IMG/VR virus record: IMGVR_UViG_3300028888_000057
Length of the DNA stretch: 64,000 bases
Reading direction: 5' to 3' (one strand)
Source: a virus
Taxonomy: Duplodnaviria; Caudoviricetes
In this document: positions 1 through 64,000 of the stretch, piece by piece
How the letters are laid out: every line of letters begins with the position of its first letter
Numbering within the stretch: the first letter of the stretch is position 1
The notes under the pieces: generated by a model
The model's database searches: none
What the model was told of the DNA's origin: nothing
What the model saw: only the letters and a program-made list of their open reading frames with translations
Made by a program: the position numbers and the translations under genes

Positions 1-47
1 GCAGCAATGCGGCTCTTTTTTTGATAAAAAAGAAGGAGGAAACAAAC

Positions 48-341
48 ATGGATTACATCAGTATCATCAAAAAGGAAGCAGCTCCCTACATGGATCGTCT
101 CTCGATCCGTAGAGAAGCAATGCTTAAGCAGGATGAAGAGCTTTACGAGTATAGTTTTTCATCTGCTTTCGATTGTGCCAAACATCATGACCACGACAGG
201 TTAGTATCAGCCGTTAAAAAGATTAACGTACAGTTAATCAAAGACGGTAAAAAGCCTCTTTGTAGCGATGATCGCTACGAGGCAGCAAAGTTTTGCTGCA
301 TTATCAGCGGCAGAAAAGAGTTAGTAGACTATGTTTACTAA
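48..341 (+). CDS. hypothetical early protein
   Basis: ORF with AGGAGG RBS before ATG at 48; followed by a hairpin and U-tract. Confidence 0.7.
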   Translation: MDYISIIKKEAAPYMDRLSIRREAMLKQDEELYEYSFSSAFDCAKHHDHDRLVSAVKKINVQLIKDGKKPLCSDDRYEAAKFCCIISGRKELVDYVY

Positions 342-408
342 CAAAAACCACAAGGAGAGACTGAAAAGCCTCTCCTTTTTTTATTATTATCAAATAAGGA
401 GGAAAATT

Positions 409-573
409 ATGTATAACTCTCCATACAAACTGTATATCGATAATGATTATATTGAGTACAAGTTCATTACCGATGCTGCACAAGCGTGGGCAGACGAACC
501 CAACGCCAAAATATTCGATGCTAATGGCATTGAGGTAGAACAAGAGGACATCGAATCAGTCCTCTGTTGGTAA
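409..573 (+). CDS. small hypothetical protein
   Basis: AAGGAGG RBS before ATG at 409 within ORF 331..573. Confidence 0.55.
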   Translation: MYNSPYKLYIDNDYIEYKFITDAAQAWADEPNAKIFDANGIEVEQEDIESVLCW

Positions 574-659
574 CTTTGACAAACAGGAGATCCAAGCGGT
601 CTCCTGTAGTCAGAGCTACTGTCTCTGAAAAAAATAAAATAAGAAAGGTGGTACCCATC

Positions 660-1058
660 ATGATTAACATTATCGACATTTTTCCTGCTCTTGCAGCCGC
701 ATTGGCAACGTTCCTTATTTGCTTTGTTGTTTACAAAGCGGTAACGGGAAACCAAACAGCAACGATTATTCTTACCGCGATCGTTAGTTTCATAATTCTC
801 ATTGGAGCAGCTGCAGCAGGAACAGCAGAAACACAATACAAATACCAATTAGAAATTTGTATTGTTAATGTCTCCGCAGAAGAAATCAATATTATTCGTT
901 TGTCAGATGGAAATGAATATGCCATCGACTTCGAATATGGTTGGTCTAATGGACTCAACATTGTTATCTTTAACAATAACAATACTACATCGCCTTATGA
1001 TGATATTGTTATTGTAAGAAATGAACTGTTCTATGGTTTTATTAACAGCAACATTTAA
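660..1058 (+). CDS. hypothetical membrane protein
   Basis: AAAGGTGG RBS; two hydrophobic segments. Confidence 0.6.
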   Translation: MINIIDIFPALAAALATFLICFVVYKAVTGNQTATIILTAIVSFIILIGAAAAGTAETQYKYQLEICIVNVSAEEINIIRLSDGNEYAIDFEYGWSNGLNIVIFNNNNTTSPYDDIVIVRNELFYGFINSNI

Positions 1059-1200
1059 ATACTGTTGCTTTTTATACGGCATAAGGTAAGCCTGCTCCAC
1101 GGTGGACGAAACCTTGAAACATGCGGGTGTTTGCCGCAGTAACCTGCAACGGTTACACATTATATGCACCTACTGCATAGTGTAGGAGAAGGAGGATACC

Positions 1201-1656
1201 ATGTCTATCAATACCATCACACCCATAAACTGGTTTGAAGATTTCAACGGAGCGAATTTTGGCTTTATTAGACAAGCAGCTTGTAATAATAATTTACCAT
1301 TCGACGATAAACTGAAAACCATTAGTTTACCAAGATGTATTGAAGCCGTTGATGGGTTCGGGATTCAGGGAAGCTTTGAGAACCATCAAATTGTATTCAC
1401 CGTTGTTGTTGTTAACTATGAAGAATGTGGTGGAGATCCAGATGATCCAAATTGGGAATATCAACTGATCCCAACGCTCTGGCTATACAGTGGGACATGG
1501 GACAAACACAAAATAGAAGGGTTAGCTTCTAGCAGCCAATTGGCAGTTGGCAAAATGCTACAGGGCATTTATAGAAACGCAAATGTTCATAATCCAGAGG
1601 TCGCATCTGCATTAAAGACACATAAGTTTAAATTCAGAACATTCGGCTTTTGTTGA
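1201..1656 (+). CDS. hypothetical protein
   Basis: 151-aa ORF, AAGGAGG RBS. Confidence 0.7.
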   Translation: MSINTITPINWFEDFNGANFGFIRQAACNNNLPFDDKLKTISLPRCIEAVDGFGIQGSFENHQIVFTVVVVNYEECGGDPDDPNWEYQLIPTLWLYSGTWDKHKIEGLASSSQLAVGKMLQGIYRNANVHNPEVASALKTHKFKFRTFGFC

Positions 1657-1931
1657 AGACAAAAGGTAGGTATAAAAGCCTGCTTTTTTATTTCAACATA
1701 CGTGAACAGAAGAGCTCTGAGTAATCAGAGTTCTTTTTTATATATCAACATGCATGAAGTACTCGCTCATGCATTACAACCGCAAAATCCCAGCGGTATG
1801 AGTGTGGCAATTGGGTGCCGTGCTATACGAAACATAGCTCAAGGCCGAGCAGGCGCATCTTAGCTCAAAGATGCAAATGTTTATCAATTCTATTTTGTTG
1901 TCTCTTAAGTGAGACAGAAAGGAAGGAAACC

Positions 1932-4900
1932 ATGTCTAAGATTAATACTTCTATTGCTGTCGTCTCCGCTCTGATCAACGAAGGGAAAATTCCGACGAAG
2001 GTGGCAAATGCTTTAGCGATTTCTCTGTCTGTAACCGAATTAAGACAGATCGTTGCCAACAATGCTCTTGACCGTCTCATGAAGATTGAAGGCATCGGTG
2101 AAAAGAGAGCTGCAACCATTATTAAGGTGCTTACTGGAAAGATCCCTCAGCGGCTTTCCGAGAGCCGCACCGGCAAGAAGATCAGCACTCGGGAACCGAG
2201 CGTAGGGTTCTCCCTTCGTTCGTTCGCTTCCAAGACCGTAATGAAGGAATATGTTCCGTACATCGAAGCGATAAATAATATCGAACTGTACAAAGAAACC
2301 GAAAACGGTCGTATGCTCGATGACGAAGCATTGCTTGATGCCCGTCAGGCATATGCTGAACTCAAGAAGTTTTCGAACGAACTGGACGAAAAGAACTTAC
2401 CGTTCTCTCTGTTCCAGAACGAAGGAACTATCTCACGGATGAGCCGCAGCATCGGCTCTGACATTTTCGGGATCGATTACACCTCAAAGAAACCGACAAC
2501 CGCATGGATTACTGTCGAACATGGAATCCAAGAGCTGATCAATTTCAATTGGCACGTTTTCGGCAACACGAAAACCGAAGCCGAAGCTGAAAAGAATCGC
2601 CTGCAGCAGGAAATCGAACACAGACTCGGTAACGCCGGTGTTCGGATGTATGTTGGCAACACGAGCGTAGAAAGCTCAATGATCCACTACGGTGGATTCG
2701 CAGCTTCAGCATCTCACCAGAAAGACGAGAAGTTGGTTATGGCTGACGCAAAACTTATGAAGCTTCATGAAGAAGCAATCTGGTTCACTATGAAGATGGC
2801 CGAAGTATTTGATCTTGAGATCAACGGAGCGGCAATTTGGAAAATGAGAGCAAACCTTCTTAGACCGATCCGTTGCGGTCTCAAAATCAAAGGTGGTCGC
2901 CAGCTTACGCTGAATGACATCGAAATTAAGGAACCGATCATTGTTAATCGTGTCATCAAGAACGCTCGAAAGATTGGTGAACTGAACGAAGAGACGGGTG
3001 AAATCTTCGAAGACGGCAAAATGGCTGTTGAAAAGACCTTGGCCGACGGCACTCTTATGTCTACCGTGGAACTCGAACAGTGGGGTCAGACCACTTCTTA
3101 TGGCATCAAGGGATGCTCGGGAGACGGAGCCGCTCCGATCAAGTACGCAGCGAAACTGGAAGGGAAAGAAGTTCCTTTGATGAAACCCATCCTTATGGAT
3201 GGGGGATGCTGGAAATTCGATAAAGTCAGATGTTCCTGGGAAGAATTCGTTCGTAGAGCGAACAAGCTCGCCGAACGGTATCCGAGTTTGAATAAACTCT
3301 GGCTGCTCCGCGAAGGAGACGAGCTGGAAGACGACGTTAAAGTTCGTCGACTGACTCGGAGTCTTATTCAGCAGTGGATCCATCTCGACGCTCGCGACAT
3401 CCGTATGATCACTAAGAAGAGCCGCAAGAGCCTGAACAAAATGAAGACCTTAAAGGGTGCTATCAACATGATGGCCGAGACTGGACGGGAAGAAAAGAGC
3501 CAGTTGGGTAAGGTGTTTGAGAAAGCACCGTGGCTGGTACTTAATCCTGAAGTTCAGAGATATCTCGAAACAAGGTTTGTCCGGAAACAGAGGGAAGCTG
3601 CGGCATGTAAGTTTAAGACGACTGGGTTTTATCCTTACATTCAGGAAGACTTTGTTGCCATCGCCCAAATTTGGGTGTTTGGTGCCGATTCCAACCGTAT
3701 GGATCTGGGCGTGTTGAAGGCAGGCGAAATGAGCGTCGCTGATGTGGCACCCAAGCAGAAAATGCTGGCAGTCCGGTTTCCTGCGAACTATCAGACCGCT
3801 GCCGTACGTATCAATGTGCCTTGTCGCGAAGCTTTCAGTTCTTGCAGCAACATCTGCATGATCTCAATCTACGACGATATCCTGATCCGTCAGGATGGTG
3901 ACGTAGATGGTGACGAAATGGCCATCATTCTGGATGAAATCGCAATAGCTGCGACTGAAAGAATGTACGAAGAGTTCAATCCTCCGGTTGTCGTGTTCGC
4001 ACACGGAGGAAAGGCTCCGAAGAAAAAGATCAGCAATCGGGCTGGTCTTATTGAAACTATGTATAATGACTTGTGGAAGGCCAAGAAGTTTGATGGCGTT
4101 GGAAAGTATGCCAATCTGGCAACTCTTTGTTGCCACCTTGCTTCTCTGGCTTATGCCCATGGAGATATGGACGAAGTTAAGATGCGCCTTGTTCAGATGT
4201 CTCTGGCATCGACTGGTGCTATCTTAGCGATTGACCAAGTGAAAGGCAACGCCGTCAGCGACGAGCTGATCGAGCGACTGGAACAGATCAGCAAGTCTGT
4301 CAGGAACCAGTGTCTGAACATGATGCCGTTCACTCAGCAGTTCGTCAAAGGCCTGAAGGCTGATGAAGTTCTGCCTGAAAGTGATGCTTTGTGTGATCAG
4401 ATGGCTGGTCTGATCATTCGCGATACCAACGACAAGGAAACCAACGGTTATAAACTTGAAGTTGGTAACGCGCAGTGGAACGCAAAGGAAGCGAAGCGGG
4501 CTATGCTCGACTTTGGCCTGAGAACGACTTCACTCCGGAACTCTCCTGTTCCGAAGAGCATTCTCGATACACTGGCGGATAACTGGTTCAACGACAAGAA
4601 CAATGCTGATCAGGAGACCTTCCGTCTGATCAAGGCTGGTCAGCCCGTTCAGATGAAGGATCTGGTACTTCTCATGTGGAGAAATGCATGTGCGTTGGAA
4701 TTCCGTATGACCGGGGATAATCTGACCGCCAAGCGGGAAGAGTATCTGAAGATTGTACGTGAAATGCTGTATACACAGGCAACCTCTGCTAAATGGGTTG
4801 GTAATGACGGGCACGTATTCACCGATGCCGAAAAGAAAGCTTCTGTCGTGAACGTTCTGGTGTATGATGCACTTAACATGAGCGGCAAAGGCAATGGTAT

Positions 4901-5180
4901 CGATGATGACAAGAAGGGATCCTATGCAATCTTCGTACTGAAGGTGTTTGCGAAGGAGATCCTCTGGTGTCTCGAACGGAACCATGCAGATGCCAACCTG
5001 TTCAACATCAAGTATGCGACTGCTACCGATCTGGAGATCGAAGAGTCCGCAGAAGCGATTGAGAACATTCTGGCCGACGGGTGGGGCAACATTGACGAAG
5101 ATCAGGAAGTGTGGTTCTCCGATGAGGATAACTACACAGACTATGATCTTGGCGACAATGACTATGTAGAAGAATGTTAA
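1932..5180 (+). CDS. single-subunit RNA polymerase, RdRP/YonO-like (copy 1), with N-terminal helix-hairpin-helix
   Basis: VRFP followed by RQDGDVDGDE (DxDGD metal-binding loop); AIDQVK motif; LMKIEGIGEKRA HhH; AGGAAGGA RBS before ATG 1932. Confidence 0.75.
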   Translation: MSKINTSIAVVSALINEGKIPTKVANALAISLSVTELRQIVANNALDRLMKIEGIGEKRAATIIKVLTGKIPQRLSESRTGKKISTREPSVGFSLRSFASKTVMKEYVPYIEAINNIELYKETENGRMLDDEALLDARQAYAELKKFSNELDEKNLPFSLFQNEGTISRMSRSIGSDIFGIDYTSKKPTTAWITVEHGIQELINFNWHVFGNTKTEAEAEKNRLQQEIEHRLGNAGVRMYVGNTSVESSMIHYGGFAASASHQKDEKLVMADAKLMKLHEEAIWFTMKMAEVFDLEINGAAIWKMRANLLRPIRCGLKIKGGRQLTLNDIEIKEPIIVNRVIKNARKIGELNEETGEIFEDGKMAVEKTLADGTLMSTVELEQWGQTTSYGIKGCSGDGAAPIKYAAKLEGKEVPLMKPILMDGGCWKFDKVRCSWEEFVRRANKLAERYPSLNKLWLLREGDELEDDVKVRRLTRSLIQQWIHLDARDIRMITKKSRKSLNKMKTLKGAINMMAETGREEKSQLGKVFEKAPWLVLNPEVQRYLETRFVRKQREAAACKFKTTGFYPYIQEDFVAIAQIWVFGADSNRMDLGVLKAGEMSVADVAPKQKMLAVRFPANYQTAAVRINVPCREAFSSCSNICMISIYDDILIRQDGDVDGDEMAIILDEIAIAATERMYEEFNPPVVVFAHGGKAPKKKISNRAGLIETMYNDLWKAKKFDGVGKYANLATLCCHLASLAYAHGDMDEVKMRLVQMSLASTGAILAIDQVKGNAVSDELIERLEQISKSVRNQCLNMMPFTQQFVKGLKADEVLPESDALCDQMAGLIIRDTNDKETNGYKLEVGNAQWNAKEAKRAMLDFGLRTTSLRNSPVPKSILDTLADNWFNDKNNADQETFRLIKAGQPVQMKDLVLLMWRNACALEFRMTGDNLTAKREEYLKIVREMLYTQATSAKWVGNDGHVFTDAEKKASVVNVLVYDALNMSGKGNGIDDDKKGSYAIFVLKVFAKEILWCLERNHADANLFNIKYATATDLEIEESAEAIENILADGWGNIDEDQEVWFSDEDNYTDYDLGDNDYVEEC

Positions 5181-5757
5181 ACCATAATACACGGGAGCCG
5201 CACGATCGGCTCTCGTAATTGTGGCTTAACACACCACAATATCACCCCAAAACCCTAACTTCGACACCGACCGATTCTATTAGGGCGGGGGAGTTTTTTG
5301 GGACGCTCTAATTTTACGGGGCCAATATTTTTTCGGGCCCTATATATTTTTCTCGCAATATATATTTTCTCCATTGTTATTATATTATCTCCGTCCCACA
5401 AGTGGGACTACAAATACTTTTGTGAAGAATGTTGTTTTCAAACATTTCTGTGTCACGTTCTTAATTGTCGCGGCGACCGAATATTTTACAGGGCGGGAGA
5501 GATTTTAAACCCTTCGGACTTACAATTTCTTTCCATCCTTATTTTATCAATCTTTCGCCTTTCCTTAACTTGAAATACTCACACGGCCCGCAAGCGGGCC
5601 TGCAAATACATCTGCGAAAGGAAAACCATCTCCTTTCAAGGTTTCTCATTAATCAATTTTCCTACTGTTCGCACACGATCCACCGGATCGCAAGCGATCC
5701 TGCTAAGTACCCTTATGGGAAAATCCCGTATTACATAATTAAATATTTTAGGAGGTA

Positions 5758-6015
5758 TTGGTTATGTTCATGGAAACTCGTAATGCTCTGAAGAAGGCTC
5801 TGGCGGACTGGAAGGAACGGCTCGTTGAGCATGACAGGAAGGTTGCCAAGCTTGAAGCTCTCGTTCGCTCTTTTAACGAAAACACCCCGGAGCATCTGTT
5901 TGTTCCTACCATGCAGGTCTTGAAGAAGGCTGAGCAGGAAGCTGATTTGATTCGGCTGAACTGCCGTGCTTTGGAGACTGAACTGAAGAAATACAGTCTT
6001 AAGCCTGCAGCATAA
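5758..6015 (+). CDS. coiled-coil hypothetical protein
   Basis: AGGAGGT RBS, heptad-like sequence. Confidence 0.65.
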   Translation: MVMFMETRNALKKALADWKERLVEHDRKVAKLEALVRSFNENTPEHLFVPTMQVLKKAEQEADLIRLNCRALETELKKYSLKPAA

Positions 6016-6451
6016 TCTCGTATATCCAGTAAACCGCCCCGGCTACTGCTTAGCGCTGGTTGGGACGGTTAATTGGCTACACGAGGACTTTCAAGCATGT
6101 GACTATGGCAGACTGAAAGTCAATGCTTGAGACATGTCCTACATTTCGCGTCATGTTTTGCGGAAGTTGCCAGTTCTGCTTGACATGAGCGGCATGGGTC
6201 CCGGGGGATTAAGGGTCCCCTGGGATTTCCATTCAATAATGACATTTTCCTACTTCATGGGTTACCTCCTTCCTTTGGAGAGAATGGATTTCTTCCTTGA
6301 GCAAGAAGAATGAAATTCTCTCCTTTCTTTGGTAAAACCAGCCATTGGCTGATTTTATATAACCCGAATTAATCAAAGACTGAGATCTCGAATTCGGGCT
6401 ATTTCTCTCTTGCTTATTAATTATCGATTAATTTTAGGAGGATCAAACAAT

Positions 6452-6889
6452 ATGTTTAACGTTGATATCTACACAGACGGAGCGTGCTCCGGGAATCCCG
6501 GCCCTGGCGGATACGGTGCGATTATTACCTGCAAAGGGCAGGAAAAGATTGTCCGTGGTTTCGTTGAAAATTCTACCAACTGCAGAATGGAACTGATTGC
6601 CATTATTGAAGCAATCAAAGTTCTGAACAAACCATGTCAGATTCAGGTCTACACAGACGCAAAGTACGTCGTTGACGGTGTGACCAACTGCAAGAAATGG
6701 CTGGCCAAGAAAGATCTTGCCAATCGTGACTTGTGGATGGAACTCATCACAGTAGGCAACGAAGGCAAGCACAAGATGAAATTCATTAAAGTCAAAGGTC
6801 ATTCCGGAGATGTGATGAATGAACGCTGTGACAAAATTGCCAAAGAACAGATTCGTAAATACTGGCATGAAAGGACTGGAATGGAATGA
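6452..6889 (+). CDS. rnhA: ribonuclease HI
   Basis: IYTDGACSGNPGPGG, RMELIA, YTD, VKGHSG..NERCD motifs. Confidence 0.95.
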   Translation: MFNVDIYTDGACSGNPGPGGYGAIITCKGQEKIVRGFVENSTNCRMELIAIIEAIKVLNKPCQIQVYTDAKYVVDGVTNCKKWLAKKDLANRDLWMELITVGNEGKHKMKFIKVKGHSGDVMNERCDKIAKEQIRKYWHERTGME

Positions 6890-6966
6890 AAAAGCAGGTG
6901 GCTATCTATCTTTTCGCATTTCTGGTTCCAACGGTTTTATCTCTGATTTTTGTGAGGTGAATAAAT

Positions 6967-7164
6967 ATGCATGAGTATCAATGTATTGATACCGAGTATG
7001 GAGTGAAAGGATTCATGCCCAGCGGGGAACAGCGTGAGTTTGCAACAGAGTCGGAATATCGGGATGCATATACCGATGAGGAAAACGAAATCTACGATGA
7101 GATGTACAGACTGAACAATGGTTTTCAGTATGAAATCGAAGAAGATTTCGTGCTTGGCGCATGA
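6967..7164 (+). CDS. small acidic hypothetical protein
   Basis: GAGGTG RBS. Confidence 0.6.
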   Translation: MHEYQCIDTEYGVKGFMPSGEQREFATESEYRDAYTDEENEIYDEMYRLNNGFQYEIEEDFVLGA

Positions 7165-7412
7165 TCCTGTTATTTACATCTGTCGCAATGATTGCTATCT
7201 CGTTCTGGGCCGGAATGAAGACAGCAGACAGATACCATCGAGAGGCCATGCAGCATGAAGAATATTCCCTGAGATTAGCCCATGCAAGAATAGAATCAGG
7301 AAGTTATCCATCATATGTTGCACCAATTCAACCCATCGGTCAACCATTTATGGACAGACTGAAATCCCAAGGGAAAGCTACCCAACAAATTCGAAAATCC
7401 AAACAAGCATGA
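7161..7412 (+). CDS. hypothetical membrane-anchored protein
   Basis: ATGA overlap with upstream gene; N-terminal hydrophobic helix. Confidence 0.55.
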   Translation: MILLFTSVAMIAISFWAGMKTADRYHREAMQHEEYSLRLAHARIESGSYPSYVAPIQPIGQPFMDRLKSQGKATQQIRKSKQA

Positions 7413-7616
7413 TTCCCCGGGGCGCAAGCGCCCCTACAGGAATACATCTGTGAAGGGTAAACCAATTCCCTTCAAATCCCCATCATGTGGCGTCCGATAC
7501 CCACAATAAATACCGCCGTCGGATAGGACTGTCTCCCGAAAGAGCTGGGCAGATTGCAATGCAGAAATTGCTGAACCCATCGATTAAATTTTATTGATTA
7601 ACGGAGGATTTTGAAA

Positions 7617-8018
7617 ATGACTAACTTCCTTGCTTCTGGACATATTGTCCGTAATGCTGCTACCCGTACCGTGACCGTTGGCAACGTGCCGACTCTGGTG
7701 ACCGACTTCACCGTGGCCGTCAATGACGGATATGATCCCAAGACCAATCAGCCCCGGTATACCAACTACTGGCGCGTGAGCCTGTGGCGTGAGACCGGCG
7801 CAAAGCTGGCTCCGCATCTGGTTCAGGGTCGTGCTGTGAACATCACCGGTATCCCGACTGCCCGTGCGTGGCTGGATCAGAACGGCAAGCCTCAGGCTCA
7901 GCTTGAGGTGAAGGAAGCCCGTGTCGAGCTGATCGGCAAGAAGCCGGGTGATGACATTCCTGAGGAGCCGATTCCTGCGGATGTTATCCCGGAAGAGGAA
8001 CTGCCTTTCAATCAGTAA
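7617..8018 (+). CDS. ssb: single-stranded DNA-binding protein
   Basis: OB-fold pattern (FTVAVND..W..V.LW..L..GR.V.I.G) and acidic EEELPF tail. Confidence 0.85.
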   Translation: MTNFLASGHIVRNAATRTVTVGNVPTLVTDFTVAVNDGYDPKTNQPRYTNYWRVSLWRETGAKLAPHLVQGRAVNITGIPTARAWLDQNGKPQAQLEVKEARVELIGKKPGDDIPEEPIPADVIPEEELPFNQ

Positions 8019-8028
8019 TTGAAACCAT

Positions 8029-8068
8029 AGGGGGAATCAGAGCGATGGGGCTCTGGTTCCCCTTTTTT
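8029..8068 (+). terminator. intrinsic terminator
   Basis: GGGGAATCAGAGC/GCTCTGGTTCCCC stem followed by T6. Confidence 0.8.
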
Positions 8069-8103
8069 CGACTTCTCCATGTTGCATGTTCGATTGCGTT
8101 GCT

Positions 8104-8145
8104 TCGGTACCTAACTTTGAAGCCATGGAAGTGTGACATAAAGGA
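8104..8145 (+). promoter_or_regulatory. repeated motif copy 1 (GGTACC palindrome + GAAGCCATG-N9/10-CATAAAGG)
   Basis: Same motif recurs at 8764-8809, 32759-32785 and 32799-32844. Confidence 0.5.
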
Positions 8146-8323
8146 GAGAGACTAAAAGTTTTTTCTTTTTTTCTTTCCAGAATATTTTATTTCTTCGTAT
8201 CTTACGAGAGATTTTTAATCACGAAGGCGTGTCTTGATGAGGGGATGACTATTTGTCCATCTGAAAACGACAGCGGCCTATTTGATTATTTTTTCTCGGT
8301 AAATACGTTGAAAGAAGGAAAGG

Positions 8324-8593
8324 GTGATATTTTTGGAAACTTGTTTTAACTACTGTGATCCAAAGACTGCATTCTTCAGCTCGGACGAACGAAAGTGGAT
8401 CAATAAAATTCACAAGCTGAAAGAAAAGTACCCTTACGAGATCACGATCATTGCTGAGCCAAAGGATAACGACGGGTGTATCTATTGCAGACTTCCGGTT
8501 GCGTGGCTCAGAGTCCAGCCCAAGATCAAGCGAGAGATGTCCGAAGAACAAAAGGCGGCTTTTGTAGAGCGAATGGGCAATCTTCATAAATAA
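8324..8593 (+). CDS. hypothetical phage protein
   Basis: 89-aa ORF with purine-rich RBS. Confidence 0.6.
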   Translation: MIFLETCFNYCDPKTAFFSSDERKWINKIHKLKEKYPYEITIIAEPKDNDGCIYCRLPVAWLRVQPKIKREMSEEQKAAFVERMGNLHK

Positions 8594-8763
8594 CGAGAGA
8601 TTTTTAGTCAAATTCGTTTTGTTTGTGGCAGGATGAGAATTTCTCCACCTAAATATTCAAACAAGCTAATTGGTTTCAATTTCATCGTATATTACGAGGG
8701 TTCTGAACAAACGTGACTGAATATTACTCTGCAGATTGCAGAATGACTGTCGTATGGCAAATT

Positions 8764-8809
8764 AGTTCGGTACCGAAATTTGAAGCCATGCGAAACGAGC
8801 CATAAAGGA
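8764..8809 (+). promoter_or_regulatory. repeated motif copy 2, upstream of tRNA cluster
   Basis: AGTTCGGTACCGAA..GAAGCCATG-N10-CATAAAGGA. Confidence 0.5.
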
Positions 8810-9025
8810 AGAGGATGTATGAAAGGTGGGTTCGCTCCCCGCTGATCCTTCTTCCAGGCTGTCGGTGTGCGCTATACGCTTAATCGCAAACCAGCCTTTT
8901 GCGGCCGACAGTAATTTAATAAACAGGCTGCTTATCCCGTACCGATGCAAAGAAGAAGAGCAGCCGCTTACCCGATGCTTATACAGAATGATATTAGCTA
9001 ACTGGGTATAGTGTCGGGTTTGTAT

Positions 9026-9100
9026 GGGGCATTAACGCAACGGTAGCGTATCTGCTTTGCAAGCAGAAGGTTGCAGGTTCAAGTCCTGTATGCTCCACCA
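9026..9100 (+). tRNA. tRNA-Ala(UGC)
   Basis: GGGGCAT/ATGCTCC acceptor, TCTGC-TT TGC AA-GCAGA anticodon arm, GTTCAAG T-loop, encoded CCA. Confidence 0.9.
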
Positions 9101-9198
9101 CGACTGAGGGCGACGTTAGGGCGGTCGTAAAATAAAACTCTGAACAAGTCACTGTCAAAAGCCGGCAAATGTTTGACATACTTGACGTCGTATCTATC

Positions 9199-9267
9199 GA
9201 AGGTGTGGTGTAACGGTAACACGCGTCACCAGGAATGACGAGTCGCAGTTCGAATCTGACATCTTCG
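9199..9267 (+). tRNA. degenerate tRNA-like RNA, anticodon AGG (Pro?)
   Basis: GAAGGTG/CATCTTC acceptor, CGTCA-CCAGGAA-TGACG arm, TTCGAAT loop; C33 and imperfect T stem. Confidence 0.45.
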
Positions 9268-9401
9268 ACGTGTCGCGACTGATGTGTGGAGTTTTGATTT
9301 CTTTCGGCCATACAGAGAATGACAATCCAATGAAAGAAATAGCGGCATGGTGACAGCCGGTTGAAAAAGAAGGGCTCGCTACCCAGTCACCTTATCATTA
9401 T

Positions 9402-9488
9402 GGCTCGTTGGCGCAAATGGAAGATTCGCAAGTGATTTAAAATCACTCGGGGCATATCCCCATATCGGTTCGAGTCCGATACGAGCCA
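9402..9488 (+). tRNA. tRNA-Leu(UAA)
   Basis: GGCTCGT/ACGAGCC acceptor, AGTGA-TT TAA AA-TCACT, long variable arm, TTCGAGT T-loop. Confidence 0.85.
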
Positions 9489-9558
9489 CTGCTTCCTTTA
9501 TGGAAGCCCAACACCTCCTTTCATCATAAGGCCGCATGTCAAAGTGCGGCCGACTTAT

Positions 9559-9652
9559 CTCAGCTTAGTGTAACGGAGAGCACGACGGTCAACTGCATGC
9601 CACAGTAAACACTGTGTGACTGGATGAGACAGTTCGAATCTGTCAGCTGGGA
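9559..9652 (+). ncRNA. tRNA-like RNA with enlarged anticodon arm
   Basis: CTCAGCT/AGCTGGG acceptor, D arm, GACAG-TTCGAAT-CTGTC T arm; no 7-nt anticodon loop. Confidence 0.5.
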
Positions 9653-9697
9653 CTTGCCCATTTTCTGAATAGTGGGCATTCATTAACTAACTCTCCT

Positions 9698-9785
9698 TGA
9701 CGGTGTCTGTTTCTCAGCAAAGTCACATCGAAAGATGAAGCACTACTGGACTTAATCAGCCGTTCGATTCGGCTGGCCGTCACCA
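9698..9785 (+). ncRNA. tRNA-like RNA with acceptor, T arm and CCA but no canonical D/anticodon arms
   Basis: TGACGG../..CCGTCA-CCA, AGCCG-TTCGATT-CGGCT. Confidence 0.5.
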
Positions 9786-9786
9786 A

Positions 9787-9861
9787 TGGGGATTCGTATA
9801 TTGGCTATTACGCTCGGCTTTGACCCGAGAAAGGGCGGATCGTAACCGTCATCCCCAGCCA
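9787..9861 (+). tRNA. tRNA-Gln(UUG)
   Basis: TGGGGAT/ATCCCCA-GCCA, CTCGG-CT TTG AC-CCGAG; atypical T-loop ATCGTAA. Confidence 0.8.
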
Positions 9862-10129
9862 TATTACGACAGGACTTCTTTAAACACGAATAAAAATAAT
9901 ATTTTTAATCCGTGCCTGTAAGAATCAAAAAAACACCCTGTCGTAAAAAAATCCACTCGGGGAAATCGACAAATCCGAGTGAGTTCGGTGTACGCTATAT
10001 ACTCAATTGAGAACCAGCCTTTCTCAGCCGGACAATTTATATAATCGCTTCGTGGCCGCACAATCATTCTTATAGGCCGTCAGAATCAATTTGCTGCTGT
10101 CGCCCTTCGTGCGAAGCAGTTCTACGCGT

Positions 10130-10762
10130 ATTATATATATTAACCATATTAAGTATCTCTTAGTATACCTAAGGTATAACGTTATTAGTAACATATACGT
10201 ATCGTTACTTAGATTGTTTTATTATTATTTATTATTATAGGCTTATTTGGTTATATTTTCTTTTGGGAGAAAATATAACCAATAAGCCATTATATATATT
10301 ATTAATATTACTATCCTTCTATAAAATCTACATAAAGCATTTAACTCTACGAAGCTATATTATTCTCTTAAAGAGATTACTTACTTAAATTAAGAGAATC
10401 TTAAAGAGAATAAATAACGTAACAGTCTAATACAAGTAACGTATTTATAATCAAGTAATGAAGAATGAATGATATTCTCTTAATTAATAAATAAAAAACA
10501 TTCTCTCTTAGAATAGTAATAATATACGTAACACTATATTCAATAAACTTATATCTTATTACTAACGGACTATAACTAATTATTTAGATATATATGTCTT
10601 AGGATAATATAATGCAGTATTAAATAAGATTATAGACTTTATACTTTGCAAGTATAAAGGATATAAGATTATTTAATACGGTTATAGATATTTTTATTTC
10701 TTTATTATAATAATATATATAATAATATTAAAGAAAGAATATTATTCTTTTAGATAATAATA
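10130..10762. other. extremely AT-rich non-coding tract (candidate origin/unwinding element)
   Basis: About 630 bp without an ORF, many TATA palindromes, inverted repeat 10240-10288. Confidence 0.45.
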
Positions 10763-10796
10763 CTAAGGCGGTCTCAGCCGCCGGAAAGGAGTATCA

Positions 10797-11147
10797 ATGA
10801 CGGATCTTGAAAAACACCTGCTTGCTGACTTAACCTGCCAAGGAAAAGACTGTGATGACTGCTTCAGAGAATTCAACACCACAAGATGCCCAGCCGTCAA
10901 TAGAGTCCAGCTCGACAATGAAGGACTGAATAAAGACTCTATAATGTATAAATATGCAGAAGTATTAGACGGCTGCTTAGACGTTAACGGCGCCTGCGGA
11001 AGTTGCAAAGCAATAGAACGAGTTGATGAATGTCCAAGACGCAAATACAGAGAGTTAGCACGGGCTGAATACGAACAATCCGGCTTTAATACTCTGTATA
11101 TCAATCTTATAAACGATAACGACCTATATGACATTCTAGGAGAATAA
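10797..11147 (+). CDS. Cys-rich hypothetical protein
   Basis: Two CxxC..CP repeats; AAGGAG RBS. Confidence 0.7.
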   Translation: MTDLEKHLLADLTCQGKDCDDCFREFNTTRCPAVNRVQLDNEGLNKDSIMYKYAEVLDGCLDVNGACGSCKAIERVDECPRRKYRELARAEYEQSGFNTLYINLINDNDLYDILGE

Positions 11148-11149
11148 CA

Positions 11150-11521
11150 ATGACTGATATATTTTATAACCTCGCTGATGCTATGTCCGGCTGTAATACA
11201 CGTCTCTGTGATGACTGCTATAAGCATTTTGGTTTAGATCACGTGTGTCCAACAGACAAGTATTATGAAAAAGCAAAAAGAGAATATACAAACAGAACTA
11301 ATGACTGGATTGAATTTAAGGATAATTATCCAGTTGCGGCTATGTACTTGCACGGTAAATTCTATTGCACTGGCCATACCTGTGTGATTTGTAGACGACT
11401 GGCCGGTATAGATAACTTAGGACCATGTCCTGGCATGCTAGAAAAAGAAACTCAGCAAGAATTAAAGATTAAAACTTATAATATATCAGTGACTGACTTA
11501 GAGAATATCCTAGGAGAATAA
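11150..11521 (+). CDS. Cys-rich hypothetical protein (paralog of 11524..11886)
   Basis: DxxSGCxxRxCxDCYK..VCP..HGKxYCTGHxCxxC shared with the next gene. Confidence 0.75.
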   Translation: MTDIFYNLADAMSGCNTRLCDDCYKHFGLDHVCPTDKYYEKAKREYTNRTNDWIEFKDNYPVAAMYLHGKFYCTGHTCVICRRLAGIDNLGPCPGMLEKETQQELKIKTYNISVTDLENILGE

Positions 11522-11523
11522 AA

Positions 11524-11886
11524 ATGATTGATATTTTATATAATTTCGCTGATGCATGTTCCGGCTGTGGTAGCCGCACATGTCGCGACTGTTACAAGTA
11601 TTTTCATACGAATGACGTATGTCCTATTGACAGTTATTATCATAAAGCAAAGAAAGAATATGAAAATCAGACAAGTAACTGGTATGAGTTCAAGAGAGAG
11701 TATCCAATCTCGGCTGCTTATGTACATGGCAAGCTTTACTGCACCGGCCATGACTGTACGAGCTGTAAAGCCTTGATTGGGACAGAATCTTGTCCGGCTG
11801 ATATGGCTGCGGAAACACAGGAAGAATTAAAGATCATAGGTTATAAGATATCAGTGACTGATTTGGAGGAGATACTGTGCCAGTAA
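11524..11886 (+). CDS. Cys-rich hypothetical protein (paralog of 11150..11521)
   Basis: Co-linear similarity to the upstream ORF. Confidence 0.75.
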   Translation: MIDILYNFADACSGCGSRTCRDCYKYFHTNDVCPIDSYYHKAKKEYENQTSNWYEFKREYPISAAYVHGKLYCTGHDCTSCKALIGTESCPADMAAETQEELKIIGYKISVTDLEEILCQ

Positions 11887-12110
11887 ATTTGAAGTTTCCA
11901 AATATAGATATGCCGGTCAAGCTTACTTATCCGGATAATATTTATTTTGCTCCTCAGCTTGGTAACACTGTTCATGTGATTGATTCGGCTAGAAACCTTC
12001 TGGGTGATTATGTCGTGGCTGAGTTATCGAATGGCGGCTATACTCTACGGAAGGTCAGTGACTGCAAGGTGGATGAAAAAGAAATTTTAGAGATTCTGCA
12101 GGAGAATTAA
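11877..12110 (+). CDS. hypothetical protein
   Basis: Overlapping start, GGAGG RBS. Confidence 0.55.
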   Translation: MPVNLKFPNIDMPVKLTYPDNIYFAPQLGNTVHVIDSARNLLGDYVVAELSNGGYTLRKVSDCKVDEKEILEILQEN

Positions 12111-12650
12111 TATCTATATAATATATATTATTATAATAATAAGAAATAATATTATTAATAATCTATAATAATAAATAATCTGAATAAATATAATTAAATA
12201 AATTAAGATTATTATTCTTATTAATGAATATTATTACTCTTATAGATTATACATTATTTAGATATTACTCTCTTAAGATAATTATATTCCTTTAAATTAA
12301 TTATATTATCTTTAAGATGTATCTCTTTAAGATTATTAATATCTCTTAGAGATTATACTTTCTTTAGAGATTATTATCTTAAGGATAAATGAATCCTTTA
12401 TAGGGATTATTCTTATTTAGAGATAGATACTATTAGAAGAGAATAATTCTTTAGATTAAAACTACACATCTTTTTACTAATTCTTAATATATTTTTACTA
12501 CACACATATTCTTTAGATATTATACACATTACTATTTATATTAATAATACTAACCATATTAATAACAATATCTCTAAAAGATAATATAATCCTTTATTAA
12601 TATAATATAAAGAATAATATTTATAATATAAAGATAAATACTACACTTTG
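12111..12650. other. second extremely AT-rich non-coding tract
   Basis: No ORF; begins with an imperfect inverted copy of 10682-10727. Confidence 0.45.
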
Positions 12651-12688
12651 ATAACTGGCGGGGAGAGAACTGGCCGGGGAGAATTGAA

Positions 12689-13042
12689 ATGATTAAACAG
12701 TACGCCGAGAATATGATTGAAAATTGCGAAGGATGCTCTAAATGTAAGTATAAAGGCAATTGTTTTGTTAGAGCAAATAGAGAACAGGTAGCAAAAGAAG
12801 TAAAAGAGAATTCTGAAGAATGGCAGGAATTCCTTGAAGAAATGCCGGCCGTGGCTATATACGCTGGATCACACGCTATTTGCAATTGGTTCAGCTGTGA
12901 ACAGTGCAAAAGCTTCTTCAAATGGGACAAAATTCGTGGGTTTCCTTGCGACAAAACCACTGAAGTAATTGAACAATGGGATAATAACAAGGTAAAAATT
13001 GATTCTGAAGAACTCTTGGATCTTTTAGGAGACAAAATATGA
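12689..13042 (+). CDS. Cys-rich hypothetical protein
   Basis: CxxCxxC repeats. Confidence 0.65.
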   Translation: MIKQYAENMIENCEGCSKCKYKGNCFVRANREQVAKEVKENSEEWQEFLEEMPAVAIYAGSHAICNWFSCEQCKSFFKWDKIRGFPCDKTTEVIEQWDNNKVKIDSEELLDLLGDKI

Positions 13043-13308
13043 ATATAGGCGATAAGGTATTAGTGACTGGCCCGGAAGGTTGGACAGGCGAAAGACAAGA
13101 GTATTACATTAACAACAACGAGTACACAGTGGCTCCTAGTATGTATCAATATAAAGGCAAAGAAACAACAATCTGTGCAAAGTATCATCGTAAACCTGAC
13201 ACTTGGCTACTTCATGGCATACCGGGTTTTTATTGGCACGAATCATGGTTGCAGCCGGTAGAAACAATTCAACTGTCAGATGAAATCTTCGATATTCTGG
13301 AGGAGTAA
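13039..13308 (+). CDS. small SH3/KOW-like paralog family protein
   Basis: MNIGDKV..GPEGW..YWHESWLQP, shared with 13310 and the 20945-22612 family. Confidence 0.65.
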   Translation: MNIGDKVLVTGPEGWTGERQEYYINNNEYTVAPSMYQYKGKETTICAKYHRKPDTWLLHGIPGFYWHESWLQPVETIQLSDEIFDILEE

Positions 13309-13309
13309 T

Positions 13310-13576
13310 ATGCTTGAGAAAGGAACTCCGGTTGTGATTGTCGGCCCTGAGGGTTGGGACGGGCAAGACCGTGATTATGAAATCAATGGTGAAATATATC
13401 ACATCAACAATATCATGAAAGATTATCTTGGTCAGAAAACACGTATTCTTGCTGGAAATGATCAGCTGGATGATTGGTATAGCGTTGAGTCTAATTACTG
13501 GTGGTGGCATGAAAATTGGTTAAAGTACGATAAGATAAATATCGATGATAATGAGTTAGAAGAGATGCTCTTGTGA
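13310..13576 (+). CDS. small SH3/KOW-like paralog family protein
   Basis: GPEGW..WWHENWL; GGAGGAG RBS. Confidence 0.65.
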   Translation: MLEKGTPVVIVGPEGWDGQDRDYEINGEIYHINNIMKDYLGQKTRILAGNDQLDDWYSVESNYWWWHENWLKYDKINIDDNELEEMLL

Positions 13577-14214
13577 AAACTTTGTATTCTGTCTGGAATA
13601 ACACACCGGATAACGATTCAATCATTGCGGCCGGATTAACAGTTGATGAATGTGCTAAACTTCTTGGAATCAAAAAGAATACTGTCTACGAACAAGTCAG
13701 CCGAAGAAAACATGGTAAGAATTGCAGTATTTTGATTATTTCAGAAATGGTAAAGGATGATGAGGAGGAGGATAACATGGTAGTAATTAAACCCGGAAAT
13801 ATTCTTGATGCTAAAGAGAACCTGATCTTTCAGCAGGTTAATTGCCAGAATGTAATGGGCTCAGGTTTGGCTAAGGCCATCTATACCAAATGGCCTGTTG
13901 TGAAAGAAAAGTATCATAAATTTTGTGACGGAAAGAAACCTGAGGATCTTCTTGGACACTTTCAGACTGTACAGGTGACTGATAATCAGTATGTCGTTAA
14001 TATCTTTGGTCAGCTGAGCTATGGCCGTGAAAGGATTCATTATACCGACTATAATGCTTTAGACAAAGCTTTTAAAGCAATCTCCAGAACAAGAGGATCA
14101 ATTGCTGTCCCATATGGTATGGGAGCAGGATTGGCTAATGGAGACTGGAGCACCGTCCTTCTTTTGATTAAGAAACATTTCTATGATCATAATGTGACAA
14201 TTTATAAATTGTAA
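13573..14214 (+). CDS. HTH-like N-terminus fused to a macro domain (ADP-ribose hydrolase-like)
   Basis: GNILDA..QQVNCQNVMGSGLAKAI..VPYGMGAGLANGDW; internal RBS and ATG at 13777. Confidence 0.85.
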   Translation: MKTLYSVWNNTPDNDSIIAAGLTVDECAKLLGIKKNTVYEQVSRRKHGKNCSILIISEMVKDDEEEDNMVVIKPGNILDAKENLIFQQVNCQNVMGSGLAKAIYTKWPVVKEKYHKFCDGKKPEDLLGHFQTVQVTDNQYVVNIFGQLSYGRERIHYTDYNALDKAFKAISRTRGSIAVPYGMGAGLANGDWSTVLLLIKKHFYDHNVTIYKL

Positions 14215-14254
14215 TGTTTTAGAGCGGATTGGATTTTTGATCCGAACCGCATAA

Positions 14255-14341
14255 GCGAGGGTGGCAGAGTTGGCTGATCGCTCCGGTCTTGAAAACCGGT
14301 GAGCCTACTGGGCTCCGAGGGTTCGAATCCCTCCTCTCGCG
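14255..14341 (+). tRNA. tRNA-Ser(UGA)
   Basis: CCGGT-CT TGA AA-ACCGG, long variable arm, GTTCGAATCC. Confidence 0.9.
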
Positions 14342-14348
14342 CTATTAT

Positions 14349-14425
14349 GCACCCTTAGCTAAGTTGGTCGTAGCTGCGGCCTTGTAAGCCGTGTAATCAG
14401 CTGGGTTCGAGTCCCAGAGGGTGTA
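14349..14425 (+). tRNA. tRNA-Thr(UGU)
   Basis: GCACCCT/AGGGTGT, GCGGC-CT TGT AA-GCCGT, GTTCGAGTCC. Confidence 0.8.
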
Positions 14426-14510
14426 CAAACCGTCACATCCTTGCGGTATATAAATTTGGGTGTCGGCAAGCAGGGCCAAACTGCTGCAGGTGTGGTAGTC
14501 AGGCACATCG

Positions 14511-14611
14511 AAATACGAGTGCTGGAATAGGTAACAGTACGAAGGTCGGTAAGATTCCGCAAGAGTTAGAGGGGCGGAATAATGTGAGGTGCAAATCCTC
14601 ACCTCGTATTT
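14511..14611 (+). ncRNA. tRNA-like element (GTGAGG-TGCAAAT-CCTCAC family), copy A
   Basis: AAATACGAG/CTCGTATTT stem, Leu-like D arm, shared T arm. Confidence 0.5.
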
Positions 14612-14614
14612 TAT

Positions 14615-14688
14615 GGGAAATTAACTCAGTTGGTAGAGCCACTGTCTTGCAAGTAGGATATCTGCGGTTCGAGTCCCAAAGGGTATAC
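14615..14688 (+). pseudogene. decayed tRNA (TGC, Ala-like)
   Basis: TAACTCAGTTGGTAGAG and GGTTCGAGTCC retained but stems broken. Confidence 0.4.
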
Positions 14689-14751
14689 TACAAAAAAAGA
14701 ACAATTCGATAACATAACACAATCGTAAAAGTTGATTGAGGAGTAGAAAAA

Positions 14752-15219
14752 ATGATTGTCAAGAAAAGAATTATTGCTACAGAAGATATAGTAGTTCCGT
14801 TCTATGGGATTAGATTATTATCAGAACAAGAATATAAAACATACAGTCGTAAAATCAACGAGATTGATTATTGGTGGTGGCTAAGTTCTCCTGACTCAAA
14901 CAAGATATTTGCTGCGTGTGTGTGGATCGATGGTCACAACAGCTACATGTGTGTAAACAGAAAAAATGGTGCTGTTCGTCCTGTTTTAATCGGAAGATTT
15001 TGTAAGCTTAAACAGGGAGATGAGTTCGAACTTGCAGGCTACACATGGACAGTGTTGAATGATGAATTGGCACTTTGCAATGACGTTATAGGCTATACAT
15101 GCTTCAGAAAAGATTTAGTTGCGGATGACGCTAATGAATATGATGCATCTGATGTGAAAAAGTGGCTATATGACTGGGCAGAACAAAATGGAATCGGATT
15201 TACTCTAAGTGCTGTATAA
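14752..15219 (+). CDS. DUF6273-like protein
   Basis: RLLS..EY..WWWLSSP..GAVRPVL. Confidence 0.6.
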   Translation: MIVKKRIIATEDIVVPFYGIRLLSEQEYKTYSRKINEIDYWWWLSSPDSNKIFAACVWIDGHNSYMCVNRKNGAVRPVLIGRFCKLKQGDEFELAGYTWTVLNDELALCNDVIGYTCFRKDLVADDANEYDASDVKKWLYDWAEQNGIGFTLSAV

Positions 15220-15240
15220 AATAGATGAAGGAGAAGAAGA

Positions 15241-15846
15241 ATGAGCTGGTGGACATACGTTAAAGGTGTCGTCGAGGTTGAAGTTCCTGGTCGAACTCAG
15301 GCAGAAATTCGATACGTACTTGAATCGGTTCTTGATCATCTTCCCCGTGTTACCGGCTCGGAAGGTGATATGAACGTATATATATCACAAAGAGCCGGGC
15401 ATAACTGCTCAAGCTCCTGCGATGAATTCGGACTCAAAACCAATAACCTCAAAGATTATGATGGTTTCAAAACCAGAAAACACGGCTGGCTTGAAACACA
15501 GAGCAGATATATGTTAACCGTTGACGGTGCTCTTCGGGATAGAGAATTTGAAGAAACAAAACGTGAATTTATGAAATGGATCTGTAGACTGGCGAAGCGG
15601 CTGAACATCTATTCCCTTGTAGTTAAGATTAGCGATTACAGTAAGTCAATGATCATTTCTAAGGTGGCACCTTTTGACCAAATGTTCGAATGGAAAGACG
15701 GTGAAAAGAGATGGACTTCTTACCTACTCTGGGAAAGAGATCCGCAAAGTTACTGGCCGCTTGAACTTGCAAACAAGTATTTTGATGAAGAATACATTGA
15801 TAAAGAACTGGAACGCAGAAATAAGTGGCATGAAAGTTTTGATTGA
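15241..15846 (+). CDS. hypothetical phage protein
   Basis: 201-aa ORF, AAGGAG RBS. Confidence 0.7.
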   Translation: MSWWTYVKGVVEVEVPGRTQAEIRYVLESVLDHLPRVTGSEGDMNVYISQRAGHNCSSSCDEFGLKTNNLKDYDGFKTRKHGWLETQSRYMLTVDGALRDREFEETKREFMKWICRLAKRLNIYSLVVKISDYSKSMIISKVAPFDQMFEWKDGEKRWTSYLLWERDPQSYWPLELANKYFDEEYIDKELERRNKWHESFD

Positions 15847-15864
15847 AGTTTGAGGAAACATAAT

Positions 15865-16086
15865 ATGGCTAAATTTGTAGTTCCGTCCAGAAAGGACACA
15901 ATAGTTTGCTGTCATAGATGTAAAACGTTATATGTTCCAGAAAAGATGGATTTTCCAGGAAGTTCATTTTTTGAAGAATGCCCATTGTGTCATTCCAGTA
16001 GTAATGATTGGAGTGATACGATTCCATTATGGAAGTATAATTTGATTAAACTGTTCAGAGTGGGCCCAAAAGAAATGCTGAAATAA
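15865..16086 (+). CDS. small zinc-ribbon protein
   Basis: CxxC..CPxC; GAGG RBS. Confidence 0.55.
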   Translation: MAKFVVPSRKDTIVCCHRCKTLYVPEKMDFPGSSFFEECPLCHSSSNDWSDTIPLWKYNLIKLFRVGPKEMLK

Positions 16087-16099
16087 AAGAAAGGTTTCT

Positions 16100-16348
16100 A
16101 TGACTATTAAAGAGTTGGTATATGACTATTTCTTCCCGGAAGGCAATATAAAATCCAGAAAAAGAGATATTCTTTTTAAGCTGGCTAAGCGCGGTACTGA
16201 TATATCGAAAAAAGAAAATGTCGAATTATTGTATCGTGGCTGTATCGTGCAACCAGATTATTTATATAACAAACAAGTGGTTAAATTCTGGATTGAGACA
16301 CAATCTCGTACAAACGATTATATCATCTGGGTGCTATATGATGAATAA
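16100..16348 (+). CDS. hypothetical protein
   Basis: AAAGG RBS, in operon. Confidence 0.55.
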   Translation: MTIKELVYDYFFPEGNIKSRKRDILFKLAKRGTDISKKENVELLYRGCIVQPDYLYNKQVVKFWIETQSRTNDYIIWVLYDE

Positions 16349-16375
16349 TGCAACGCACTAAGGAGTTGATTCCTA

Positions 16376-16594
16376 ATGAACAATCTAACACTAAAAGAAA
16401 TATATAGACTTGCAGAATCAAATCTTACAGATACATATAATTATCAGAGAAAACGAGTTCGTGAAATGAAAAGAAAAGCAAATGCGGATATCGAACGCGC
16501 AAGACAATGGAATATTCTGGCTTCTAGATTTGATGAGTTATCAAAAGAAACTTTTGATAAAATAATGCAGTTAATAGAATTACAAAAAGAATAA
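16376..16594 (+). CDS. hypothetical protein
   Basis: AAGGAG RBS. Confidence 0.55.
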   Translation: MNNLTLKEIYRLAESNLTDTYNYQRKRVREMKRKANADIERARQWNILASRFDELSKETFDKIMQLIELQKE

Positions 16595-16638
16595 TTTTTT
16601 TTAGAGTGGGACCAAAAGAAATGTTGAAATGAGGTGAA

Positions 16639-16833
16639 GTGGTAATGAGTGAAGCTCCTACACAAAAACAAGAAGAATACGCTAAATATTTAGCTCAGCG
16701 GGTGTGTAAAGACCTTCCGAAAGAATATACAAAAACTGCTTATTCCGATTTTATCAGTCGTTGGAAACCTGTTGTTAAAGCTGAAGATGATGCTATGAAT
16801 GAACCGAGTGCATGGCAATTGCAATATTATTAA
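16639..16833 (+). CDS. hypothetical protein
   Basis: GAGGTG RBS; PTxKQ..YA..L motif. Confidence 0.55.
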   Translation: MVMSEAPTQKQEEYAKYLAQRVCKDLPKEYTKTAYSDFISRWKPVVKAEDDAMNEPSAWQLQYY

Positions 16834-16885
16834 AAGGCCGGTAAAGTGGAAATAAACTACAACTGTAAAAAATTAGGAGGACAAT

Positions 16886-17092
16886 ATGAGTATCCGGTGG
16901 TATCTGGAAGATAAATCATGGTCGTATGAAATGGATCTCGCATATCCATTACGTCCATATAGGCTATACGACCCCAACGGAAAACTTCATAAAGAATTTG
17001 GGAGCTTAGATGATTTGAATCATTATGTGAAAATCATAAAAGAAGTAACTCCTGTGATCGAGAAAAACATTAAAAATAAGGTGAAAAAATGA
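16886..17092 (+). CDS. hypothetical protein
   Basis: AGGAGG RBS. Confidence 0.55.
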   Translation: MSIRWYLEDKSWSYEMDLAYPLRPYRLYDPNGKLHKEFGSLDDLNHYVKIIKEVTPVIEKNIKNKVKK

Positions 17093-17213
17093 GATTATAC
17101 GGAGCTAAAGTTTCTCAAGATTATATTCAACTTCCTAAAGGGCGGAAAAGACTGAAGCGCAGGTATCCGGCGAGCATTGTCTATCCATATTCGTGCCATA
17201 GGAGAAAATAAAA

Positions 17214-17570
17214 ATGTTTATTGATCAGTTTACACCGGAACAGATTGAACTAATTAAGAAAGAATTACAAGAAAAACAAAAGAGTCAGAAACAGGCCGTC
17301 CTTGGACTTGACGAAGAGTTGCGGAAGATGTTTCCAATTGATTATCAGAAAGCTTCAGAAGAAGAAAAAGAATTATGGCTCAATCGCAGAAGTCTCGATA
17401 AACTTTTGTATGAAATTATTGATTTGACACTTCAAAATAATTTGACATATCAACGTGCATATCGAGGAATAAAACTTCGGAGAGGTTCTCAAATTGATCC
17501 TGAGTTGAAAGAGGAATACATAGAGATGGCAAATGAGTTGATGACAATCATCAACAAACATAAGAAATAA
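17214..17570 (+). CDS. hypothetical protein
   Basis: AGGAG RBS. Confidence 0.6.
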   Translation: MFIDQFTPEQIELIKKELQEKQKSQKQAVLGLDEELRKMFPIDYQKASEEEKELWLNRRSLDKLLYEIIDLTLQNNLTYQRAYRGIKLRRGSQIDPELKEEYIEMANELMTIINKHKK

Positions 17571-17579
17571 GGAGCTATT

Positions 17580-17936
17580 ATGGGCTGGATCGTAGATCGT
17601 AATCCAACAGTTAAAGGACAATACTTGTGTACTGTTTATGAAGAAGATGAATATTATATTTGTATATGTAATTGGAATGATAAGTGGACTTGCGCATGTG
17701 ATGATGTAAATGTCATTGCTTGGCAAGCACTTCCCGAAACCTATAAAGTAACCAATAAGAAGTATATAGAAAACACAATCGATAAACTTGAAAGAGATCT
17801 AAAGAACGTCAAAAAGATTATTAGAGAAACTGATAAAAAGGGCTTACTTGATACGATTAACAAAATTGTAATTAATGCCCATATTGATTTAAGTACATGT
17901 ACAAATTTTAGCGGAGTCAAACTCTCCAAGGAGTGA
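17580..17936 (+). CDS. hypothetical protein (DUF551-like N-half)
   Basis: MGWI..P..G.YLCT..VIAWQALP. Confidence 0.55.
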   Translation: MGWIVDRNPTVKGQYLCTVYEEDEYYICICNWNDKWTCACDDVNVIAWQALPETYKVTNKKYIENTIDKLERDLKNVKKIIRETDKKGLLDTINKIVINAHIDLSTCTNFSGVKLSKE

Positions 17937-18256
17937 ACATGATTGAAGAGTATTTGAAACAACTTTATTTCTGTCATGGTCACCATTGCGACGAATGTCG
18001 AAAGCATTCCGGAGCAAATCATTGTCTTGTTTCAAGAGATTTTGATTGTCCACACGAAGCTCCGGCGTGGTTAAAAGATATTACCAATATAAATAAAACA
18101 TGCAAAATAATTCCCGAATCAGCCAATTGTAAAACATGTAAACACTATACAACATGTCCTGTGATAACCCATAAACAGTTAGCATTAGATTATGCATATA
18201 ATCGAAATCAGCCTGTTGTGGACGATAGTTTGTTACTTGAAATATTAACAAAATAA
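17933..18256 (+). CDS. Cys-rich hypothetical protein
   Basis: CxxC repeats. Confidence 0.6.
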   Translation: MNMIEEYLKQLYFCHGHHCDECRKHSGANHCLVSRDFDCPHEAPAWLKDITNINKTCKIIPESANCKTCKHYTTCPVITHKQLALDYAYNRNQPVVDDSLLLEILTK

Positions 18257-18267
18257 GGAGTGATTAT

Positions 18268-18717
18268 ATGGATCAGGAAGCCAAAGCTGATAATGGTAAA
18301 GCACGACTGACATTGGTTCCGAGAAAGATTCTTTATGACGTTGCAAGAATCAGAGAGTTCGGAACAAAGAAGTATAAAGATCCTGATAACTGGAAAAAAG
18401 TAGAAGCTTGGAGATATAAGGACGCGCTGATGCGTCATCTCTGTGCCTATCTTGATGATCCGAAGAGTGTCGATGAAGAGAGCGGCTTGCCTCATTTGTG
18501 GCATGCGGCTTGTAATATGGCTTTCCTTTGTGAGATGGAAGACTGGGAAGAAAAGAAAGAAGAAGTTGTTGAAAAACCGAAGTGTAAAGATTGCAAGTAT
18601 TGTTGCGAAGTGAATAGAGGAAATAAAGTTTATATTTGTAAAGAAGTAAGTAAATTTGGCAAGACAATCTTCAATATTGAAGCGCCGATTTGCGAAAAAG
18701 GAACAAGAAAAGAATAA
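18268..18717 (+). CDS. dATP/dGTP diphosphohydrolase domain (DUF5664) protein
   Basis: KADNGKARLTLVP..FGTKKY..NWKK..ALMRHL..DEESGLPHLWHAACN. Confidence 0.85.
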   Translation: MDQEAKADNGKARLTLVPRKILYDVARIREFGTKKYKDPDNWKKVEAWRYKDALMRHLCAYLDDPKSVDEESGLPHLWHAACNMAFLCEMEDWEEKKEEVVEKPKCKDCKYCCEVNRGNKVYICKEVSKFGKTIFNIEAPICEKGTRKE

Positions 18718-18738
18718 GCCGGAAAGGAGGGAAAAATA

Positions 18739-19278
18739 ATGGCTTTAACAAAGATTGATCTGGAAACGATGGATAATCGTAACTTTCACTACAAGGCTCA
18801 ATGGAAACCTGATGTGGAAGAGTACTACAAGAAAGCGGATGCCCAACTTGTAGCCGGAGAAATCTATTCACTGGGAGACAACCCTTCGACGAAGGAAGTT
18901 CTCGAAATGGCCCGAAGTGAAGATAGAGAAATCCATAAGCTGATTGAGTGGGATGACAGTATCGCAGCCGAAAAGCATCGGATGTATCAGGTCAGAAAGA
19001 TTATGGGTAATATCCAGATCACTGAGATCAAGCTGAAAAAAAAAGCGCCTCAGAAGATTAAGGTTCCGCTGAGAATGTTCTACCATCTGAAAGGCGAAGA
19101 AGGATATCACGCCACTCCGACTATCATCGAAAACAAAGACTTAAATGACAAACTTCTGGCAACAGCCAAGGCAGAACTGGCTGCGTTTGTCACTAAGTAT
19201 TCGATCCTCACAGAGCTTCAGCCTGTTTTCGATGCCATCAGGAGCCTGGATAATCCGCCTGATAATCCGGCGGCCTAA
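18739..19278 (+). CDS. putative partner of the RAMP-like protein
   Basis: AAGGAGG RBS; IHKLIEWDDSIAAEKHR..QVR.I motif; directly precedes the pentamer/hairpin array. Confidence 0.7.
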   Translation: MALTKIDLETMDNRNFHYKAQWKPDVEEYYKKADAQLVAGEIYSLGDNPSTKEVLEMARSEDREIHKLIEWDDSIAAEKHRMYQVRKIMGNIQITEIKLKKKAPQKIKVPLRMFYHLKGEEGYHATPTIIENKDLNDKLLATAKAELAAFVTKYSILTELQPVFDAIRSLDNPPDNPAA

Positions 19279-19284
19279 ATCAGA

Positions 19285-19700
19285 GTGCGGTTAGTACAAT
19301 AAGGGACTTGTGAGTCCCTACAACAAGAGTACACATCATATTTCAACACATCATAATGCAGGACATCACATTACAAGTCTCTTGTTGTGCTAATCGCACA
19401 AAAACAGCTTACGATATTATATAAAAGCATTAATAATAACAGTTTATTAAACTTTAATATATCATAACATATCAAAACTCAAGACATTACAATATACAAC
19501 TTCGTTGACTCTCATAAGGGCATGTATTATGTCCTACTACAATATAGAGCAATATAGGAAAAACAAGGACAAAACAACACAGTACAACACATGCTCTTAT
19601 TAGAGTCAACGGAGCATTATTCAACAGTTCTGTTGACAATAACAGAACAAATCAATAAAACACTAAAAATTACACAATCAAACAGTAAAGAACATCATTT
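19285..19700 (+). repeat. pentamer (ACA-like + NN) array with hairpin units 1 (19285-19399) and 2 (19500-19614)
   Basis: 26-27-nt arms pairing with G.U wobbles; 5-nt periodicity in loops and between units. Confidence 0.85.
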
Positions 19701-19735
19701 ATTTTTTGAAAATTATTTTTAAAGGAGAAAATATT

Positions 19736-20404
19736 ATGAAGAAGAACAATAACGAATTTGAACTGCTGAATATCGACGCCAAGGTTAAACATATGGAAGT
19801 CTACATTGAAGGAGACGGAGATCTCGTTCTGAACAAGATGAACGCCCGTACTTTCCGTGAACTGATGAATCCAGATCGTAAAGCAGCGAAAGAACAGCCG
19901 AACGTATGGGAAGACATCATCACTTCCATCCATTGGCGTGATCCTCTGGGAGTAAAGGACACTTATCAGTGTTGTGATGAAAACTTTATGAATAAGCTCC
20001 TGAAGGAAAATGCTCCGTGTATTACCCAGTTCGGTCTCATGCAGAGTCTGAAGCAGGCCGTTGTACGCAATGAGATCGATACCTATAGCACCAAGTTTGA
20101 CAATGCGGTGAATATCATCGCGGTTAATGGACTTATTCCGGTCGAAATCAGCGGCTGGTCTTTGGACAGTCGTCTGATGAGTCCGAAGCGTGGAGCCCCG
20201 ATTTCCGTGCATATCAACCATTTCCATAACTGGAAAGCACATTTTCATGTAGCTTATATGGATAACGTGTACAGTCGGGATCAGATTCTGAACGTGATTA
20301 ACCTGGCTGGATTTGGTCTGGGCATTGGCTCCGGCCGGACTTCTGGTTATGGTCGTTATCATATCACGGCTGTTGAATCCTATACGGATACTGAAGCCGC
20401 TTAA
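19736..20404 (+). CDS. RAMP/Cas7-like RNA-binding protein
   Basis: N-terminal strand VYIEGDGDLVLN; C-terminal glycine-rich loop LAGFGLGIGSGRTSGYGRY; AAGGAG RBS. Confidence 0.7.
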   Translation: MKKNNNEFELLNIDAKVKHMEVYIEGDGDLVLNKMNARTFRELMNPDRKAAKEQPNVWEDIITSIHWRDPLGVKDTYQCCDENFMNKLLKENAPCITQFGLMQSLKQAVVRNEIDTYSTKFDNAVNIIAVNGLIPVEISGWSLDSRLMSPKRGAPISVHINHFHNWKAHFHVAYMDNVYSRDQILNVINLAGFGLGIGSGRTSGYGRYHITAVESYTDTEAA

Positions 20405-20422
20405 TTCTCTGTGTACCAATCC

Positions 20423-20930
20423 GATGTGGTTGGTACCATAGAGAGCTTGTAAGCTCTTAGATCAAGATAGAGTAAATTAGAGCACGATAGAATAGGACAT
20501 AAAAGAACAGCACATAACAAGCTTTCTATGGTGCTAATCACATCAACATATCAGTGCGGTTGGCATTGTTGGAGACTTGTTCTCCGTAATACAAAACTCT
20601 GTATAACAGAAGAATCAACAACAGAACAGCACAGTACAAGTCTTCAATAGTGCCAACGGCACAAGCACACTATAAGTAAGCATAATACAGGACAGCGAAA
20701 CTACAGAACAATGCAGGAGTTTACAAAACAGAAAGTGCCAACGTTGCAGTTGGCACGTTAGAGAGCTTGTTTGGCTCTTAATGCAAAATAGCTTAGAGCA
20801 GAATAAGGTACGATACTACAAAATAGATAACGACACAACAGAACAAGCTTTCTAATGTGCTAATTGCACAAAATACAGAACATCAAACTAAAGGACAAAA
20901 GAAAACAGATAAGTACAGCACAGCATAATA
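20423..20930 (+). repeat. pentamer array with hairpin units 3 (20423-20544), 4 (20554-20662) and 5 (20745-20868)
   Basis: 26-28-bp stems with G.U pairs, shared CTTGT/ACAAG inner ends, 11-13 in-register pentamers per loop. Confidence 0.88.
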
Positions 20931-20944
20931 TTTCTGGAGGAAAT

Positions 20945-21235
20945 ATGTTTAAAGTTGGAGATATTGTTCAGCTTAAAACACAGTCAGAACTTAATGCTGA
21001 ACACATAAGATGTGATACAGGTTCAGCTTCGCATAAGTACGGTGGATCCATTTGTGAAATTATAGAGATAAAAGGCAATGGTTATAAATTAAGTCCAATA
21101 GAAAACGTTGACAATTGCCCCGATAGAGAAGTTCACGATATTTCATATTGGTACTGGTCAAATAAGAACTTGAAACCATACAATACTATTAAAGTTAATG
21201 AAATGGAAATGTTGACAATATTATCGGAGGCATAA
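20945..21235 (+). CDS. small SH3/KOW-like paralog
   Basis: MFKVGDIVQLKT..GSA.HKYGGS.C; GGAGG RBS. Confidence 0.7.
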   Translation: MFKVGDIVQLKTQSELNAEHIRCDTGSASHKYGGSICEIIEIKGNGYKLSPIENVDNCPDREVHDISYWYWSNKNLKPYNTIKVNEMEMLTILSEA

Positions 21236-21519
21236 TGTTTAATCCGGGAGACTTAGTTCAGATTAAAACAAGAGAAGAAGTATTAGAAGAAGGACGGCTG
21301 TGTTCCAAAGGTAGCGCGCTTCATAAATATGGCGGATCAATATGTAAGGTTAGAGATGGAGAAATATTTTATCGACTAGAAAGTGTTGATGTTGTTGATA
21401 ATTTACCAGATATACATCTCTCAACTATAGAAGATTGGGACTGGAGCAATCGCAACCTGAAACTGGCTTATAATCCCGAAATAAACACTAATGAGCTCAT
21501 GAATTTACTGGAGGCATAA
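21235..21519 (+). CDS. small SH3/KOW-like paralog
   Basis: GDLVQIKT..GSALHKYGGSIC; TAATG coupling. Confidence 0.7.
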   Translation: MFNPGDLVQIKTREEVLEEGRLCSKGSALHKYGGSICKVRDGEIFYRLESVDVVDNLPDIHLSTIEDWDWSNRNLKLAYNPEINTNELMNLLEA

Positions 21520-21815
21520 TGGAATACAAAGTTGGTGAACTTGTTCAGATTAAAACAAGAGACGAAATGATAGCTGAAGGATATTTTTGTAGCGAAGGAA
21601 GCGCATTACATAAATATGGAGGATCCACTTGCAGAGTTCAGCGTATCGACGGTATGGTTTGCACACTTAACCCTGTTAACATTATAGATAACTTGCCTCA
21701 TCAATACGAAAAGCCGATTGAAAAATGGAAATGGCATAGTTCAAGTCTTAAATATCCGGAAAACGAAATAAAGATTGATATAGATACAATGGTTGATATT
21801 TTATCGGAGGCATAA
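21519..21815 (+). CDS. small SH3/KOW-like paralog
   Basis: VGELVQIKT..GSALHKYGGS; TAATG coupling. Confidence 0.7.
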   Translation: MEYKVGELVQIKTRDEMIAEGYFCSEGSALHKYGGSTCRVQRIDGMVCTLNPVNIIDNLPHQYEKPIEKWKWHSSSLKYPENEIKIDIDTMVDILSEA

Positions 21816-22099
21816 TGAAATACGCAATTGGAGACAAAGTAGAAGTAATCGGCCCACCAAATTGGGACGGTAAAGACGATTATCGAATTTATTGTAATAA
21901 TAATCGAGAAGATTACGCTTTTGGAATTCATATGAGAGATAGAATCGGATTTGTTAGCGAAATAGAATCTTTATATGCCTATAAAGATAATTGTTATCAT
22001 TTGCGTAATGATACAGATGCTTATTACTATCATGCAGATTGGCTGGCTCCTGTTGAAACAATTAATGTTGAAGGACTTGAAGATCTTTTGGAGGACTAA
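21815..22099 (+). CDS. small SH3/KOW-like paralog
   Basis: IGDKV..GPPNW..YYHADWLAP. Confidence 0.7.
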   Translation: MKYAIGDKVEVIGPPNWDGKDDYRIYCNNNREDYAFGIHMRDRIGFVSEIESLYAYKDNCYHLRNDTDAYYYHADWLAPVETINVEGLEDLLED

Positions 22100-22329
22100 T
22101 GTTTTACGTAGGGGATCAGGTTAGGCTAGTTGGTTATCAAGATAACATCGACCTGATGGAGCAAAATCTTGGAAGGGTATTCACAATCACAGACAAATAC
22201 GAAAAGAATCGTGATAAGCCAGCATACTATCTGAATGATGGTTATAGATTTATTTATCGGGAAGATTGGCTTGAACCTGTTGAACAAACAATTAATACCG
22301 ATGAATTAGAGGACTTGTTAGGAGAATAG
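22099..22329 (+). CDS. small SH3/KOW-like paralog
   Basis: VGDQV..YREDWLEP. Confidence 0.7.
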   Translation: MFYVGDQVRLVGYQDNIDLMEQNLGRVFTITDKYEKNRDKPAYYLNDGYRFIYREDWLEPVEQTINTDELEDLLGE

Positions 22330-22330
22330 T

Positions 22331-22612
22331 ATGTATAAAATTGGAGATGAAGTACTCCTCAAGAAACCTGATTGGTTTCCAGAAAATAAAGTATGTATAG
22401 AGCAAGGTACATCCGGAGAAGAAACTGTATGTTTTATTGATTTAATGCTTTATGCTGTAGGACAACAAACAAGAATTAAACAAGTATATTTCGATAAAAA
22501 AGATTGTTACCTTCTTGAAAACATCGGTAACTATTGGCACGAAAACTGGCTGGAACCTGTTAATCAAGTTAATGTTGATGAAGATACATTAACAGAGCTA
22601 CTTGAGGTGTAA
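22331..22612 (+). CDS. small SH3/KOW-like paralog
   Basis: IGDEV..YWHENWLEP. Confidence 0.7.
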   Translation: MYKIGDEVLLKKPDWFPENKVCIEQGTSGEETVCFIDLMLYAVGQQTRIKQVYFDKKDCYLLENIGNYWHENWLEPVNQVNVDEDTLTELLEV

Positions 22613-22819
22613 TAATATGACTCAGGAAAAATATCGTAAGGTAAACGGTCTTGAATATGTCGGCAAACATGTCAAAAAATGGTACAAAGTAACAAGAGTA
22701 GTGGGTCCGGCTGGGCCAACAATCACGGACAGAGTCCTTGGCTTTGAAGACGCTAAGAGGATGTGTCAAGGCATGTGGGACTGGGAAGTTATCCGGGAAG
22801 AAGACGGAGCTGTGGTATA

Positions 22820-23113
22820 TTGATTCAATATTTAACCCATCAAACATATAAAACGGCAAAAACAAAGAATCCTGACATGGTTGACTTTCAGATCGTGAGT
22901 CGCCGCCAGGTTGAATTTGCAATCTGTATTCGTTTATATAGACAGAAACACGAACTGTCCTTACAACAGTTCGCAAATATCGCCAGTAAGTATGGCGTAA
23001 AGATTTCAAATGCGGATATATCATGTTATGAACGATATGTTCGTGTCCCATCGAAAAAGAAAATGGAAACAATACTGAAAGCTATGCACTTGGAACTGAA
23101 TGATTTGGATTAA
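22820..23113 (+). CDS. XRE-family HTH protein
   Basis: IRLYRQKHELSLQQFA..ISCYER..P; start codon uncertain. Confidence 0.6.
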   Translation: MIQYLTHQTYKTAKTKNPDMVDFQIVSRRQVEFAICIRLYRQKHELSLQQFANIASKYGVKISNADISCYERYVRVPSKKKMETILKAMHLELNDLD

Positions 23114-23127
23114 GGAGAGAAAAATCG

Positions 23128-23664
23128 ATGACGTTGGAAGAAAAGATTGCCAAGAAAGAAGCTATGGCCGCAGCTCAGCTGATTAAAGATCAGATGACGG
23201 TTGAGCAGAAGATTCAGTTTTTGAATACACCTTATAAAGATATGCCAGACGAACTGAAAGTTGGAATGGTTAAGAATCCACAGAAGTTTATGTTTGTAAA
23301 GATGAAGAACCACCGCATTGGAGATCAGAGAGAAACATTCGGTGCGAGGTTGATTCGTTATCGTGATAAATACAGCCTGTCTCAGAAAGATTTCTGTGAA
23401 CTGGCCGAAGAATATGGCAAGAATTATAAAGTTCATATTACGCTTCGCGATATGAATAACTATGAAAACTATAACGTAAGCCCGAAAATCGATAAGATGA
23501 CCCTGATCGAAGAAGTCATGGGAATGAAAATTGATTACTTTGCCGGATATGGCGCTGAAGACCGTACATGCCGCAACGAGAAAGTAGAATCTCGTTATCG
23601 TGCTAAGAGAGGTAAGAAGGATGCTCCAAGAATTTCTGGACGAGAACATTTGGCTACTGATTGA
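23128..23664 (+). CDS. XRE-family HTH regulator
   Basis: FGARLIRYRDKYSLSQKDF..NNYEN..SPKID. Confidence 0.7.
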   Translation: MTLEEKIAKKEAMAAAQLIKDQMTVEQKIQFLNTPYKDMPDELKVGMVKNPQKFMFVKMKNHRIGDQRETFGARLIRYRDKYSLSQKDFCELAEEYGKNYKVHITLRDMNNYENYNVSPKIDKMTLIEEVMGMKIDYFAGYGAEDRTCRNEKVESRYRAKRGKKDAPRISGREHLATD

Positions 23665-23929
23665 CAAGAATAGGAAAGAAGAAATTTCAGATTTCTGCGA
23701 TATTATACAAAATTACATACAGACATGGGCTTATCAAGCTGTAGGGGACTCTTTGTATGAATACTTATGTCATACACGGTCCGGTCCCTATCATTTTGTG
23801 AAAAATAAAAATCACATAACTGGTAATTCTTATCATTATAATCACACAATTGTTTCTTTACGTGATTTTCTCAATAATTTAGATGAACCTGACATACAAG
23901 AAGATGAAATGATGGAGATGTTAAAATGA
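23621..23929 (+). CDS. hypothetical protein
   Basis: ORF ending in the shared acidic C-terminal helix motif. Confidence 0.55.
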   Translation: MLQEFLDENIWLLIDKNRKEEISDFCDIIQNYIQTWAYQAVGDSLYEYLCHTRSGPYHFVKNKNHITGNSYHYNHTIVSLRDFLNNLDEPDIQEDEMMEMLK

Positions 23930-24062
23930 AACTTGTAGCCACTTTAAAAGTAAAGATTGATGTTGAAGACGATGAGATGCCTAACCTTTCCAAGGATCGG
24001 TTGATTTCAATTCTTCGAGATCTTGGACTTGATTATGAGATTCTTCAGACAGAGGTGGAAGA

Positions 24063-24386
24063 ATGAGCTTAGTATTTGATCAAATTCTAAGTCAATTTAC
24101 AGACTATCGGTCAATCACATCGTTTTGGGATGACTTTACAATCGCAGATGCGTTCGGAGACAGTGCGATTCTTGACACTTACAGGCGAGCCTTTGCGGAA
24201 TGGAAAACTGATTACAAATATCTGACAGAATTGGTGATGGTGCTGAACCACAAGATCTGGCAATGGAACGAAAAGAACGAAGAGAGAGCCAAGTTATACG
24301 ATAGCTTGTATTGTCAGGCTAATGATTATGCTCTTAGCAACCTCAAAGACGAAGAGTTGTCATATTTCTGGACTGTTACCGATTAA
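24063..24386 (+). CDS. hypothetical phage protein
   Basis: GAGGTGG RBS; FWDDFTIAD..YLTELVMVLNHKIW. Confidence 0.65.
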   Translation: MSLVFDQILSQFTDYRSITSFWDDFTIADAFGDSAILDTYRRAFAEWKTDYKYLTELVMVLNHKIWQWNEKNEERAKLYDSLYCQANDYALSNLKDEELSYFWTVTD

Positions 24387-24857
24387 GGGGAATTGTATAT
24401 CATAGTTTCTATAGGAATAAGAACACTCCTTTTTCGTACAATCACCGCTTCCAATCTTGTCGCTTTGACCCGGCGCAAGCGCCTGTCAACACACACTTAC
24501 GAAATCCGCAATCCCTTATAACATAACGTTTTCCATGCTATTGGACTATGCGGATTGGTCGGATTAATGAATATTATTCATGCCATGCATATATTATGCA
24601 GCAAATATTCATAATACAAAATTTGAAAGATGTAATTAAACACACAAACAAAACAAAACAAAGCAAACAGGTAAGAAACAAACATAAAAAATAAGTCTTA
24701 ATTTCCGAAATCATTTTAATTTTTTCGTGCTTTTTATTTTATGTTTTTTGCCTTTTTCATGCTTGTTTTGTTCCGGCCCATCGCTTCGCTGCGCTCGCTC
24801 CGGGCTGGTAGGATGAACGTTTTCATACGTTCGAAAAAGAATTTAAGGAGATAATTT

Positions 24858-25205
24858 GTGAACAATTTAACTATCTATGGTCGAGTGACCAATGATCCTC
24901 AGATGACAGAGAAAGAGATTGGAGGAGTCATTAATCATATTTGTGAGTTTTCCGTCACGGTTGACAACGAAATGTTTAAAGTTAGGACTATGCGGGAAAT
25001 TGCAGAGACATGTGCCGCCGAACTGAAGAAGAATGATCGTGTGATCGTAAAAGGAACCGTCGGGCTGAGAAGCTTTGTTCAGGGCAATATCGTGTATACG
25101 AATATGGTTGTCCGAGCAGAGGAAGTTCAGTTTGTAGACCGTGAACATTCAACAGAAAAGAAAGAATATATTATTCAGGAAGACATCGATGAGATGCCTT
25201 TCTAA
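24858..25205 (+). CDS. ssb: SSB-like protein
   Basis: MNNLTIYGRVTNDP..L.K..RV.V.G..V.AEEVQF, DEMPF tail. Confidence 0.75.
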   Translation: MNNLTIYGRVTNDPQMTEKEIGGVINHICEFSVTVDNEMFKVRTMREIAETCAAELKKNDRVIVKGTVGLRSFVQGNIVYTNMVVRAEEVQFVDREHSTEKKEYIIQEDIDEMPF

Positions 25206-25217
25206 AGAAAGGAAAAA

Positions 25218-25589
25218 ATGAATAAAGTATTTATCGAAGGCAATCTGATTAAAGATCCCAGTACTCAGGATTGCGAATTTATTGATAACAGTACCGGTGA
25301 AGTTACTAAAGTTAAAGTTTGTAACTTCACCATGGCTGTGAATGATGGATTTGGTGAAAACAAAACCACCACGCTGTTCAATGTACATGCATGGCGGTGG
25401 CTTGCAGATAAGTGCAGCAAGTTTCTGACAAAGGGTCGCGGTGTCATCGTCCTCGGCACGATCTACGCCGGAAAACCGTTCAAAGCTCCTGATGGAACAA
25501 TGACTTCTGTTCTTGATGTGAGAGCCGAAGAAGTAAAGTTTCTCGGAACGGTAAAGAAGGACGATCCTGAAGATGACTTTCCCTGTTGA
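25218..25589 (+). CDS. ssb: single-stranded DNA-binding protein
   Basis: MNKVFIEGNLIKDP..FTMAVND..AW..LA..L.KGR.V, DDFPC tail. Confidence 0.85.
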   Translation: MNKVFIEGNLIKDPSTQDCEFIDNSTGEVTKVKVCNFTMAVNDGFGENKTTTLFNVHAWRWLADKCSKFLTKGRGVIVLGTIYAGKPFKAPDGTMTSVLDVRAEEVKFLGTVKKDDPEDDFPC

Positions 25590-25615
25590 TCTCTAAGATC
25601 AACACCTGCCGCTAT

Positions 25616-25655
25616 GGGGCCGGTGTTTGATGGGGGCACCGGCTCCTTTTTCTTT
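25616..25655 (+). terminator. intrinsic terminator
   Basis: GGGGCCGGTG/CACCGGCTCC stem followed by a T-tract. Confidence 0.75.
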
Positions 25656-25669
25656 TGAAAGGAAAACTT

Positions 25670-26140
25670 ATGATATATAGAGTAAATGATTATGACTGGA
25701 CTATGGATACGATTGACGAAGTAATCGATTGGTGTATTACATCTGATTATCATGAAGATGAAGATGAGTTCAAAGAATATGTCAATGAAATTTATTGTGA
25801 TCAGCAAATCGAAATCGCCGGAAATACTTATTATGCGTTCGATGCATTAAAGAGTAACCAGCATGAATACGACAGATTGATGCGAGAATACTGTGAAGAG
25901 CAGAACAACTATGATGCAGAAGAAGCTCGTTACGAACTCGAAAGAGCAGACAACGGAGAAGTTGTCTATATTCAGGGCTATAGAGTAACTTGCATTGACG
26001 AGTCCGGCGCCTATGATGGTAATGAAGATGTCCAGTGCGAAGAAAAGATTGACCCTGTCAAAGTTGTAAAAGAAGCTTTGGAAACGCAAAAGATCAAAGA
26101 AGAACAAAACTTCTCTGACTTGGTGCAGATTCTAAGGTAA
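25670..26140 (+). CDS. acidic hypothetical protein
   Basis: AAAGGA RBS before ATG 25670. Confidence 0.65.
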   Translation: MIYRVNDYDWTMDTIDEVIDWCITSDYHEDEDEFKEYVNEIYCDQQIEIAGNTYYAFDALKSNQHEYDRLMREYCEEQNNYDAEEARYELERADNGEVVYIQGYRVTCIDESGAYDGNEDVQCEEKIDPVKVVKEALETQKIKEEQNFSDLVQILR

Positions 26141-26154
26141 ATCAACGAGATGTT

Positions 26155-26265
26155 TTGAGTGGTGGTGCAATAGGTAGACACAACCCGGTTGGATATTTGT
26201 CTGGATTGGACGAGGAGAAAGCCGGAATAACAATCCATGTGAGGTGCAAATCCTCACCCGCTTAA
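26155..26265 (+). ncRNA. tRNA-like element, copy B
   Basis: TTGAGTGG/CCGCTTAA, GTGCAATAGGTAGACAC D arm, GTGAGG-TGCAAAT-CCTCAC. Confidence 0.55.
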
Positions 26266-26395
26266 CATACAGTCATGAAGAGGAAGAAAAGAACGATGGA
26301 TTGACTGGAATGACAAGCGGTTTGAACTCGGGTTTATCCCGGTTCAGCCGAACTTGTCGAATTATTAAAGATTAAAATTTAAGGAGATTAAAACC

Positions 26396-27043
26396 ATGAA
26401 GGAAACAATGACGATCCACAAGGCTTTGAGTGAACTGAAGGTTCTGGATGCACGTATTGAAAGTGAAATTACTGTCACAACATTCGTTGTAGCCAACAAG
26501 CACAGCAACAAGAAGATCAATGGTGTTGATGTTACTGAGTATGCGGCTACCGTCAAGGATGAATACAAGTCTATCCGGTCTCTGATTAACCGTCGCAATG
26601 CGATTAAGCGTGCTGTTACGCTGTCCAACGCTGTGACGAAGGTTAAGATCGGTGACAAGGAATATACTGTCGCTGAAGCAATTGACATGAAGAATGCCGG
26701 AATGAATAACTATCAGCGGCTGCTGGATCAGATTGGGAATAATCTCAAGTATGCCCAGCGGAAATGTGAAGGCGAGAACGGTGAAAAGCTGGATCAGCGA
26801 GCTGAATCTTACCTGAAGACTATGTTTGATTCTGCCGATCCCAAGAATCTTTCTGAGGAGATCGAAAAGCAGAGGAAGGCCTTCATCGAGTCTCAGTCAT
26901 TCGAGCTGGTAGATCCGATCAATGCTTCTGATGTCCTGAAGGAACTGAAGGACATGACGGATACGTTTATGAGCGATGTTGATTCGGCTCTGTCCGTGTC
27001 TAATGCTCTGACTTCGATTGAAGTAGAGTACGAAACCCTGTAA
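26396..27043 (+). CDS. coiled-coil protein (possibly DIP1984/septicolysin-like)
   Basis: MTIHKALSELKVLD..IKRAV..SNA.T.V..TVAEAI..VDSALSVSNA. Confidence 0.6.
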   Translation: MKETMTIHKALSELKVLDARIESEITVTTFVVANKHSNKKINGVDVTEYAATVKDEYKSIRSLINRRNAIKRAVTLSNAVTKVKIGDKEYTVAEAIDMKNAGMNNYQRLLDQIGNNLKYAQRKCEGENGEKLDQRAESYLKTMFDSADPKNLSEEIEKQRKAFIESQSFELVDPINASDVLKELKDMTDTFMSDVDSALSVSNALTSIEVEYETL

Positions 27044-27049
27044 ATAAAG

Positions 27050-27390
27050 ATTGCCTGGACACGAAAATTCTAAACGATATTCTCTGTGAGTTTCGCGAAG
27101 TCTCTCAGGTCAAATAAATAAAACTTCGCTCCATGGTTTGTAGCGAAAGACTGTAAATCTTTCGAACAAAAGATTGCAACTGTTAACTGCAATTTGATGT
27201 TTAATAAACATATTTTCTCTGTAAAGCTCAAACCTGAAAGCTGAAAGCTGAAACTTTATCGTTAAAAGTTTAATTCGTGTAAAGATAAAGGATTATACAC
27301 TAAAGAGAAAAGTTAGATCAAATCCTGTGTAAAGGTTTGTCGGATGAATATCCTGCCGCTGAAGGCTCCGTCAGGCTGTGTTCAGGCAAT
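27050..27390 (+). ncRNA. candidate structured ncRNA of about 340 nt
   Basis: 13-bp terminal stem ATTGCCTGGACAC/GTGTTCAGGCAAT (one G.U), internal GCGAAGT/ACTTCGC stem, AAAGCTG repeats. Confidence 0.6.
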
Positions 27391-27523
27391 TATATTTTTA
27401 TAAATACCTTTCCGTTTTGTTTATATGCTTCAGGCGTTGTGCATTAAACAGCGCTTACCAGTCCCATCTGGGATGATATACCATACACATATCGAAAAAT
27501 TAGGAAAGAGAGGGATTAAAAGT

Positions 27524-28135
27524 ATGGTTAAGGTTACTGTTATTACTGCTGGAGGACGGAAGACTGACAATTTTGATGAGGCGATGACTCCGAAGGAAAT
27601 TTTGGAAGCGCTGGACGTGGATTATTCTGCGGCTACGAACTCTCTGGATGGCGCTCGTCTGGACACTCGGGGCATGAACACTTCGCTGCGTGAACTTGGC
27701 GTTGGTGAGACCGCTCGTATGACTTCCATTGTGAAGATCGACAATGCGGCTAACATCACGCTGGCTGGTTCTGCGGCCGTGGTGACCTCCGCCGTTTCTC
27801 TGGAAGATCTGAAGCGTGTGGAGAAGTTTGCTCCCGAAGCGCTGAAGATCGTGGACGAGGATGGAGAGACCGTATTCAAGGTCTGCACTCGGGAGAACTC
27901 TGCTGGTTCTATCAACAAGTACGGCGTTGTCTTCGGTTCTGTTGTGAATCATGAAGGCAAGGCGACCGTTACCGTCGTGATCGATCCTGATATCGAGGAC
28001 AAGCGGGAAGCGGTGAAGGACATGATGGGTGCTGCCATTCTGGACCTGAACTCGATCGAGAAGGAACTGCCTGAAGTCCTGAAGGATATCGCAGAAAAGG
28101 AGAAGGAGATCGAAGGCTGCATCGAGCAGAAGTGA
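27524..28135 (+). CDS. ubiquitin-like (beta-grasp) domain plus C-terminal extension
   Basis: MVKVTV..TPKEILE..LDG..L..SLRELGV..IVKIDNA; located upstream of E2-like, JAB and E1 genes. Confidence 0.65.
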   Translation: MVKVTVITAGGRKTDNFDEAMTPKEILEALDVDYSAATNSLDGARLDTRGMNTSLRELGVGETARMTSIVKIDNAANITLAGSAAVVTSAVSLEDLKRVEKFAPEALKIVDEDGETVFKVCTRENSAGSINKYGVVFGSVVNHEGKATVTVVIDPDIEDKREAVKDMMGAAILDLNSIEKELPEVLKDIAEKEKEIEGCIEQK

Positions 28136-28143
28136 TCTTCTTT

Positions 28144-28179
28144 GGAGGGCGGCTTGCGATAGTCGCCCTCCTTTTTTTT
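28144..28179 (+). terminator. intrinsic terminator/attenuator after the Ubl gene
   Basis: GGAGGGCGGCT/AGTCGCCCTCC stem followed by T-tract. Confidence 0.75.
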
Positions 28180-28205
28180 AGAAAAATTCAAGGAGATTAC
28201 GAAAA

Positions 28206-29627
28206 ATGTTTAGAAATAACGTTGAAGTATTTGACCCCATCCCAAAGGAATATCTTGATCAGTTCAAGAGACCGCTTAATTCGTTTGACTATGCGTTGGA
28301 TGTTCTTGGCCTTGCACTGCTGAAGCCAAGGATTGAAAATTATAATGGTATTGAAGGTGTCTTCTGTAGTTATGAATCTCTGCAGACAGCCGTTGAAGAT
28401 TGCAAACCTGAACTCAGAACGCAAAATCCACAGTTCTACTTTATAACATTCGAAAACAATAGCGAAGATGTTGATTTCTCCGCTTTCAAAGACTTCACTC
28501 GTTTCACAAGGTTTGAAGAATATCTTAAGAAGAATGCTGACCGCAACGCAGTAATCTTCTATCATGAAACTGAAAACATTGTTTATATCTTTATTGACAG
28601 CAGGCAGCTGAACATTTATCATCTATGTCTGTTCATGCTGTCCAAGTATTATCCGGCTCTGTTTAAAGCACATCCGTTAACTGAGAAGGAACTGATTCTG
28701 ACCAAGACGTTATCAAAAACGGATCGTGAGGCATTCCAGAATGAAATCATGAACAACCTTGGCGATCTGACTGAAGTGTTCAAGAAGATCCGAATCGCTT
28801 CTTTGATTCGTCAGTTCCACCAGAACAAGATCGATGTCGCAAAGAAGGATCTGGCACAGATCGAATCTATGCTTCGCGATGTTATGGAACAGTACGCAAA
28901 TTACTCCAAACAGCGGAAAGAAAAACTTGTGTGGCTGACAGGACTGAATGAAACGGAAAACGAAACTGAGGAAGAAAAGGAAATCGTTGAGTATCTGTCG
29001 ACCAACAGCAAGATTCACGACGTTAAGATTCAGGACGGGCGGATCAAGTTCAGCGTTGCAACAGAAATGATGCAGTATAATCCTGATGCATATGAAATCT
29101 ATGCAAAGAAAGGATATATCTTTGATGGCCACTATAACGAGTGGTGGGCAGACATGTCTACTTTGACAGGAGTGTTCGCAGAACGTGACAACAGAAAACT
29201 TCTGCTTGATCATATCTTCAATGAAGATCCTGATTATCGTATCAAGCTGTGTGGTAACTACGATCTGGATATGAACGATAATGAAGTCAGAACCAATTCG
29301 GATTATCGATACGTTGGATCTGCATTTGAAGACTGTTTGCCGAATCCGCATCTGAGAATTCATCGTTGCCTGGGTGGATATGAAGAAAAGATCATGAATG
29401 CTCTGTACAACAACGAACTGATGAGCGCACTGGAACTGTGCGTATATAGTGCTGGATCTGTCGATCTGGACGAAACTGAACAGACCTTCCGGCCACTGAT
29501 TGGCTGGCTTTGTACTACTCAGAAGAAATGCCTGTTGGATCGAGACGGAAACAGTTTAACGCCGGAAGAAGCGATTGTTCAGATCAAAGACAAGGAGAAA
29601 GAAAATGAAGCCGATTGTGCTGACTGA
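28206..29627 (+). CDS. coiled-coil protein with putative prokaryotic E2-like C-terminal domain
   Basis: PNPHLRIHRCLGGY resembles the E2 active-site His..Cys region; operon context. Confidence 0.55.
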   Translation: MFRNNVEVFDPIPKEYLDQFKRPLNSFDYALDVLGLALLKPRIENYNGIEGVFCSYESLQTAVEDCKPELRTQNPQFYFITFENNSEDVDFSAFKDFTRFTRFEEYLKKNADRNAVIFYHETENIVYIFIDSRQLNIYHLCLFMLSKYYPALFKAHPLTEKELILTKTLSKTDREAFQNEIMNNLGDLTEVFKKIRIASLIRQFHQNKIDVAKKDLAQIESMLRDVMEQYANYSKQRKEKLVWLTGLNETENETEEEKEIVEYLSTNSKIHDVKIQDGRIKFSVATEMMQYNPDAYEIYAKKGYIFDGHYNEWWADMSTLTGVFAERDNRKLLLDHIFNEDPDYRIKLCGNYDLDMNDNEVRTNSDYRYVGSAFEDCLPNPHLRIHRCLGGYEEKIMNALYNNELMSALELCVYSAGSVDLDETEQTFRPLIGWLCTTQKKCLLDRDGNSLTPEEAIVQIKDKEKENEADCAD

Positions 29628-30444
29628 TAAAGCAAAAGAAGTAATGATGAAGCACTTCATGGAGAAATTCAACAAAGCTCTCGATGAATATGCGTTCAAT
29701 ATTGACAAGAAAAAGTTTTCCTTTGAAGCTGAGATAAATCAAGTTGCCAAAGAAAAGGTTCATATTGTTTATAGCCCGACAGCATATCTGAGAATGCTGA
29801 AGCTTGTTAATTATTATGAGTCTGAAGTAACTTGGTATGGTTTGGTTAAGAGGCTCGACGAAAAGACGTATCATGTCTATGATGTGATCGTTTGTCCGCA
29901 GTACGTATCTGGTGCCAAAGTCGATACGGATGATGATGAAACGATGGAGTTCTTCGGTAATCTGACGGATGAGCAGGCTGAAAATATGTATTATCAGGCG
30001 CATAGTCATGTGAACTTCTCGACCGAAGCTTCTGGTGTTGACTTGCAGAATCAGATTGATATTCTGGGTAATATGCTGAATAAAGATGGATTCTTCCTGT
30101 TCCAGATTTGGAACAAGAAAGGAGAAGTCAGCACTTATCTGTATGATCTCGGAGCCAACATCTTCTACGATTCCAAAGATGTAGTCATGGAGATCGAAGA
30201 TCCGGATTATGAATCTCTGGATGCGTTTGTCGAAGCCAATAAATCCTTGGTGAAAAAAAGAGAAGTAAAACCAGTCGCAAACATCGGAAGAAACGATGGA
30301 TGGTACGGTGATTGGCCGAAAGGCGCAGCCGGATACGGATCTGGTTACGGTTCCGGTTATTATGGTGGATACAACAGAAATGATGATGCATATTATGTAA
30401 ATGGATACAATTATCAGAATGGGAGGTTCTTTGACGAAGAATGA
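29605..30444 (+). CDS. JAB/JAMM metallopeptidase
   Basis: ESEVTWYG..HSHVNFSTEASGVD (E..HxH..S..D); Gly/Tyr-rich tail. Confidence 0.8.
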   Translation: MKPIVLTDKAKEVMMKHFMEKFNKALDEYAFNIDKKKFSFEAEINQVAKEKVHIVYSPTAYLRMLKLVNYYESEVTWYGLVKRLDEKTYHVYDVIVCPQYVSGAKVDTDDDETMEFFGNLTDEQAENMYYQAHSHVNFSTEASGVDLQNQIDILGNMLNKDGFFLFQIWNKKGEVSTYLYDLGANIFYDSKDVVMEIEDPDYESLDAFVEANKSLVKKREVKPVANIGRNDGWYGDWPKGAAGYGSGYGSGYYGGYNRNDDAYYVNGYNYQNGRFFDEE

Positions 30445-31127
30445 ACTTAGCAAAGAGTTTTGAATTCTTTAATCCTGAAAAGGTAAAGGATCGTATTCAT
30501 ATTATCGGATGTGGTTCTGTCGGATCAACGGTTGCAGAACTGTTAATTCGGGATGGTCTGAAGAACTTCAGCCTGTACGATTTTGATACAGTAGAAGAAC
30601 ATAATCTTGTAAACCAGATGTTCACCGGGGACGATCTGTATAAGCCTAAAGCACACTGTGTAAAGAATCGGATGATCCATGTGGTTCCTGAGTCTGATCG
30701 AAAAGAACTCAGCGAAACGATCAAGGTGTATGATAAAGGCTGGACGGGTCAGAGGCTGTCTGGTTACATTTTCCTCTGTGTGGATAATATCGAACTTCGA
30801 AAGAAGATCGTGGAAGACAACATGTATAATAACTCTGTCAAAGCGATGTTTGATTTCAGAACGGCACTGACAAGTGGTCAGCACTATGCAGCTGACTGGT
30901 CTGACGCAAAACAGATTGCAGATTTGTTGGACACAATGGATTTTACACATGCAGAGGCTGAAAAGAACACACCGCTGTCTGCCTGTAAGGTATCGATGTG
31001 TGTCGCTCCGACGGTCTGGGCTGTAGCGATGGCCGGGGTTGTAAACTTTATGAACTTTGTAAAGGACGGAATCATTCGGAATCAAGTTATTGTAAACCCG
31101 TTTGATTTCAATATCATTGAACTTTAA
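30441..31127 (+). CDS. ThiF/E1-like adenylyltransferase
   Basis: IHIIGCGSVGS..LYDFDTVEEHNLVNQ..K..LCVDN..R; candidate catalytic Cys in SAC. Confidence 0.9.
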   Translation: MNLAKSFEFFNPEKVKDRIHIIGCGSVGSTVAELLIRDGLKNFSLYDFDTVEEHNLVNQMFTGDDLYKPKAHCVKNRMIHVVPESDRKELSETIKVYDKGWTGQRLSGYIFLCVDNIELRKKIVEDNMYNNSVKAMFDFRTALTSGQHYAADWSDAKQIADLLDTMDFTHAEAEKNTPLSACKVSMCVAPTVWAVAMAGVVNFMNFVKDGIIRNQVIVNPFDFNIIEL

Positions 31128-31131
31128 TGAA

Positions 31132-31412
31132 TTATCATAATGAAAACGTAGAAATACTCTTTAGATGTTATTTAAAGGAACGATTGGCTGGATGAGTAGG
31201 TCGCTGCGGGCAGGTCCTGAAGGCGCCCAGTGGAGTGTCGATCCGCTGGCAGAGAGGCTGGACGGAGGTGGCAGGTCAGCGCGATCCGACTGAAAACCGG
31301 GAAAGTGGAGATTCAAATCCGGAGAAGACGACCAATTGGATCTCGAACGCGTCCAGCGGGCCCTGGAGGAGCACCTCGTGCGGCAGCGGATTTTCCTTTT
31401 AGATTATGATAA
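31132..31412 (+). ncRNA. retron-like (msr-msd-like) ncRNA
   Basis: Terminal inverted repeat TTATCATAAT/ATTATGATAA plus four nested stems; GC-rich island directly upstream of the RT. Confidence 0.6.
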
Positions 31413-31422
31413 GGATAATAAT

Positions 31423-32547
31423 ATGATTTACATAACAAGAAAAAGAATTGCAATACCCAAACAAGTGACTTTGGAAGACATCTTGTTGGACCGAGAAATT
31501 CCGGAGTTAAAAGATATAGGAACAAGCACACTGACAAGAGTTTATCCTGAAACTCCAGATGAGCTTAAACATTGTTTCAATATTGATTTATTAATCAAAT
31601 GGTTGAATGACTTCAATGAACGACATGCTGAGCTATTCCAAAGAGATAGAAACAGTATGTATTATCAGTTCAAAATACCAAAGAAAACAGGAGGATTCAG
31701 AGAAATTGATGCTCCTGTCAAAGAGTTGCAGAGCGCGCTAACAGAAGTGGTTAATTTTCTAAAGAATCAATGCAATATTCTGTATCATACGGCGGCATTT
31801 GCCTATATCGAAGAGAGAAGCACGGTAGATTGTGTCAGAAGACATCAGAAAAACAATAGCAATTGGTTCCTGAAACTGGATATTAAGAGCTTCTTTCCAA
31901 GCACTACGCTGAAGTATCTGATGCACATCAGCAGCATGACGTATCCACTGTCGGAAATCTGCAAGGTTCCAGAGGGAAAGTCAGCGTTGGAGAGGACATT
32001 CAGTCTTGCTTTTAAAGATGGCAAATTGCCACAGGGAACAACATTAAGTCCGTTGATTTCGAACATTGTAATGTTGCCAATAGACTTTAAGGTCTTCAAT
32101 ACATTGGCAGCAAGAAAGATTGTATATACTCGTTACTGCGATGATATGATTATCTCGGCTCAGGAGAAGTTTCCGTGGCAGGAAGTTGTAAAGATTGTCA
32201 AAGATGCTTTTACAGAAATGGGAGCACCATATCGGATCAATGACGAAAAGACAAGGTTTGGATCAAAGAAAGGAAGTAACTTTAATCTCGGATTAATGCT
32301 GAATGGAAACAATGATATCACTGTAGGTTATAAGGCGAAGAAACGCTATAAAGCTGCGCTGTGTTCATTTATCCAGGATACAATCCATGGAAATCGTTGG
32401 CCGCTGGAAGATGTAACGCATCTGAACGGGCTGACAAGTTACTATCGCTATCTGGAGAAAGAATATTTTGATCAGATATGGAAAAGAGCAAGCGAAAAGT
32501 GGAACGTAGATATTGGTGCTTTGTTTAAATCATATCTATCAACGTAA
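31423..32547 (+). CDS. reverse transcriptase, retron-like
   Basis: IPKKTGGFREIDAP, AFAY..CVRRH, KLDIKSFFPS, LPQG..LSPLISN, YTRYCDD; AAGGA RBS before ATG 31423. Confidence 0.92.
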   Translation: MIYITRKRIAIPKQVTLEDILLDREIPELKDIGTSTLTRVYPETPDELKHCFNIDLLIKWLNDFNERHAELFQRDRNSMYYQFKIPKKTGGFREIDAPVKELQSALTEVVNFLKNQCNILYHTAAFAYIEERSTVDCVRRHQKNNSNWFLKLDIKSFFPSTTLKYLMHISSMTYPLSEICKVPEGKSALERTFSLAFKDGKLPQGTTLSPLISNIVMLPIDFKVFNTLAARKIVYTRYCDDMIISAQEKFPWQEVVKIVKDAFTEMGAPYRINDEKTRFGSKKGSNFNLGLMLNGNNDITVGYKAKKRYKAALCSFIQDTIHGNRWPLEDVTHLNGLTSYYRYLEKEYFDQIWKRASEKWNVDIGALFKSYLST

Positions 32548-32691
32548 ACAATGAAGAGGCAGTTACATGCACTTTTGATGTGATTAGAAGAGAAGAAATG
32601 GTATTTAGTCTGATGATACTATCGGTATTTTCAGGGATAAATTCCTGAAAATACAGCTATTATCATAACTAAAGTTTAGATTGTTTACTTT

Positions 32692-32726
32692 TAGTGCGGA
32701 TGCCTCGGGTGTCCGCACTATTTTTT
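32692..32726 (+). terminator. intrinsic terminator ending the Ubl-RT unit
   Basis: TAGTGCGGAT/GTCCGCACTA stem followed by T6. Confidence 0.8.
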
Positions 32727-32758
32727 CATGTTATGCAATTATATTTGATAAAATCTTT

Positions 32759-32844
32759 GAAGCCATGCGAAACGAGCCTTAAAGGTAAAACACAAAATAG
32801 TTAGGTACCGAACTATGAAGCCATGCGGAACACAACATAAAGGA
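32759..32844 (+). promoter_or_regulatory. tandem copies 3 and 4 of the GAAGCCATG..TAAAGG motif upstream of RNAP 2
   Basis: Two direct copies with the AGTTAGGTACCGAACT palindrome between them. Confidence 0.55.
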
Positions 32845-32906
32845 AGAGAAAATTATTCCGTATCGGAATTCACATAAATAAAAGATGATGGAAGGGGGCT
32901 CAACAT

Positions 32907-34475
32907 GTGTCTTCGGTGAAGACATACCTGCAAGATCAGGTAAGGTTGGTAACGCTGAGCAGTAACGATTTATTTACAGATGATGAATATAGTCAATATG
33001 TAAAGATCGTGCAGCTAGGCAACACGTACAACGAAAGGATCGGAAAAGGAGAAGACAAGGATACTCTGAAGCCAATTCTCCGGGAAAAAGAAAAGCTCAA
33101 AGAAAAATTGTCAACAACTATTCAGAAAAGAGGGGAGAATCCTCGGGTTGTTAATCTGAACATGGTTGTTCATCATTCCAAAGACTCTCCATTTCCATTT
33201 CCGAAAGGTATTACGTGGAAAAATCTCAAAATCACACGCAGGATTGCAGAATTTTCATGTGAACTGACAAGAGCAATGGGTCTCAATAATCTGGACTGTA
33301 CGCTTGATCTGATCGTGATTAAATGGAAAGACTTGAATCTTCTGAAGCAGCTGGTACTGTATGGATTCTATATGCCGATTCTCCATGGAGACGAAGTTGA
33401 AATGAGACACTATCAGTTTCTGACTGCATCAGCCGGACAGTTGAGACGCGACAAAACAATCTTCATTTCGGATGAGATGTGGAACAAGATTCACAGACGC
33501 ATCGAGTGTGGAATGAACTGGGAAAGAATCAATGTTCATGGAGGTATCGTCGCAAATAAACTGCTGGCTTATATTGCGTTGGCTAACAGTGCTACGGATG
33601 TCTGGACGGACTTTGATATTGACCGGTGTATTGTCATAGACGATTTCGAGGCTGAAGTAACTGATCGAATGATGTATATTAAGGAAGATTATACATATGA
33701 GATCGGTAAACGAACGGTAATGATCAACCACACTGATGGATGTGGAATGATGCTGCCAACAGTCTCGAAACTGAATTTTATGACAAGACTGCCATTCATC
33801 AAAGGATTGCTTGTGAGCTTTGATTATATTAAATTCTGCAAAGTCAATAATGTTCCTCCGATTATCAAGGATATTTATGGCAAAGAACATGACCTGATTA
33901 AAGAAAATATACAGATAATCTTTACGAAGAGTATGTTCAAAGCCTATAAGTATTTTGAAAGCTTCGAAGAGTACAAAGCAGAATTTAAAGCATGTGGCGC
34001 ACAGGCCGGAATTACCAATTATGAAGAAGAGTATATTCCGGATGCGACATTGAATTATCAATTCATTCAAACACTAGTAAATTTTACTGATGAGGAGATA
34101 CAACAATTCATCAAAAATGATCATGATAAGATTGAAAAGCTTGGAACCAACAAAGATTCAATGTTGAACACGTTGGGAGCCAGAAAGGAATCTGACAATC
34201 CTTATAAAGCGGCGCTGGCATACTATCCGGAACTGTTGAGAGAAGCGTATAGCAAAGAAACGATTCGAGCGATCAGGAAGAGTATGATGCTGGATGCAAA
34301 GTCTGGAAAGATTCACTGCGAAAACAAGAGATTGTTTGCAGTACCTGATCTCTACGCCGCCTGTGAGCGGTGGTTTATGGGGATCGAAGAACCAGAAGGA
34401 TTGTTAAGGGGAAATGAAATAGCTTGTCTGCCGTATAGAAGGCATGATAAAGCAGATGTTCTAAGAAGTCCGCAT
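32907..34475 (+). CDS. YonO-like single-subunit RNA polymerase (copy 2), exon 1
   Basis: TASAGQLR, HTDGCGM, RLPFIKG, LNYQFIQTL; ends ..LRSPH at the intron. Confidence 0.85.
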
Positions 34476-35512
34476 TAACATAGGTGCCTTTACACAGTAA
34501 TGTGTATCGAAAAATGTGGTTAACCTGTAAATACAGGGTGTCGCTGAAAAGCGGCTAACGGAGAACGAACTAAACGATAGAGTTTGGAGGTGAGAAAATG
34601 AGCAAGCTTAAAGATTTAACTGGACGGATGTTTGGATTTCTTTACGTTCAAAGAAGAATGCCTAATTATGTTCAAGAAAACGGAAGAACAAGAACGAGAT
34701 GGCTAACAACGTGTCTCTTGTGTGGAAAAGCTTATGTTGCAGATGGTAGTCATTTGCTGCACGGTGATATTATTAGTTGTGGCTGTTTTAAGAACATGAA
34801 AAGCGCATTAAGAGGTCAAGAATATACAGGCGTCCAGAAACCAATTCGAGATTTGACCGGCATGAAATTTGGATATCTTAGAGTAATTGAAAGATGCGAA
34901 AATTTTGGGCCAAAAACAGCATGGTTATGTTTGTGTGAGAATTGTGGCAGTTATACAAAGGTTCGCTCGAATCATCTCCTTCGAGGATTAGTATCCAGTG
35001 ATGGCTGTATAAAGTCTGTAAGAGAAGAGCAAATGGCAAAATGGTTTAATGAACACAAAATTCCATTTGAAAGAGAATATACTTTTCCAGACTTATTAGG
35101 CGAAGGTGGAAGTAATCTAAGATTCGATTTTGGTTTAATAGACAAGAAAAATAATTTAATTTGTTTAGTTGAATATCAAGGAGAACAACATGGTTTAGAT
35201 AAAACTGGAGAGTTTGGCAGACAACAAAGAGAACAAACTGACAAACAAAAAATTGATTATTGTTTAATAAACCATCTTGCTTTTCAAAGTGTTTGGTACA
35301 ATAGAGATTTTGAAGAGCAAATGCAAGAAATCGAAAAGTTCTATCGCAAGTCAACTGCCGTGCCAAACCGGAAAACCGGAAGGTGTATCGACTATCCCGA
35401 GAGGGAGTAGGGTTCAAGTGAAACTCTTGAATTCGAAACGCCACACAACCCGTAAGGGCTGATGACATAGTCAACTCCGCTACGAAATATCGGGAAACCG
35501 ACGGTACGAAGG
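34476..35512 (+). mobile_element. group I intron in RNAP 2
   Basis: Exon ends in U with P1 GCAT/GTGC (U.G); P7 elements CGACTA..CATAGTC; terminal G at 35512; splicing restores RSPH-LA-MEH in frame. Confidence 0.85.
34598..35410 (+). CDS. intron-encoded homing endonuclease (DLTG..FG.L.V Zn repeats plus a PD-(D/E)xK/Vsr-like nuclease domain)
   Basis: Two DLTGxxFGxLxV..CxxCG repeats; LRFDF..VEYQGEQH. Confidence 0.75.
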   Translation: MSKLKDLTGRMFGFLYVQRRMPNYVQENGRTRTRWLTTCLLCGKAYVADGSHLLHGDIISCGCFKNMKSALRGQEYTGVQKPIRDLTGMKFGYLRVIERCENFGPKTAWLCLCENCGSYTKVRSNHLLRGLVSSDGCIKSVREEQMAKWFNEHKIPFEREYTFPDLLGEGGSNLRFDFGLIDKKNNLICLVEYQGEQHGLDKTGEFGRQQREQTDKQKIDYCLINHLAFQSVWYNRDFEEQMQEIEKFYRKSTAVPNRKTGRCIDYPERE

Positions 35513-36760
35513 TTAGCAATGGAACATTTTATCTGCCCAATTGTTCATGATCAGAAAATATATGATTGGTTTTATACAAACGGAGTCGTAACTTCTTGTC
35601 ACAGCATGGTATCGAGGGTGCTCCAGTTCGATGTCGATGGAGATCAACTTAACGTAATTGTTGATCCGTTATTCATTAAGGTTGCTGAAAAGAATATCAA
35701 AGAGTTTGACGTGGTTCCATTATTCTATGACGCAGAGAAAGGTGATGCTACTCTGATGTCAAAGGAGGCACAGTTTGAAGGTCTGAAGATTGCCCATGAA
35801 TATTCAGGTATCGGAGAAATATCAAACATGCTGACAAGACTATGGAATCGAAATACTCAGGACAGGATTGCTGCCGCATTTCTTTGCAGATTTAACAACG
35901 CTGTGATCGATGCAGCAAAGATTGCCAAGATCAATCACTATAATCAGTATCCTGAAATTGAAAAACGTATCAACAAAGCTATAGGAGGCAAGAACTCACG
36001 TATGCCTGCTTGGTTCAAGTACTCTAAGAATCAGAGGAAAAATGGCAATGAACACAAGCAGTATGCAAAACCCAATAACTCAACAATGAACCGAATATCT
36101 TCTTACTTTGATGATATTGGAAAGATCAACATGAATTTTGCTGGGGTGCCGTCATTCAACTGGCAAATGCTTCTCAGCGGGCCGTGTACAAATACATGGC
36201 CGGAAATTCCAATGCTGTTCTGTGAGATGGATAATGTTAATATTTCTAACGTAATCGAATCTCATGACATTCCTTATGCATCTGAGAAACAGAAGATCAA
36301 TGGTTATTCCATGATGGCAGAAATGATCAAGGATGAAATCATTGATCAGTTTGGTTCGTTAGAAACTGCATATCCGTATGTAGTAAAACATCTGTTTGCA
36401 GGAGAAGGTATGAATAAAGCCGCTCACAAACAGATGTTCTGGCGCGTGTTTGGCAATATTGCGCTGGAAAACTTAAAGAAAAATGTTAACAACTGTGATG
36501 TTTGTCCGGATTGTAAGATGAGAATCCCATCGTGGGTGAAGGATCATTATTGTGTGAAGAATACATCCGGCTTCTATGAATGTATAGATTGCCATAAGAT
36601 GTGTGAAAGAACTTCTTCATCGCAATATCGATGCGCAGATTGTCAAAATAAATATCGACTAACACAAAGAAAACTGGCTCAGAGAAACCGTCGAAACCAA
36701 TTGAAAGAGGATGAAGAGAAACGTATTGTTTCCTGGCTATCGTCCTTCAGGGAGATATAA
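35513..36760 (+). CDS. YonO-like RNA polymerase, exon 2
   Basis: LQFDVDGDQ catalytic loop, N..IDAAK, C-terminal Zn ribbons. Confidence 0.85.
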   Translation, partial: LAMEHFICPIVHDQKIYDWFYTNGVVTSCHSMVSRVLQFDVDGDQLNVIVDPLFIKVAEKNIKEFDVVPLFYDAEKGDATLMSKEAQFEGLKIAHEYSGIGEISNMLTRLWNRNTQDRIAAAFLCRFNNAVIDAAKIAKINHYNQYPEIEKRINKAIGGKNSRMPAWFKYSKNQRKNGNEHKQYAKPNNSTMNRISSYFDDIGKINMNFAGVPSFNWQMLLSGPCTNTWPEIPMLFCEMDNVNISNVIESHDIPYASEKQKINGYSMMAEMIKDEIIDQFGSLETAYPYVVKHLFAGEGMNKAAHKQMFWRVFGNIALENLKKNVNNCDVCPDCKMRIPSWVKDHYCVKNTSGFYECIDCHKMCERTSSSQYRCADCQNKYRLTQRKLAQRNRRNQLKEDEEKRIVSWLSSFREI

Positions 36761-37246
36761 AAAACGGTTCTTTCTGGCCGTCGTATATTCTTTGTAAAGC
36801 GCGAACTGAATCAAGTAAGCGTTCTGGATTCAGAGTCGTAAGTCAGGTCGATGGACAAACAAAGTTTTCGCTGCCGAAGGTTCTGGTGACAGAGTTATAC
36901 GGTCATCAGGATTTGATCAATTATCTCTCAATATACTGTACGAGAGATAAGGCTGGCGGAAGAAAATACTTTCCCCGTGGTGCGTTGTGCTGGTTTGAAT
37001 GTAACCGGTACGGTGAACCATTGGGTTCAGTATATTACATTAAAAGGGTACCGGATACATCCATGTATTTTGTGACAAAGACAGGTCATGTTTTCGCTCA
37101 GAACACTTATCGGAAATTCGTAGAAGCTAAAGCACGTAAAAAAAGCATAAATGAAATTCTGTCAGGTGACATCAAGCTTGAAAAATATTATCTGTCTCAC
37201 AAAAAACCGATCCTGTATCAACCAACTGGAAGAAGGAGAAAAAGAA

Positions 37247-37966
37247 ATGCCGGCAAAGAAAACGGTAGAACAAGAAGTTCCTGAAGTTATCCATCATAAC
37301 ATGAGGTTTTATGGACAAGTTCAGGATACGCCGCAAGAAGCGAGAAAAGAAATCGCAGCTGGAAGACTTAAGGGCTATACGGATATTAATCCGATGTGGC
37401 GAATCAAGAAGCTTACAGAGATCTTTGGCCCCGTAGGATACGGATGGTGGACTCAAAATGAAAAGTATGACCTCCATACCTGTTCCAACGGAGAAGTCGC
37501 AGTATTCTGTACGCTCGAATTGATCATAGTCGACCCTGAAACGAATGAGCAATCACATCCGATTACAGGTATTGGTGGCAACAAAGTCGTATCCAATGAA
37601 AGAAACGGTGTATATTGCAATGATGAAGCGTATAAGATGGCTTATACGGACGCTCTGTCAATTGCTTGTAAGGCACTGGGCTTCAGTCATGATATTTATT
37701 ATCAGAAAGATAGAACCAAATATACGGCTCTGTCTTCTGATGATGCTCCTGCTGCTGAAGTCAACACAACAGAAATCGTATCTCGGATTCAGAAGGGAAT
37801 CAACTTCCTGACAAAAGACATGAACAATGAACAGAAAGACAAATTCGTGATGGATGTTGTTGTTCCCAAGATTGGTAATCCAAACTATATGGCGTGTAAA
37901 GATGTGGTCAAGTTACAGGCTCTTCTCGATACGCTGCTGACTATGTCCAAGGCCAAAGCAGCTTAA
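37247..37966 (+). CDS. Sak/Rad52-like single-strand annealing protein
   Basis: DINPMWRI..L.EIFGP.G.GW..DEAYKMA.TDAL..A...LG...DIY. Confidence 0.75.
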   Translation: MPAKKTVEQEVPEVIHHNMRFYGQVQDTPQEARKEIAAGRLKGYTDINPMWRIKKLTEIFGPVGYGWWTQNEKYDLHTCSNGEVAVFCTLELIIVDPETNEQSHPITGIGGNKVVSNERNGVYCNDEAYKMAYTDALSIACKALGFSHDIYYQKDRTKYTALSSDDAPAAEVNTTEIVSRIQKGINFLTKDMNNEQKDKFVMDVVVPKIGNPNYMACKDVVKLQALLDTLLTMSKAKAA

Positions 37967-38113
37967 AGCTGTTTAGCACTCCCGGGAGTACGTGCGCTCC
38001 CGGGAGATATTGTCTCATTAAACAGAAAAATTCAAGTGCGCACTTATAGATAGAAAATTCCCGAGACCAGTAATAGCACGAATAAAAAACTATTAACTGG
38101 AGAGAAAATTATT

Positions 38114-38494
38114 ATGGCAAATGATGCAAAAGTATGTATTGTTGGAAATCTGATCAAGGATCCTATGCAGAACAATTATAACAACTCAACTGTTGTCTCT
38201 TTCATCGTGGCCGTTAAGACCACCAAAAAGGATGCGGAGAATAAACCTGTTTCTGACCTGTACAGCGTAAGCGTATGGGGAAAGTTCGGAGAAGTTCTTT
38301 ATCCCATGATGCAAAAGGGAACGATGGTTCAGGTAGTTGGCGACCTGATCCTTCAGGAATATACCGATAAAAAGACCGGAGAAAAGAGAGAAGGTCTCGC
38401 AGTGCGAGCTTCTGACGTAAAACTGCTGGCAAAATTAAAGAGCGCCCCGAAGAATAATAATGATGATGATTATTCTGGGCCAGACCCATTCTAA
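38114..38494 (+). CDS. ssb: single-stranded DNA-binding protein
   Basis: VGNLIKDP..F.VAV..SVWGK..KG..V.V.G.L; DDDYSGPDPF tail. Confidence 0.85.
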   Translation: MANDAKVCIVGNLIKDPMQNNYNNSTVVSFIVAVKTTKKDAENKPVSDLYSVSVWGKFGEVLYPMMQKGTMVQVVGDLILQEYTDKKTGEKREGLAVRASDVKLLAKLKSAPKNNNDDDYSGPDPF

Positions 38495-38687
38495 TAAGTA
38501 AATAATAATCTGCAATGAGCTACCGAGTGAGAACTTGGTTCTGTTGATGTAATTAGCAGATTCGAAAAGGTAAATAATCGAGTTTCCTGGCTGCCAAACT
38601 AGGGCAGCCAGGAAACTCATAACAAAATAAATCTTAAGATTGCAGAAAAATATAAAAAAAGGGAAAAAGAAAGGAACAGAAAATATT

Positions 38688-39842
38688 ATGAACGCGATGA
38701 CGAGTGCCGTTATTGATCTCGCCAACAAACACAACTTTGACGAATGGCGGATTATCGGAGACGAATTGAAGGTTAAGGGAAAATGTCCTTTGTGCTTCGG
38801 CGGCCCGCATGGCGACCGTGACACATTCTCTATCAACACAATTACCGGAGCTTGGAACTGCAAGCGCGGCAACTGTGAAGGAATTGATGGAGCCGGAAAA
38901 ACAAGTGGAACTTTCAAAGAACTCTGTCGTTATTTCGGGGAAGAAGCTCCGGAAGGATTTGCGATGCCCCGTCAGTCTGTAGCGAAGAAAAAGAGCTATG
39001 ATAAACCTGATCCTAACAACATTAAGCCCATCACGGAAGAAATCATTCGCTATTTTGCGACCAGAAAGATTAGTGAAGAAACTCTTCAGGATTGGAAGAT
39101 TGGTTCCGACAAGGAAGGAAACATTGTGTTTCCGTTCTATCGTGACAACATCTTGACGTATGTCAAGTATCGGGTTCCAAAGAAGTTTGAAACGCTTAAG
39201 AAGGAATATGAAGAAAAGATTGCCAATCTGTTCCCTGATGAGGCGGCTAAGATCAAGAAGCCGATGAAGGAATGGCAGATGGCTAATACAGAGCCGATTC
39301 TTTATGGCATGGACAATGTGACGTTTAACAAGCCTCTTGTGATTGTCGAAGGTCAGATTGATGCGCTTTCCATGTATGAAGCAGGCGTGTCCAATGTCGT
39401 GTCCGTTCCGGCCGGATGCAATAATCTGGAATGGATTAATCTCTGCTGGGACTGGCTGGAAAAGTTTAATCAGATCATTCTCTTTGGAGATTCTGATGAA
39501 CCTGGAATGGAAATGATGTCTGTTGTTTCCAAGCGGCTGGGAGAGGATCGGTGCATGATCCCCAAAGAGTATCCTGAAGTTATCTGGAATGGGCAAGATC
39601 TTAACAGGATCTGCAAGGATGCTAATGAAATCCTCGTATGTTATGGGCCTGATTATCTTAAAGAACTGGTTGATTCATGTGAACCTGCTCCGATTAAGGG
39701 TGTATTGGAACTGTCGAAAATTCCGTTTATTGATCCGACAACTGTGCCGAGAATCATGACCAAGATTCCGCAGCTGGACAATATGATTGGCGGGCTGGGA
39801 GAAGGCGGAGTAACGATTATTAGCGGAAAAAGGGGCGAGGGT
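38688..39842 (+). CDS. primase-helicase (T7 gp4/Twinkle-like), exon 1
   Basis: CPLC..WNCKRGNC Zn finger, IVEGQIDALS, SVPAG, GDSDEPG TOPRIM, KDANE; first half of Walker A (SGKRGEG). Confidence 0.9.
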
Positions 39843-40697
39843 GGACGATTCGCCCTCGTAAAACATGGTGAACCTATAAATATAGGGTGTGCCGTAAGGT
39901 GCTAACGGGGAAGCCTAAAGCAATGCCATGGTAATCCCGTGCCAAGACTGCTGCACTAATATTCTAACAGGATGGTGATGTGCATTGAATATTAAGCATG
40001 AATTGGATATTGTTGGAAAACATTTTTTTGACAATTCTGGTTTAGAATTTGTTGTACTATGTGAAGCTGGTAGATCAGAATGCGGCAATATGTTGTATGA
40101 TATCAAATATGTAAAGTCAGGATATATAAATAAAAAAAGAAGACGGATAGAAATTAGAAGAGGAGAAGTTAAAGATAAACTAGCTCCTGTTGTATCCGGT
40201 GTGGGTTGCATTGGTGATGTAATTATTCCGAATTCAAAATGTATCAACAGAAAACTATATGAAACATGGAAAAACATGATTTATAGATGTTATAACCCAA
40301 AATGTCACTCATATAAATATTATGGTGCGCGAGGAGTTAAAGTCTGTAAAGAATGGTTATGTTTTGAATGTTTTCTGAGAGATGTAAAAGAATTAAATGG
40401 ATACAATGAAGAATTAATTATGAATAAAATGATTGAGTTAGACAAAGATATCATAAATAGATCCGCCAAAGAATATAACCAGCAAACATGTCAATGGGTT
40501 CTTGTTTCTGACAATAGAAGTGAATCTGCTAAACACAGATGGGATCAGTATAGAATGCAGCAGTAAGGTGTAACGACTATCCCGTAAGGGAGTAACGTAT
40601 TGGTGAAACTCCAATATGTGAAGTGCCATGCCTAGGACTGAACATCCTAGCGAAGATATAGTCTGATCTACATGGAAACATGTAGCTAACATAAATG
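39843..40697 (+). mobile_element. group I intron within the helicase Walker A
   Basis: P1 CGAGGGT/GCCCTCG with U.G; core CGACTA..GATATAGTC; terminal G at 40697; splicing yields GKRGEG-KST. Confidence 0.9.
39985..40566 (+). CDS. intron-encoded HNH-type homing endonuclease
   Basis: YETWKNMIYRCY..YGARGVKVCKEW..F..F..D..LDKD..TCQWV. Confidence 0.75.
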   Translation: MNIKHELDIVGKHFFDNSGLEFVVLCEAGRSECGNMLYDIKYVKSGYINKKRRRIEIRRGEVKDKLAPVVSGVGCIGDVIIPNSKCINRKLYETWKNMIYRCYNPKCHSYKYYGARGVKVCKEWLCFECFLRDVKELNGYNEELIMNKMIELDKDIINRSAKEYNQQTCQWVLVSDNRSESAKHRWDQYRMQQ

Positions 40698-41495
40698 AAA
40701 TCTACCATTGCTGGACCGATTGCTCTTAGTGCTATTCAGCAGGGTTATAAAGTATGCTCTTATTCTGGAGAACTTTCTGCTTACAAATATCTGGAGTGGA
40801 TTATGCTTCAGGCAACTGAAAGAAAGTATATTGCCTATAAGACTGATGAAAGATCCGGAAAGAATATTTGTTATGTGCAGGAAGATATTCAGACCAGAAT
40901 AAAGAGATGGCTGGATGGAAAATTCTTCCTGTATGACAACTCTATTATTTCGGACGAAAAGCAGACAGATTCCATTCTGAAAGCCTTTGAAGCATGTGCC
41001 AGAAGATATGGATGCAAAGTTTTTATCTGTGACAATTTGATGTCCGCACTGGTATCTTCAGACGAAGAAAACAAGGCGCAGGCAAAGTTCACTGCGCAGC
41101 TGAAGTCTTTCGCCGTAAAGTATAAGGCGCATGTATTGGTAGTCGCCCATCCAAGAAAGACAGCCTCTGGAAGTACGTTCCAGAATGATGACGTGAGTGG
41201 GAGTAGTGCGATTACAAACCTCGCTGACACTGTAATTAATGTTGAGAAGTCTCCTAAGTTAATTCGAGTAACAAAGAACAGAGACTTCGGTGTTACCGGA
41301 ACCATTCCGATGATGTACGATCCTGCAAACCGTAGACTGTTTCAGGCCTCAACTGCGGACAGGACGATCTATGGCTGGGATCATACAGGAATCAAAGTTC
41401 CGGAAGATGCCGCTGAAAGTCTTGAAGAGTTTGCAATTGATGACGGTGTAGACCATTCATCTGATGTTATGAAAGAACTGTTTGAAAGAGGGTGA
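40698..41495 (+). CDS. primase-helicase exon 2 (SF4 helicase)
   Basis: KST, YSGEL, FICDNLM, LVVAHPRK, SGSSAITNLAD, KNR. Confidence 0.9.
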   Translation, partial: KSTIAGPIALSAIQQGYKVCSYSGELSAYKYLEWIMLQATERKYIAYKTDERSGKNICYVQEDIQTRIKRWLDGKFFLYDNSIISDEKQTDSILKAFEACARRYGCKVFICDNLMSALVSSDEENKAQAKFTAQLKSFAVKYKAHVLVVAHPRKTASGSTFQNDDVSGSSAITNLADTVINVEKSPKLIRVTKNRDFGVTGTIPMMYDPANRRLFQASTADRTIYGWDHTGIKVPEDAAESLEEFAIDDGVDHSSDVMKELFERG

Positions 41496-43051
41496 TGAAC
41501 ATGACTTTTGTTCAGGTTAAATTTAAAACGGTATACGGTGAACCGGACGCTGTGATGGGCGGAATTGCTGTCTACAAGTATGATCATTTGATTGGTGTAA
41601 TATGCGGATGCTGTGGCCATTACCATCCTGCAAAAGAAGTGTTCATCGTCAAAGAGTATGAAGAATGGTTAAATTTGGGCGATGCAATCGTTGAGATTAA
41701 CGATGCTGCGGAGGACTGGGATGACGAATTTGAAGACGAATAAACTTAGATTGTACGATATCGAAGTAACAGAAACCTGTAAATCCTTTTATACTGTTCA
41801 AGCACATAACGCCAAAGAAGCTAATGAACTATTTGAAAAGTGGGTTAACGAAGAAGGAGCTGATACTGTAGCCCGAGATCTAAGTAAGAATTGCTTGGGT
41901 TGGGACTACAGTACAGCGAAACCTGCTAATCCTTCTTCGTGGATCGATGTCCCCTATAAAGAGTAATGTATACGGCTTACAAAACTACGTATCAACTTAG
42001 AGAATTAAAATTTGATACGGAAAGAGAAGCTTTGGATTATGTGCATTCATTAAAGAAAAGTGTTCAGAAGTATTATAAGGTTGTCTGTGCTTTAGATTTA
42101 ACATGGAACGTCTTTGCTATTTTACCGTCTGATGAAATATTGTCTTCAGAAACGTTCCAGGCTGCTGAAAAGTGGTGCGAAGATGCTCCGTGTGATTCTT
42201 ATATTCTTAACGGCAAAGGGAATATATGCTGCCGAATTGATGGCTGCATAAAGGAGTTGAACAGCATTGAATCTGTTCGATTCTTTAAAAACAAAATTTT
42301 GTGTATCGAAAGAGATACATCAAATCAAATTAACAACGTTATCGCTGTAAAAAGAATTGAAAATATAAACAAACACATTGAACACATATTAGAAAGTGAG
42401 GGGATTTCAGATGAACGTATTTGTATTAGTTGAAGAAACTGAACAGCCGGAATTCGTATATGATGGAGAAGCAGCGGAACCGACCAGTCGGATCATGGGG
42501 ATTTATCAGGATTCCGAACGAGCCAATAAAGAAATGGAAAAGTTCAATGAAATGGCTAAGAAAGATGAAGAGGAATACGAAACCGATCCTGTAACTTATT
42601 ATGTAGAAGAGAGACCTCTGCTGTGATATATAGAGCAAGCGTTCTGACAAGAATGGGAAACTATTCAAAAGAATTCGCTACAATTCAACAGGCCGCCGAA
42701 TGGCTGGATTCTGAAAACAATAATGGTGAATACACAACCATGATTGAAACTTTTGATGAGAAAGGAAGAAAAGAAGATGGGTTCTTTTATACTACCTCGG
42801 CAAAATAAAAGAATCAGAATCCCATTCGGTAATGGATATGAATTAATAGCTGAATCGTCTGAAAATCATGAGTGTCAGATTGCGATTGAAATATATAAGA
42901 ATGGCAGTTTTGTACAGGATTTGGCTGTTATCGAAGCTACATGCGACGACAACGGAGAAGTTATTGGAAATCTGTTCGATGTGTTTTTATATGAAGACGA
43001 GAAAAAGGAAAGTTATACATCAAAGCATCATATTAAAGTAAACCGAGGTGA

Positions 43052-43900
43052 TTGATCTTGAGCTTAATAGAACCAGGTCACCAATACTCGTATAGCCAAC
43101 TAAGTTCATTTGATGAATGCAAATATGGTTTTTATCTTCTAAGAATTGAGAGAATTAAAGATCAGGCCAGCAATGCATTCGCTCAAAGAGGAAGTCTTGT
43201 TCATGAACTGTTGGATATGTGGGCAAAAGGAATTCTTTCCAAAGCAGATATGTTGACTGAGTATGAAAATAAATATTCAGAATATGTTCAGGATCAATTT
43301 CCTCGTATGATGAAGGGCTATACGACAAAAGCTTACGAACAGGGAATAGAGTTCCTGAAGAACTTTGATGAGTTCAAGGGATATGAAGTTCTGCTGGCTG
43401 AAGAAAAGTATACTTCAGAGATTCCGTTGAAAGACGGAACAACAAGACCGTTTGTTGGCGTTGTAGACTTAGTACTTCGTGATTTATCTAATGGCGATTT
43501 GATTGTCTGTGACCATAAGTCTAAATCTGAAAGATCGTTTCAGAAGGATGCGGACAAAATGTATATGCAACAGTATATGTATTCTCAATTCGTCAAAGAT
43601 AAGTACGGAGAATATCCTAAAAGGCTAATGTTCCATTTGTTCAATGCTGATGGGATCAAGCCAGAAAGACCGTTTGATCTGGACACATATAACAAGACAA
43701 TGGAATGGGCGGCTGATACAATCGAGAAGATTGAAGCGTGTTCTATTCTCGATTGGTTTGTCTGTAAAGAAGTAGACGAAGAAAAGAATGATTTCTTCTG
43801 TACACAGCTTTGCAGCGCACGCAATGTATGTCCAAATGGTCAGATCAAACCTACAAAGAAACGTCAGGAAAATGATTTTTATTACGAAGGACAACAATAA
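43052..43900 (+). CDS. PD-(D/E)xK exonuclease (RecB/Cas4-like)
   Basis: YSYSQL..F..C..G..VH..E..GVVDLV..DHKS..Q..MY; C-terminal Cys cluster. Confidence 0.8.
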   Translation: MILSLIEPGHQYSYSQLSSFDECKYGFYLLRIERIKDQASNAFAQRGSLVHELLDMWAKGILSKADMLTEYENKYSEYVQDQFPRMMKGYTTKAYEQGIEFLKNFDEFKGYEVLLAEEKYTSEIPLKDGTTRPFVGVVDLVLRDLSNGDLIVCDHKSKSERSFQKDADKMYMQQYMYSQFVKDKYGEYPKRLMFHLFNADGIKPERPFDLDTYNKTMEWAADTIEKIEACSILDWFVCKEVDEEKNDFFCTQLCSARNVCPNGQIKPTKKRQENDFYYEGQQ

Positions 43901-44120
43901 TGAGAGCATATAGAAATAACACGATGGACGAGGCAGTCGGAGCTGCTGATAAAGAATGGCGTCAAATGGCTCGCCTTGCCGTTGTTATCAGAGAAAGAAA
44001 TAATAATCCCAAGTGGGAAGAAGAGAAAAGAAAGCTGTTTAAAGGTATCTATAAACGTCTTTTGGAAGATCCAATAGACGAAGTAAAGCGAGAAGCCCGC
44101 TGAGAAAGAGTTGATGTTAC

Positions 44121-47100
44121 TTGCTCTGTTTTGAGCCGTATCATGTTCATACAGCATATAGTAACTGTTTGACACAGCCTGACTCCACAATGAGTATTAT
44201 GGACTATGCGAAAGAATATCGAAACAGAGGCCATAAAGTGTTGTGTATATCCGAACACGGAAACAGATCCAATGTTTGGGAACAGTTTGATATATGCGAA
44301 GCTTTCAAAAAAGACAAAGACCCAAAAGGTAAGCTTCAGACTCCCTACGAAATGACGCCGATAGCCGCGGCTGAAACCTATTTCGTTCCAGACCGTACAC
44401 AGAAAGATAATAGAAACTTTCACTTAATTCTGATCGCAAAGAATCAGGAAGGCTTTTATCAATTAAACGAAATATTGTCAGAAGCCAATCTGACAGGATT
44501 CTATTATCATGCCAGAGTAGATTTTGATTTATTATCGCGGCTAGATTATCGAAACTTTCTGTGTACTTCGGCCTGCGTCGCTGGACCCGCCAGAGACCCG
44601 GACGGGGAGTCTTACTTAAATCAATTACATAATATTTTCAGAGAAAACTTTTATCTCGAAGTACAACATCATCCACAGAAAATACAGGTTGAAACAAATA
44701 AAAGACTATTGGAATTCTCAAAGAAATATAAATGGCCATTGATTTACGGAACGGACAGCCATTATGTATTTAAAGAAGAAAAAGAATTAAGAAAAGAATT
44801 GCTTCTATCAGCTCATATAACTTATGGTTCAGAAGACGAATTCCTACTTTATCTTCCAACGGCCGAAGAAGCTTATGAAATGTTCAGGGAACAGGGTGTA
44901 TTAAACAAAGCTCAGATAGAAGAAGCAATGGAAAATACACTTCAGCTCAGAGAGTTTGAAGGTGTTCATTTTACAAATGAAAAGAAAATTCCTAATGCGT
45001 ATCCAGATCTTCCGTTAGACAGACGCAATTATCTTTATAAGAAAATGGTCTGTGACGAATATATTAAAAAAGCTGGAATGCCTACAAAAGAAGAAGCCGC
45101 TGAATTGCATGCTGAAATGGACACAATGACGAATACCAAGACTGCAGATTATCCGTTAATTATGAAAAAGGTAATTGACAAAGGAATAGAATATGGCGGA
45201 TTACTTACTAAAACAGGCAGAGGATCCGGTGCGTCGTTTGCTACCAATTTTGCTTGCGGTTTCTCGTCAATCAACAGGCTTCACAGCCCTGTAAAAATGT
45301 TGCCGGAGCGATTTATATCAGAAGACAGATTAGCTAATGGGCTACCAGATTTGGATTGTAACATGGCCAACGTTGAAGCTTTCGAAAAAGCAGGCAAAGA
45401 AATTCTCGGAGAATGGGGTTGTCTGCCAATGATCGCTTATGGTACAACAAAGACATTGTCTGCTTTTAAACTTCTTGCGAGAGCAAGAGATGCGGCTGCT
45501 CAGAAATGGGCAGAAACAGACGATGAAGCTATCGAACTCAAAAATCAGATCGATGAGTTTGTCAAATATTACGGTCAAATAGATGATTCGCAATCTTGCT
45601 ATCGTAAATATATGGAACTGCTGGAAGAGCATGGAGCGATTCCGTTTGCTAAATCAAATGAAATAGCAAAACAGATCCAGAACTATGAACTTGATGTGAA
45701 ACATGCATTGGAAAACAACTCTGATGATCCTGATTATGATGTGAATGATGATATCCAGATTGAATCTTACGTTGAAGAAAAATACCTTGATATAATTGAA
45801 GAGTCTAAGAAATACAAAAACATTGTTACGAGTTGGTTGCCACATCCTTGCGCACACATTCTGCTTGATAAAGACCTTCGCCGTGAAACTGGGGTTGTAA
45901 GGCTTAAGTCGAAGAGTGGAAGCAAAGGAGAAGTTTATGCAGCTTACATCGATGGAAAGACTGCTGATGCTTATAACTATCTAAAAGCAGACTTTTTGCG
46001 TGTTGACGTAGTCAAATTAATTTATGAAGCTTTTAATCTTGCCGGATTAGAGGTTATGTCTGTTGATGAGTTGCTTAATGATGTTAAAGATGATGAAGCT
46101 ATTTGGAAACTATATTCCAATGGTTATACTCAAGGGCTTAATCAGTGCGAGCGTGATGCTTCAACAAAAAAAGTTATGAGGTATAAACCGCATAACGTTG
46201 AGGAGTTAACTGCGTTCATCGCTGGCATAAGGCCTGGTTTTAGATCAATGCTAGAAACATTCCTGAACAGACAGCATTTCGAATACGGTATTCCATCATT
46301 AGATAATCTATTAAGAACAAAAGCAATTCCAGAAAGCTTTCTAATATATGATGAACAAATTCTTAGAGTATTGAAAGCAGCTGGATTGCCAGGACCAAAA
46401 GCATATGCAACAACAAAAGCAATAAAAAAGAAAAAGACTGAAAAGGTTTTGGCAGCAAAAGAAGAATTTAAAACAGGTTTTACGAAATATCTGAAAGAAA
46501 CTGAAGGAGCTTCAGAAGAAAAAGCTCATGAGGTAGTTGATCAGGTATGGACAATCATTGAGAATGCAGCAAATTATATGTTTTGTGCTGCTCATGCATT
46601 CTCAATGGCCTGTGATAGTCTGTATGTCGCATGGTTAAAAGTTCATTATCCATACGAGCTTTATCTTACAATGCTGAAACTTTATGACAGTAAGAAAAAT
46701 CTTGATAAGATAGCAAAGATTATTTCCGAAATGAAACGATACAAAGGAATAAATATGACCGTTGGGCAGTTCGGTCAAGACAACAGAGATTGGGTAGTTG
46801 ACAAAGAAAGCAAAACAATCAGTCAATCTTTGTCTTCTATTCGGTTCATGAACAAGAAAATAGCTAATCAGCTATATGATCTTGGCCGCCAAAGTAAAGC
46901 CTATATGGGAACTGTTTATTCTAAAGTAAAGAACGCTGAAACCAAACGTATTTCCGTCGAAGAGGCTCTAGTCGAGGCTCAGGCAACAATGAGCACAGAA
47001 GAATACGAAGCTTATAAAGCCTCAGTCGAAGGGAAAAAGTTTATTACAAAAGAAATCACTCCGGCTGAATATAGTTCTGTTGATATCGAAGAGCCGCTGG

Positions 47101-47684
47101 ATTGCTTCACAAACTTATTGAGAGCAATTCAGATGAGCACAGCGCTCGATGCGAGACAGATTGTTATTCTCATAGAGCTGGGATATTTCAAACAGTTCGG
47201 CGGGTCTGGAAAACTGATGAAGGTCTACAATGAGTTCTTCGGTGGCGAGAACAAGCTGACAAAATCAATCAAGTCATTTGCTGAGAGACTTGAGAAATGC
47301 AGAGAATATGAGAAATCATTACCTGACGAAGAACTTTCGTACTCTACGAGACTTTATTCAGAAATGAGCAACGTTGGGATGTGCCTGACAGTTGATCCAT
47401 CCGCACCTGGAAACCTCTATTTTGTTGTCGAAGTTGACGCAAAATATGGAGTTAAATGCAAAATGTATTCTGTTCATCGTGGAAGCTCTGGCATAATACG
47501 TTTCCGCAAGGATGATTTTGCAAATAAACTTTTTAAGGCAGGAGACTGCATAGAATTACTCGAATTTAATAAGAGTCCCAAATATATTTATAAGGGTGGC
47601 GAGAAGACTCGCGTCCCGAATGAATATGATATTTGGGCGAAAAACTACAAAGTTGTTTACTCCCTCGAAAATAAAGGAGATTGA
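44121..47684 (+). CDS. dnaE: DNA polymerase III alpha-like (family C)
   Basis: PHP motifs HVHT..SEHG..HL.L.AKN..TDSHY, GRGSGA, PDLD, HPCA, KADFL, Y.F..AHA. Confidence 0.93.
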   Translation: MLCFEPYHVHTAYSNCLTQPDSTMSIMDYAKEYRNRGHKVLCISEHGNRSNVWEQFDICEAFKKDKDPKGKLQTPYEMTPIAAAETYFVPDRTQKDNRNFHLILIAKNQEGFYQLNEILSEANLTGFYYHARVDFDLLSRLDYRNFLCTSACVAGPARDPDGESYLNQLHNIFRENFYLEVQHHPQKIQVETNKRLLEFSKKYKWPLIYGTDSHYVFKEEKELRKELLLSAHITYGSEDEFLLYLPTAEEAYEMFREQGVLNKAQIEEAMENTLQLREFEGVHFTNEKKIPNAYPDLPLDRRNYLYKKMVCDEYIKKAGMPTKEEAAELHAEMDTMTNTKTADYPLIMKKVIDKGIEYGGLLTKTGRGSGASFATNFACGFSSINRLHSPVKMLPERFISEDRLANGLPDLDCNMANVEAFEKAGKEILGEWGCLPMIAYGTTKTLSAFKLLARARDAAAQKWAETDDEAIELKNQIDEFVKYYGQIDDSQSCYRKYMELLEEHGAIPFAKSNEIAKQIQNYELDVKHALENNSDDPDYDVNDDIQIESYVEEKYLDIIEESKKYKNIVTSWLPHPCAHILLDKDLRRETGVVRLKSKSGSKGEVYAAYIDGKTADAYNYLKADFLRVDVVKLIYEAFNLAGLEVMSVDELLNDVKDDEAIWKLYSNGYTQGLNQCERDASTKKVMRYKPHNVEELTAFIAGIRPGFRSMLETFLNRQHFEYGIPSLDNLLRTKAIPESFLIYDEQILRVLKAAGLPGPKAYATTKAIKKKKTEKVLAAKEEFKTGFTKYLKETEGASEEKAHEVVDQVWTIIENAANYMFCAAHAFSMACDSLYVAWLKVHYPYELYLTMLKLYDSKKNLDKIAKIISEMKRYKGINMTVGQFGQDNRDWVVDKESKTISQSLSSIRFMNKKIANQLYDLGRQSKAYMGTVYSKVKNAETKRISVEEALVEAQATMSTEEYEAYKASVEGKKFITKEITPAEYSSVDIEEPLDCFTNLLRAIQMSTALDARQIVILIELGYFKQFGGSGKLMKVYNEFFGGENKLTKSIKSFAERLEKCREYEKSLPDEELSYSTRLYSEMSNVGMCLTVDPSAPGNLYFVVEVDAKYGVKCKMYSVHRGSSGIIRFRKDDFANKLFKAGDCIELLEFNKSPKYIYKGGEKTRVPNEYDIWAKNYKVVYSLENKGD

Positions 47685-47685
47685 A

Positions 47686-48009
47686 ATGAAAAGATATTAT
47701 TCGACAGAAAGCTTATTTGGTGGCCACAACTTCTATGACGAAGACGGGAAACAGATTGGTTACTCGACCGAGAGTCTGTTCGGCGGGGAAAACTATTATG
47801 ATTCCAATGGCCAAAACATGGGCTTTTCTACGGATGGATTGTTTGGAGAAAACTATTACGACAAAGATGGTGACTTTGCTGCTTACAGCACGCAAAGTTT
47901 GCTTGGAGGCAAGAATGTTTATGGATCTGATGGTGATACGATGGGATTCACAACAGACAGCCTCTTTGGAGGAGAAAACGGATTCTTCTTCGACGATGTA
48001 TTTGACTGA
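47686..48009 (+). CDS. acidic tandem-repeat protein
   Basis: Five approximately 21-aa (Y/F)STxSLFGGxNxYDxDG repeats; AAGGAG RBS. Confidence 0.7.
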   Translation: MKRYYSTESLFGGHNFYDEDGKQIGYSTESLFGGENYYDSNGQNMGFSTDGLFGENYYDKDGDFAAYSTQSLLGGKNVYGSDGDTMGFTTDSLFGGENGFFFDDVFD

Positions 48010-48088
48010 TAATTAAGGGAGTAACAACTTTATTATACGGAGAGCGATTTGTTCGCTCTCCGTTTTATAGTAAAGGAGTTGATCCCAT

Positions 48089-48484
48089 ATGGGTTATTTA
48101 GTCCCTCTGAAGTTCGTAAAAGTAAGTAATAAGCGAAGCGACAATCGACAATTCGATGTTGCGATTTGTGCAACACGTATCGTTGCAATCATGTCCACCG
48201 AAATCAGTCAGGCAAGAAAGACGATATCCAACGAAAGACAAGCCGGAACTTTAATCAATGCGTCCGGCGGCGCAAAAGCGAAATCTGCGATCTTTTTGGA
48301 TAATGGTTCTGTTATTGCGTCACCTCTGACGGTGCAGAGGATCATGAGCATAATCGAGAAGACAGACACTCCTGATGCTTACAAAAGACAGAATGTCAGG
48401 GTATACGATACAGAAGTTGCTGAACCAACTGAAGAGGATGAAGAATATATTGAAGATGATGAATATGACGATTTGGATTTTTAA
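48089..48484 (+). CDS. RemA/DUF370-like regulator
   Basis: RIVAIMS..ARK.I..R..G.LINA.GG.K.KS.IFLDNG.VI.S matches the RemA pattern. Confidence 0.65.
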   Translation: MGYLVPLKFVKVSNKRSDNRQFDVAICATRIVAIMSTEISQARKTISNERQAGTLINASGGAKAKSAIFLDNGSVIASPLTVQRIMSIIEKTDTPDAYKRQNVRVYDTEVAEPTEEDEEYIEDDEYDDLDF

Positions 48485-48494
48485 GGAGTAAATA

Positions 48495-49535
48495 ATGAGA
48501 AAGCTTGCAAGCATTCAACGAATATGGAACCTTGAACCGATTCCAGATGCAGATCGCTTGGAGTTGGCTTCAGTTGAAGGATGGAAAGTTGTTGTAAACA
48601 AAGGACAGTTTCATCCTGGAGAACTGGCCGTATACTTTGAGATCGATAGTTTCCTTCCCATTGATGATCGTTTTGAATTCTTGAGAAAAACAAGCTATAA
48701 GAAAACGGATATCATGGGAGAAGGATTCAAGCTTCGGACGCTTAAACTTCGTGGTGTGTTTAGTCAGGGATTGTTGCTGCCCGTATCTGAATTCCCGGAA
48801 ATTAAAGATGTTGAGCTGGGAAAAGACGTGACAGATATCCTTAAGGTAAAGAAATGGGAGATCGAAGAGATGGCAACAACCGGAGGAACAGCTATTGGAA
48901 CATTACCGAAAGACGTTCCTCATACAGATGAAATTCGTGTGCAAAATTACCCTGAATTCACGGAAGAATTTAAAGGACTGGAATACTATATCTCAACCAA
49001 GATGGATGGATCTTCCCATTCTCTTTCTGTAGATAAGAATGGATTCCATGTATGTGGCCACAACTACGAATATAAGGACGACGGTACAAGCAGCTTCTAT
49101 GAATTCGTGAAGAAGAAAGGATTCCAACCTTTAATTGAAAAGTATTATAAAGATTGGAATCTTGACACGTTTACGATTCAGGGAGAGTTCTGTGCTCCGG
49201 GTATCCAGAAGAATAGACTGAGATTATCACAGCCGGAATGGTATGTGTTTACAATCCGAGAGAACAGTAAGAGGGTCGGATTGGATCGTATGCTGTTTAT
49301 TTGTCATGAACTTGGGCTGGAACACGTACCGATTGAAGAACGAGGAATCGATCTTCCGTCGAAATATCCAACGATTGAAGCAATGTTGGAAAGAGCTGAT
49401 GGAGAATATCCGAAAGGCGGTCGAAAAGAAGGCGTTGTTGTTCGACCGATAGAGCCAGTATATAGTCCGATTATTGGCGGTTCGTTGTCAATGAAAGTAG
49501 TCAGCAATAAGTATCTGCTCAAGAATGAAGATTGA
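48495..49535 (+). CDS. RNA ligase (DRB0094/Rnl2-like)
   Basis: MRKLASIQ..LRG..SQGL..TDE.RVQN..KMDGSS..QGE..GIQKN..EGVV..KVVSNKYLLK. Confidence 0.88.
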   Translation: MRKLASIQRIWNLEPIPDADRLELASVEGWKVVVNKGQFHPGELAVYFEIDSFLPIDDRFEFLRKTSYKKTDIMGEGFKLRTLKLRGVFSQGLLLPVSEFPEIKDVELGKDVTDILKVKKWEIEEMATTGGTAIGTLPKDVPHTDEIRVQNYPEFTEEFKGLEYYISTKMDGSSHSLSVDKNGFHVCGHNYEYKDDGTSSFYEFVKKKGFQPLIEKYYKDWNLDTFTIQGEFCAPGIQKNRLRLSQPEWYVFTIRENSKRVGLDRMLFICHELGLEHVPIEERGIDLPSKYPTIEAMLERADGEYPKGGRKEGVVVRPIEPVYSPIIGGSLSMKVVSNKYLLKNED

Positions 49536-49822
49536 TGGTGCTTGAGTGTTAAATGTCCAGGAGGAAACAGCCATCTGATTAACTTATAGCGATTAAAACA
49601 AGGAAAGGATGGATGCTATTTGATTGTGTGTTTAGTGGCAACCTTCAAAAATATAAATTAATAGGAGGAAGTTACCATGGAAAGAACTCACATTCAAGAA
49701 CTCTTAGAAGAAGTTGAGGTCTACAAGCAGGCCGTACAGGATGCTAAAGACGCACTTGCTTCCGCAGAACAGGAACTGGATGCTGCTCTGGACGCAGAAT
49801 ATGTAGCAGAGTAACTCTGGTT

Positions 49823-49860
49823 GGGGCGGGAGATTAGATTCTCTCGCCCCTTTCTTTTTT
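49823..49860 (+). terminator. intrinsic terminator
   Basis: GGGGCGGGAG/CTCTCGCCCC stem followed by T-tract. Confidence 0.75.
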
Positions 49861-50512
49861 AGGAGACAATATGAACTACTTTATTCATTATGATCACGTA
49901 AGGGATGAATATTACTTATTTCCATTAATTAACACAACTGTATCATATAACATGTATACCACAGGTGAAATTAGTGGATCTTTCGACCCTCAATTACTGA
50001 AAATAATCAAGAATATAAAGTTAGATAATATAGATTATGAAGATCTTGTAAAGATCTTAGGAGAAGAGCGATGAAAATTCAGAGAACGATTAACAACACT
50101 ATGTATTCAATCGCTTTATTGCCTCATGAATTACTTCAGGCTTATCATGAGCAACAGCTCGAATTAGATTTGAAAGTAATCACCGAGGAACTCAACAATA
50201 ACTTTGAAGAAAAATATGGAATTCAACCCGCGGAATTCCAGAAATACAGTCAGGAAGCTGCACGCAGAATGCGTGAGTATATTGAAAAATATAGCCTTGA
50301 TAACGACGAAGCAAAAACTGAGGCCATAAGCGATTTAATTATCGAAAAGAAGGGAGCTTAATCGAATATGCCTCAATGGATCTGGCTGAACAAAGAAGAA
50401 GTTTTCTGTTCAGCGTGTCACAAGAAATGCGAACGCAGTTGGTTGCCCGTAGTTTGCCCTGAGTGTGGAGCGAGAATGAAGAACGGTGACCGTTTTAAAT
50501 GGGAGAAATCCG

Positions 50513-50974
50513 ATGAGTGAAAGAAAAAGACTTGTAAGAAGCGAAATGGATTTACTCAAAAGGCTTGGCGCTGTATGTAGTGAGCTGATTTACGTTCAGG
50601 AAGATATGAAAGATCGGCTGAAGATGATTAACAATGGAGAAGAGCGGGTTCAGCAAGTAATCGAAATTACTGGCCAACTTCTTCATGATCTTATTAGAAC
50701 CGGAACAGAAGAACAGGTTCGCGTATATTCAAACATCGTAAGCGATCTGAAACTGGAACTGGTTCCAATGCTGAAACAAGGATCAACAAATGTAATCTTT
50801 ACAAAAGACCAAGCCGAGAAATTAACCCAGATGGCACAGGCAAGATGTCGGGAATGTGTGTTGACAGATGATGAAGCCAAGAACTGTGAATTATATAAGA
50901 TTCTGGAAGGTCACGCTGTTGTTGACAAGTATGATACCGAGCTGTGTCCGTTTGGTTTGGCAGAATGGAAGTGA
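50513..50974 (+). CDS. hypothetical protein
   Basis: GGGAG RBS; C-terminal CxxC..C..C. Confidence 0.6.
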   Translation: MSERKRLVRSEMDLLKRLGAVCSELIYVQEDMKDRLKMINNGEERVQQVIEITGQLLHDLIRTGTEEQVRVYSNIVSDLKLELVPMLKQGSTNVIFTKDQAEKLTQMAQARCRECVLTDDEAKNCELYKILEGHAVVDKYDTELCPFGLAEWK

Positions 50975-51140
50975 TCATATGTTCTTTATCGTGGATGAAT
51001 ATGGAAAGATCATAGCTGAACTTTCTCCGAGAGCAACATATGAGATACTTCAGATGGTTCGTCAGGTTTGTCCTGAAGCAATACATTCTGGCGAAGAAAT
51101 TATGATACCTAAAAGCAGTAACTTAATTCAGTAAGGAGAC

Positions 51141-51713
51141 TTGCGTATGCCTAAGAAGAAAGAGGCTGCGCCAGTAGTGATTAGCTTTCCGGAGAGATAT
51201 CAGGTGCTTGGAGCCGATCTGTCTCTGAGAAGACCGGGATTTGCTCTTCTGGATATTGAAGATAAAGATGGCAAAGCTACAATATTGAATGTAAAGTTAA
51301 TGTCTGTTGATACTAAAACCAAAAAGAATCTTACCCACGGACAGATATTAACTCAAATATATCATGCCTTTATTGATTTCCTTGGAAAAGACTATATGTA
51401 TCAATATATTTTCTATGTTCGTGAGAAAATGGTCATGAGCAAAAAAGTTCCTTCAGAACGAGACGTTGCCAAAGTTGTCGGATTGATGGATTTTCTTTTG
51501 GATACAAAAGCATGGAATGAAATTTACCCGAGTACAATTAAGAAGCATATTACCGGAAGCGGCAATGCAGAAAAGAGTTTAGTGGCTGAGTGTCTGAAGG
51601 AATACGTTGGAGTGTTGGATTATAAAAATGATGATGAATCCGACGCAACAGCAGTAGCGATTTCATGGCTGATCGAACATGGAAAGATAAGGAGTGCTTT
51701 CGATGGCAAGTAA
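51141..51713 (+). CDS. ruvC: RuvC-like Holliday junction resolvase
   Basis: VLGADLS..PG, REK, P.TIKK..TG.GNAEK, DESDA.AVA. Confidence 0.8.
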   Translation: MRMPKKKEAAPVVISFPERYQVLGADLSLRRPGFALLDIEDKDGKATILNVKLMSVDTKTKKNLTHGQILTQIYHAFIDFLGKDYMYQYIFYVREKMVMSKKVPSERDVAKVVGLMDFLLDTKAWNEIYPSTIKKHITGSGNAEKSLVAECLKEYVGVLDYKNDDESDATAVAISWLIEHGKIRSAFDGK

Positions 51714-52025
51714 GAGAACGTTTATTTATCGTGTTCATTATGGTTATGCGGATGGAGATAAACATATTGTTTTTTGCTATGCCCGTAATGCGATCTGTGC
51801 AATAAAATATTATAAGGATAAGTTCAAAGAACAAAATTATAACTATTTTAAAGCGACAATGATCGGAGAAGCCAATTCTTCACATAAAGGAAAGTTTGAA
51901 GAAATGGCTGACGATGAACAGGAGTGTCTGCGAAGAATTCGCGGAGAAGCAAACGAAAAATATTCATTCAAAAACGACTTGATTCCAGCGGGAGCTGAGT
52001 ATATTGCTATAGAGGACATGAATAT

Positions 52026-52397
52026 ATGAAAGTGATTTTTTTTAAAGTCGAGAACGTATTAAACTTCCCTGAATCCGATGCTATTGCACCGTCCGGTCGT
52101 AGAGGTGTAGCCGAATCAAAGGCAAAAGAATTGAAAAAGCTGGTGTCTGAATCAGGAGCCAGAATTGTTCTGATTGGTGAATGGAAGTCTGATTGGAATT
52201 TTGATGACTCAAAGTGTACTAAAGACGGTGTTTATTTAAATAAAAAGCTTGAAAGACGAGGCCTTCATATTCTCGATAAAACGCGTGATGATCTTTCTGA
52301 TGAAGAAGGCGTTTCTGATTGGATTCATAGACATCCGAACGTTACTGAATCATGCATATTGAATTCCTTCAACAATGTTTCGTGGAAGGAGTGGTAG
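52026..52397 (+). CDS. degenerate HAD domain (Swiss-army-knife RNA-repair type)
   Basis: MKVIFFKVENVLN..L..LV..SGARIVL..W; catalytic DxD absent. Confidence 0.55.
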   Translation: MKVIFFKVENVLNFPESDAIAPSGRRGVAESKAKELKKLVSESGARIVLIGEWKSDWNFDDSKCTKDGVYLNKKLERRGLHILDKTRDDLSDEEGVSDWIHRHPNVTESCILNSFNNVSWKEW

Positions 52398-52971
52398 TAT
52401 GAACGATGCTGAATACAACAAATGGTTAGAAGAAGCTGAAGAGATCGCTGAACAATTAAAGAGCTGGAGTTCCAGCAGTGTTCCTTATGCTCTTATAGGA
52501 AGAGCAGCTGGATATATTAAAGCGCTTGTTCGTCTCGTAAAGAATAACGATGATACTATCGTTCGATTCATCAAAGAACAACAGGAAAGCCGAGAAGCAA
52601 TGACAAAACTTATGTTTAAACATATGCTTGAAAGCTATGTTGTAGGCGGAACTGTGTCGAAAGAGATTGATGATTTTGTTACCAAGCTTTTTGATCTTCG
52701 AGAAAACAATCTGAAGAAAGAAGGTGATGCCAAATGACTCCACATGAATTAATCACGAAACTGATTAATATTGAAGGGCCATGTTAGAGCGGTCGTTGGT
52801 GTGCTTATTGTGACGAACAGTTTGAAACGGCTGAAGTTAAGGAATGCGTAGAGAAAATGTATAAACAGATCTACGAACTTCAGGCTGATAAAGACAAATT
52901 GCTTGAATCACTTATTAAAGTCAGAGCCGCATATCGCAACAAGACAGGTGAAGACTATCAGGAGGAAGAAG

Positions 52972-53691
52972 ATGGCTGAGCAAAAGACACTTCATGTTGA
53001 GCTGATCCGACATTCATTATCTCCGGAAGAACTGATTTCTCTTGGAGCTAAACTCTGCTATTCCAAGAGTACAATAGATGACTTGTCTCAGAAGATTCAG
53101 TCAAAGGATCAATCTGAATTTATTAAAAAGCTTGTATCAATGGGACATGAGTCAGTATTGGAACATGCGTCATTTACATTTGGCGTTGAAGGAGTCAGCC
53201 GGACATTGTTGGCACAGATTACCCGTCATCGACTGGCAAGTTTTTCAGTGCAAAGTCAACGATATGTTTCGTATGAGAATGGATTTGGTTATATTATTCC
53301 TCCTGCGATCGAAGCTCTTGGCCATGATGCCATTCAGGAATATGGTATTCAAATGAATATCATGGAAGAATGGTACAAGGAATGGCAAAACAAACTTGGC
53401 AAAGGCGAGCATTCGAATGAAGATGCTCGTTTTGTTTTGCCGAACGCTTGCGAAACAAGGTTCCTCGTTACGATGAATGTCAGAGAGCTTAGACATTTCT
53501 TCGAACTGAGAATGTGCAACAGAGCACAGTGGGAAATTCGCAGATTGGCAAATGCGATGTTCGAAGAGTGTTATAAAGTTGCACCATTGTTATTTGAAAA
53601 TGCTGGGCCTGGATGTGTAAGAGGTAAATGTCCTGAAGGAGAAAAGTCTTGCGGAAATCCAGTTAAAAGAAATATAGAAAAGAGTGAATGA
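52972..53691 (+). CDS. thyX: FAD-dependent thymidylate synthase
   Basis: GHESVLEH, RHRLASFSVQSQRY, EDARFVLPNA, R.C.RAQWEIR. Confidence 0.95.
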   Translation: MAEQKTLHVELIRHSLSPEELISLGAKLCYSKSTIDDLSQKIQSKDQSEFIKKLVSMGHESVLEHASFTFGVEGVSRTLLAQITRHRLASFSVQSQRYVSYENGFGYIIPPAIEALGHDAIQEYGIQMNIMEEWYKEWQNKLGKGEHSNEDARFVLPNACETRFLVTMNVRELRHFFELRMCNRAQWEIRRLANAMFEECYKVAPLLFENAGPGCVRGKCPEGEKSCGNPVKRNIEKSE

Positions 53692-53694
53692 GTT

Positions 53695-54453
53695 TTGAGA
53701 AAAGATGGAATACCATATGTTCCCAATGGAGTATATAATCCACCTGTTACAAAACCTTTGGAAGAAATGGATTTACAGGACCTTGTAAAAGGTCATCTTC
53801 GCACATGTGCCAAAAGTAATGGTGCTTTATCTGTTTGTAGAACATGTTCGTCGAAATGTATCTACGGACAGAGAGCGCTGGATTTGTATGAAGGTCGTGT
53901 CAGCGTTGGCAGCGAAACGATCAGACCGGAAGAAACGATATTATACAGAATGAGAAAAGCACAAGAAGAAGCAATGAAAACAAAGGGAACTATCTTTATT
54001 AAGCCCGGTAAGGTTATTATTGATGATTGGTACGAGAAAGCAACTCAGTCCGAAGATCCTGTAAAGTGGGTTATGGATACGTTTAACATTTCAAAGACCA
54101 AGGCGAAAAATAAGATTTATCAGTATAAATACCGGATGAAAAAGAAAAATTCAGAAGAAAAGAATGAAGAAATAAAAGAAGAAAAGCCCGAAGAAGTTAA
54201 TACGATTGTTGAAGAAAAGAAAGAAGAAGTTAAGAATGCTCCAGTAAGTGAAGAAAGAACGGAAGAAAAGAAAGAAGAAAAGAAAGAAAGTAATGATATC
54301 GTTTATAAGACGATGGAGGAAAAGATTGATCGAATGATGAAACGTCAGGCAGAATATAAAGAGCTCATGGATAAATACGCTGGATTGTATAAAGAAGTGA
54401 GTGAACAGATTGACGTTTTATGTAAAGCGTTGGATGTATTTGATCGTTGTTAA
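53695..54453 (+). CDS. hypothetical protein with Glu/Lys-rich linker
   Basis: 252-aa ORF in operon. Confidence 0.6.
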   Translation: MRKDGIPYVPNGVYNPPVTKPLEEMDLQDLVKGHLRTCAKSNGALSVCRTCSSKCIYGQRALDLYEGRVSVGSETIRPEETILYRMRKAQEEAMKTKGTIFIKPGKVIIDDWYEKATQSEDPVKWVMDTFNISKTKAKNKIYQYKYRMKKKNSEEKNEEIKEEKPEEVNTIVEEKKEEVKNAPVSEERTEEKKEEKKESNDIVYKTMEEKIDRMMKRQAEYKELMDKYAGLYKEVSEQIDVLCKALDVFDRC

Positions 54454-54746
54454 GCGAAGGCGGCGGCCTTAAAAGGCCAGCCGCCTTCGCCATATGAAGG
54501 AGAAAATATGAATTATATTATTATTGATGGTACCACTGGCGTAAAAAGATATATTAAGCTGGATGAAGTAAATCAGTTTTATTATGACGAAAAATCAAAC
54601 GAAACATGTGTTGTCGTCAATAAATATTGTGTTTATGCAAAAGGCGATATTACAGATAAGCTTGTTCATAAACTGAGAGCTGTTGGAGCTGTCATGTCTC
54701 GCATTGAAAGTCCACAAAAAAATGCTGATTGGCCGGAAGTGATACC

Positions 54747-55313
54747 ATGATCGGACAGTTGAAAGATCTCACAATGAATCGTGATGAAACTCAAAATCTT
54801 ACTATTCTGCTTCATGCAGACTTCAGAGAAGTCTATGACGAGCTGAACGGAAAAGATATCGATATCACAATCAAAAAAGCGTCCAAGCATAGAAGTCTTG
54901 ATGCAAATGCTTTCTTCTGGAATTTATGTTCTGAAATCGCAAAGAAATCGTCTAAGTATTCTACAGACGGAAAGAACGAAGTCTACAGAGAGGCAATCAG
55001 AGCCAAAGGAGAATTTGAGCCTTTGCTAATCAGAAAGGATGCTCTTGAACGGTTTATTTATCGTTGGGGAGACAAAGGGATCGGCTGGTTTGTGGATGTG
55101 GTTGATGATCACGGCGAAGATTACAAAATAGTTCATGCCTATTATGGCAGTTCCACGTATGATTCTTTATCTATGAGCAGGATTATCGATTATGTAGTCA
55201 ATATTGCTAACGATCTTGGCATACCGACCATTACAGAAAAGGAAATGGAACGTCTTCTTGGAAACTGGGCAAAGAAGGTGGAAAAGCATGAGCAAAAGCA
55301 TAATGCAAAATAA
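54747..55313 (+). CDS. NinB/Orf-like recombination protein
   Basis: RSLDANA.FW..C..IA..GSSTYD..MS..ID..LGI.T. Confidence 0.55.
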   Translation: MIGQLKDLTMNRDETQNLTILLHADFREVYDELNGKDIDITIKKASKHRSLDANAFFWNLCSEIAKKSSKYSTDGKNEVYREAIRAKGEFEPLLIRKDALERFIYRWGDKGIGWFVDVVDDHGEDYKIVHAYYGSSTYDSLSMSRIIDYVVNIANDLGIPTITEKEMERLLGNWAKKVEKHEQKHNAK

Positions 55314-55566
55314 GAAGCAGTGCTACTTATGCGGCCGTCAATCCTATCTTGAGAAGCACCATATTATCTCAGGCACTGCAAACAGAAAGCTATCAGAAAG
55401 ATATGGGCTCTGGGTTTATCTTTGTCACAGTTGCCATACCGGAGACGGCGGAGCACAGTACGAAAAGGAACTGAATCTTCGCTTGAGACAAGAAGCTCAG
55501 AAGATTTTTGAAGAAAAGTATTCTCATGATCTCTGGATGGAAACATTCAGAAAAAATTATCTCTAA
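55288..55566 (+). CDS. small HNH/Ref-like nuclease
   Basis: CYLCG..EKHHI..LCHSCH. Confidence 0.65.
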   Translation: MSKSIMQNKKQCYLCGRQSYLEKHHIISGTANRKLSERYGLWVYLCHSCHTGDGGAQYEKELNLRLRQEAQKIFEEKYSHDLWMETFRKNYL

Positions 55567-56011
55567 GAGGCATACAATGGGTTCATATGAACAAAAAATA
55601 ACCTTATGTTGGGACTGTGCAAACGCAATTGGAAAATGTCCATGGTCTAAGAAATTAGTTCCTGTAAAGAACTGGGTAGCTAAACGCGTCCCGTTCAAAG
55701 AACAAGGCGTGAAAGATAGTTTCACATACGCAATCGAACAGTGTCCGCTTTTCGTCAGAGACGGAGTTTATAACGGAGCACGGCGTTTTATTGAAAGAAA
55801 AGAAATATAAGGAGAAGAAAAAATGACTTACTGGGTAACATACAAGATTGACGCGCGATACACGATTCCTGTCGAAGCAGAATCCATTGACGAAGCGTTA
55901 AAGGAAGCCAACGATGTGTACTTCGACGCTAACTTTGGAGAAGCACATGACATTGAAGGGTATGCCATCAACATGTCAGACGAACAAGACAATATTGTTT
56001 GGGAGAAGTAA

Positions 56012-56280
56012 GTCAATTACCCACGACTAAAGTCGCGGGCTTGTGGAAATGAGCCTGGAGTTGACTAGCCTAAGGTTTTCGGAACCTACGTTGAGAGAGT
56101 CAGAACACCCATGGACGTATCACCTAATCTGTGGCTCTGTTGATCTTCATTAAAAGTTCTGCTGGGTAGAAACGGTGTGACGGTCACGACAAGCTCTTTC
56201 AACATTGGCGAAGGTGACATAACGGCTTCATACGCGCCGGTTTACAGCTTAAAGCGTATAAGTATTAAAGAAAGGACGTG
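56012..56280 (+). ncRNA. omegaRNA scaffold of IscB
   Basis: GTCAAT..GTTGAC closing stem, CTACGTT and CATTGGCGAAGG motifs upstream of iscB. Confidence 0.75.
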
Positions 56281-56285
56281 CCGTA

Positions 56286-57590
56286 ATGGTATATGTAAAG
56301 AGTATCACCGGGCAACCGCTCATGCCAACAAAACGGCACGGCTTCGTCCGGAGACTGCTGAAGTCCGGTAGGGCAAAGGTAATACAGCGCTGCCCGTTTA
56401 CGATACAGTTGCTTTATGAAAGCGGAAGCGAAATACAGCTCGTTGTGCTGGGCGTAGACGCTGGAAGCAAGCATGTAGGCTTCTCTGCCTGTACAGAGAA
56501 GGAAGAACTGTATGTCGAGGAAATGCCGCCTCGTAACGATGTGGTGAATCTTCTTTCCGACAGGAGACAGTATCGCAGAGCGAGACGGAACCGCAAGATC
56601 AGGTACAGAAAGCCAAGATTTGAAAACCGTGTACACAGCAAAAATAAGGGCTGGCTTGCACCTTCGGTAGAAGTCAAGATTCAGGAGCATATTACACGCA
56701 TAAAACGGATCTGCTCCTTTGTTCCGGTATCGAAGGTAATTGTGGAAACGGCCGAGTTTGATCTTCAGCGTCTGAAGGCTATGGAAGAAGACAAACCGCT
56801 TCCAGTCGGAACAGACTATCAGCTGGGAGAGATGTACGATGAATACAACGTTCGCCAGTATGTCCTGAAACGAGACAACTATACCTGTCAGTGCTGCGGA
56901 AAACACTCGACGGAGAAAAATGGGGTCAGACTCCATGTACATCACAAGGAGAGCAGAAAGACCGGTGGAAATGCGCCCAACAACCTGATCACGCTTTGCA
57001 AGGACTGTCATAAGGCACTGCACGAAGGAAAGATTTCTCTGCCCGAAAGTAAGCGTAGAGGAAAACCAAACCGAGACGCGGCGTTCATGGGGATCATGCG
57101 CAAAACTCTGATTAGAAGACTGCGCGAAGAACTCCGGCTTCCAATATGGGAAACGCACGGATACATAACAAAATACAGACGGGAGAAACATGGGATTTGT
57201 AAGACCCATACTAGCGATGCCAGATGCATTACTGGAATGATGGAAGCAATTCCTTCTGACGATATTTACCTGATTAAGCCTGTAAGATGCCATAATCGGC
57301 AGATCCACAAAGCGAAAATCTTGAGGGGCGGAATCCGAAAGCGCAATCAAGCGCCGTACACAGTATTCGGTTTTAGACTTTGGGATAAGGTAAAGATCAA
57401 CGGCAAGGAGTGCTTCGTAAAAGGCAGGCGTACTTCGGGGTATTTCGCTCTGACCACGCTGGACGGATCAAAAGTCACGGATTCGGTTTCCTACAAGAAA
57501 CTCAAACTGCTGGAAGCAGCAAATCATCACCCGACAGAAAGGAGAAAAGGCTCTCCTCCCACGACCGAAGTCACGGATATCCGAGCCTAA
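56286..57590 (+). CDS. iscB: RNA-guided endonuclease IscB
   Basis: PLMP domain, LGVDAGSK RuvC-I, RRxRR bridge helix, VE.A.FD RuvC-II, HNH (LHVHH..NLITLC..CH), H..DA RuvC-III. Confidence 0.95.
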   Translation: MVYVKSITGQPLMPTKRHGFVRRLLKSGRAKVIQRCPFTIQLLYESGSEIQLVVLGVDAGSKHVGFSACTEKEELYVEEMPPRNDVVNLLSDRRQYRRARRNRKIRYRKPRFENRVHSKNKGWLAPSVEVKIQEHITRIKRICSFVPVSKVIVETAEFDLQRLKAMEEDKPLPVGTDYQLGEMYDEYNVRQYVLKRDNYTCQCCGKHSTEKNGVRLHVHHKESRKTGGNAPNNLITLCKDCHKALHEGKISLPESKRRGKPNRDAAFMGIMRKTLIRRLREELRLPIWETHGYITKYRREKHGICKTHTSDARCITGMMEAIPSDDIYLIKPVRCHNRQIHKAKILRGGIRKRNQAPYTVFGFRLWDKVKINGKECFVKGRRTSGYFALTTLDGSKVTDSVSYKKLKLLEAANHHPTERRKGSPPTTEVTDIRA

Positions 57591-57605
57591 ATATCATGAG
57601 ACACT

Positions 57606-58172
57606 ATGACAACTGAAGAAAGAATAAAGATCTACAATGACGAGATTACAAAATATCCGAATCCTGAATCTTTTATTGAGACAGATCATCTGATTGATAT
57701 GGGATACTTTACGGCTCCGGCAAGCACAAAATATCACGGAGCTTATGAAGGTGGATTATTCGATCATTCCTGGGCTGTATATCAGCGGCTGAAAGAGTTA
57801 ACGGAAAACAATCATCTTGACTGGGGAGCTTTGGAAAGTCCTTTCATTATTGGAATGTACCACGATCTTTGCAAGTGCGACCAATATATCAAAGTGTACA
57901 ATCCTGTAGAGGACAAAACATTGTCATTGCCTGGTACATTTCATTATGAATATAACAATAATATGCTGCTTAAAGGCCATGGAGATAAATCTATTATGTT
58001 GATTTCTCAGTTTATCTCTCTAACTGAAGTGGAAATGCTTTGTATTCGATACCATATGGGTGCATACATGACTGATGATTGGGATGGTTTTGATCGAGCA
58101 ATTAGGAAGTCTGAATTGGTATTATGGACACATCACGCTGATCAACTTGCCAGCAAAATAGATAACATCTAA
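57606..58172 (+). CDS. HD-domain phosphohydrolase
   Basis: APAS.KYH..GGL..HS..HDLCK..GHG..IRYHMG..HHAD. Confidence 0.85.
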   Translation: MTTEERIKIYNDEITKYPNPESFIETDHLIDMGYFTAPASTKYHGAYEGGLFDHSWAVYQRLKELTENNHLDWGALESPFIIGMYHDLCKCDQYIKVYNPVEDKTLSLPGTFHYEYNNNMLLKGHGDKSIMLISQFISLTEVEMLCIRYHMGAYMTDDWDGFDRAIRKSELVLWTHHADQLASKIDNI

Positions 58173-58182
58173 AGGAAACAAT

Positions 58183-58491
58183 ATGAACATCCAAATGAAC
58201 ATGTTTGACTATCTGGAAGAAGAAACACTATTTACAAAAGTTGTCAAAAGAGGATCAGGATTTGCTGGCGGAAAAGAGCGTATCAGAAACTTCCTTAAGA
58301 CGTGTAGGAATATTACTCAATTAGCTATCTTCTTAAAGAATGAATATGGCACAGGCGGATATATGAGAACAGGCTTATGGTGCAATTATAGCCCGAAAGG
58401 AATGGAAGTCGGAACCGGACCAAGAGATTTGAAAAAGTATTCTTGGAAAGATGTCGCGAAAAAGATTATTGAGTTAGGAGAAAATTATTAA
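58183..58491 (+). CDS. hypothetical protein
   Basis: RGSGF.GGK.RI..FLKNEYG.GG. Confidence 0.6.
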   Translation: MNIQMNMFDYLEEETLFTKVVKRGSGFAGGKERIRNFLKTCRNITQLAIFLKNEYGTGGYMRTGLWCNYSPKGMEVGTGPRDLKKYSWKDVAKKIIELGENY

Positions 58492-58506
58492 AAGGTAGGG
58501 ATTAAA

Positions 58507-59019
58507 ATGCTTCCCAAAAGAATTCCTCTGTGGAAATTGTTTGTGATCTTATCTGTTGTGTTTGTCATTACAATTTGTGCAATAACGCTAATAAATAATG
58601 CTCATGCAGAACAGGAAGAAGTGTGGGTATTGTGTAATCCAGATTCGTTTGTAAACGTCAGAACAAAACCGTCAACGAGAAGTATGATTCTCGGCAGCGC
58701 ATATTGCGGAGACAGAATCGTTATAGATGGAAAGACGAAGAACGGATATATTCATTGCATCGATCTTTCTCTTGAGATGAGTGAAGGCTGGATACACAGC
58801 GGCTATATCGTATATGACAAGCCGGATTGTTCAAAGATCCTGCAATGTTCAATACAGAGCGACGGACGCGTAGCGGCAAGAAAAACAATCGACGGGAAAA
58901 GAAACAAATGGGTAAAGAAAAACAGCACTGTTACGGTGTATGCTGTGTCTGCCGAATGGTGCGTTACAAACAAAGGATTCATTAAGACAGAATATATTAA
59001 TTTAGGAGAAGAAAAATGA
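58507..59019 (+). CDS. secreted/membrane tandem SH3b-domain protein
   Basis: Signal/TM segment ending AHA; VNVRTKPST..GWIH; second SH3-like repeat. Confidence 0.7.
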   Translation: MLPKRIPLWKLFVILSVVFVITICAITLINNAHAEQEEVWVLCNPDSFVNVRTKPSTRSMILGSAYCGDRIVIDGKTKNGYIHCIDLSLEMSEGWIHSGYIVYDKPDCSKILQCSIQSDGRVAARKTIDGKRNKWVKKNSTVTVYAVSAEWCVTNKGFIKTEYINLGEEK

Positions 59020-59129
59020 ACGGAATAGTAAAAGATGTTTTGAAAAGATCTATCATACCGATGTGCGCTGCGTTGATTCCTATGCTTATTGTTGCATTCT
59101 TCTGGCTCTCTGCGTATTGAGGTGTTCGT

Positions 59130-59639
59130 ATGAATATGGATGTAAAGAAAGGTTATCCAAACGTTCTGAGAGATTTTTCGTTTGGTTGGAGATACTATCT
59201 TACTCATCCACATAAGTGGATCAAAGAAATCATTATCAATATCAAGAACGGATGGCAAAGAGCAACAAGAGGATATTGCGATTCTGACTGGTTCAACATG
59301 GATCATTGGATGACCACCGTCTGGCCAAAGATGTTTCGGTCAATGGCTAAAGAAGGAATGGCTTACCCAGGAGCTGAACCATTTGAGACTGAAGAAAAGT
59401 GGCACGACTGGTTATTGCATGTTGCCGATGAACTTGAGAAGTGTACCGAAGAATATTGTGATTCTCAAAATGAGTATTATGATGCTTTTCTTAATCAAAG
59501 TTTCAAAGACGACAAAAGAGATAAGATACTCGATAAAAACTATATGAAGCGGGCCGAAGAATTGCAAACTGAAGCTCAGAAAAGAATCATTAAGATAATG
59601 TCAGAGATTGGAGAGAACTTCTATAGTCTCTGGGATTAA
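59130..59639 (+). CDS. hypothetical phage protein
   Basis: GAGGTG RBS; WQRA.RGY.D.D..F.SLWD. Confidence 0.65.
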   Translation: MNMDVKKGYPNVLRDFSFGWRYYLTHPHKWIKEIIINIKNGWQRATRGYCDSDWFNMDHWMTTVWPKMFRSMAKEGMAYPGAEPFETEEKWHDWLLHVADELEKCTEEYCDSQNEYYDAFLNQSFKDDKRDKILDKNYMKRAEELQTEAQKRIIKIMSEIGENFYSLWD

Positions 59640-59785
59640 GGAGTTGCATATGTTGTTTATTTCTATTTTATTGTCTGTATGGTTTGTCTGCTGGCTTTAT
59701 TTTGCAGTGAGAAATCTGAAAGCAAATGAAATCAGTATGATGGCCATAACGGACTTTGTGACTGCATTTTTCGAGGATGATAATA

Positions 59786-60328
59786 ATGAAGAAGATTCTC
59801 AAGAAGAAGAAAGTGAGGAATAAGACTGTGAACGCGGAAAAGGAATATATCGCTAAAGAAGGAGTAAGGCTGTCTTCTCCTTGGGTCGAATATTATAACC
59901 AACTGGAAGCTCTATTTGGACAAGATCCTGACATCAAGCTGGAGTATAACGAAGACGACTACAAAATCAAGATATTTGTTCATGGACACGACAAGGCTGA
60001 AGCTCTGCAGAAGTTAATCCCTGCTGAAAAGAGTTGGGGAGGCGTAAAACTCACTATCATTATCGTGCCAGACAACGAATCTTGCACTTCTGCCGATATC
60101 GTCCGTAAGGCTTTCGAAGGCAATCCTTTGTACGATCAGACGATTGTGATTCGTCCTGATGGAACTCTGAATCCATTCGGTTACGTATGCTTTAAGAAGG
60201 AAGTTCTTCAGTATTGGAATGACAATCTGGCAGATCCTCACGGAAACGTCAGCACGCTGGCCGAAAATGTTGCCAGAGAAATTCTGAATGTACAGGATGG
60301 TATTTTCTACTGCACCAGTCCTGATTAA
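59786..60328 (+). CDS. hypothetical phage protein
   Basis: LSSPW..LFG.DP..AF.GNP..V.F.KEV.QY..DNL.D; start uncertain. Confidence 0.6.
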   Translation: MKKILKKKKVRNKTVNAEKEYIAKEGVRLSSPWVEYYNQLEALFGQDPDIKLEYNEDDYKIKIFVHGHDKAEALQKLIPAEKSWGGVKLTIIIVPDNESCTSADIVRKAFEGNPLYDQTIVIRPDGTLNPFGYVCFKKEVLQYWNDNLADPHGNVSTLAENVAREILNVQDGIFYCTSPD

Positions 60329-60763
60329 TGAAATATGAAAAGAACACCTCAAAACTGTACGATTGCAGATAAGCTTTATGATCGTAACGACAAAGAAAGA
60401 TACATTGGAGATAAATGCGCCGGCATTAGACATTGGGATGATCAAGAGCCAATCGAAGTCTGTAAATCATGCAAACATTTTTGTCTATATGATGAAGATG
60501 AAGAACATCTATAATGCATAAATAGGAAAATAGTATATGGGACGCTTTGCCGTGATAAAGCCGTGGTACGAGGCTGTAAATATCGTATGGTGCAAAGCAC
60601 GGTATAGCTGTTGGCAGAAGGCTTGGTTATACCAAAGTGAGCAATGGCGGAATACCGATCGGAGGATTTCAAGAAACATCAGTATTCATTCGCATGATTG
60701 AGCAGATTAAAGCAGAGGCACTAACTTAAAACTGACAATAACTAAATCAGGAGGAAAAATATT

Positions 60764-60970
60764 ATGAAAGACACTATCGAAGCGAAGATCCGGGATCTTG
60801 TCAATCATATTATCAACAAACCAATAACCGAGGTGACGCTGGATGACTACACTATCCTCACGAATGAGCTGCGAGAGATTCACAATCAGGAATCTCAGGC
60901 AGCCAATGGACAGCGGATGGCTGAACTTATGGGTTTACTTGCTTCTAATTCTGTTGCAGCACCCAGATAA
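60764..60970 (+). CDS. hypothetical protein
   Basis: AGGAGG RBS. Confidence 0.55.
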   Translation: MKDTIEAKIRDLVNHIINKPITEVTLDDYTILTNELREIHNQESQAANGQRMAELMGLLASNSVAAPR

Positions 60971-61397
60971 TCTAGATGGTGGGCAACAAAGTAACTTAAG
61001 GATAAGAAGGATCTAAAATGTCTGTAATCATAACGCAGGAAAGGAAATCAAATATGAGTCGAGTTGTTATTATTGAAAAGAACAAAGATGGCAAAATTGA
61101 ACTTACAAAGGAAGAACTACAGAAGATGCTGGACGATGCTTATAATCAAGGATATGCTGATGGGAACAAAAGGTATGACACGATAACCTATCCGAGTCAG
61201 AGCTGGTTTACAACTGTAACGAGCAGCAATACGGTTCCGAAAAATAAATGTGATATCACTATGTAATGATCTCTTTAATCTGCTGGTATATGCTGGATGT
61301 CATTGGGCGGCATAGTGGTGACTTTCGGTGGCTCGGTTCGACTCCGGGGCTGTCCGTGACGCTAACATATATCGGTAAACCGTAATCTAAATAAAAC

Positions 61398-61648
61398 ATT
61401 GAGCGGTGGCGGAATAGACAGCCATCACTCCTGCGGAGAGTAAATAAGGACGTGGCTCTCAAACAAGTACACCTGATAACAGGGGCGCAGGTCACGGCAA
61501 AAGTAGACGCGTTACTCTTGGAAACACAGAAGGCTGGATATGCTCCGTAGTTTAACTTGAAAACACCTGAAATATGGATGAATTCCGGTTCGAATCCGGG
61601 CGGAGTAGAGTTCAGCGATTGTGAGGTGCAAATCCTCACCCGCTCAAT
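61398..61648 (+). ncRNA. expanded tRNA-like element, copy C (contains nested tRNA-like 61541-61607)
   Basis: ATTGAGCGG/CCGCTCAAT stem; shared T arm. Confidence 0.5.
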
Positions 61649-62040
61649 CTTAAAGTGGACGTTATAATGTAAAGGACACCATGAGTAAATTAACGAAGAT
61701 TGTCGGTTATCTTTTCTTTGGCGGGTGGGCGTTGATTGAAACAATACTCTATATTAAAGCCGTCATTGATTTTATAGCTGGACTTTAAATTCTTGTATAG
61801 CAAAGATGTGAACCAACATTAAATTTCGGCTGTTTTTTAACCTAATGTATATAGCGAAACAAACCAATATAAAATTTTGGCTAATTTTTAACGTAATGTA
61901 TTGCTGGTTAATAACCTTGGAGTACAGAAATGTCGTTAGGATACTGTATTGTAACAAATTTGATTTTTGAATTTATTTTTCTTATACAAATGTTGAAAGC
62001 AAAAAGCATAATGGAAAATTTTGCTTTATACACGTATTAA

Positions 62041-62236
62041 ATAATAGCGGTGGCGGAATAGGTAGACGTAAATACAAATTCACAGGGATGCAGCAGCAGA
62101 CGGTTGGCGGGCATGCGAGGGTTGAGACTACGCGCCGAAAAGCGGTACCAGTCGTAGAGGACGTAAAAACTCGGAACTGTGAAGAATAAAGCCCGTATGT
62201 GAGGTGATAGAAATTCAAATCCTCACCCGCTATTAT
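62041..62236 (+). ncRNA. expanded tRNA-like element, copy D
   Basis: ATAATAGCGG/CCGCTATTAT, GGCGGAATAGGTAGACG D arm, GTGAGG..CCTCAC. Confidence 0.5.
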
Positions 62237-62911
62237 GTTGTTTTTCATAACATTTTACACAAGCAAATAATAACCGACAATAAGCATAAATTACAAACAA
62301 TAAAGACTGTTGAAGATAGCATAAAGGAGATTATAAATGAATAAGGTCCTAATTGTAATAGATGCTCAAGAAGATTTTACGCGAGGTGGTAATATGATAC
62401 GATCATATAACAGATGTGAAGAATTGACAGACGATGCATATCTCATTACTGTTTGTCCAGTGTCTACAAATGGAGTCATTGAAAATTATTATGTATGTAA
62501 CGATTGTGCAGATAAAATTCGTACTTTTATAAAAATGGACGATCCTGATCAATGCGAATATAGTAGGCATCTTATAAGAAGACTTTCAGAATGTGAACGT
62601 AGAATTACTACTCTTGAAGCCAGATGCGTACTAAACAAGGAATAATGTATCAGAGCGTGGATAGGAAATGGCACAAAAAGGACTGGTGAAGTGGAAATGA
62701 CGGAATTTACAAGAGAATACAGGTTTGATGATCCTTTTATGCCTCCGATTATGTGTAGGCCTAATTGTTGTCTCTTTTGCGATAATTGTACTGATATTTA
62801 TTATGATTCAAAAGGGCCGTATGCAGTAATATGTTTAAAAGAAGGAAGCTTTAAAACGGGTATGTTTGGAAAATGTAGCATGTTTAGAGAGGAGGCTACA
62901 AAGAATTAGAA

Positions 62912-63280
62912 ATGAAAATATTGATTCTCTTTGCAATGATATTTGCTCATATTGTGGATGATTATTATCTGCAAGGTATTCTTGCCAAAATGAAGCAGAA
63001 GAAATGGTGGGAGGAAAATGCTCCGGACAAATTATATAGGCATGATTATATTACAGCACTAATCGCACATGCTTTTTCATGGAGCTTTATGATCACTGTC
63101 CCAACATTGTTTATCAGCACAAATTACATAACCATGTCGCTTTTCATAATAGTGAACACATTTATACATGCATATACAGATAATGCAAAGGCGAACAAGT
63201 ATTCTATCAATTTGATTGTTGATCAGATTTGTCACCTTGTTCAAATCATAGGAACATGGATTGCAATTGCACTGATTTAA
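62912..63280 (+). CDS. DUF3307-like membrane protein
   Basis: H..DDY.LQ..K..H..D..K..DQ..H. Confidence 0.75.
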   Translation: MKILILFAMIFAHIVDDYYLQGILAKMKQKKWWEENAPDKLYRHDYITALIAHAFSWSFMITVPTLFISTNYITMSLFIIVNTFIHAYTDNAKANKYSINLIVDQICHLVQIIGTWIAIALI

Positions 63281-63289
63281 TCTAAATCA

Positions 63290-63499
63290 TTACAATTCCC
63301 TGCGGGGATATTTCATGAATACATTATCCGCAAAATAATCATCTATACTATCTGCATGAATCAGTTCCATGTATACATTCATAGGCACATGGAAGAAGAT
63401 ATTTTCTTTTCCTGAAACAAATATTACATGGAGATTATAATCTTTTAGATCATATCCGACAGATAATATATTCTCTGCTTTAACTGAAATCATCTTCAT
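63290..63499 (-). CDS. KTSC-domain protein
   Basis: I.SVGYD..L.V.F.SG..VP..VY.EL..A.S..YF; AGGAG RBS; the only convincing minus-strand gene. Confidence 0.75.
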   Translation of the reverse strand: MKMISVKAENILSVGYDLKDYNLHVIFVSGKENIFFHVPMNVYMELIHADSIDDYFADNVFMKYPRREL

Positions 63500-63563
63500 A
63501 ACATCACTCCTGCTATAAGATTCGGCGGGAGTTTTCTTATGTCCTTCTGAAAGGAGAAATAAA

Positions 63564-63995
63564 ATGTTTGACGTTGACAATAAGAATCCCGTTACTTATA
63601 CTGCTGAACAGATGGCTGACATTGTCCGGCTTGCCACCCAGCAAGCCGTGTCAGCTGTCGTGAACCTTGATAATCGAATAGACGTTTCTTCAGAAAGAGA
63701 AGAAGAAATGAGCAGAATGAAACAACAAGTAACGGTTAATGGTGTTTCACGGTGGATAACTGGTGCTTCGATTCAAGATATGATGAATTCATATCTTGAG
63801 CTGTGTTTACAGCAAGGAATTGTTGCGCCAGCTATTGCATCTAAGAACAACTGTGCTAATAACACTCCATTGCTTGGTCGTTACATTGTGAACTTTAACA
63901 GGATCTACAAATCAAAACAGGAATCGCTAACGAAGGCATCAAGAAAAGGTATCACAGACAACCACATTATTCCGAAATGGGTGAAGTACCGCTAG
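63564..63995 (+). CDS. probable N-terminus of a tyrosine integrase (frameshifted or truncated at window end)
   Basis: Ends in a SAM-like segment ..DNHIIPKW; alternative frame continues GEVPLDN. Confidence 0.45.
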   Translation: MFDVDNKNPVTYTAEQMADIVRLATQQAVSAVVNLDNRIDVSSEREEEMSRMKQQVTVNGVSRWITGASIQDMMNSYLELCLQQGIVAPAIASKNNCANNTPLLGRYIVNFNRIYKSKQESLTKASRKGITDNHIIPKWVKYR

Positions 63996-64000
63996 ACAAT

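What the first reader, a model, noticed from the sequence alone, without database searches (positions are those of the whole stretch)
31132..31412. Nested long-range RNA fold upstream of the RT (candidate template RNA)
Seen: five mutually nested complementary pairs: 31132-41/31403-12 (10 bp, a1/a2-like), 31174-80/31393-99, 31241-48/31384-91, 31257-64/31350-57 and 31283-87/31338-42. They lie in a GC- and purine-rich island unlike the flanking genes, and the 3' arm abuts the RT RBS. The RT has CVRRH where retrons have NAxxH, and NLG where they usually have VTG. Inference: an msr-msd-like RNA of a divergent RT clade, possibly also regulating RT translation.
Basis: partly seen in the sequence, partly recalled or inferred. 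Interest (0 to 1): 0.7.

Follow-up and report, generated by a model that had tools for sequence, protein, structure and literature searches.

The report
Retron template RNAs in a gut phage
The gap upstream of this sheep-gut phage's reverse transcriptase holds a retron-type template RNA that is conserved in hundreds of related ~150-kb phages, occurs in several copies per genome and sits behind a ubiquitin-like conjugation operon, which would make this an undescribed, virus-borne form of retron.

Summary
All the complementary runs exist. Only the outer 10-bp pair (31132-41/31403-12) is conserved. In about 100 homologous units from over 50 phage contigs, an inverted repeat of varying sequence brackets the RNA. 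An invariant G follows its 5' arm and AG usually precedes its 3' arm.

The GC-rich interior folds no better than shuffled sequence. Its inner pairs are broken without compensation in a 98%-identical relative. It cannot be aligned between relatives, and in several lineages it diverges faster than synonymous sites.

The RT is retron-clade (closest solved structure Ec83 RT). It carries CVRRH and NLG in place of NAxxH and VTG.

Beyond the finding:
- The window holds two more units, 32544-32688 and 38509-38646.
- Relatives carry up to 8 detected units clustered around the RT.
- Ubl-like, E2-like, JAMM, E1, RNA and RT genes stay together down to 35% RT identity.
- One metatranscriptome holds a contig at 31175-31393 with about 12-fold the depth of the RT contigs.

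No paper in the library describes this. Verdict: a new variant of retron. cDNA synthesis and function are untested.

The parts
31132..31141 (+). a1, the 5' arm of the terminal inverted repeat of unit A (TTATCATAAT)
   Evidence: It is the exact 10-bp complement of 31403-31412. The homologous arms differ in sequence but stay complementary in about 100 units: Watson-Crick stem median about 9 against 4-5 in controls.
31142..31142 (+). Candidate branching (priming) G directly after a1
   Evidence: It is invariant in alignment A2 (36 of 36). It was confirmed in 103 of the 105 CM-aligned units; the other two matches are cut off 5' of it. Its role as the 2'-OH primer is inferred from retron biology.
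31148..31157 (+). msr hairpin P1 (3 bp with a GAAA loop in this window; 5-8 bp in relatives)
   Evidence: Helix 1 covaries across the family, with all 6 pairs showing double changes. It is weak in the window, where the CM leaves it unpaired.
31159..31177 (+). msr hairpin P2 (8 bp, loop GTT)
   Evidence: Its three inner pairs are unbroken in nearly every sequence while changing sequence, for example GC 65, AU 18, GU 11 and UA 7. The window pairs at all 8 positions.
31178..31187 (+). Linker motif GAACGATTGG (family consensus GTAACAAnTTG)
   Evidence: It is a conserved sequence block after P2 in A2 and A3.
31188..31397 (+). Long interior, the predicted msd template. It is GC-rich in this lineage.
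   Evidence: It lies between the conserved msr and TTTAG-a2. It folds no better than shuffles (z +0.2) and cannot be aligned among relatives at about 50% RT identity. It differs from L164 at 20 of 192 positions plus 2 indels, while the msr has 1 difference in 72 and a2 none in 15. An RNA-library contig covers 31175-31393 at depth 47.
31398..31402 (+). TTTAG just 5' of a2, the predicted start of reverse transcription
   Evidence: AG, mostly as TAG, directly precedes a2 in most units. The roughly 20 nt before a2 are invariant among close relatives.
31403..31412 (+). a2, the 3' arm (ATTATGATAA)
   Evidence: See a1. Across 19 close pairs there is 1 substitution in 276 nt of TAG plus a2.
31423..32547 (+). 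Reverse transcriptase, 374 aa, YCDD active site, ribosome-binding site AAGGA at 31411-31415
   Evidence: Pfam RVT_1 7e-22. PADLOC RT_II-A 8e-52. NCBIfam retron St85 186 bits, below the cut-off of 235. PDB Ec83 RT 6e-24.
32544..32688 (+). Unit B, a short retron-type ncRNA that overlaps the RT stop codon. a1 is 32544-52, G is 32553, P2 is 32572-90, the msd hairpin follows, then TTTAG and a2 at 32680-88.
   Evidence: It has an exact 9-bp a1/a2 and a fold z of -3.6. Its msd z is -5.8. It is 145 of 145 identical in L164, where the RT gene is 95.4% identical. Short units with covarying a1/a2 follow the RT in 8 close relatives. The CM matches only P2.
32692..32720 (+). Intrinsic terminator closing the operon
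   Evidence: A 13-bp stem followed by TTTTTT.
38509..38646 (+). Unit C, a third retron-type ncRNA between an upstream ORF (38114-38494) and the next gene downstream. a1 is 38509-16, G is 38517, P1 is 38522-39, P2 is 38541-59, the 16-bp msd hairpin is 38580-38618, and a2 is 38639-46.
   Evidence: The CM, which was not trained on it, scores it at 28.3 bits with E 1.4e-5 and 32.5 bits. Its a1/a2 is 8 bp and its msd z is -7.9. L165 has a unit at the matching position, between an SSB gene and a Toprim/DnaB gene.
30441..31127 (+). ThiF/E1-like adenylating enzyme. Its stop codon lies 5 nt before a1.
   Evidence: Pfam ThiF 1e-20. PADLOC E1-E2. It is found upstream of the RT in 78 of 83 viral loci and in L090 at 35% RT identity.
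29575..30444 (+). JAMM/JAB metallopeptidase
   Evidence: Invariant E...HSH-x7-S-xx-D motif. Profile match to Rpn11 at 2.8e-5.
28206..29627 (+). 473-aa protein with a C-terminal RWD/E2-like domain (tentative)
   Evidence: Invariant NPH...C.G. AF2 model at pLDDT 87.5. Residues 253-419 align to RWD domains of Knl1 and Ltn1 at Z 6.5-7.2, which is only middling. Foldseek found nothing.
27524..28135 (+). Candidate ubiquitin-like protein with its own terminator at 28144-28171
   Evidence: Conserved in 20 loci. The alignment supports the start at 27524 and shows a conserved K-x-DN-A motif. The beta-grasp fold was not tested.

Best explanation
Interval 31132-31412 is the non-coding RNA of a phage-borne retron (unit A).

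It is transcribed with the upstream E2-like, JAMM and E1 genes and the RT, as one operon that ends at the terminator at 32692-32720. The arms a1 and a2 pair. The RT recognises the msr part, which consists of P1, P2 and the GTAAC..TTG linker. The 2'-OH of G31142 would then prime cDNA synthesis on the template, starting at the conserved TTTAG (about 31402) and running leftwards through the interior to about 31180-31190. The product would be a roughly 200-nt, pyrimidine-rich single-stranded DNA joined to the msr RNA.

The same RT probably also serves the short units B (32544-32688) and C (38509-38646), whose templates are stable hairpins.

Shown here: the RNA architecture, its conservation and covariation, the RT's clade, the synteny, and a locally abundant nucleic-acid species in one RNA library. 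Inferred: priming at the G, the extent of the cDNA, use of several units by one RT, and any biological role.

The role I think most likely is that the RT-RNA-DNA complexes act together with, or regulate, the adjacent ubiquitin-like conjugation enzymes, or serve as DNA decoys against host defences. This is a guess, with roughly 35% for each alternative.
For: - The RT is retron-clade in three libraries.
- a1/a2 is an exact 10 bp. When anchored on the CM-defined G, 103 units show complementary arms with a median of about 9 Watson-Crick pairs, against 4-5 at random positions. The arms have dozens of different sequences, and AG precedes a2 in most.
- The G is invariant.
- For P1 and P2 on the untuned MAFFT alignment, 76% of cells pair against 55% in shuffles, covariation is 0.60 against 0.24 (0 of 500 shuffles reach it), and the slid registers are all lower. 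The same holds for 105 CM-aligned units.
- The CM finds unit A at E 2e-8 and the untrained unit C at E 1e-5.
- All 110 CM matches up to E 0.05 lie on the RT strand and cluster around the RT.
- In L164, a2 and unit B are identical to the window and the msr has a single difference in 72 nt, while the RT gene differs at 4.6% of bases.
- In metatranscriptome run X5, a 219-nt contig at 31175-31393 has depth 47. The RT contigs have depth 2.8-3.9, and there is no cover over the E1 gene. Its ends lie within about 10-15 nt of the predicted template.
Against: - No cDNA has been observed. The RNA-library signal is one contig in one run, so it cannot give strand, ends or molecule type.
- The RT lacks both motifs used to define retron RTs (NAxxH and VTG).
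- The long interior is not a stable hairpin, unlike classical msd regions (median z -0.57 over 90 units).
- No Rfam family matches, at either the gathering or the E<=10 threshold.
- P1 is only 3 bp in this window.
- Unit B is not recognised by the CM as a whole.
- No recognised retron effector (ATPase, NDT, Toprim, TIR and so on) is adjacent.
Confidence: 0.8

Rival explanations
1. The interval is a structured 5' leader or attenuator that controls transcription or translation of the RT, not a template.
For: The 3' end of a2 overlaps the ribosome-binding site in this window: TAAGGA at 31410-15, with the ATG at 31423.
Against: The same architecture recurs downstream of the RT and 6 kb away (units B and C), and up to 8 units were detected around the RT in a relative. 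In most relatives a2 ends 12-30 nt before the start codon, upstream of the ribosome-binding site. An invariant G after a covarying terminal stem is not explained by a leader.
Confidence: 0.04
2. The interior is a diversity-generating-retroelement-like template or variable repeat. Its cDNA would rewrite a target gene.
For: The interior is the fastest-changing stretch of the locus in several lineages. In L035/L036 it differs at 16.5% against 0.7% at 4-fold sites. Some columns show all four bases among near-identical phages.
Against: No second copy of the interior exists in the 64-kb window; matches are at most 13 nt. The changes are not centred on adenines and show no strand asymmetry. The RT is not DGR-clade. 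The rest of the genome could not be searched.
Confidence: 0.04
3. The units are repeated intergenic elements, either miniature mobile elements or binding sites for another protein, that merely neighbour the RT.
For: There are several diverged copies per genome, each bounded by inverted repeats.
Against: Copies are confined to a few kb around the RT in complete 150-kb genomes. All lie on the RT strand. Orthologous copies keep their positions. No target-site duplications or identical copies were seen. The architecture (stem, G, two hairpins, template, AG, stem) is that of retron RNAs.
Confidence: 0.05
4. It is the RNA partner of a defence-type (DRT/UG-like) RT that makes repetitive or concatemeric cDNA by rolling-circle synthesis.
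For: There are weak RT matches to Drt2 and Drt3a.
Against: Drt2 scores 52 bits against a cut-off of 390 and Drt3a 39 against 200, whereas retron models score 107-186 bits. No internal repeat or template-jump homology was found in the interior.
Confidence: 0.03

Closest known systems
Bacterial retrons of types I-A and II-A (Ec83/Ec78, St85/Ec86)
   Same: The RT clade is the same: best PDB match is the Ec83 RT at 6e-24, and the best family models are St85 and RT_II-A. The ncRNA lies directly upstream of the RT, is bounded by an a1/a2 repeat, and has a G after a1 and msr hairpins. Units B and C also have a hairpin-shaped msd.
   Different: - NAxxH and VTG are replaced by CxxxH and xLG, and the score is below the St85 cut-off.
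- It is carried by ~150-kb phages with direct terminal repeats, as a conserved module.
- One RT goes with 1-8 detected units.
- The main unit has a roughly 200-nt unstructured, fast-changing template.
- The neighbours are ubiquitin-like conjugation genes rather than ATPase/HNH or NDT effectors.
Viral retron-like RT clades reported from metagenomes (PMC13681634)
   Same: That paper reports viral RT clusters that share ancestry with bacterial retron RTs, mostly from digestive-tract viromes.
   Different: It describes RT proteins only. It gives no ncRNA, no multi-unit layout and no gene context. I could not check whether this family is one of its clusters.
Engineered retron arrays ('multitrons', bioRxiv 10.1101/2023.07.17.549397)
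   Same: Several msr-msd units are served by one RT.
   Different: Those arrays are laboratory constructs. Here the arrays are natural, diverged and conserved between phages.
Bacterial ubiquitin-like conjugation (Bil-type) operons
   Same: An E1-like adenylating enzyme and a JAMM peptidase, with a probable E2-like protein and a small candidate Ubl, lie in one co-oriented block.
   Different: The operon is phage-encoded and runs directly into a retron. The E2 and Ubl assignments are tentative. Whether the two modules work together is unknown.
Diversity-generating retroelements
   Same: A phage RT sits next to a non-coding template, and the locus shows localised hypervariability.
   Different: The RT clade differs, there is no template/variable repeat pair, there is no adenine bias, and the variable tract is the non-coding template itself.

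Membership tests
Retron (RT plus msr-msd ncRNA) | RT belongs to the retron clade of prokaryotic RTs | tested here: met
   The top matches are all retron RTs. PADLOC RT_II-A scores 174 bits and RT_I-A 147 bits. NCBIfam retron St85 scores 186 bits. In the PDB, the Ec83, Ec78, St85, Ec67 and Ec86 RTs match.
Retron (RT plus msr-msd ncRNA) | Region X motif NAxxH | tested here: not met
   CVRRH aligns to NAKIH of the Ec83 RT. The family consensus is DCxxKH, with only the H invariant.
Retron (RT plus msr-msd ncRNA) | Region Y motif VTG | tested here: not met
   NLG aligns to VTG. L and G are invariant in the family.
Retron (RT plus msr-msd ncRNA) | ncRNA bounded by inverted repeats a1/a2 next to the RT | tested here: met
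   The window has an exact 10 bp. The arms covary in about 100 units, and the anchored test against random positions is clear.
Retron (RT plus msr-msd ncRNA) | Conserved guanosine at the 3' end of a1 (branch point) | tested here: met
   It is invariant in A2 and was confirmed in 103 of the 105 rows of A3; the other two matches are cut off 5' of it. Only the position is shown, not the chemistry.
Retron (RT plus msr-msd ncRNA) | msr stem-loops conserved in structure | tested here: met
   76-80% of cells pair against 55-56% in shuffles, and 0 of 500 shuffles reach the covariation score.
Retron (RT plus msr-msd ncRNA) | msd forms a stable stem-loop | tested here: not met
   Unit A's interior has z +0.2, and the median over 90 units is -0.57. 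Units B and C do meet the feature, at z -5.8 and -7.9.
Retron (RT plus msr-msd ncRNA) | Production of msDNA joined to RNA by a 2'-5' bond | not testable with these tools
   The only hint is a contig at 31175-31393 with depth 47 in an RNA library.
Retron (RT plus msr-msd ncRNA) | Associated effector gene or genes | tested here: inconclusive
   The E1, JAMM and E2-like genes are always adjacent. This may be phage synteny alone, and no known retron effector family was matched.
NCBIfam NF038233, retron St85 family RT | Score at or above the curated cut-off (235 bits) | tested here: not met
   186.1 bits.
Diversity-generating retroelement | Template repeat with a near-identical variable repeat in a target gene | tested here: not met
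   The interior has no second copy in the window. The rest of the genome was not available.
DRT2 (UG2) defence RT with rolling-circle ncRNA | RT reaches the Drt2 family cut-off | tested here: not met
   51.7 bits against 390.
Bil-type ubiquitin-like conjugation operon | E1-like adenylating enzyme and JAMM peptidase | tested here: met
   Pfam ThiF at 1e-20. Complete JAMM motif and an Rpn11 match at 2.8e-5.
Bil-type ubiquitin-like conjugation operon | E2 enzyme and ubiquitin-like protein | tested here: inconclusive
   There is an RWD-like fold at Z about 7 and an invariant NPH..C motif. The Ubl fold was not modelled.

The most novel reading that the evidence does not exclude
This would be a natural 'multitron'. 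One phage RT would serve 2-8 template RNAs whose long templates turn over faster than synonymous sites, so that the phage population carries an ever-changing library of single-stranded DNAs. The system would work with the adjacent phage-encoded ubiquitin-like conjugation machinery as its effector. That would make it a new retron type used by a virus rather than against one.
Probability: 0.2. Interest if true: 0.9.

Novelty: new variant of a known kind. Interest (0 to 1): 0.74.

Why it matters
Retrons are known as bacterial anti-phage systems and as genome-editing tools. This case differs in four ways:
- The retron-type RT and its RNAs are a conserved module of a large family of ~150-kb gut and rumen phages, with more than 550 IMG/VR contigs.
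- One RT goes with several templates.
- The main template is about 200 nt long and shows little sign of sequence or folding constraint.
- The operon partner is a ubiquitin-like conjugation system.

If the cDNA is made, three things follow. It would show what a virus uses a retron for. It would widen the definition of retron RTs, since NAxxH and VTG would not be required. It would also offer a natural multi-template RT that copies templates longer than classical retron msDNAs, which is of practical interest for retron editors.

Tried and rejected
- **Rfam:** nothing in the gap at either the gathering or the E<=10 threshold.
- **Close DNA relatives:** none in the phage record collection. The metagenome scan gave no relative closer than 44%. 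Only one near relative, L164, was found through the protein index.
- **Whole genome:** not held, so a genome-wide search for units or for targets of the interiors was impossible.
- **Target-like copies:** the three interiors have no copy in the window beyond 10-13 nt chance matches. This includes the 10-nt identity between unit B's hairpin and a1 of unit A (E 2.9), which I dismissed.
- **Weaker CM matches:** those at 12603, 60507, 41959, 58838 and elsewhere have no a2 partner and were rejected.
- **Coding potential of the interior:** rejected. There are single-base indels between close relatives and no clear 3-nt periodicity in the substitutions (the periodicity was counted by hand).
- **RT-error feedback as the cause of hypervariability:** no strand asymmetry was found in 221 polarised changes, and part of the excess may be short-patch recombination in mosaic phages. 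This is left open.
- **u473:** a Foldseek search of the whole model found nothing, and its sequence profile against the PDB found nothing meaningful.
- **Laid runs:** all were contigs, so no read ends, strand or within-sample variation could be read. In RNA run X5, parts of the stretch have no cover.
- **Literature:** searches for retrons together with ThiF, JAB, ubiquitin or phage-encoded retrons found no description of this system.

Full report
**Setting**

The window looks like part of a large phage. It carries a tail-fibre gene, tRNA clusters, an RdRP-like RNA polymerase gene interrupted by an endonuclease ORF, and a HEARO RNA. Public runs that hold the stretch are sheep, goat and other gut metagenomes.

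The finding lies in the 295-nt gap between a ThiF/E1-like gene (30441-31127) and a 374-aa reverse transcriptase (31423-32547).

**Observation**

The GC island is real.

Exact runs of 8 bp or more are commoner than in dinucleotide shuffles: 3 against a mean of 0.43, P=0.003. For the interior alone the figures are 2 against 0.33, P=0.04.

The predicted folding energy is ordinary for this composition. It gives z -1.24 for the whole gap and z +0.2 for the interior. The sequence on its own therefore does not establish a nested fold.

**Comparative evidence**

The RT has many relatives at 40-55% identity, most on contigs of about 100-150 kb. More than 550 IMG/VR contigs encode one. Complete examples are 148-151 kb with direct terminal repeats.

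In almost every locus an inverted repeat brackets 250-380 nt upstream of the RT. The repeat differs in sequence from locus to locus. A G follows its 5' arm, and TAG or another NAG usually precedes its 3' arm.

An alignment of the 5' parts (A2) shows the following:
- an invariant G;
- a hairpin P1 of variable sequence;
- a hairpin P2 whose inner pairs change sequence without breaking;
- a linker motif, GTAACAAnTTG.

On this untuned alignment 76% of cells pair, against 55% in shuffles. The covariation score is 0.60 against 0.24, reached by 0 of 500 shuffles. All slid registers score lower.

A covariance model built from A2 finds 110 matches up to E 0.05 in 50 loci, all on the RT strand. A second search that included the window kept 105 matches up to E 0.01 as alignment A3. 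The pair counts on those 105 aligned units repeat the result.

I then anchored on the model-defined G, so that no stem search could bias the test. The bases 5' of the G have a complement 140-440 nt downstream. The median is about 9 Watson-Crick pairs, against 4-5 at random positions.

This is the anatomy of a retron msr-msd RNA. In the window it reads:
- a1 31132-41
- G 31142
- P1 31148-57 (only 3 bp here)
- P2 31159-77
- linker 31178-87
- interior 31188-31397
- TTTAG 31398-31402
- a2 31403-12

**The inner pairs**

Pair 2 uses bases of the P2 3' arm.

In L164 the RT is 98% identical in protein and 95.4% in DNA. There, pair 3 loses three of its eight pairs and pair 4 loses one, with no compensating change.

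Interiors of relatives at about 50% RT identity cannot be aligned at all. Over 90 units the interiors fold no better than shuffles, with a median z of -0.57.

The 'nested long-range fold' is therefore not supported beyond its outermost helix.

**The RT**

All best matches are retron RTs:
- PADLOC RT_II-A 8e-52 and RT_I-A 2e-43;
- NCBIfam St85 family at 186 bits, below its 235-bit cut-off;
- PDB Ec83 RT at 6e-24, followed by Ec78, St85-family, Ec67 and Ec86.

The alignment to Ec83 confirms CVRRH in place of NAKIH and NLG in place of VTG. A recent survey uses these two motifs as the marks of retron RTs (PMC13712802). The active site is YCDD; the family consensus is YADD.

**More units than one**

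The model, which was not trained on it, finds a second unit at 38508-38588 with E 1e-5. This unit has:
- an 8-bp a1/a2 (38509-16/38639-46);
- good P1 and P2 hairpins;
- a 16-bp template hairpin with z -7.9.

A unit sits at the matching place in L165, between an SSB gene and a Toprim/DnaB gene.

I confirmed it at 32544-32688:
- a 9-bp a1/a2;
- a G in the context AAT-G-AA;
- a P2-like hairpin with loop GTG;
- a template hairpin with z -5.8;
- TTTAG before a2.

The model recognises only its P2. However, eight close relatives carry a short unit with covarying arms at the same place. In L164 it is identical over all 145 nt.

No other place in the window has the full signature.

Relatives have one to eight detected units, clustered within a few kb of the RT.

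**Evolution of the parts**

Among close relatives the msr and the last 20 or so nt before and including a2 hardly change. TAG plus a2 shows 1 change in 276 nt over 19 pairs.

The interior is different. It changes about as fast as the RT's 4-fold degenerate sites, and in several lineages faster:

| Pair | Interior | RT 4-fold sites |
|---|---|---|
| Window / L164 | 10.4% | 14.4% |
| L025 / L031 | 12.5% | 4.0% |
| L034 / L037 | 5.8% | 1.3% |
| L035 / L036 | 16.5% | 0.7% |

Pooled over pairs whose flanks differ by 3% or less, the interior differs at 4.3%, the flanks at 0.9% and msr plus a2 at 1.1%. The pairs share ancestry, so the nominal P value overstates the case.

Divergence profiles show narrow peaks on the interiors within otherwise identical kilobases. 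Some columns show all four bases among near-identical phages.

The changes are not adenine-centred and show no strand asymmetry. These phages are also mosaic, so short-patch recombination cannot be told apart from local hypermutation.

For the window's own unit the one available comparison looks roughly neutral.

**Expression hint**

In one sheep-gut metatranscriptome a 219-nt contig identical to 31175-31393 has depth 47. The contigs over the RT gene have depth 2.8-3.9, and the E1 gene has none. Uniform DNA contamination would not give this pattern.

The contig ends lie within about 10-15 nt of the predicted template. Contigs cannot give strand, true ends or molecule type, and this is one run. 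I count it as a hint only.

**Context**

The genes upstream are conserved with the RT in 73-78 of 83 viral loci, and in L090 at 35% RT identity. They are:
- a candidate Ubl (27524-28135, fold not tested);
- a 473-aa protein whose C-terminal domain resembles RWD/E2 folds at a middling Z of about 7 and has an invariant NPH..C motif;
- a JAMM peptidase with the complete motif;
- the E1-like enzyme.

Terminator-like sites at 28144-71 and 32692-720 suggest one transcript running from the E2-like gene through unit B.

Whether the retron and the conjugation genes work together, or merely travel together in a syntenic phage genome, is not settled.

**Mechanism proposed**

The operon transcript folds so that a1/a2 places G31142 next to the template end. 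The RT, bound to P1, P2 and the linker, primes from the G's 2'-OH at about 31402. It copies the interior to about 31180-31190, giving a roughly 200-nt pyrimidine-rich DNA joined to the msr. Units B and C would give hairpin DNAs of about 60-70 nt.

I put 0.8 on the interval being a retron-type RNA used by this RT. I put about 0.65 on a branched msDNA being the product.

The role is open. I lean equally towards two ideas: action with or regulation of the ubiquitin-like conjugation module, or DNA decoys against host defences.

**Novelty**

The paper library holds reports of viral retron-like RT clades (PMC13681634). It holds nothing on their RNAs, on natural multi-unit layouts, or on a link to E1 or JAMM genes.

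I class this as a new variant of a known kind. It works like a retron and has a retron-clade RT, but it fails two defining RT motifs and the hairpin-template feature. It also differs in carrier, copy number and neighbours.

Noticed in passing
window 38509-38646: A third retron-type ncRNA (unit C) lies 6 kb downstream of the RT, between ORF 38114-38494 and the next gene downstream. L165 has a unit at the matching position, between an SSB gene and a Toprim/DnaB gene.
   Followed up: yes
L051 3511-8782 (IMG/VR record, 77.9-83.2 kb): Eight CM matches lie on one strand around the RT, several of them back to back at spacings of about 300-420 nt. This is a natural array of retron-type RNAs.
   Followed up: partly
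L034-L041, L050, L058: 3700-3950, and the L024 group: The unit interiors are the most divergent stretches within otherwise near-identical kilobases. Some columns show all four bases. The cause, hypermutation or patch recombination, is unresolved.
   Followed up: partly
window 32735-32790, 32793-32848, 8095-8150, 8758-8813: A 56-nt element with the core TTTGAAGCCATGCG..A.....TAAAGG occurs in four copies. Two of them lie in tandem just after the retron operon's terminator and before the RNA polymerase gene. It may be a phage promoter or regulatory site.
   Followed up: no
window 32907-36760: The two halves of one phrog_8308 protein (RdRP-like, PF05183) are separated by an HNH/homing-endonuclease ORF at 34598-35410. 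In relatives the two halves are contiguous, which is consistent with an intron carrying an endonuclease.
   Followed up: partly
window 56012-56223: A full-length HEARO RNA (128 bits, E 3e-26), the RNA partner of IscB/HNH-type nucleases, sits in a phage context.
   Followed up: no
window 30967-32798: One DNA contig of another sheep-gut sample joins 30967 to 32798. It skips the end of the E1 gene, unit A, the RT and unit B. This may be a relative that lacks or has replaced the retron. Only 35 nt support one side of the joint.
   Followed up: no
86 long unit interiors across 51 sources: The interiors are T-poor (0.19 against 0.26 in the loci) and C-rich (0.28 against 0.20). The strong GC and purine richness seen in this window is not shared by the family; interior GC across units ranges from 0.31 to 0.62.
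   Followed up: partly
L166-L212 (genome contigs): All 47 relatives in species-representative genomes lie in gut MAGs of many unrelated taxa: mostly Clostridia, with some Bacteroidota and one labelled archaeon. Most contigs are about 100 kb. These are probably phage contigs binned with bacteria, so the host cannot be read from the labels.
   Followed up: no
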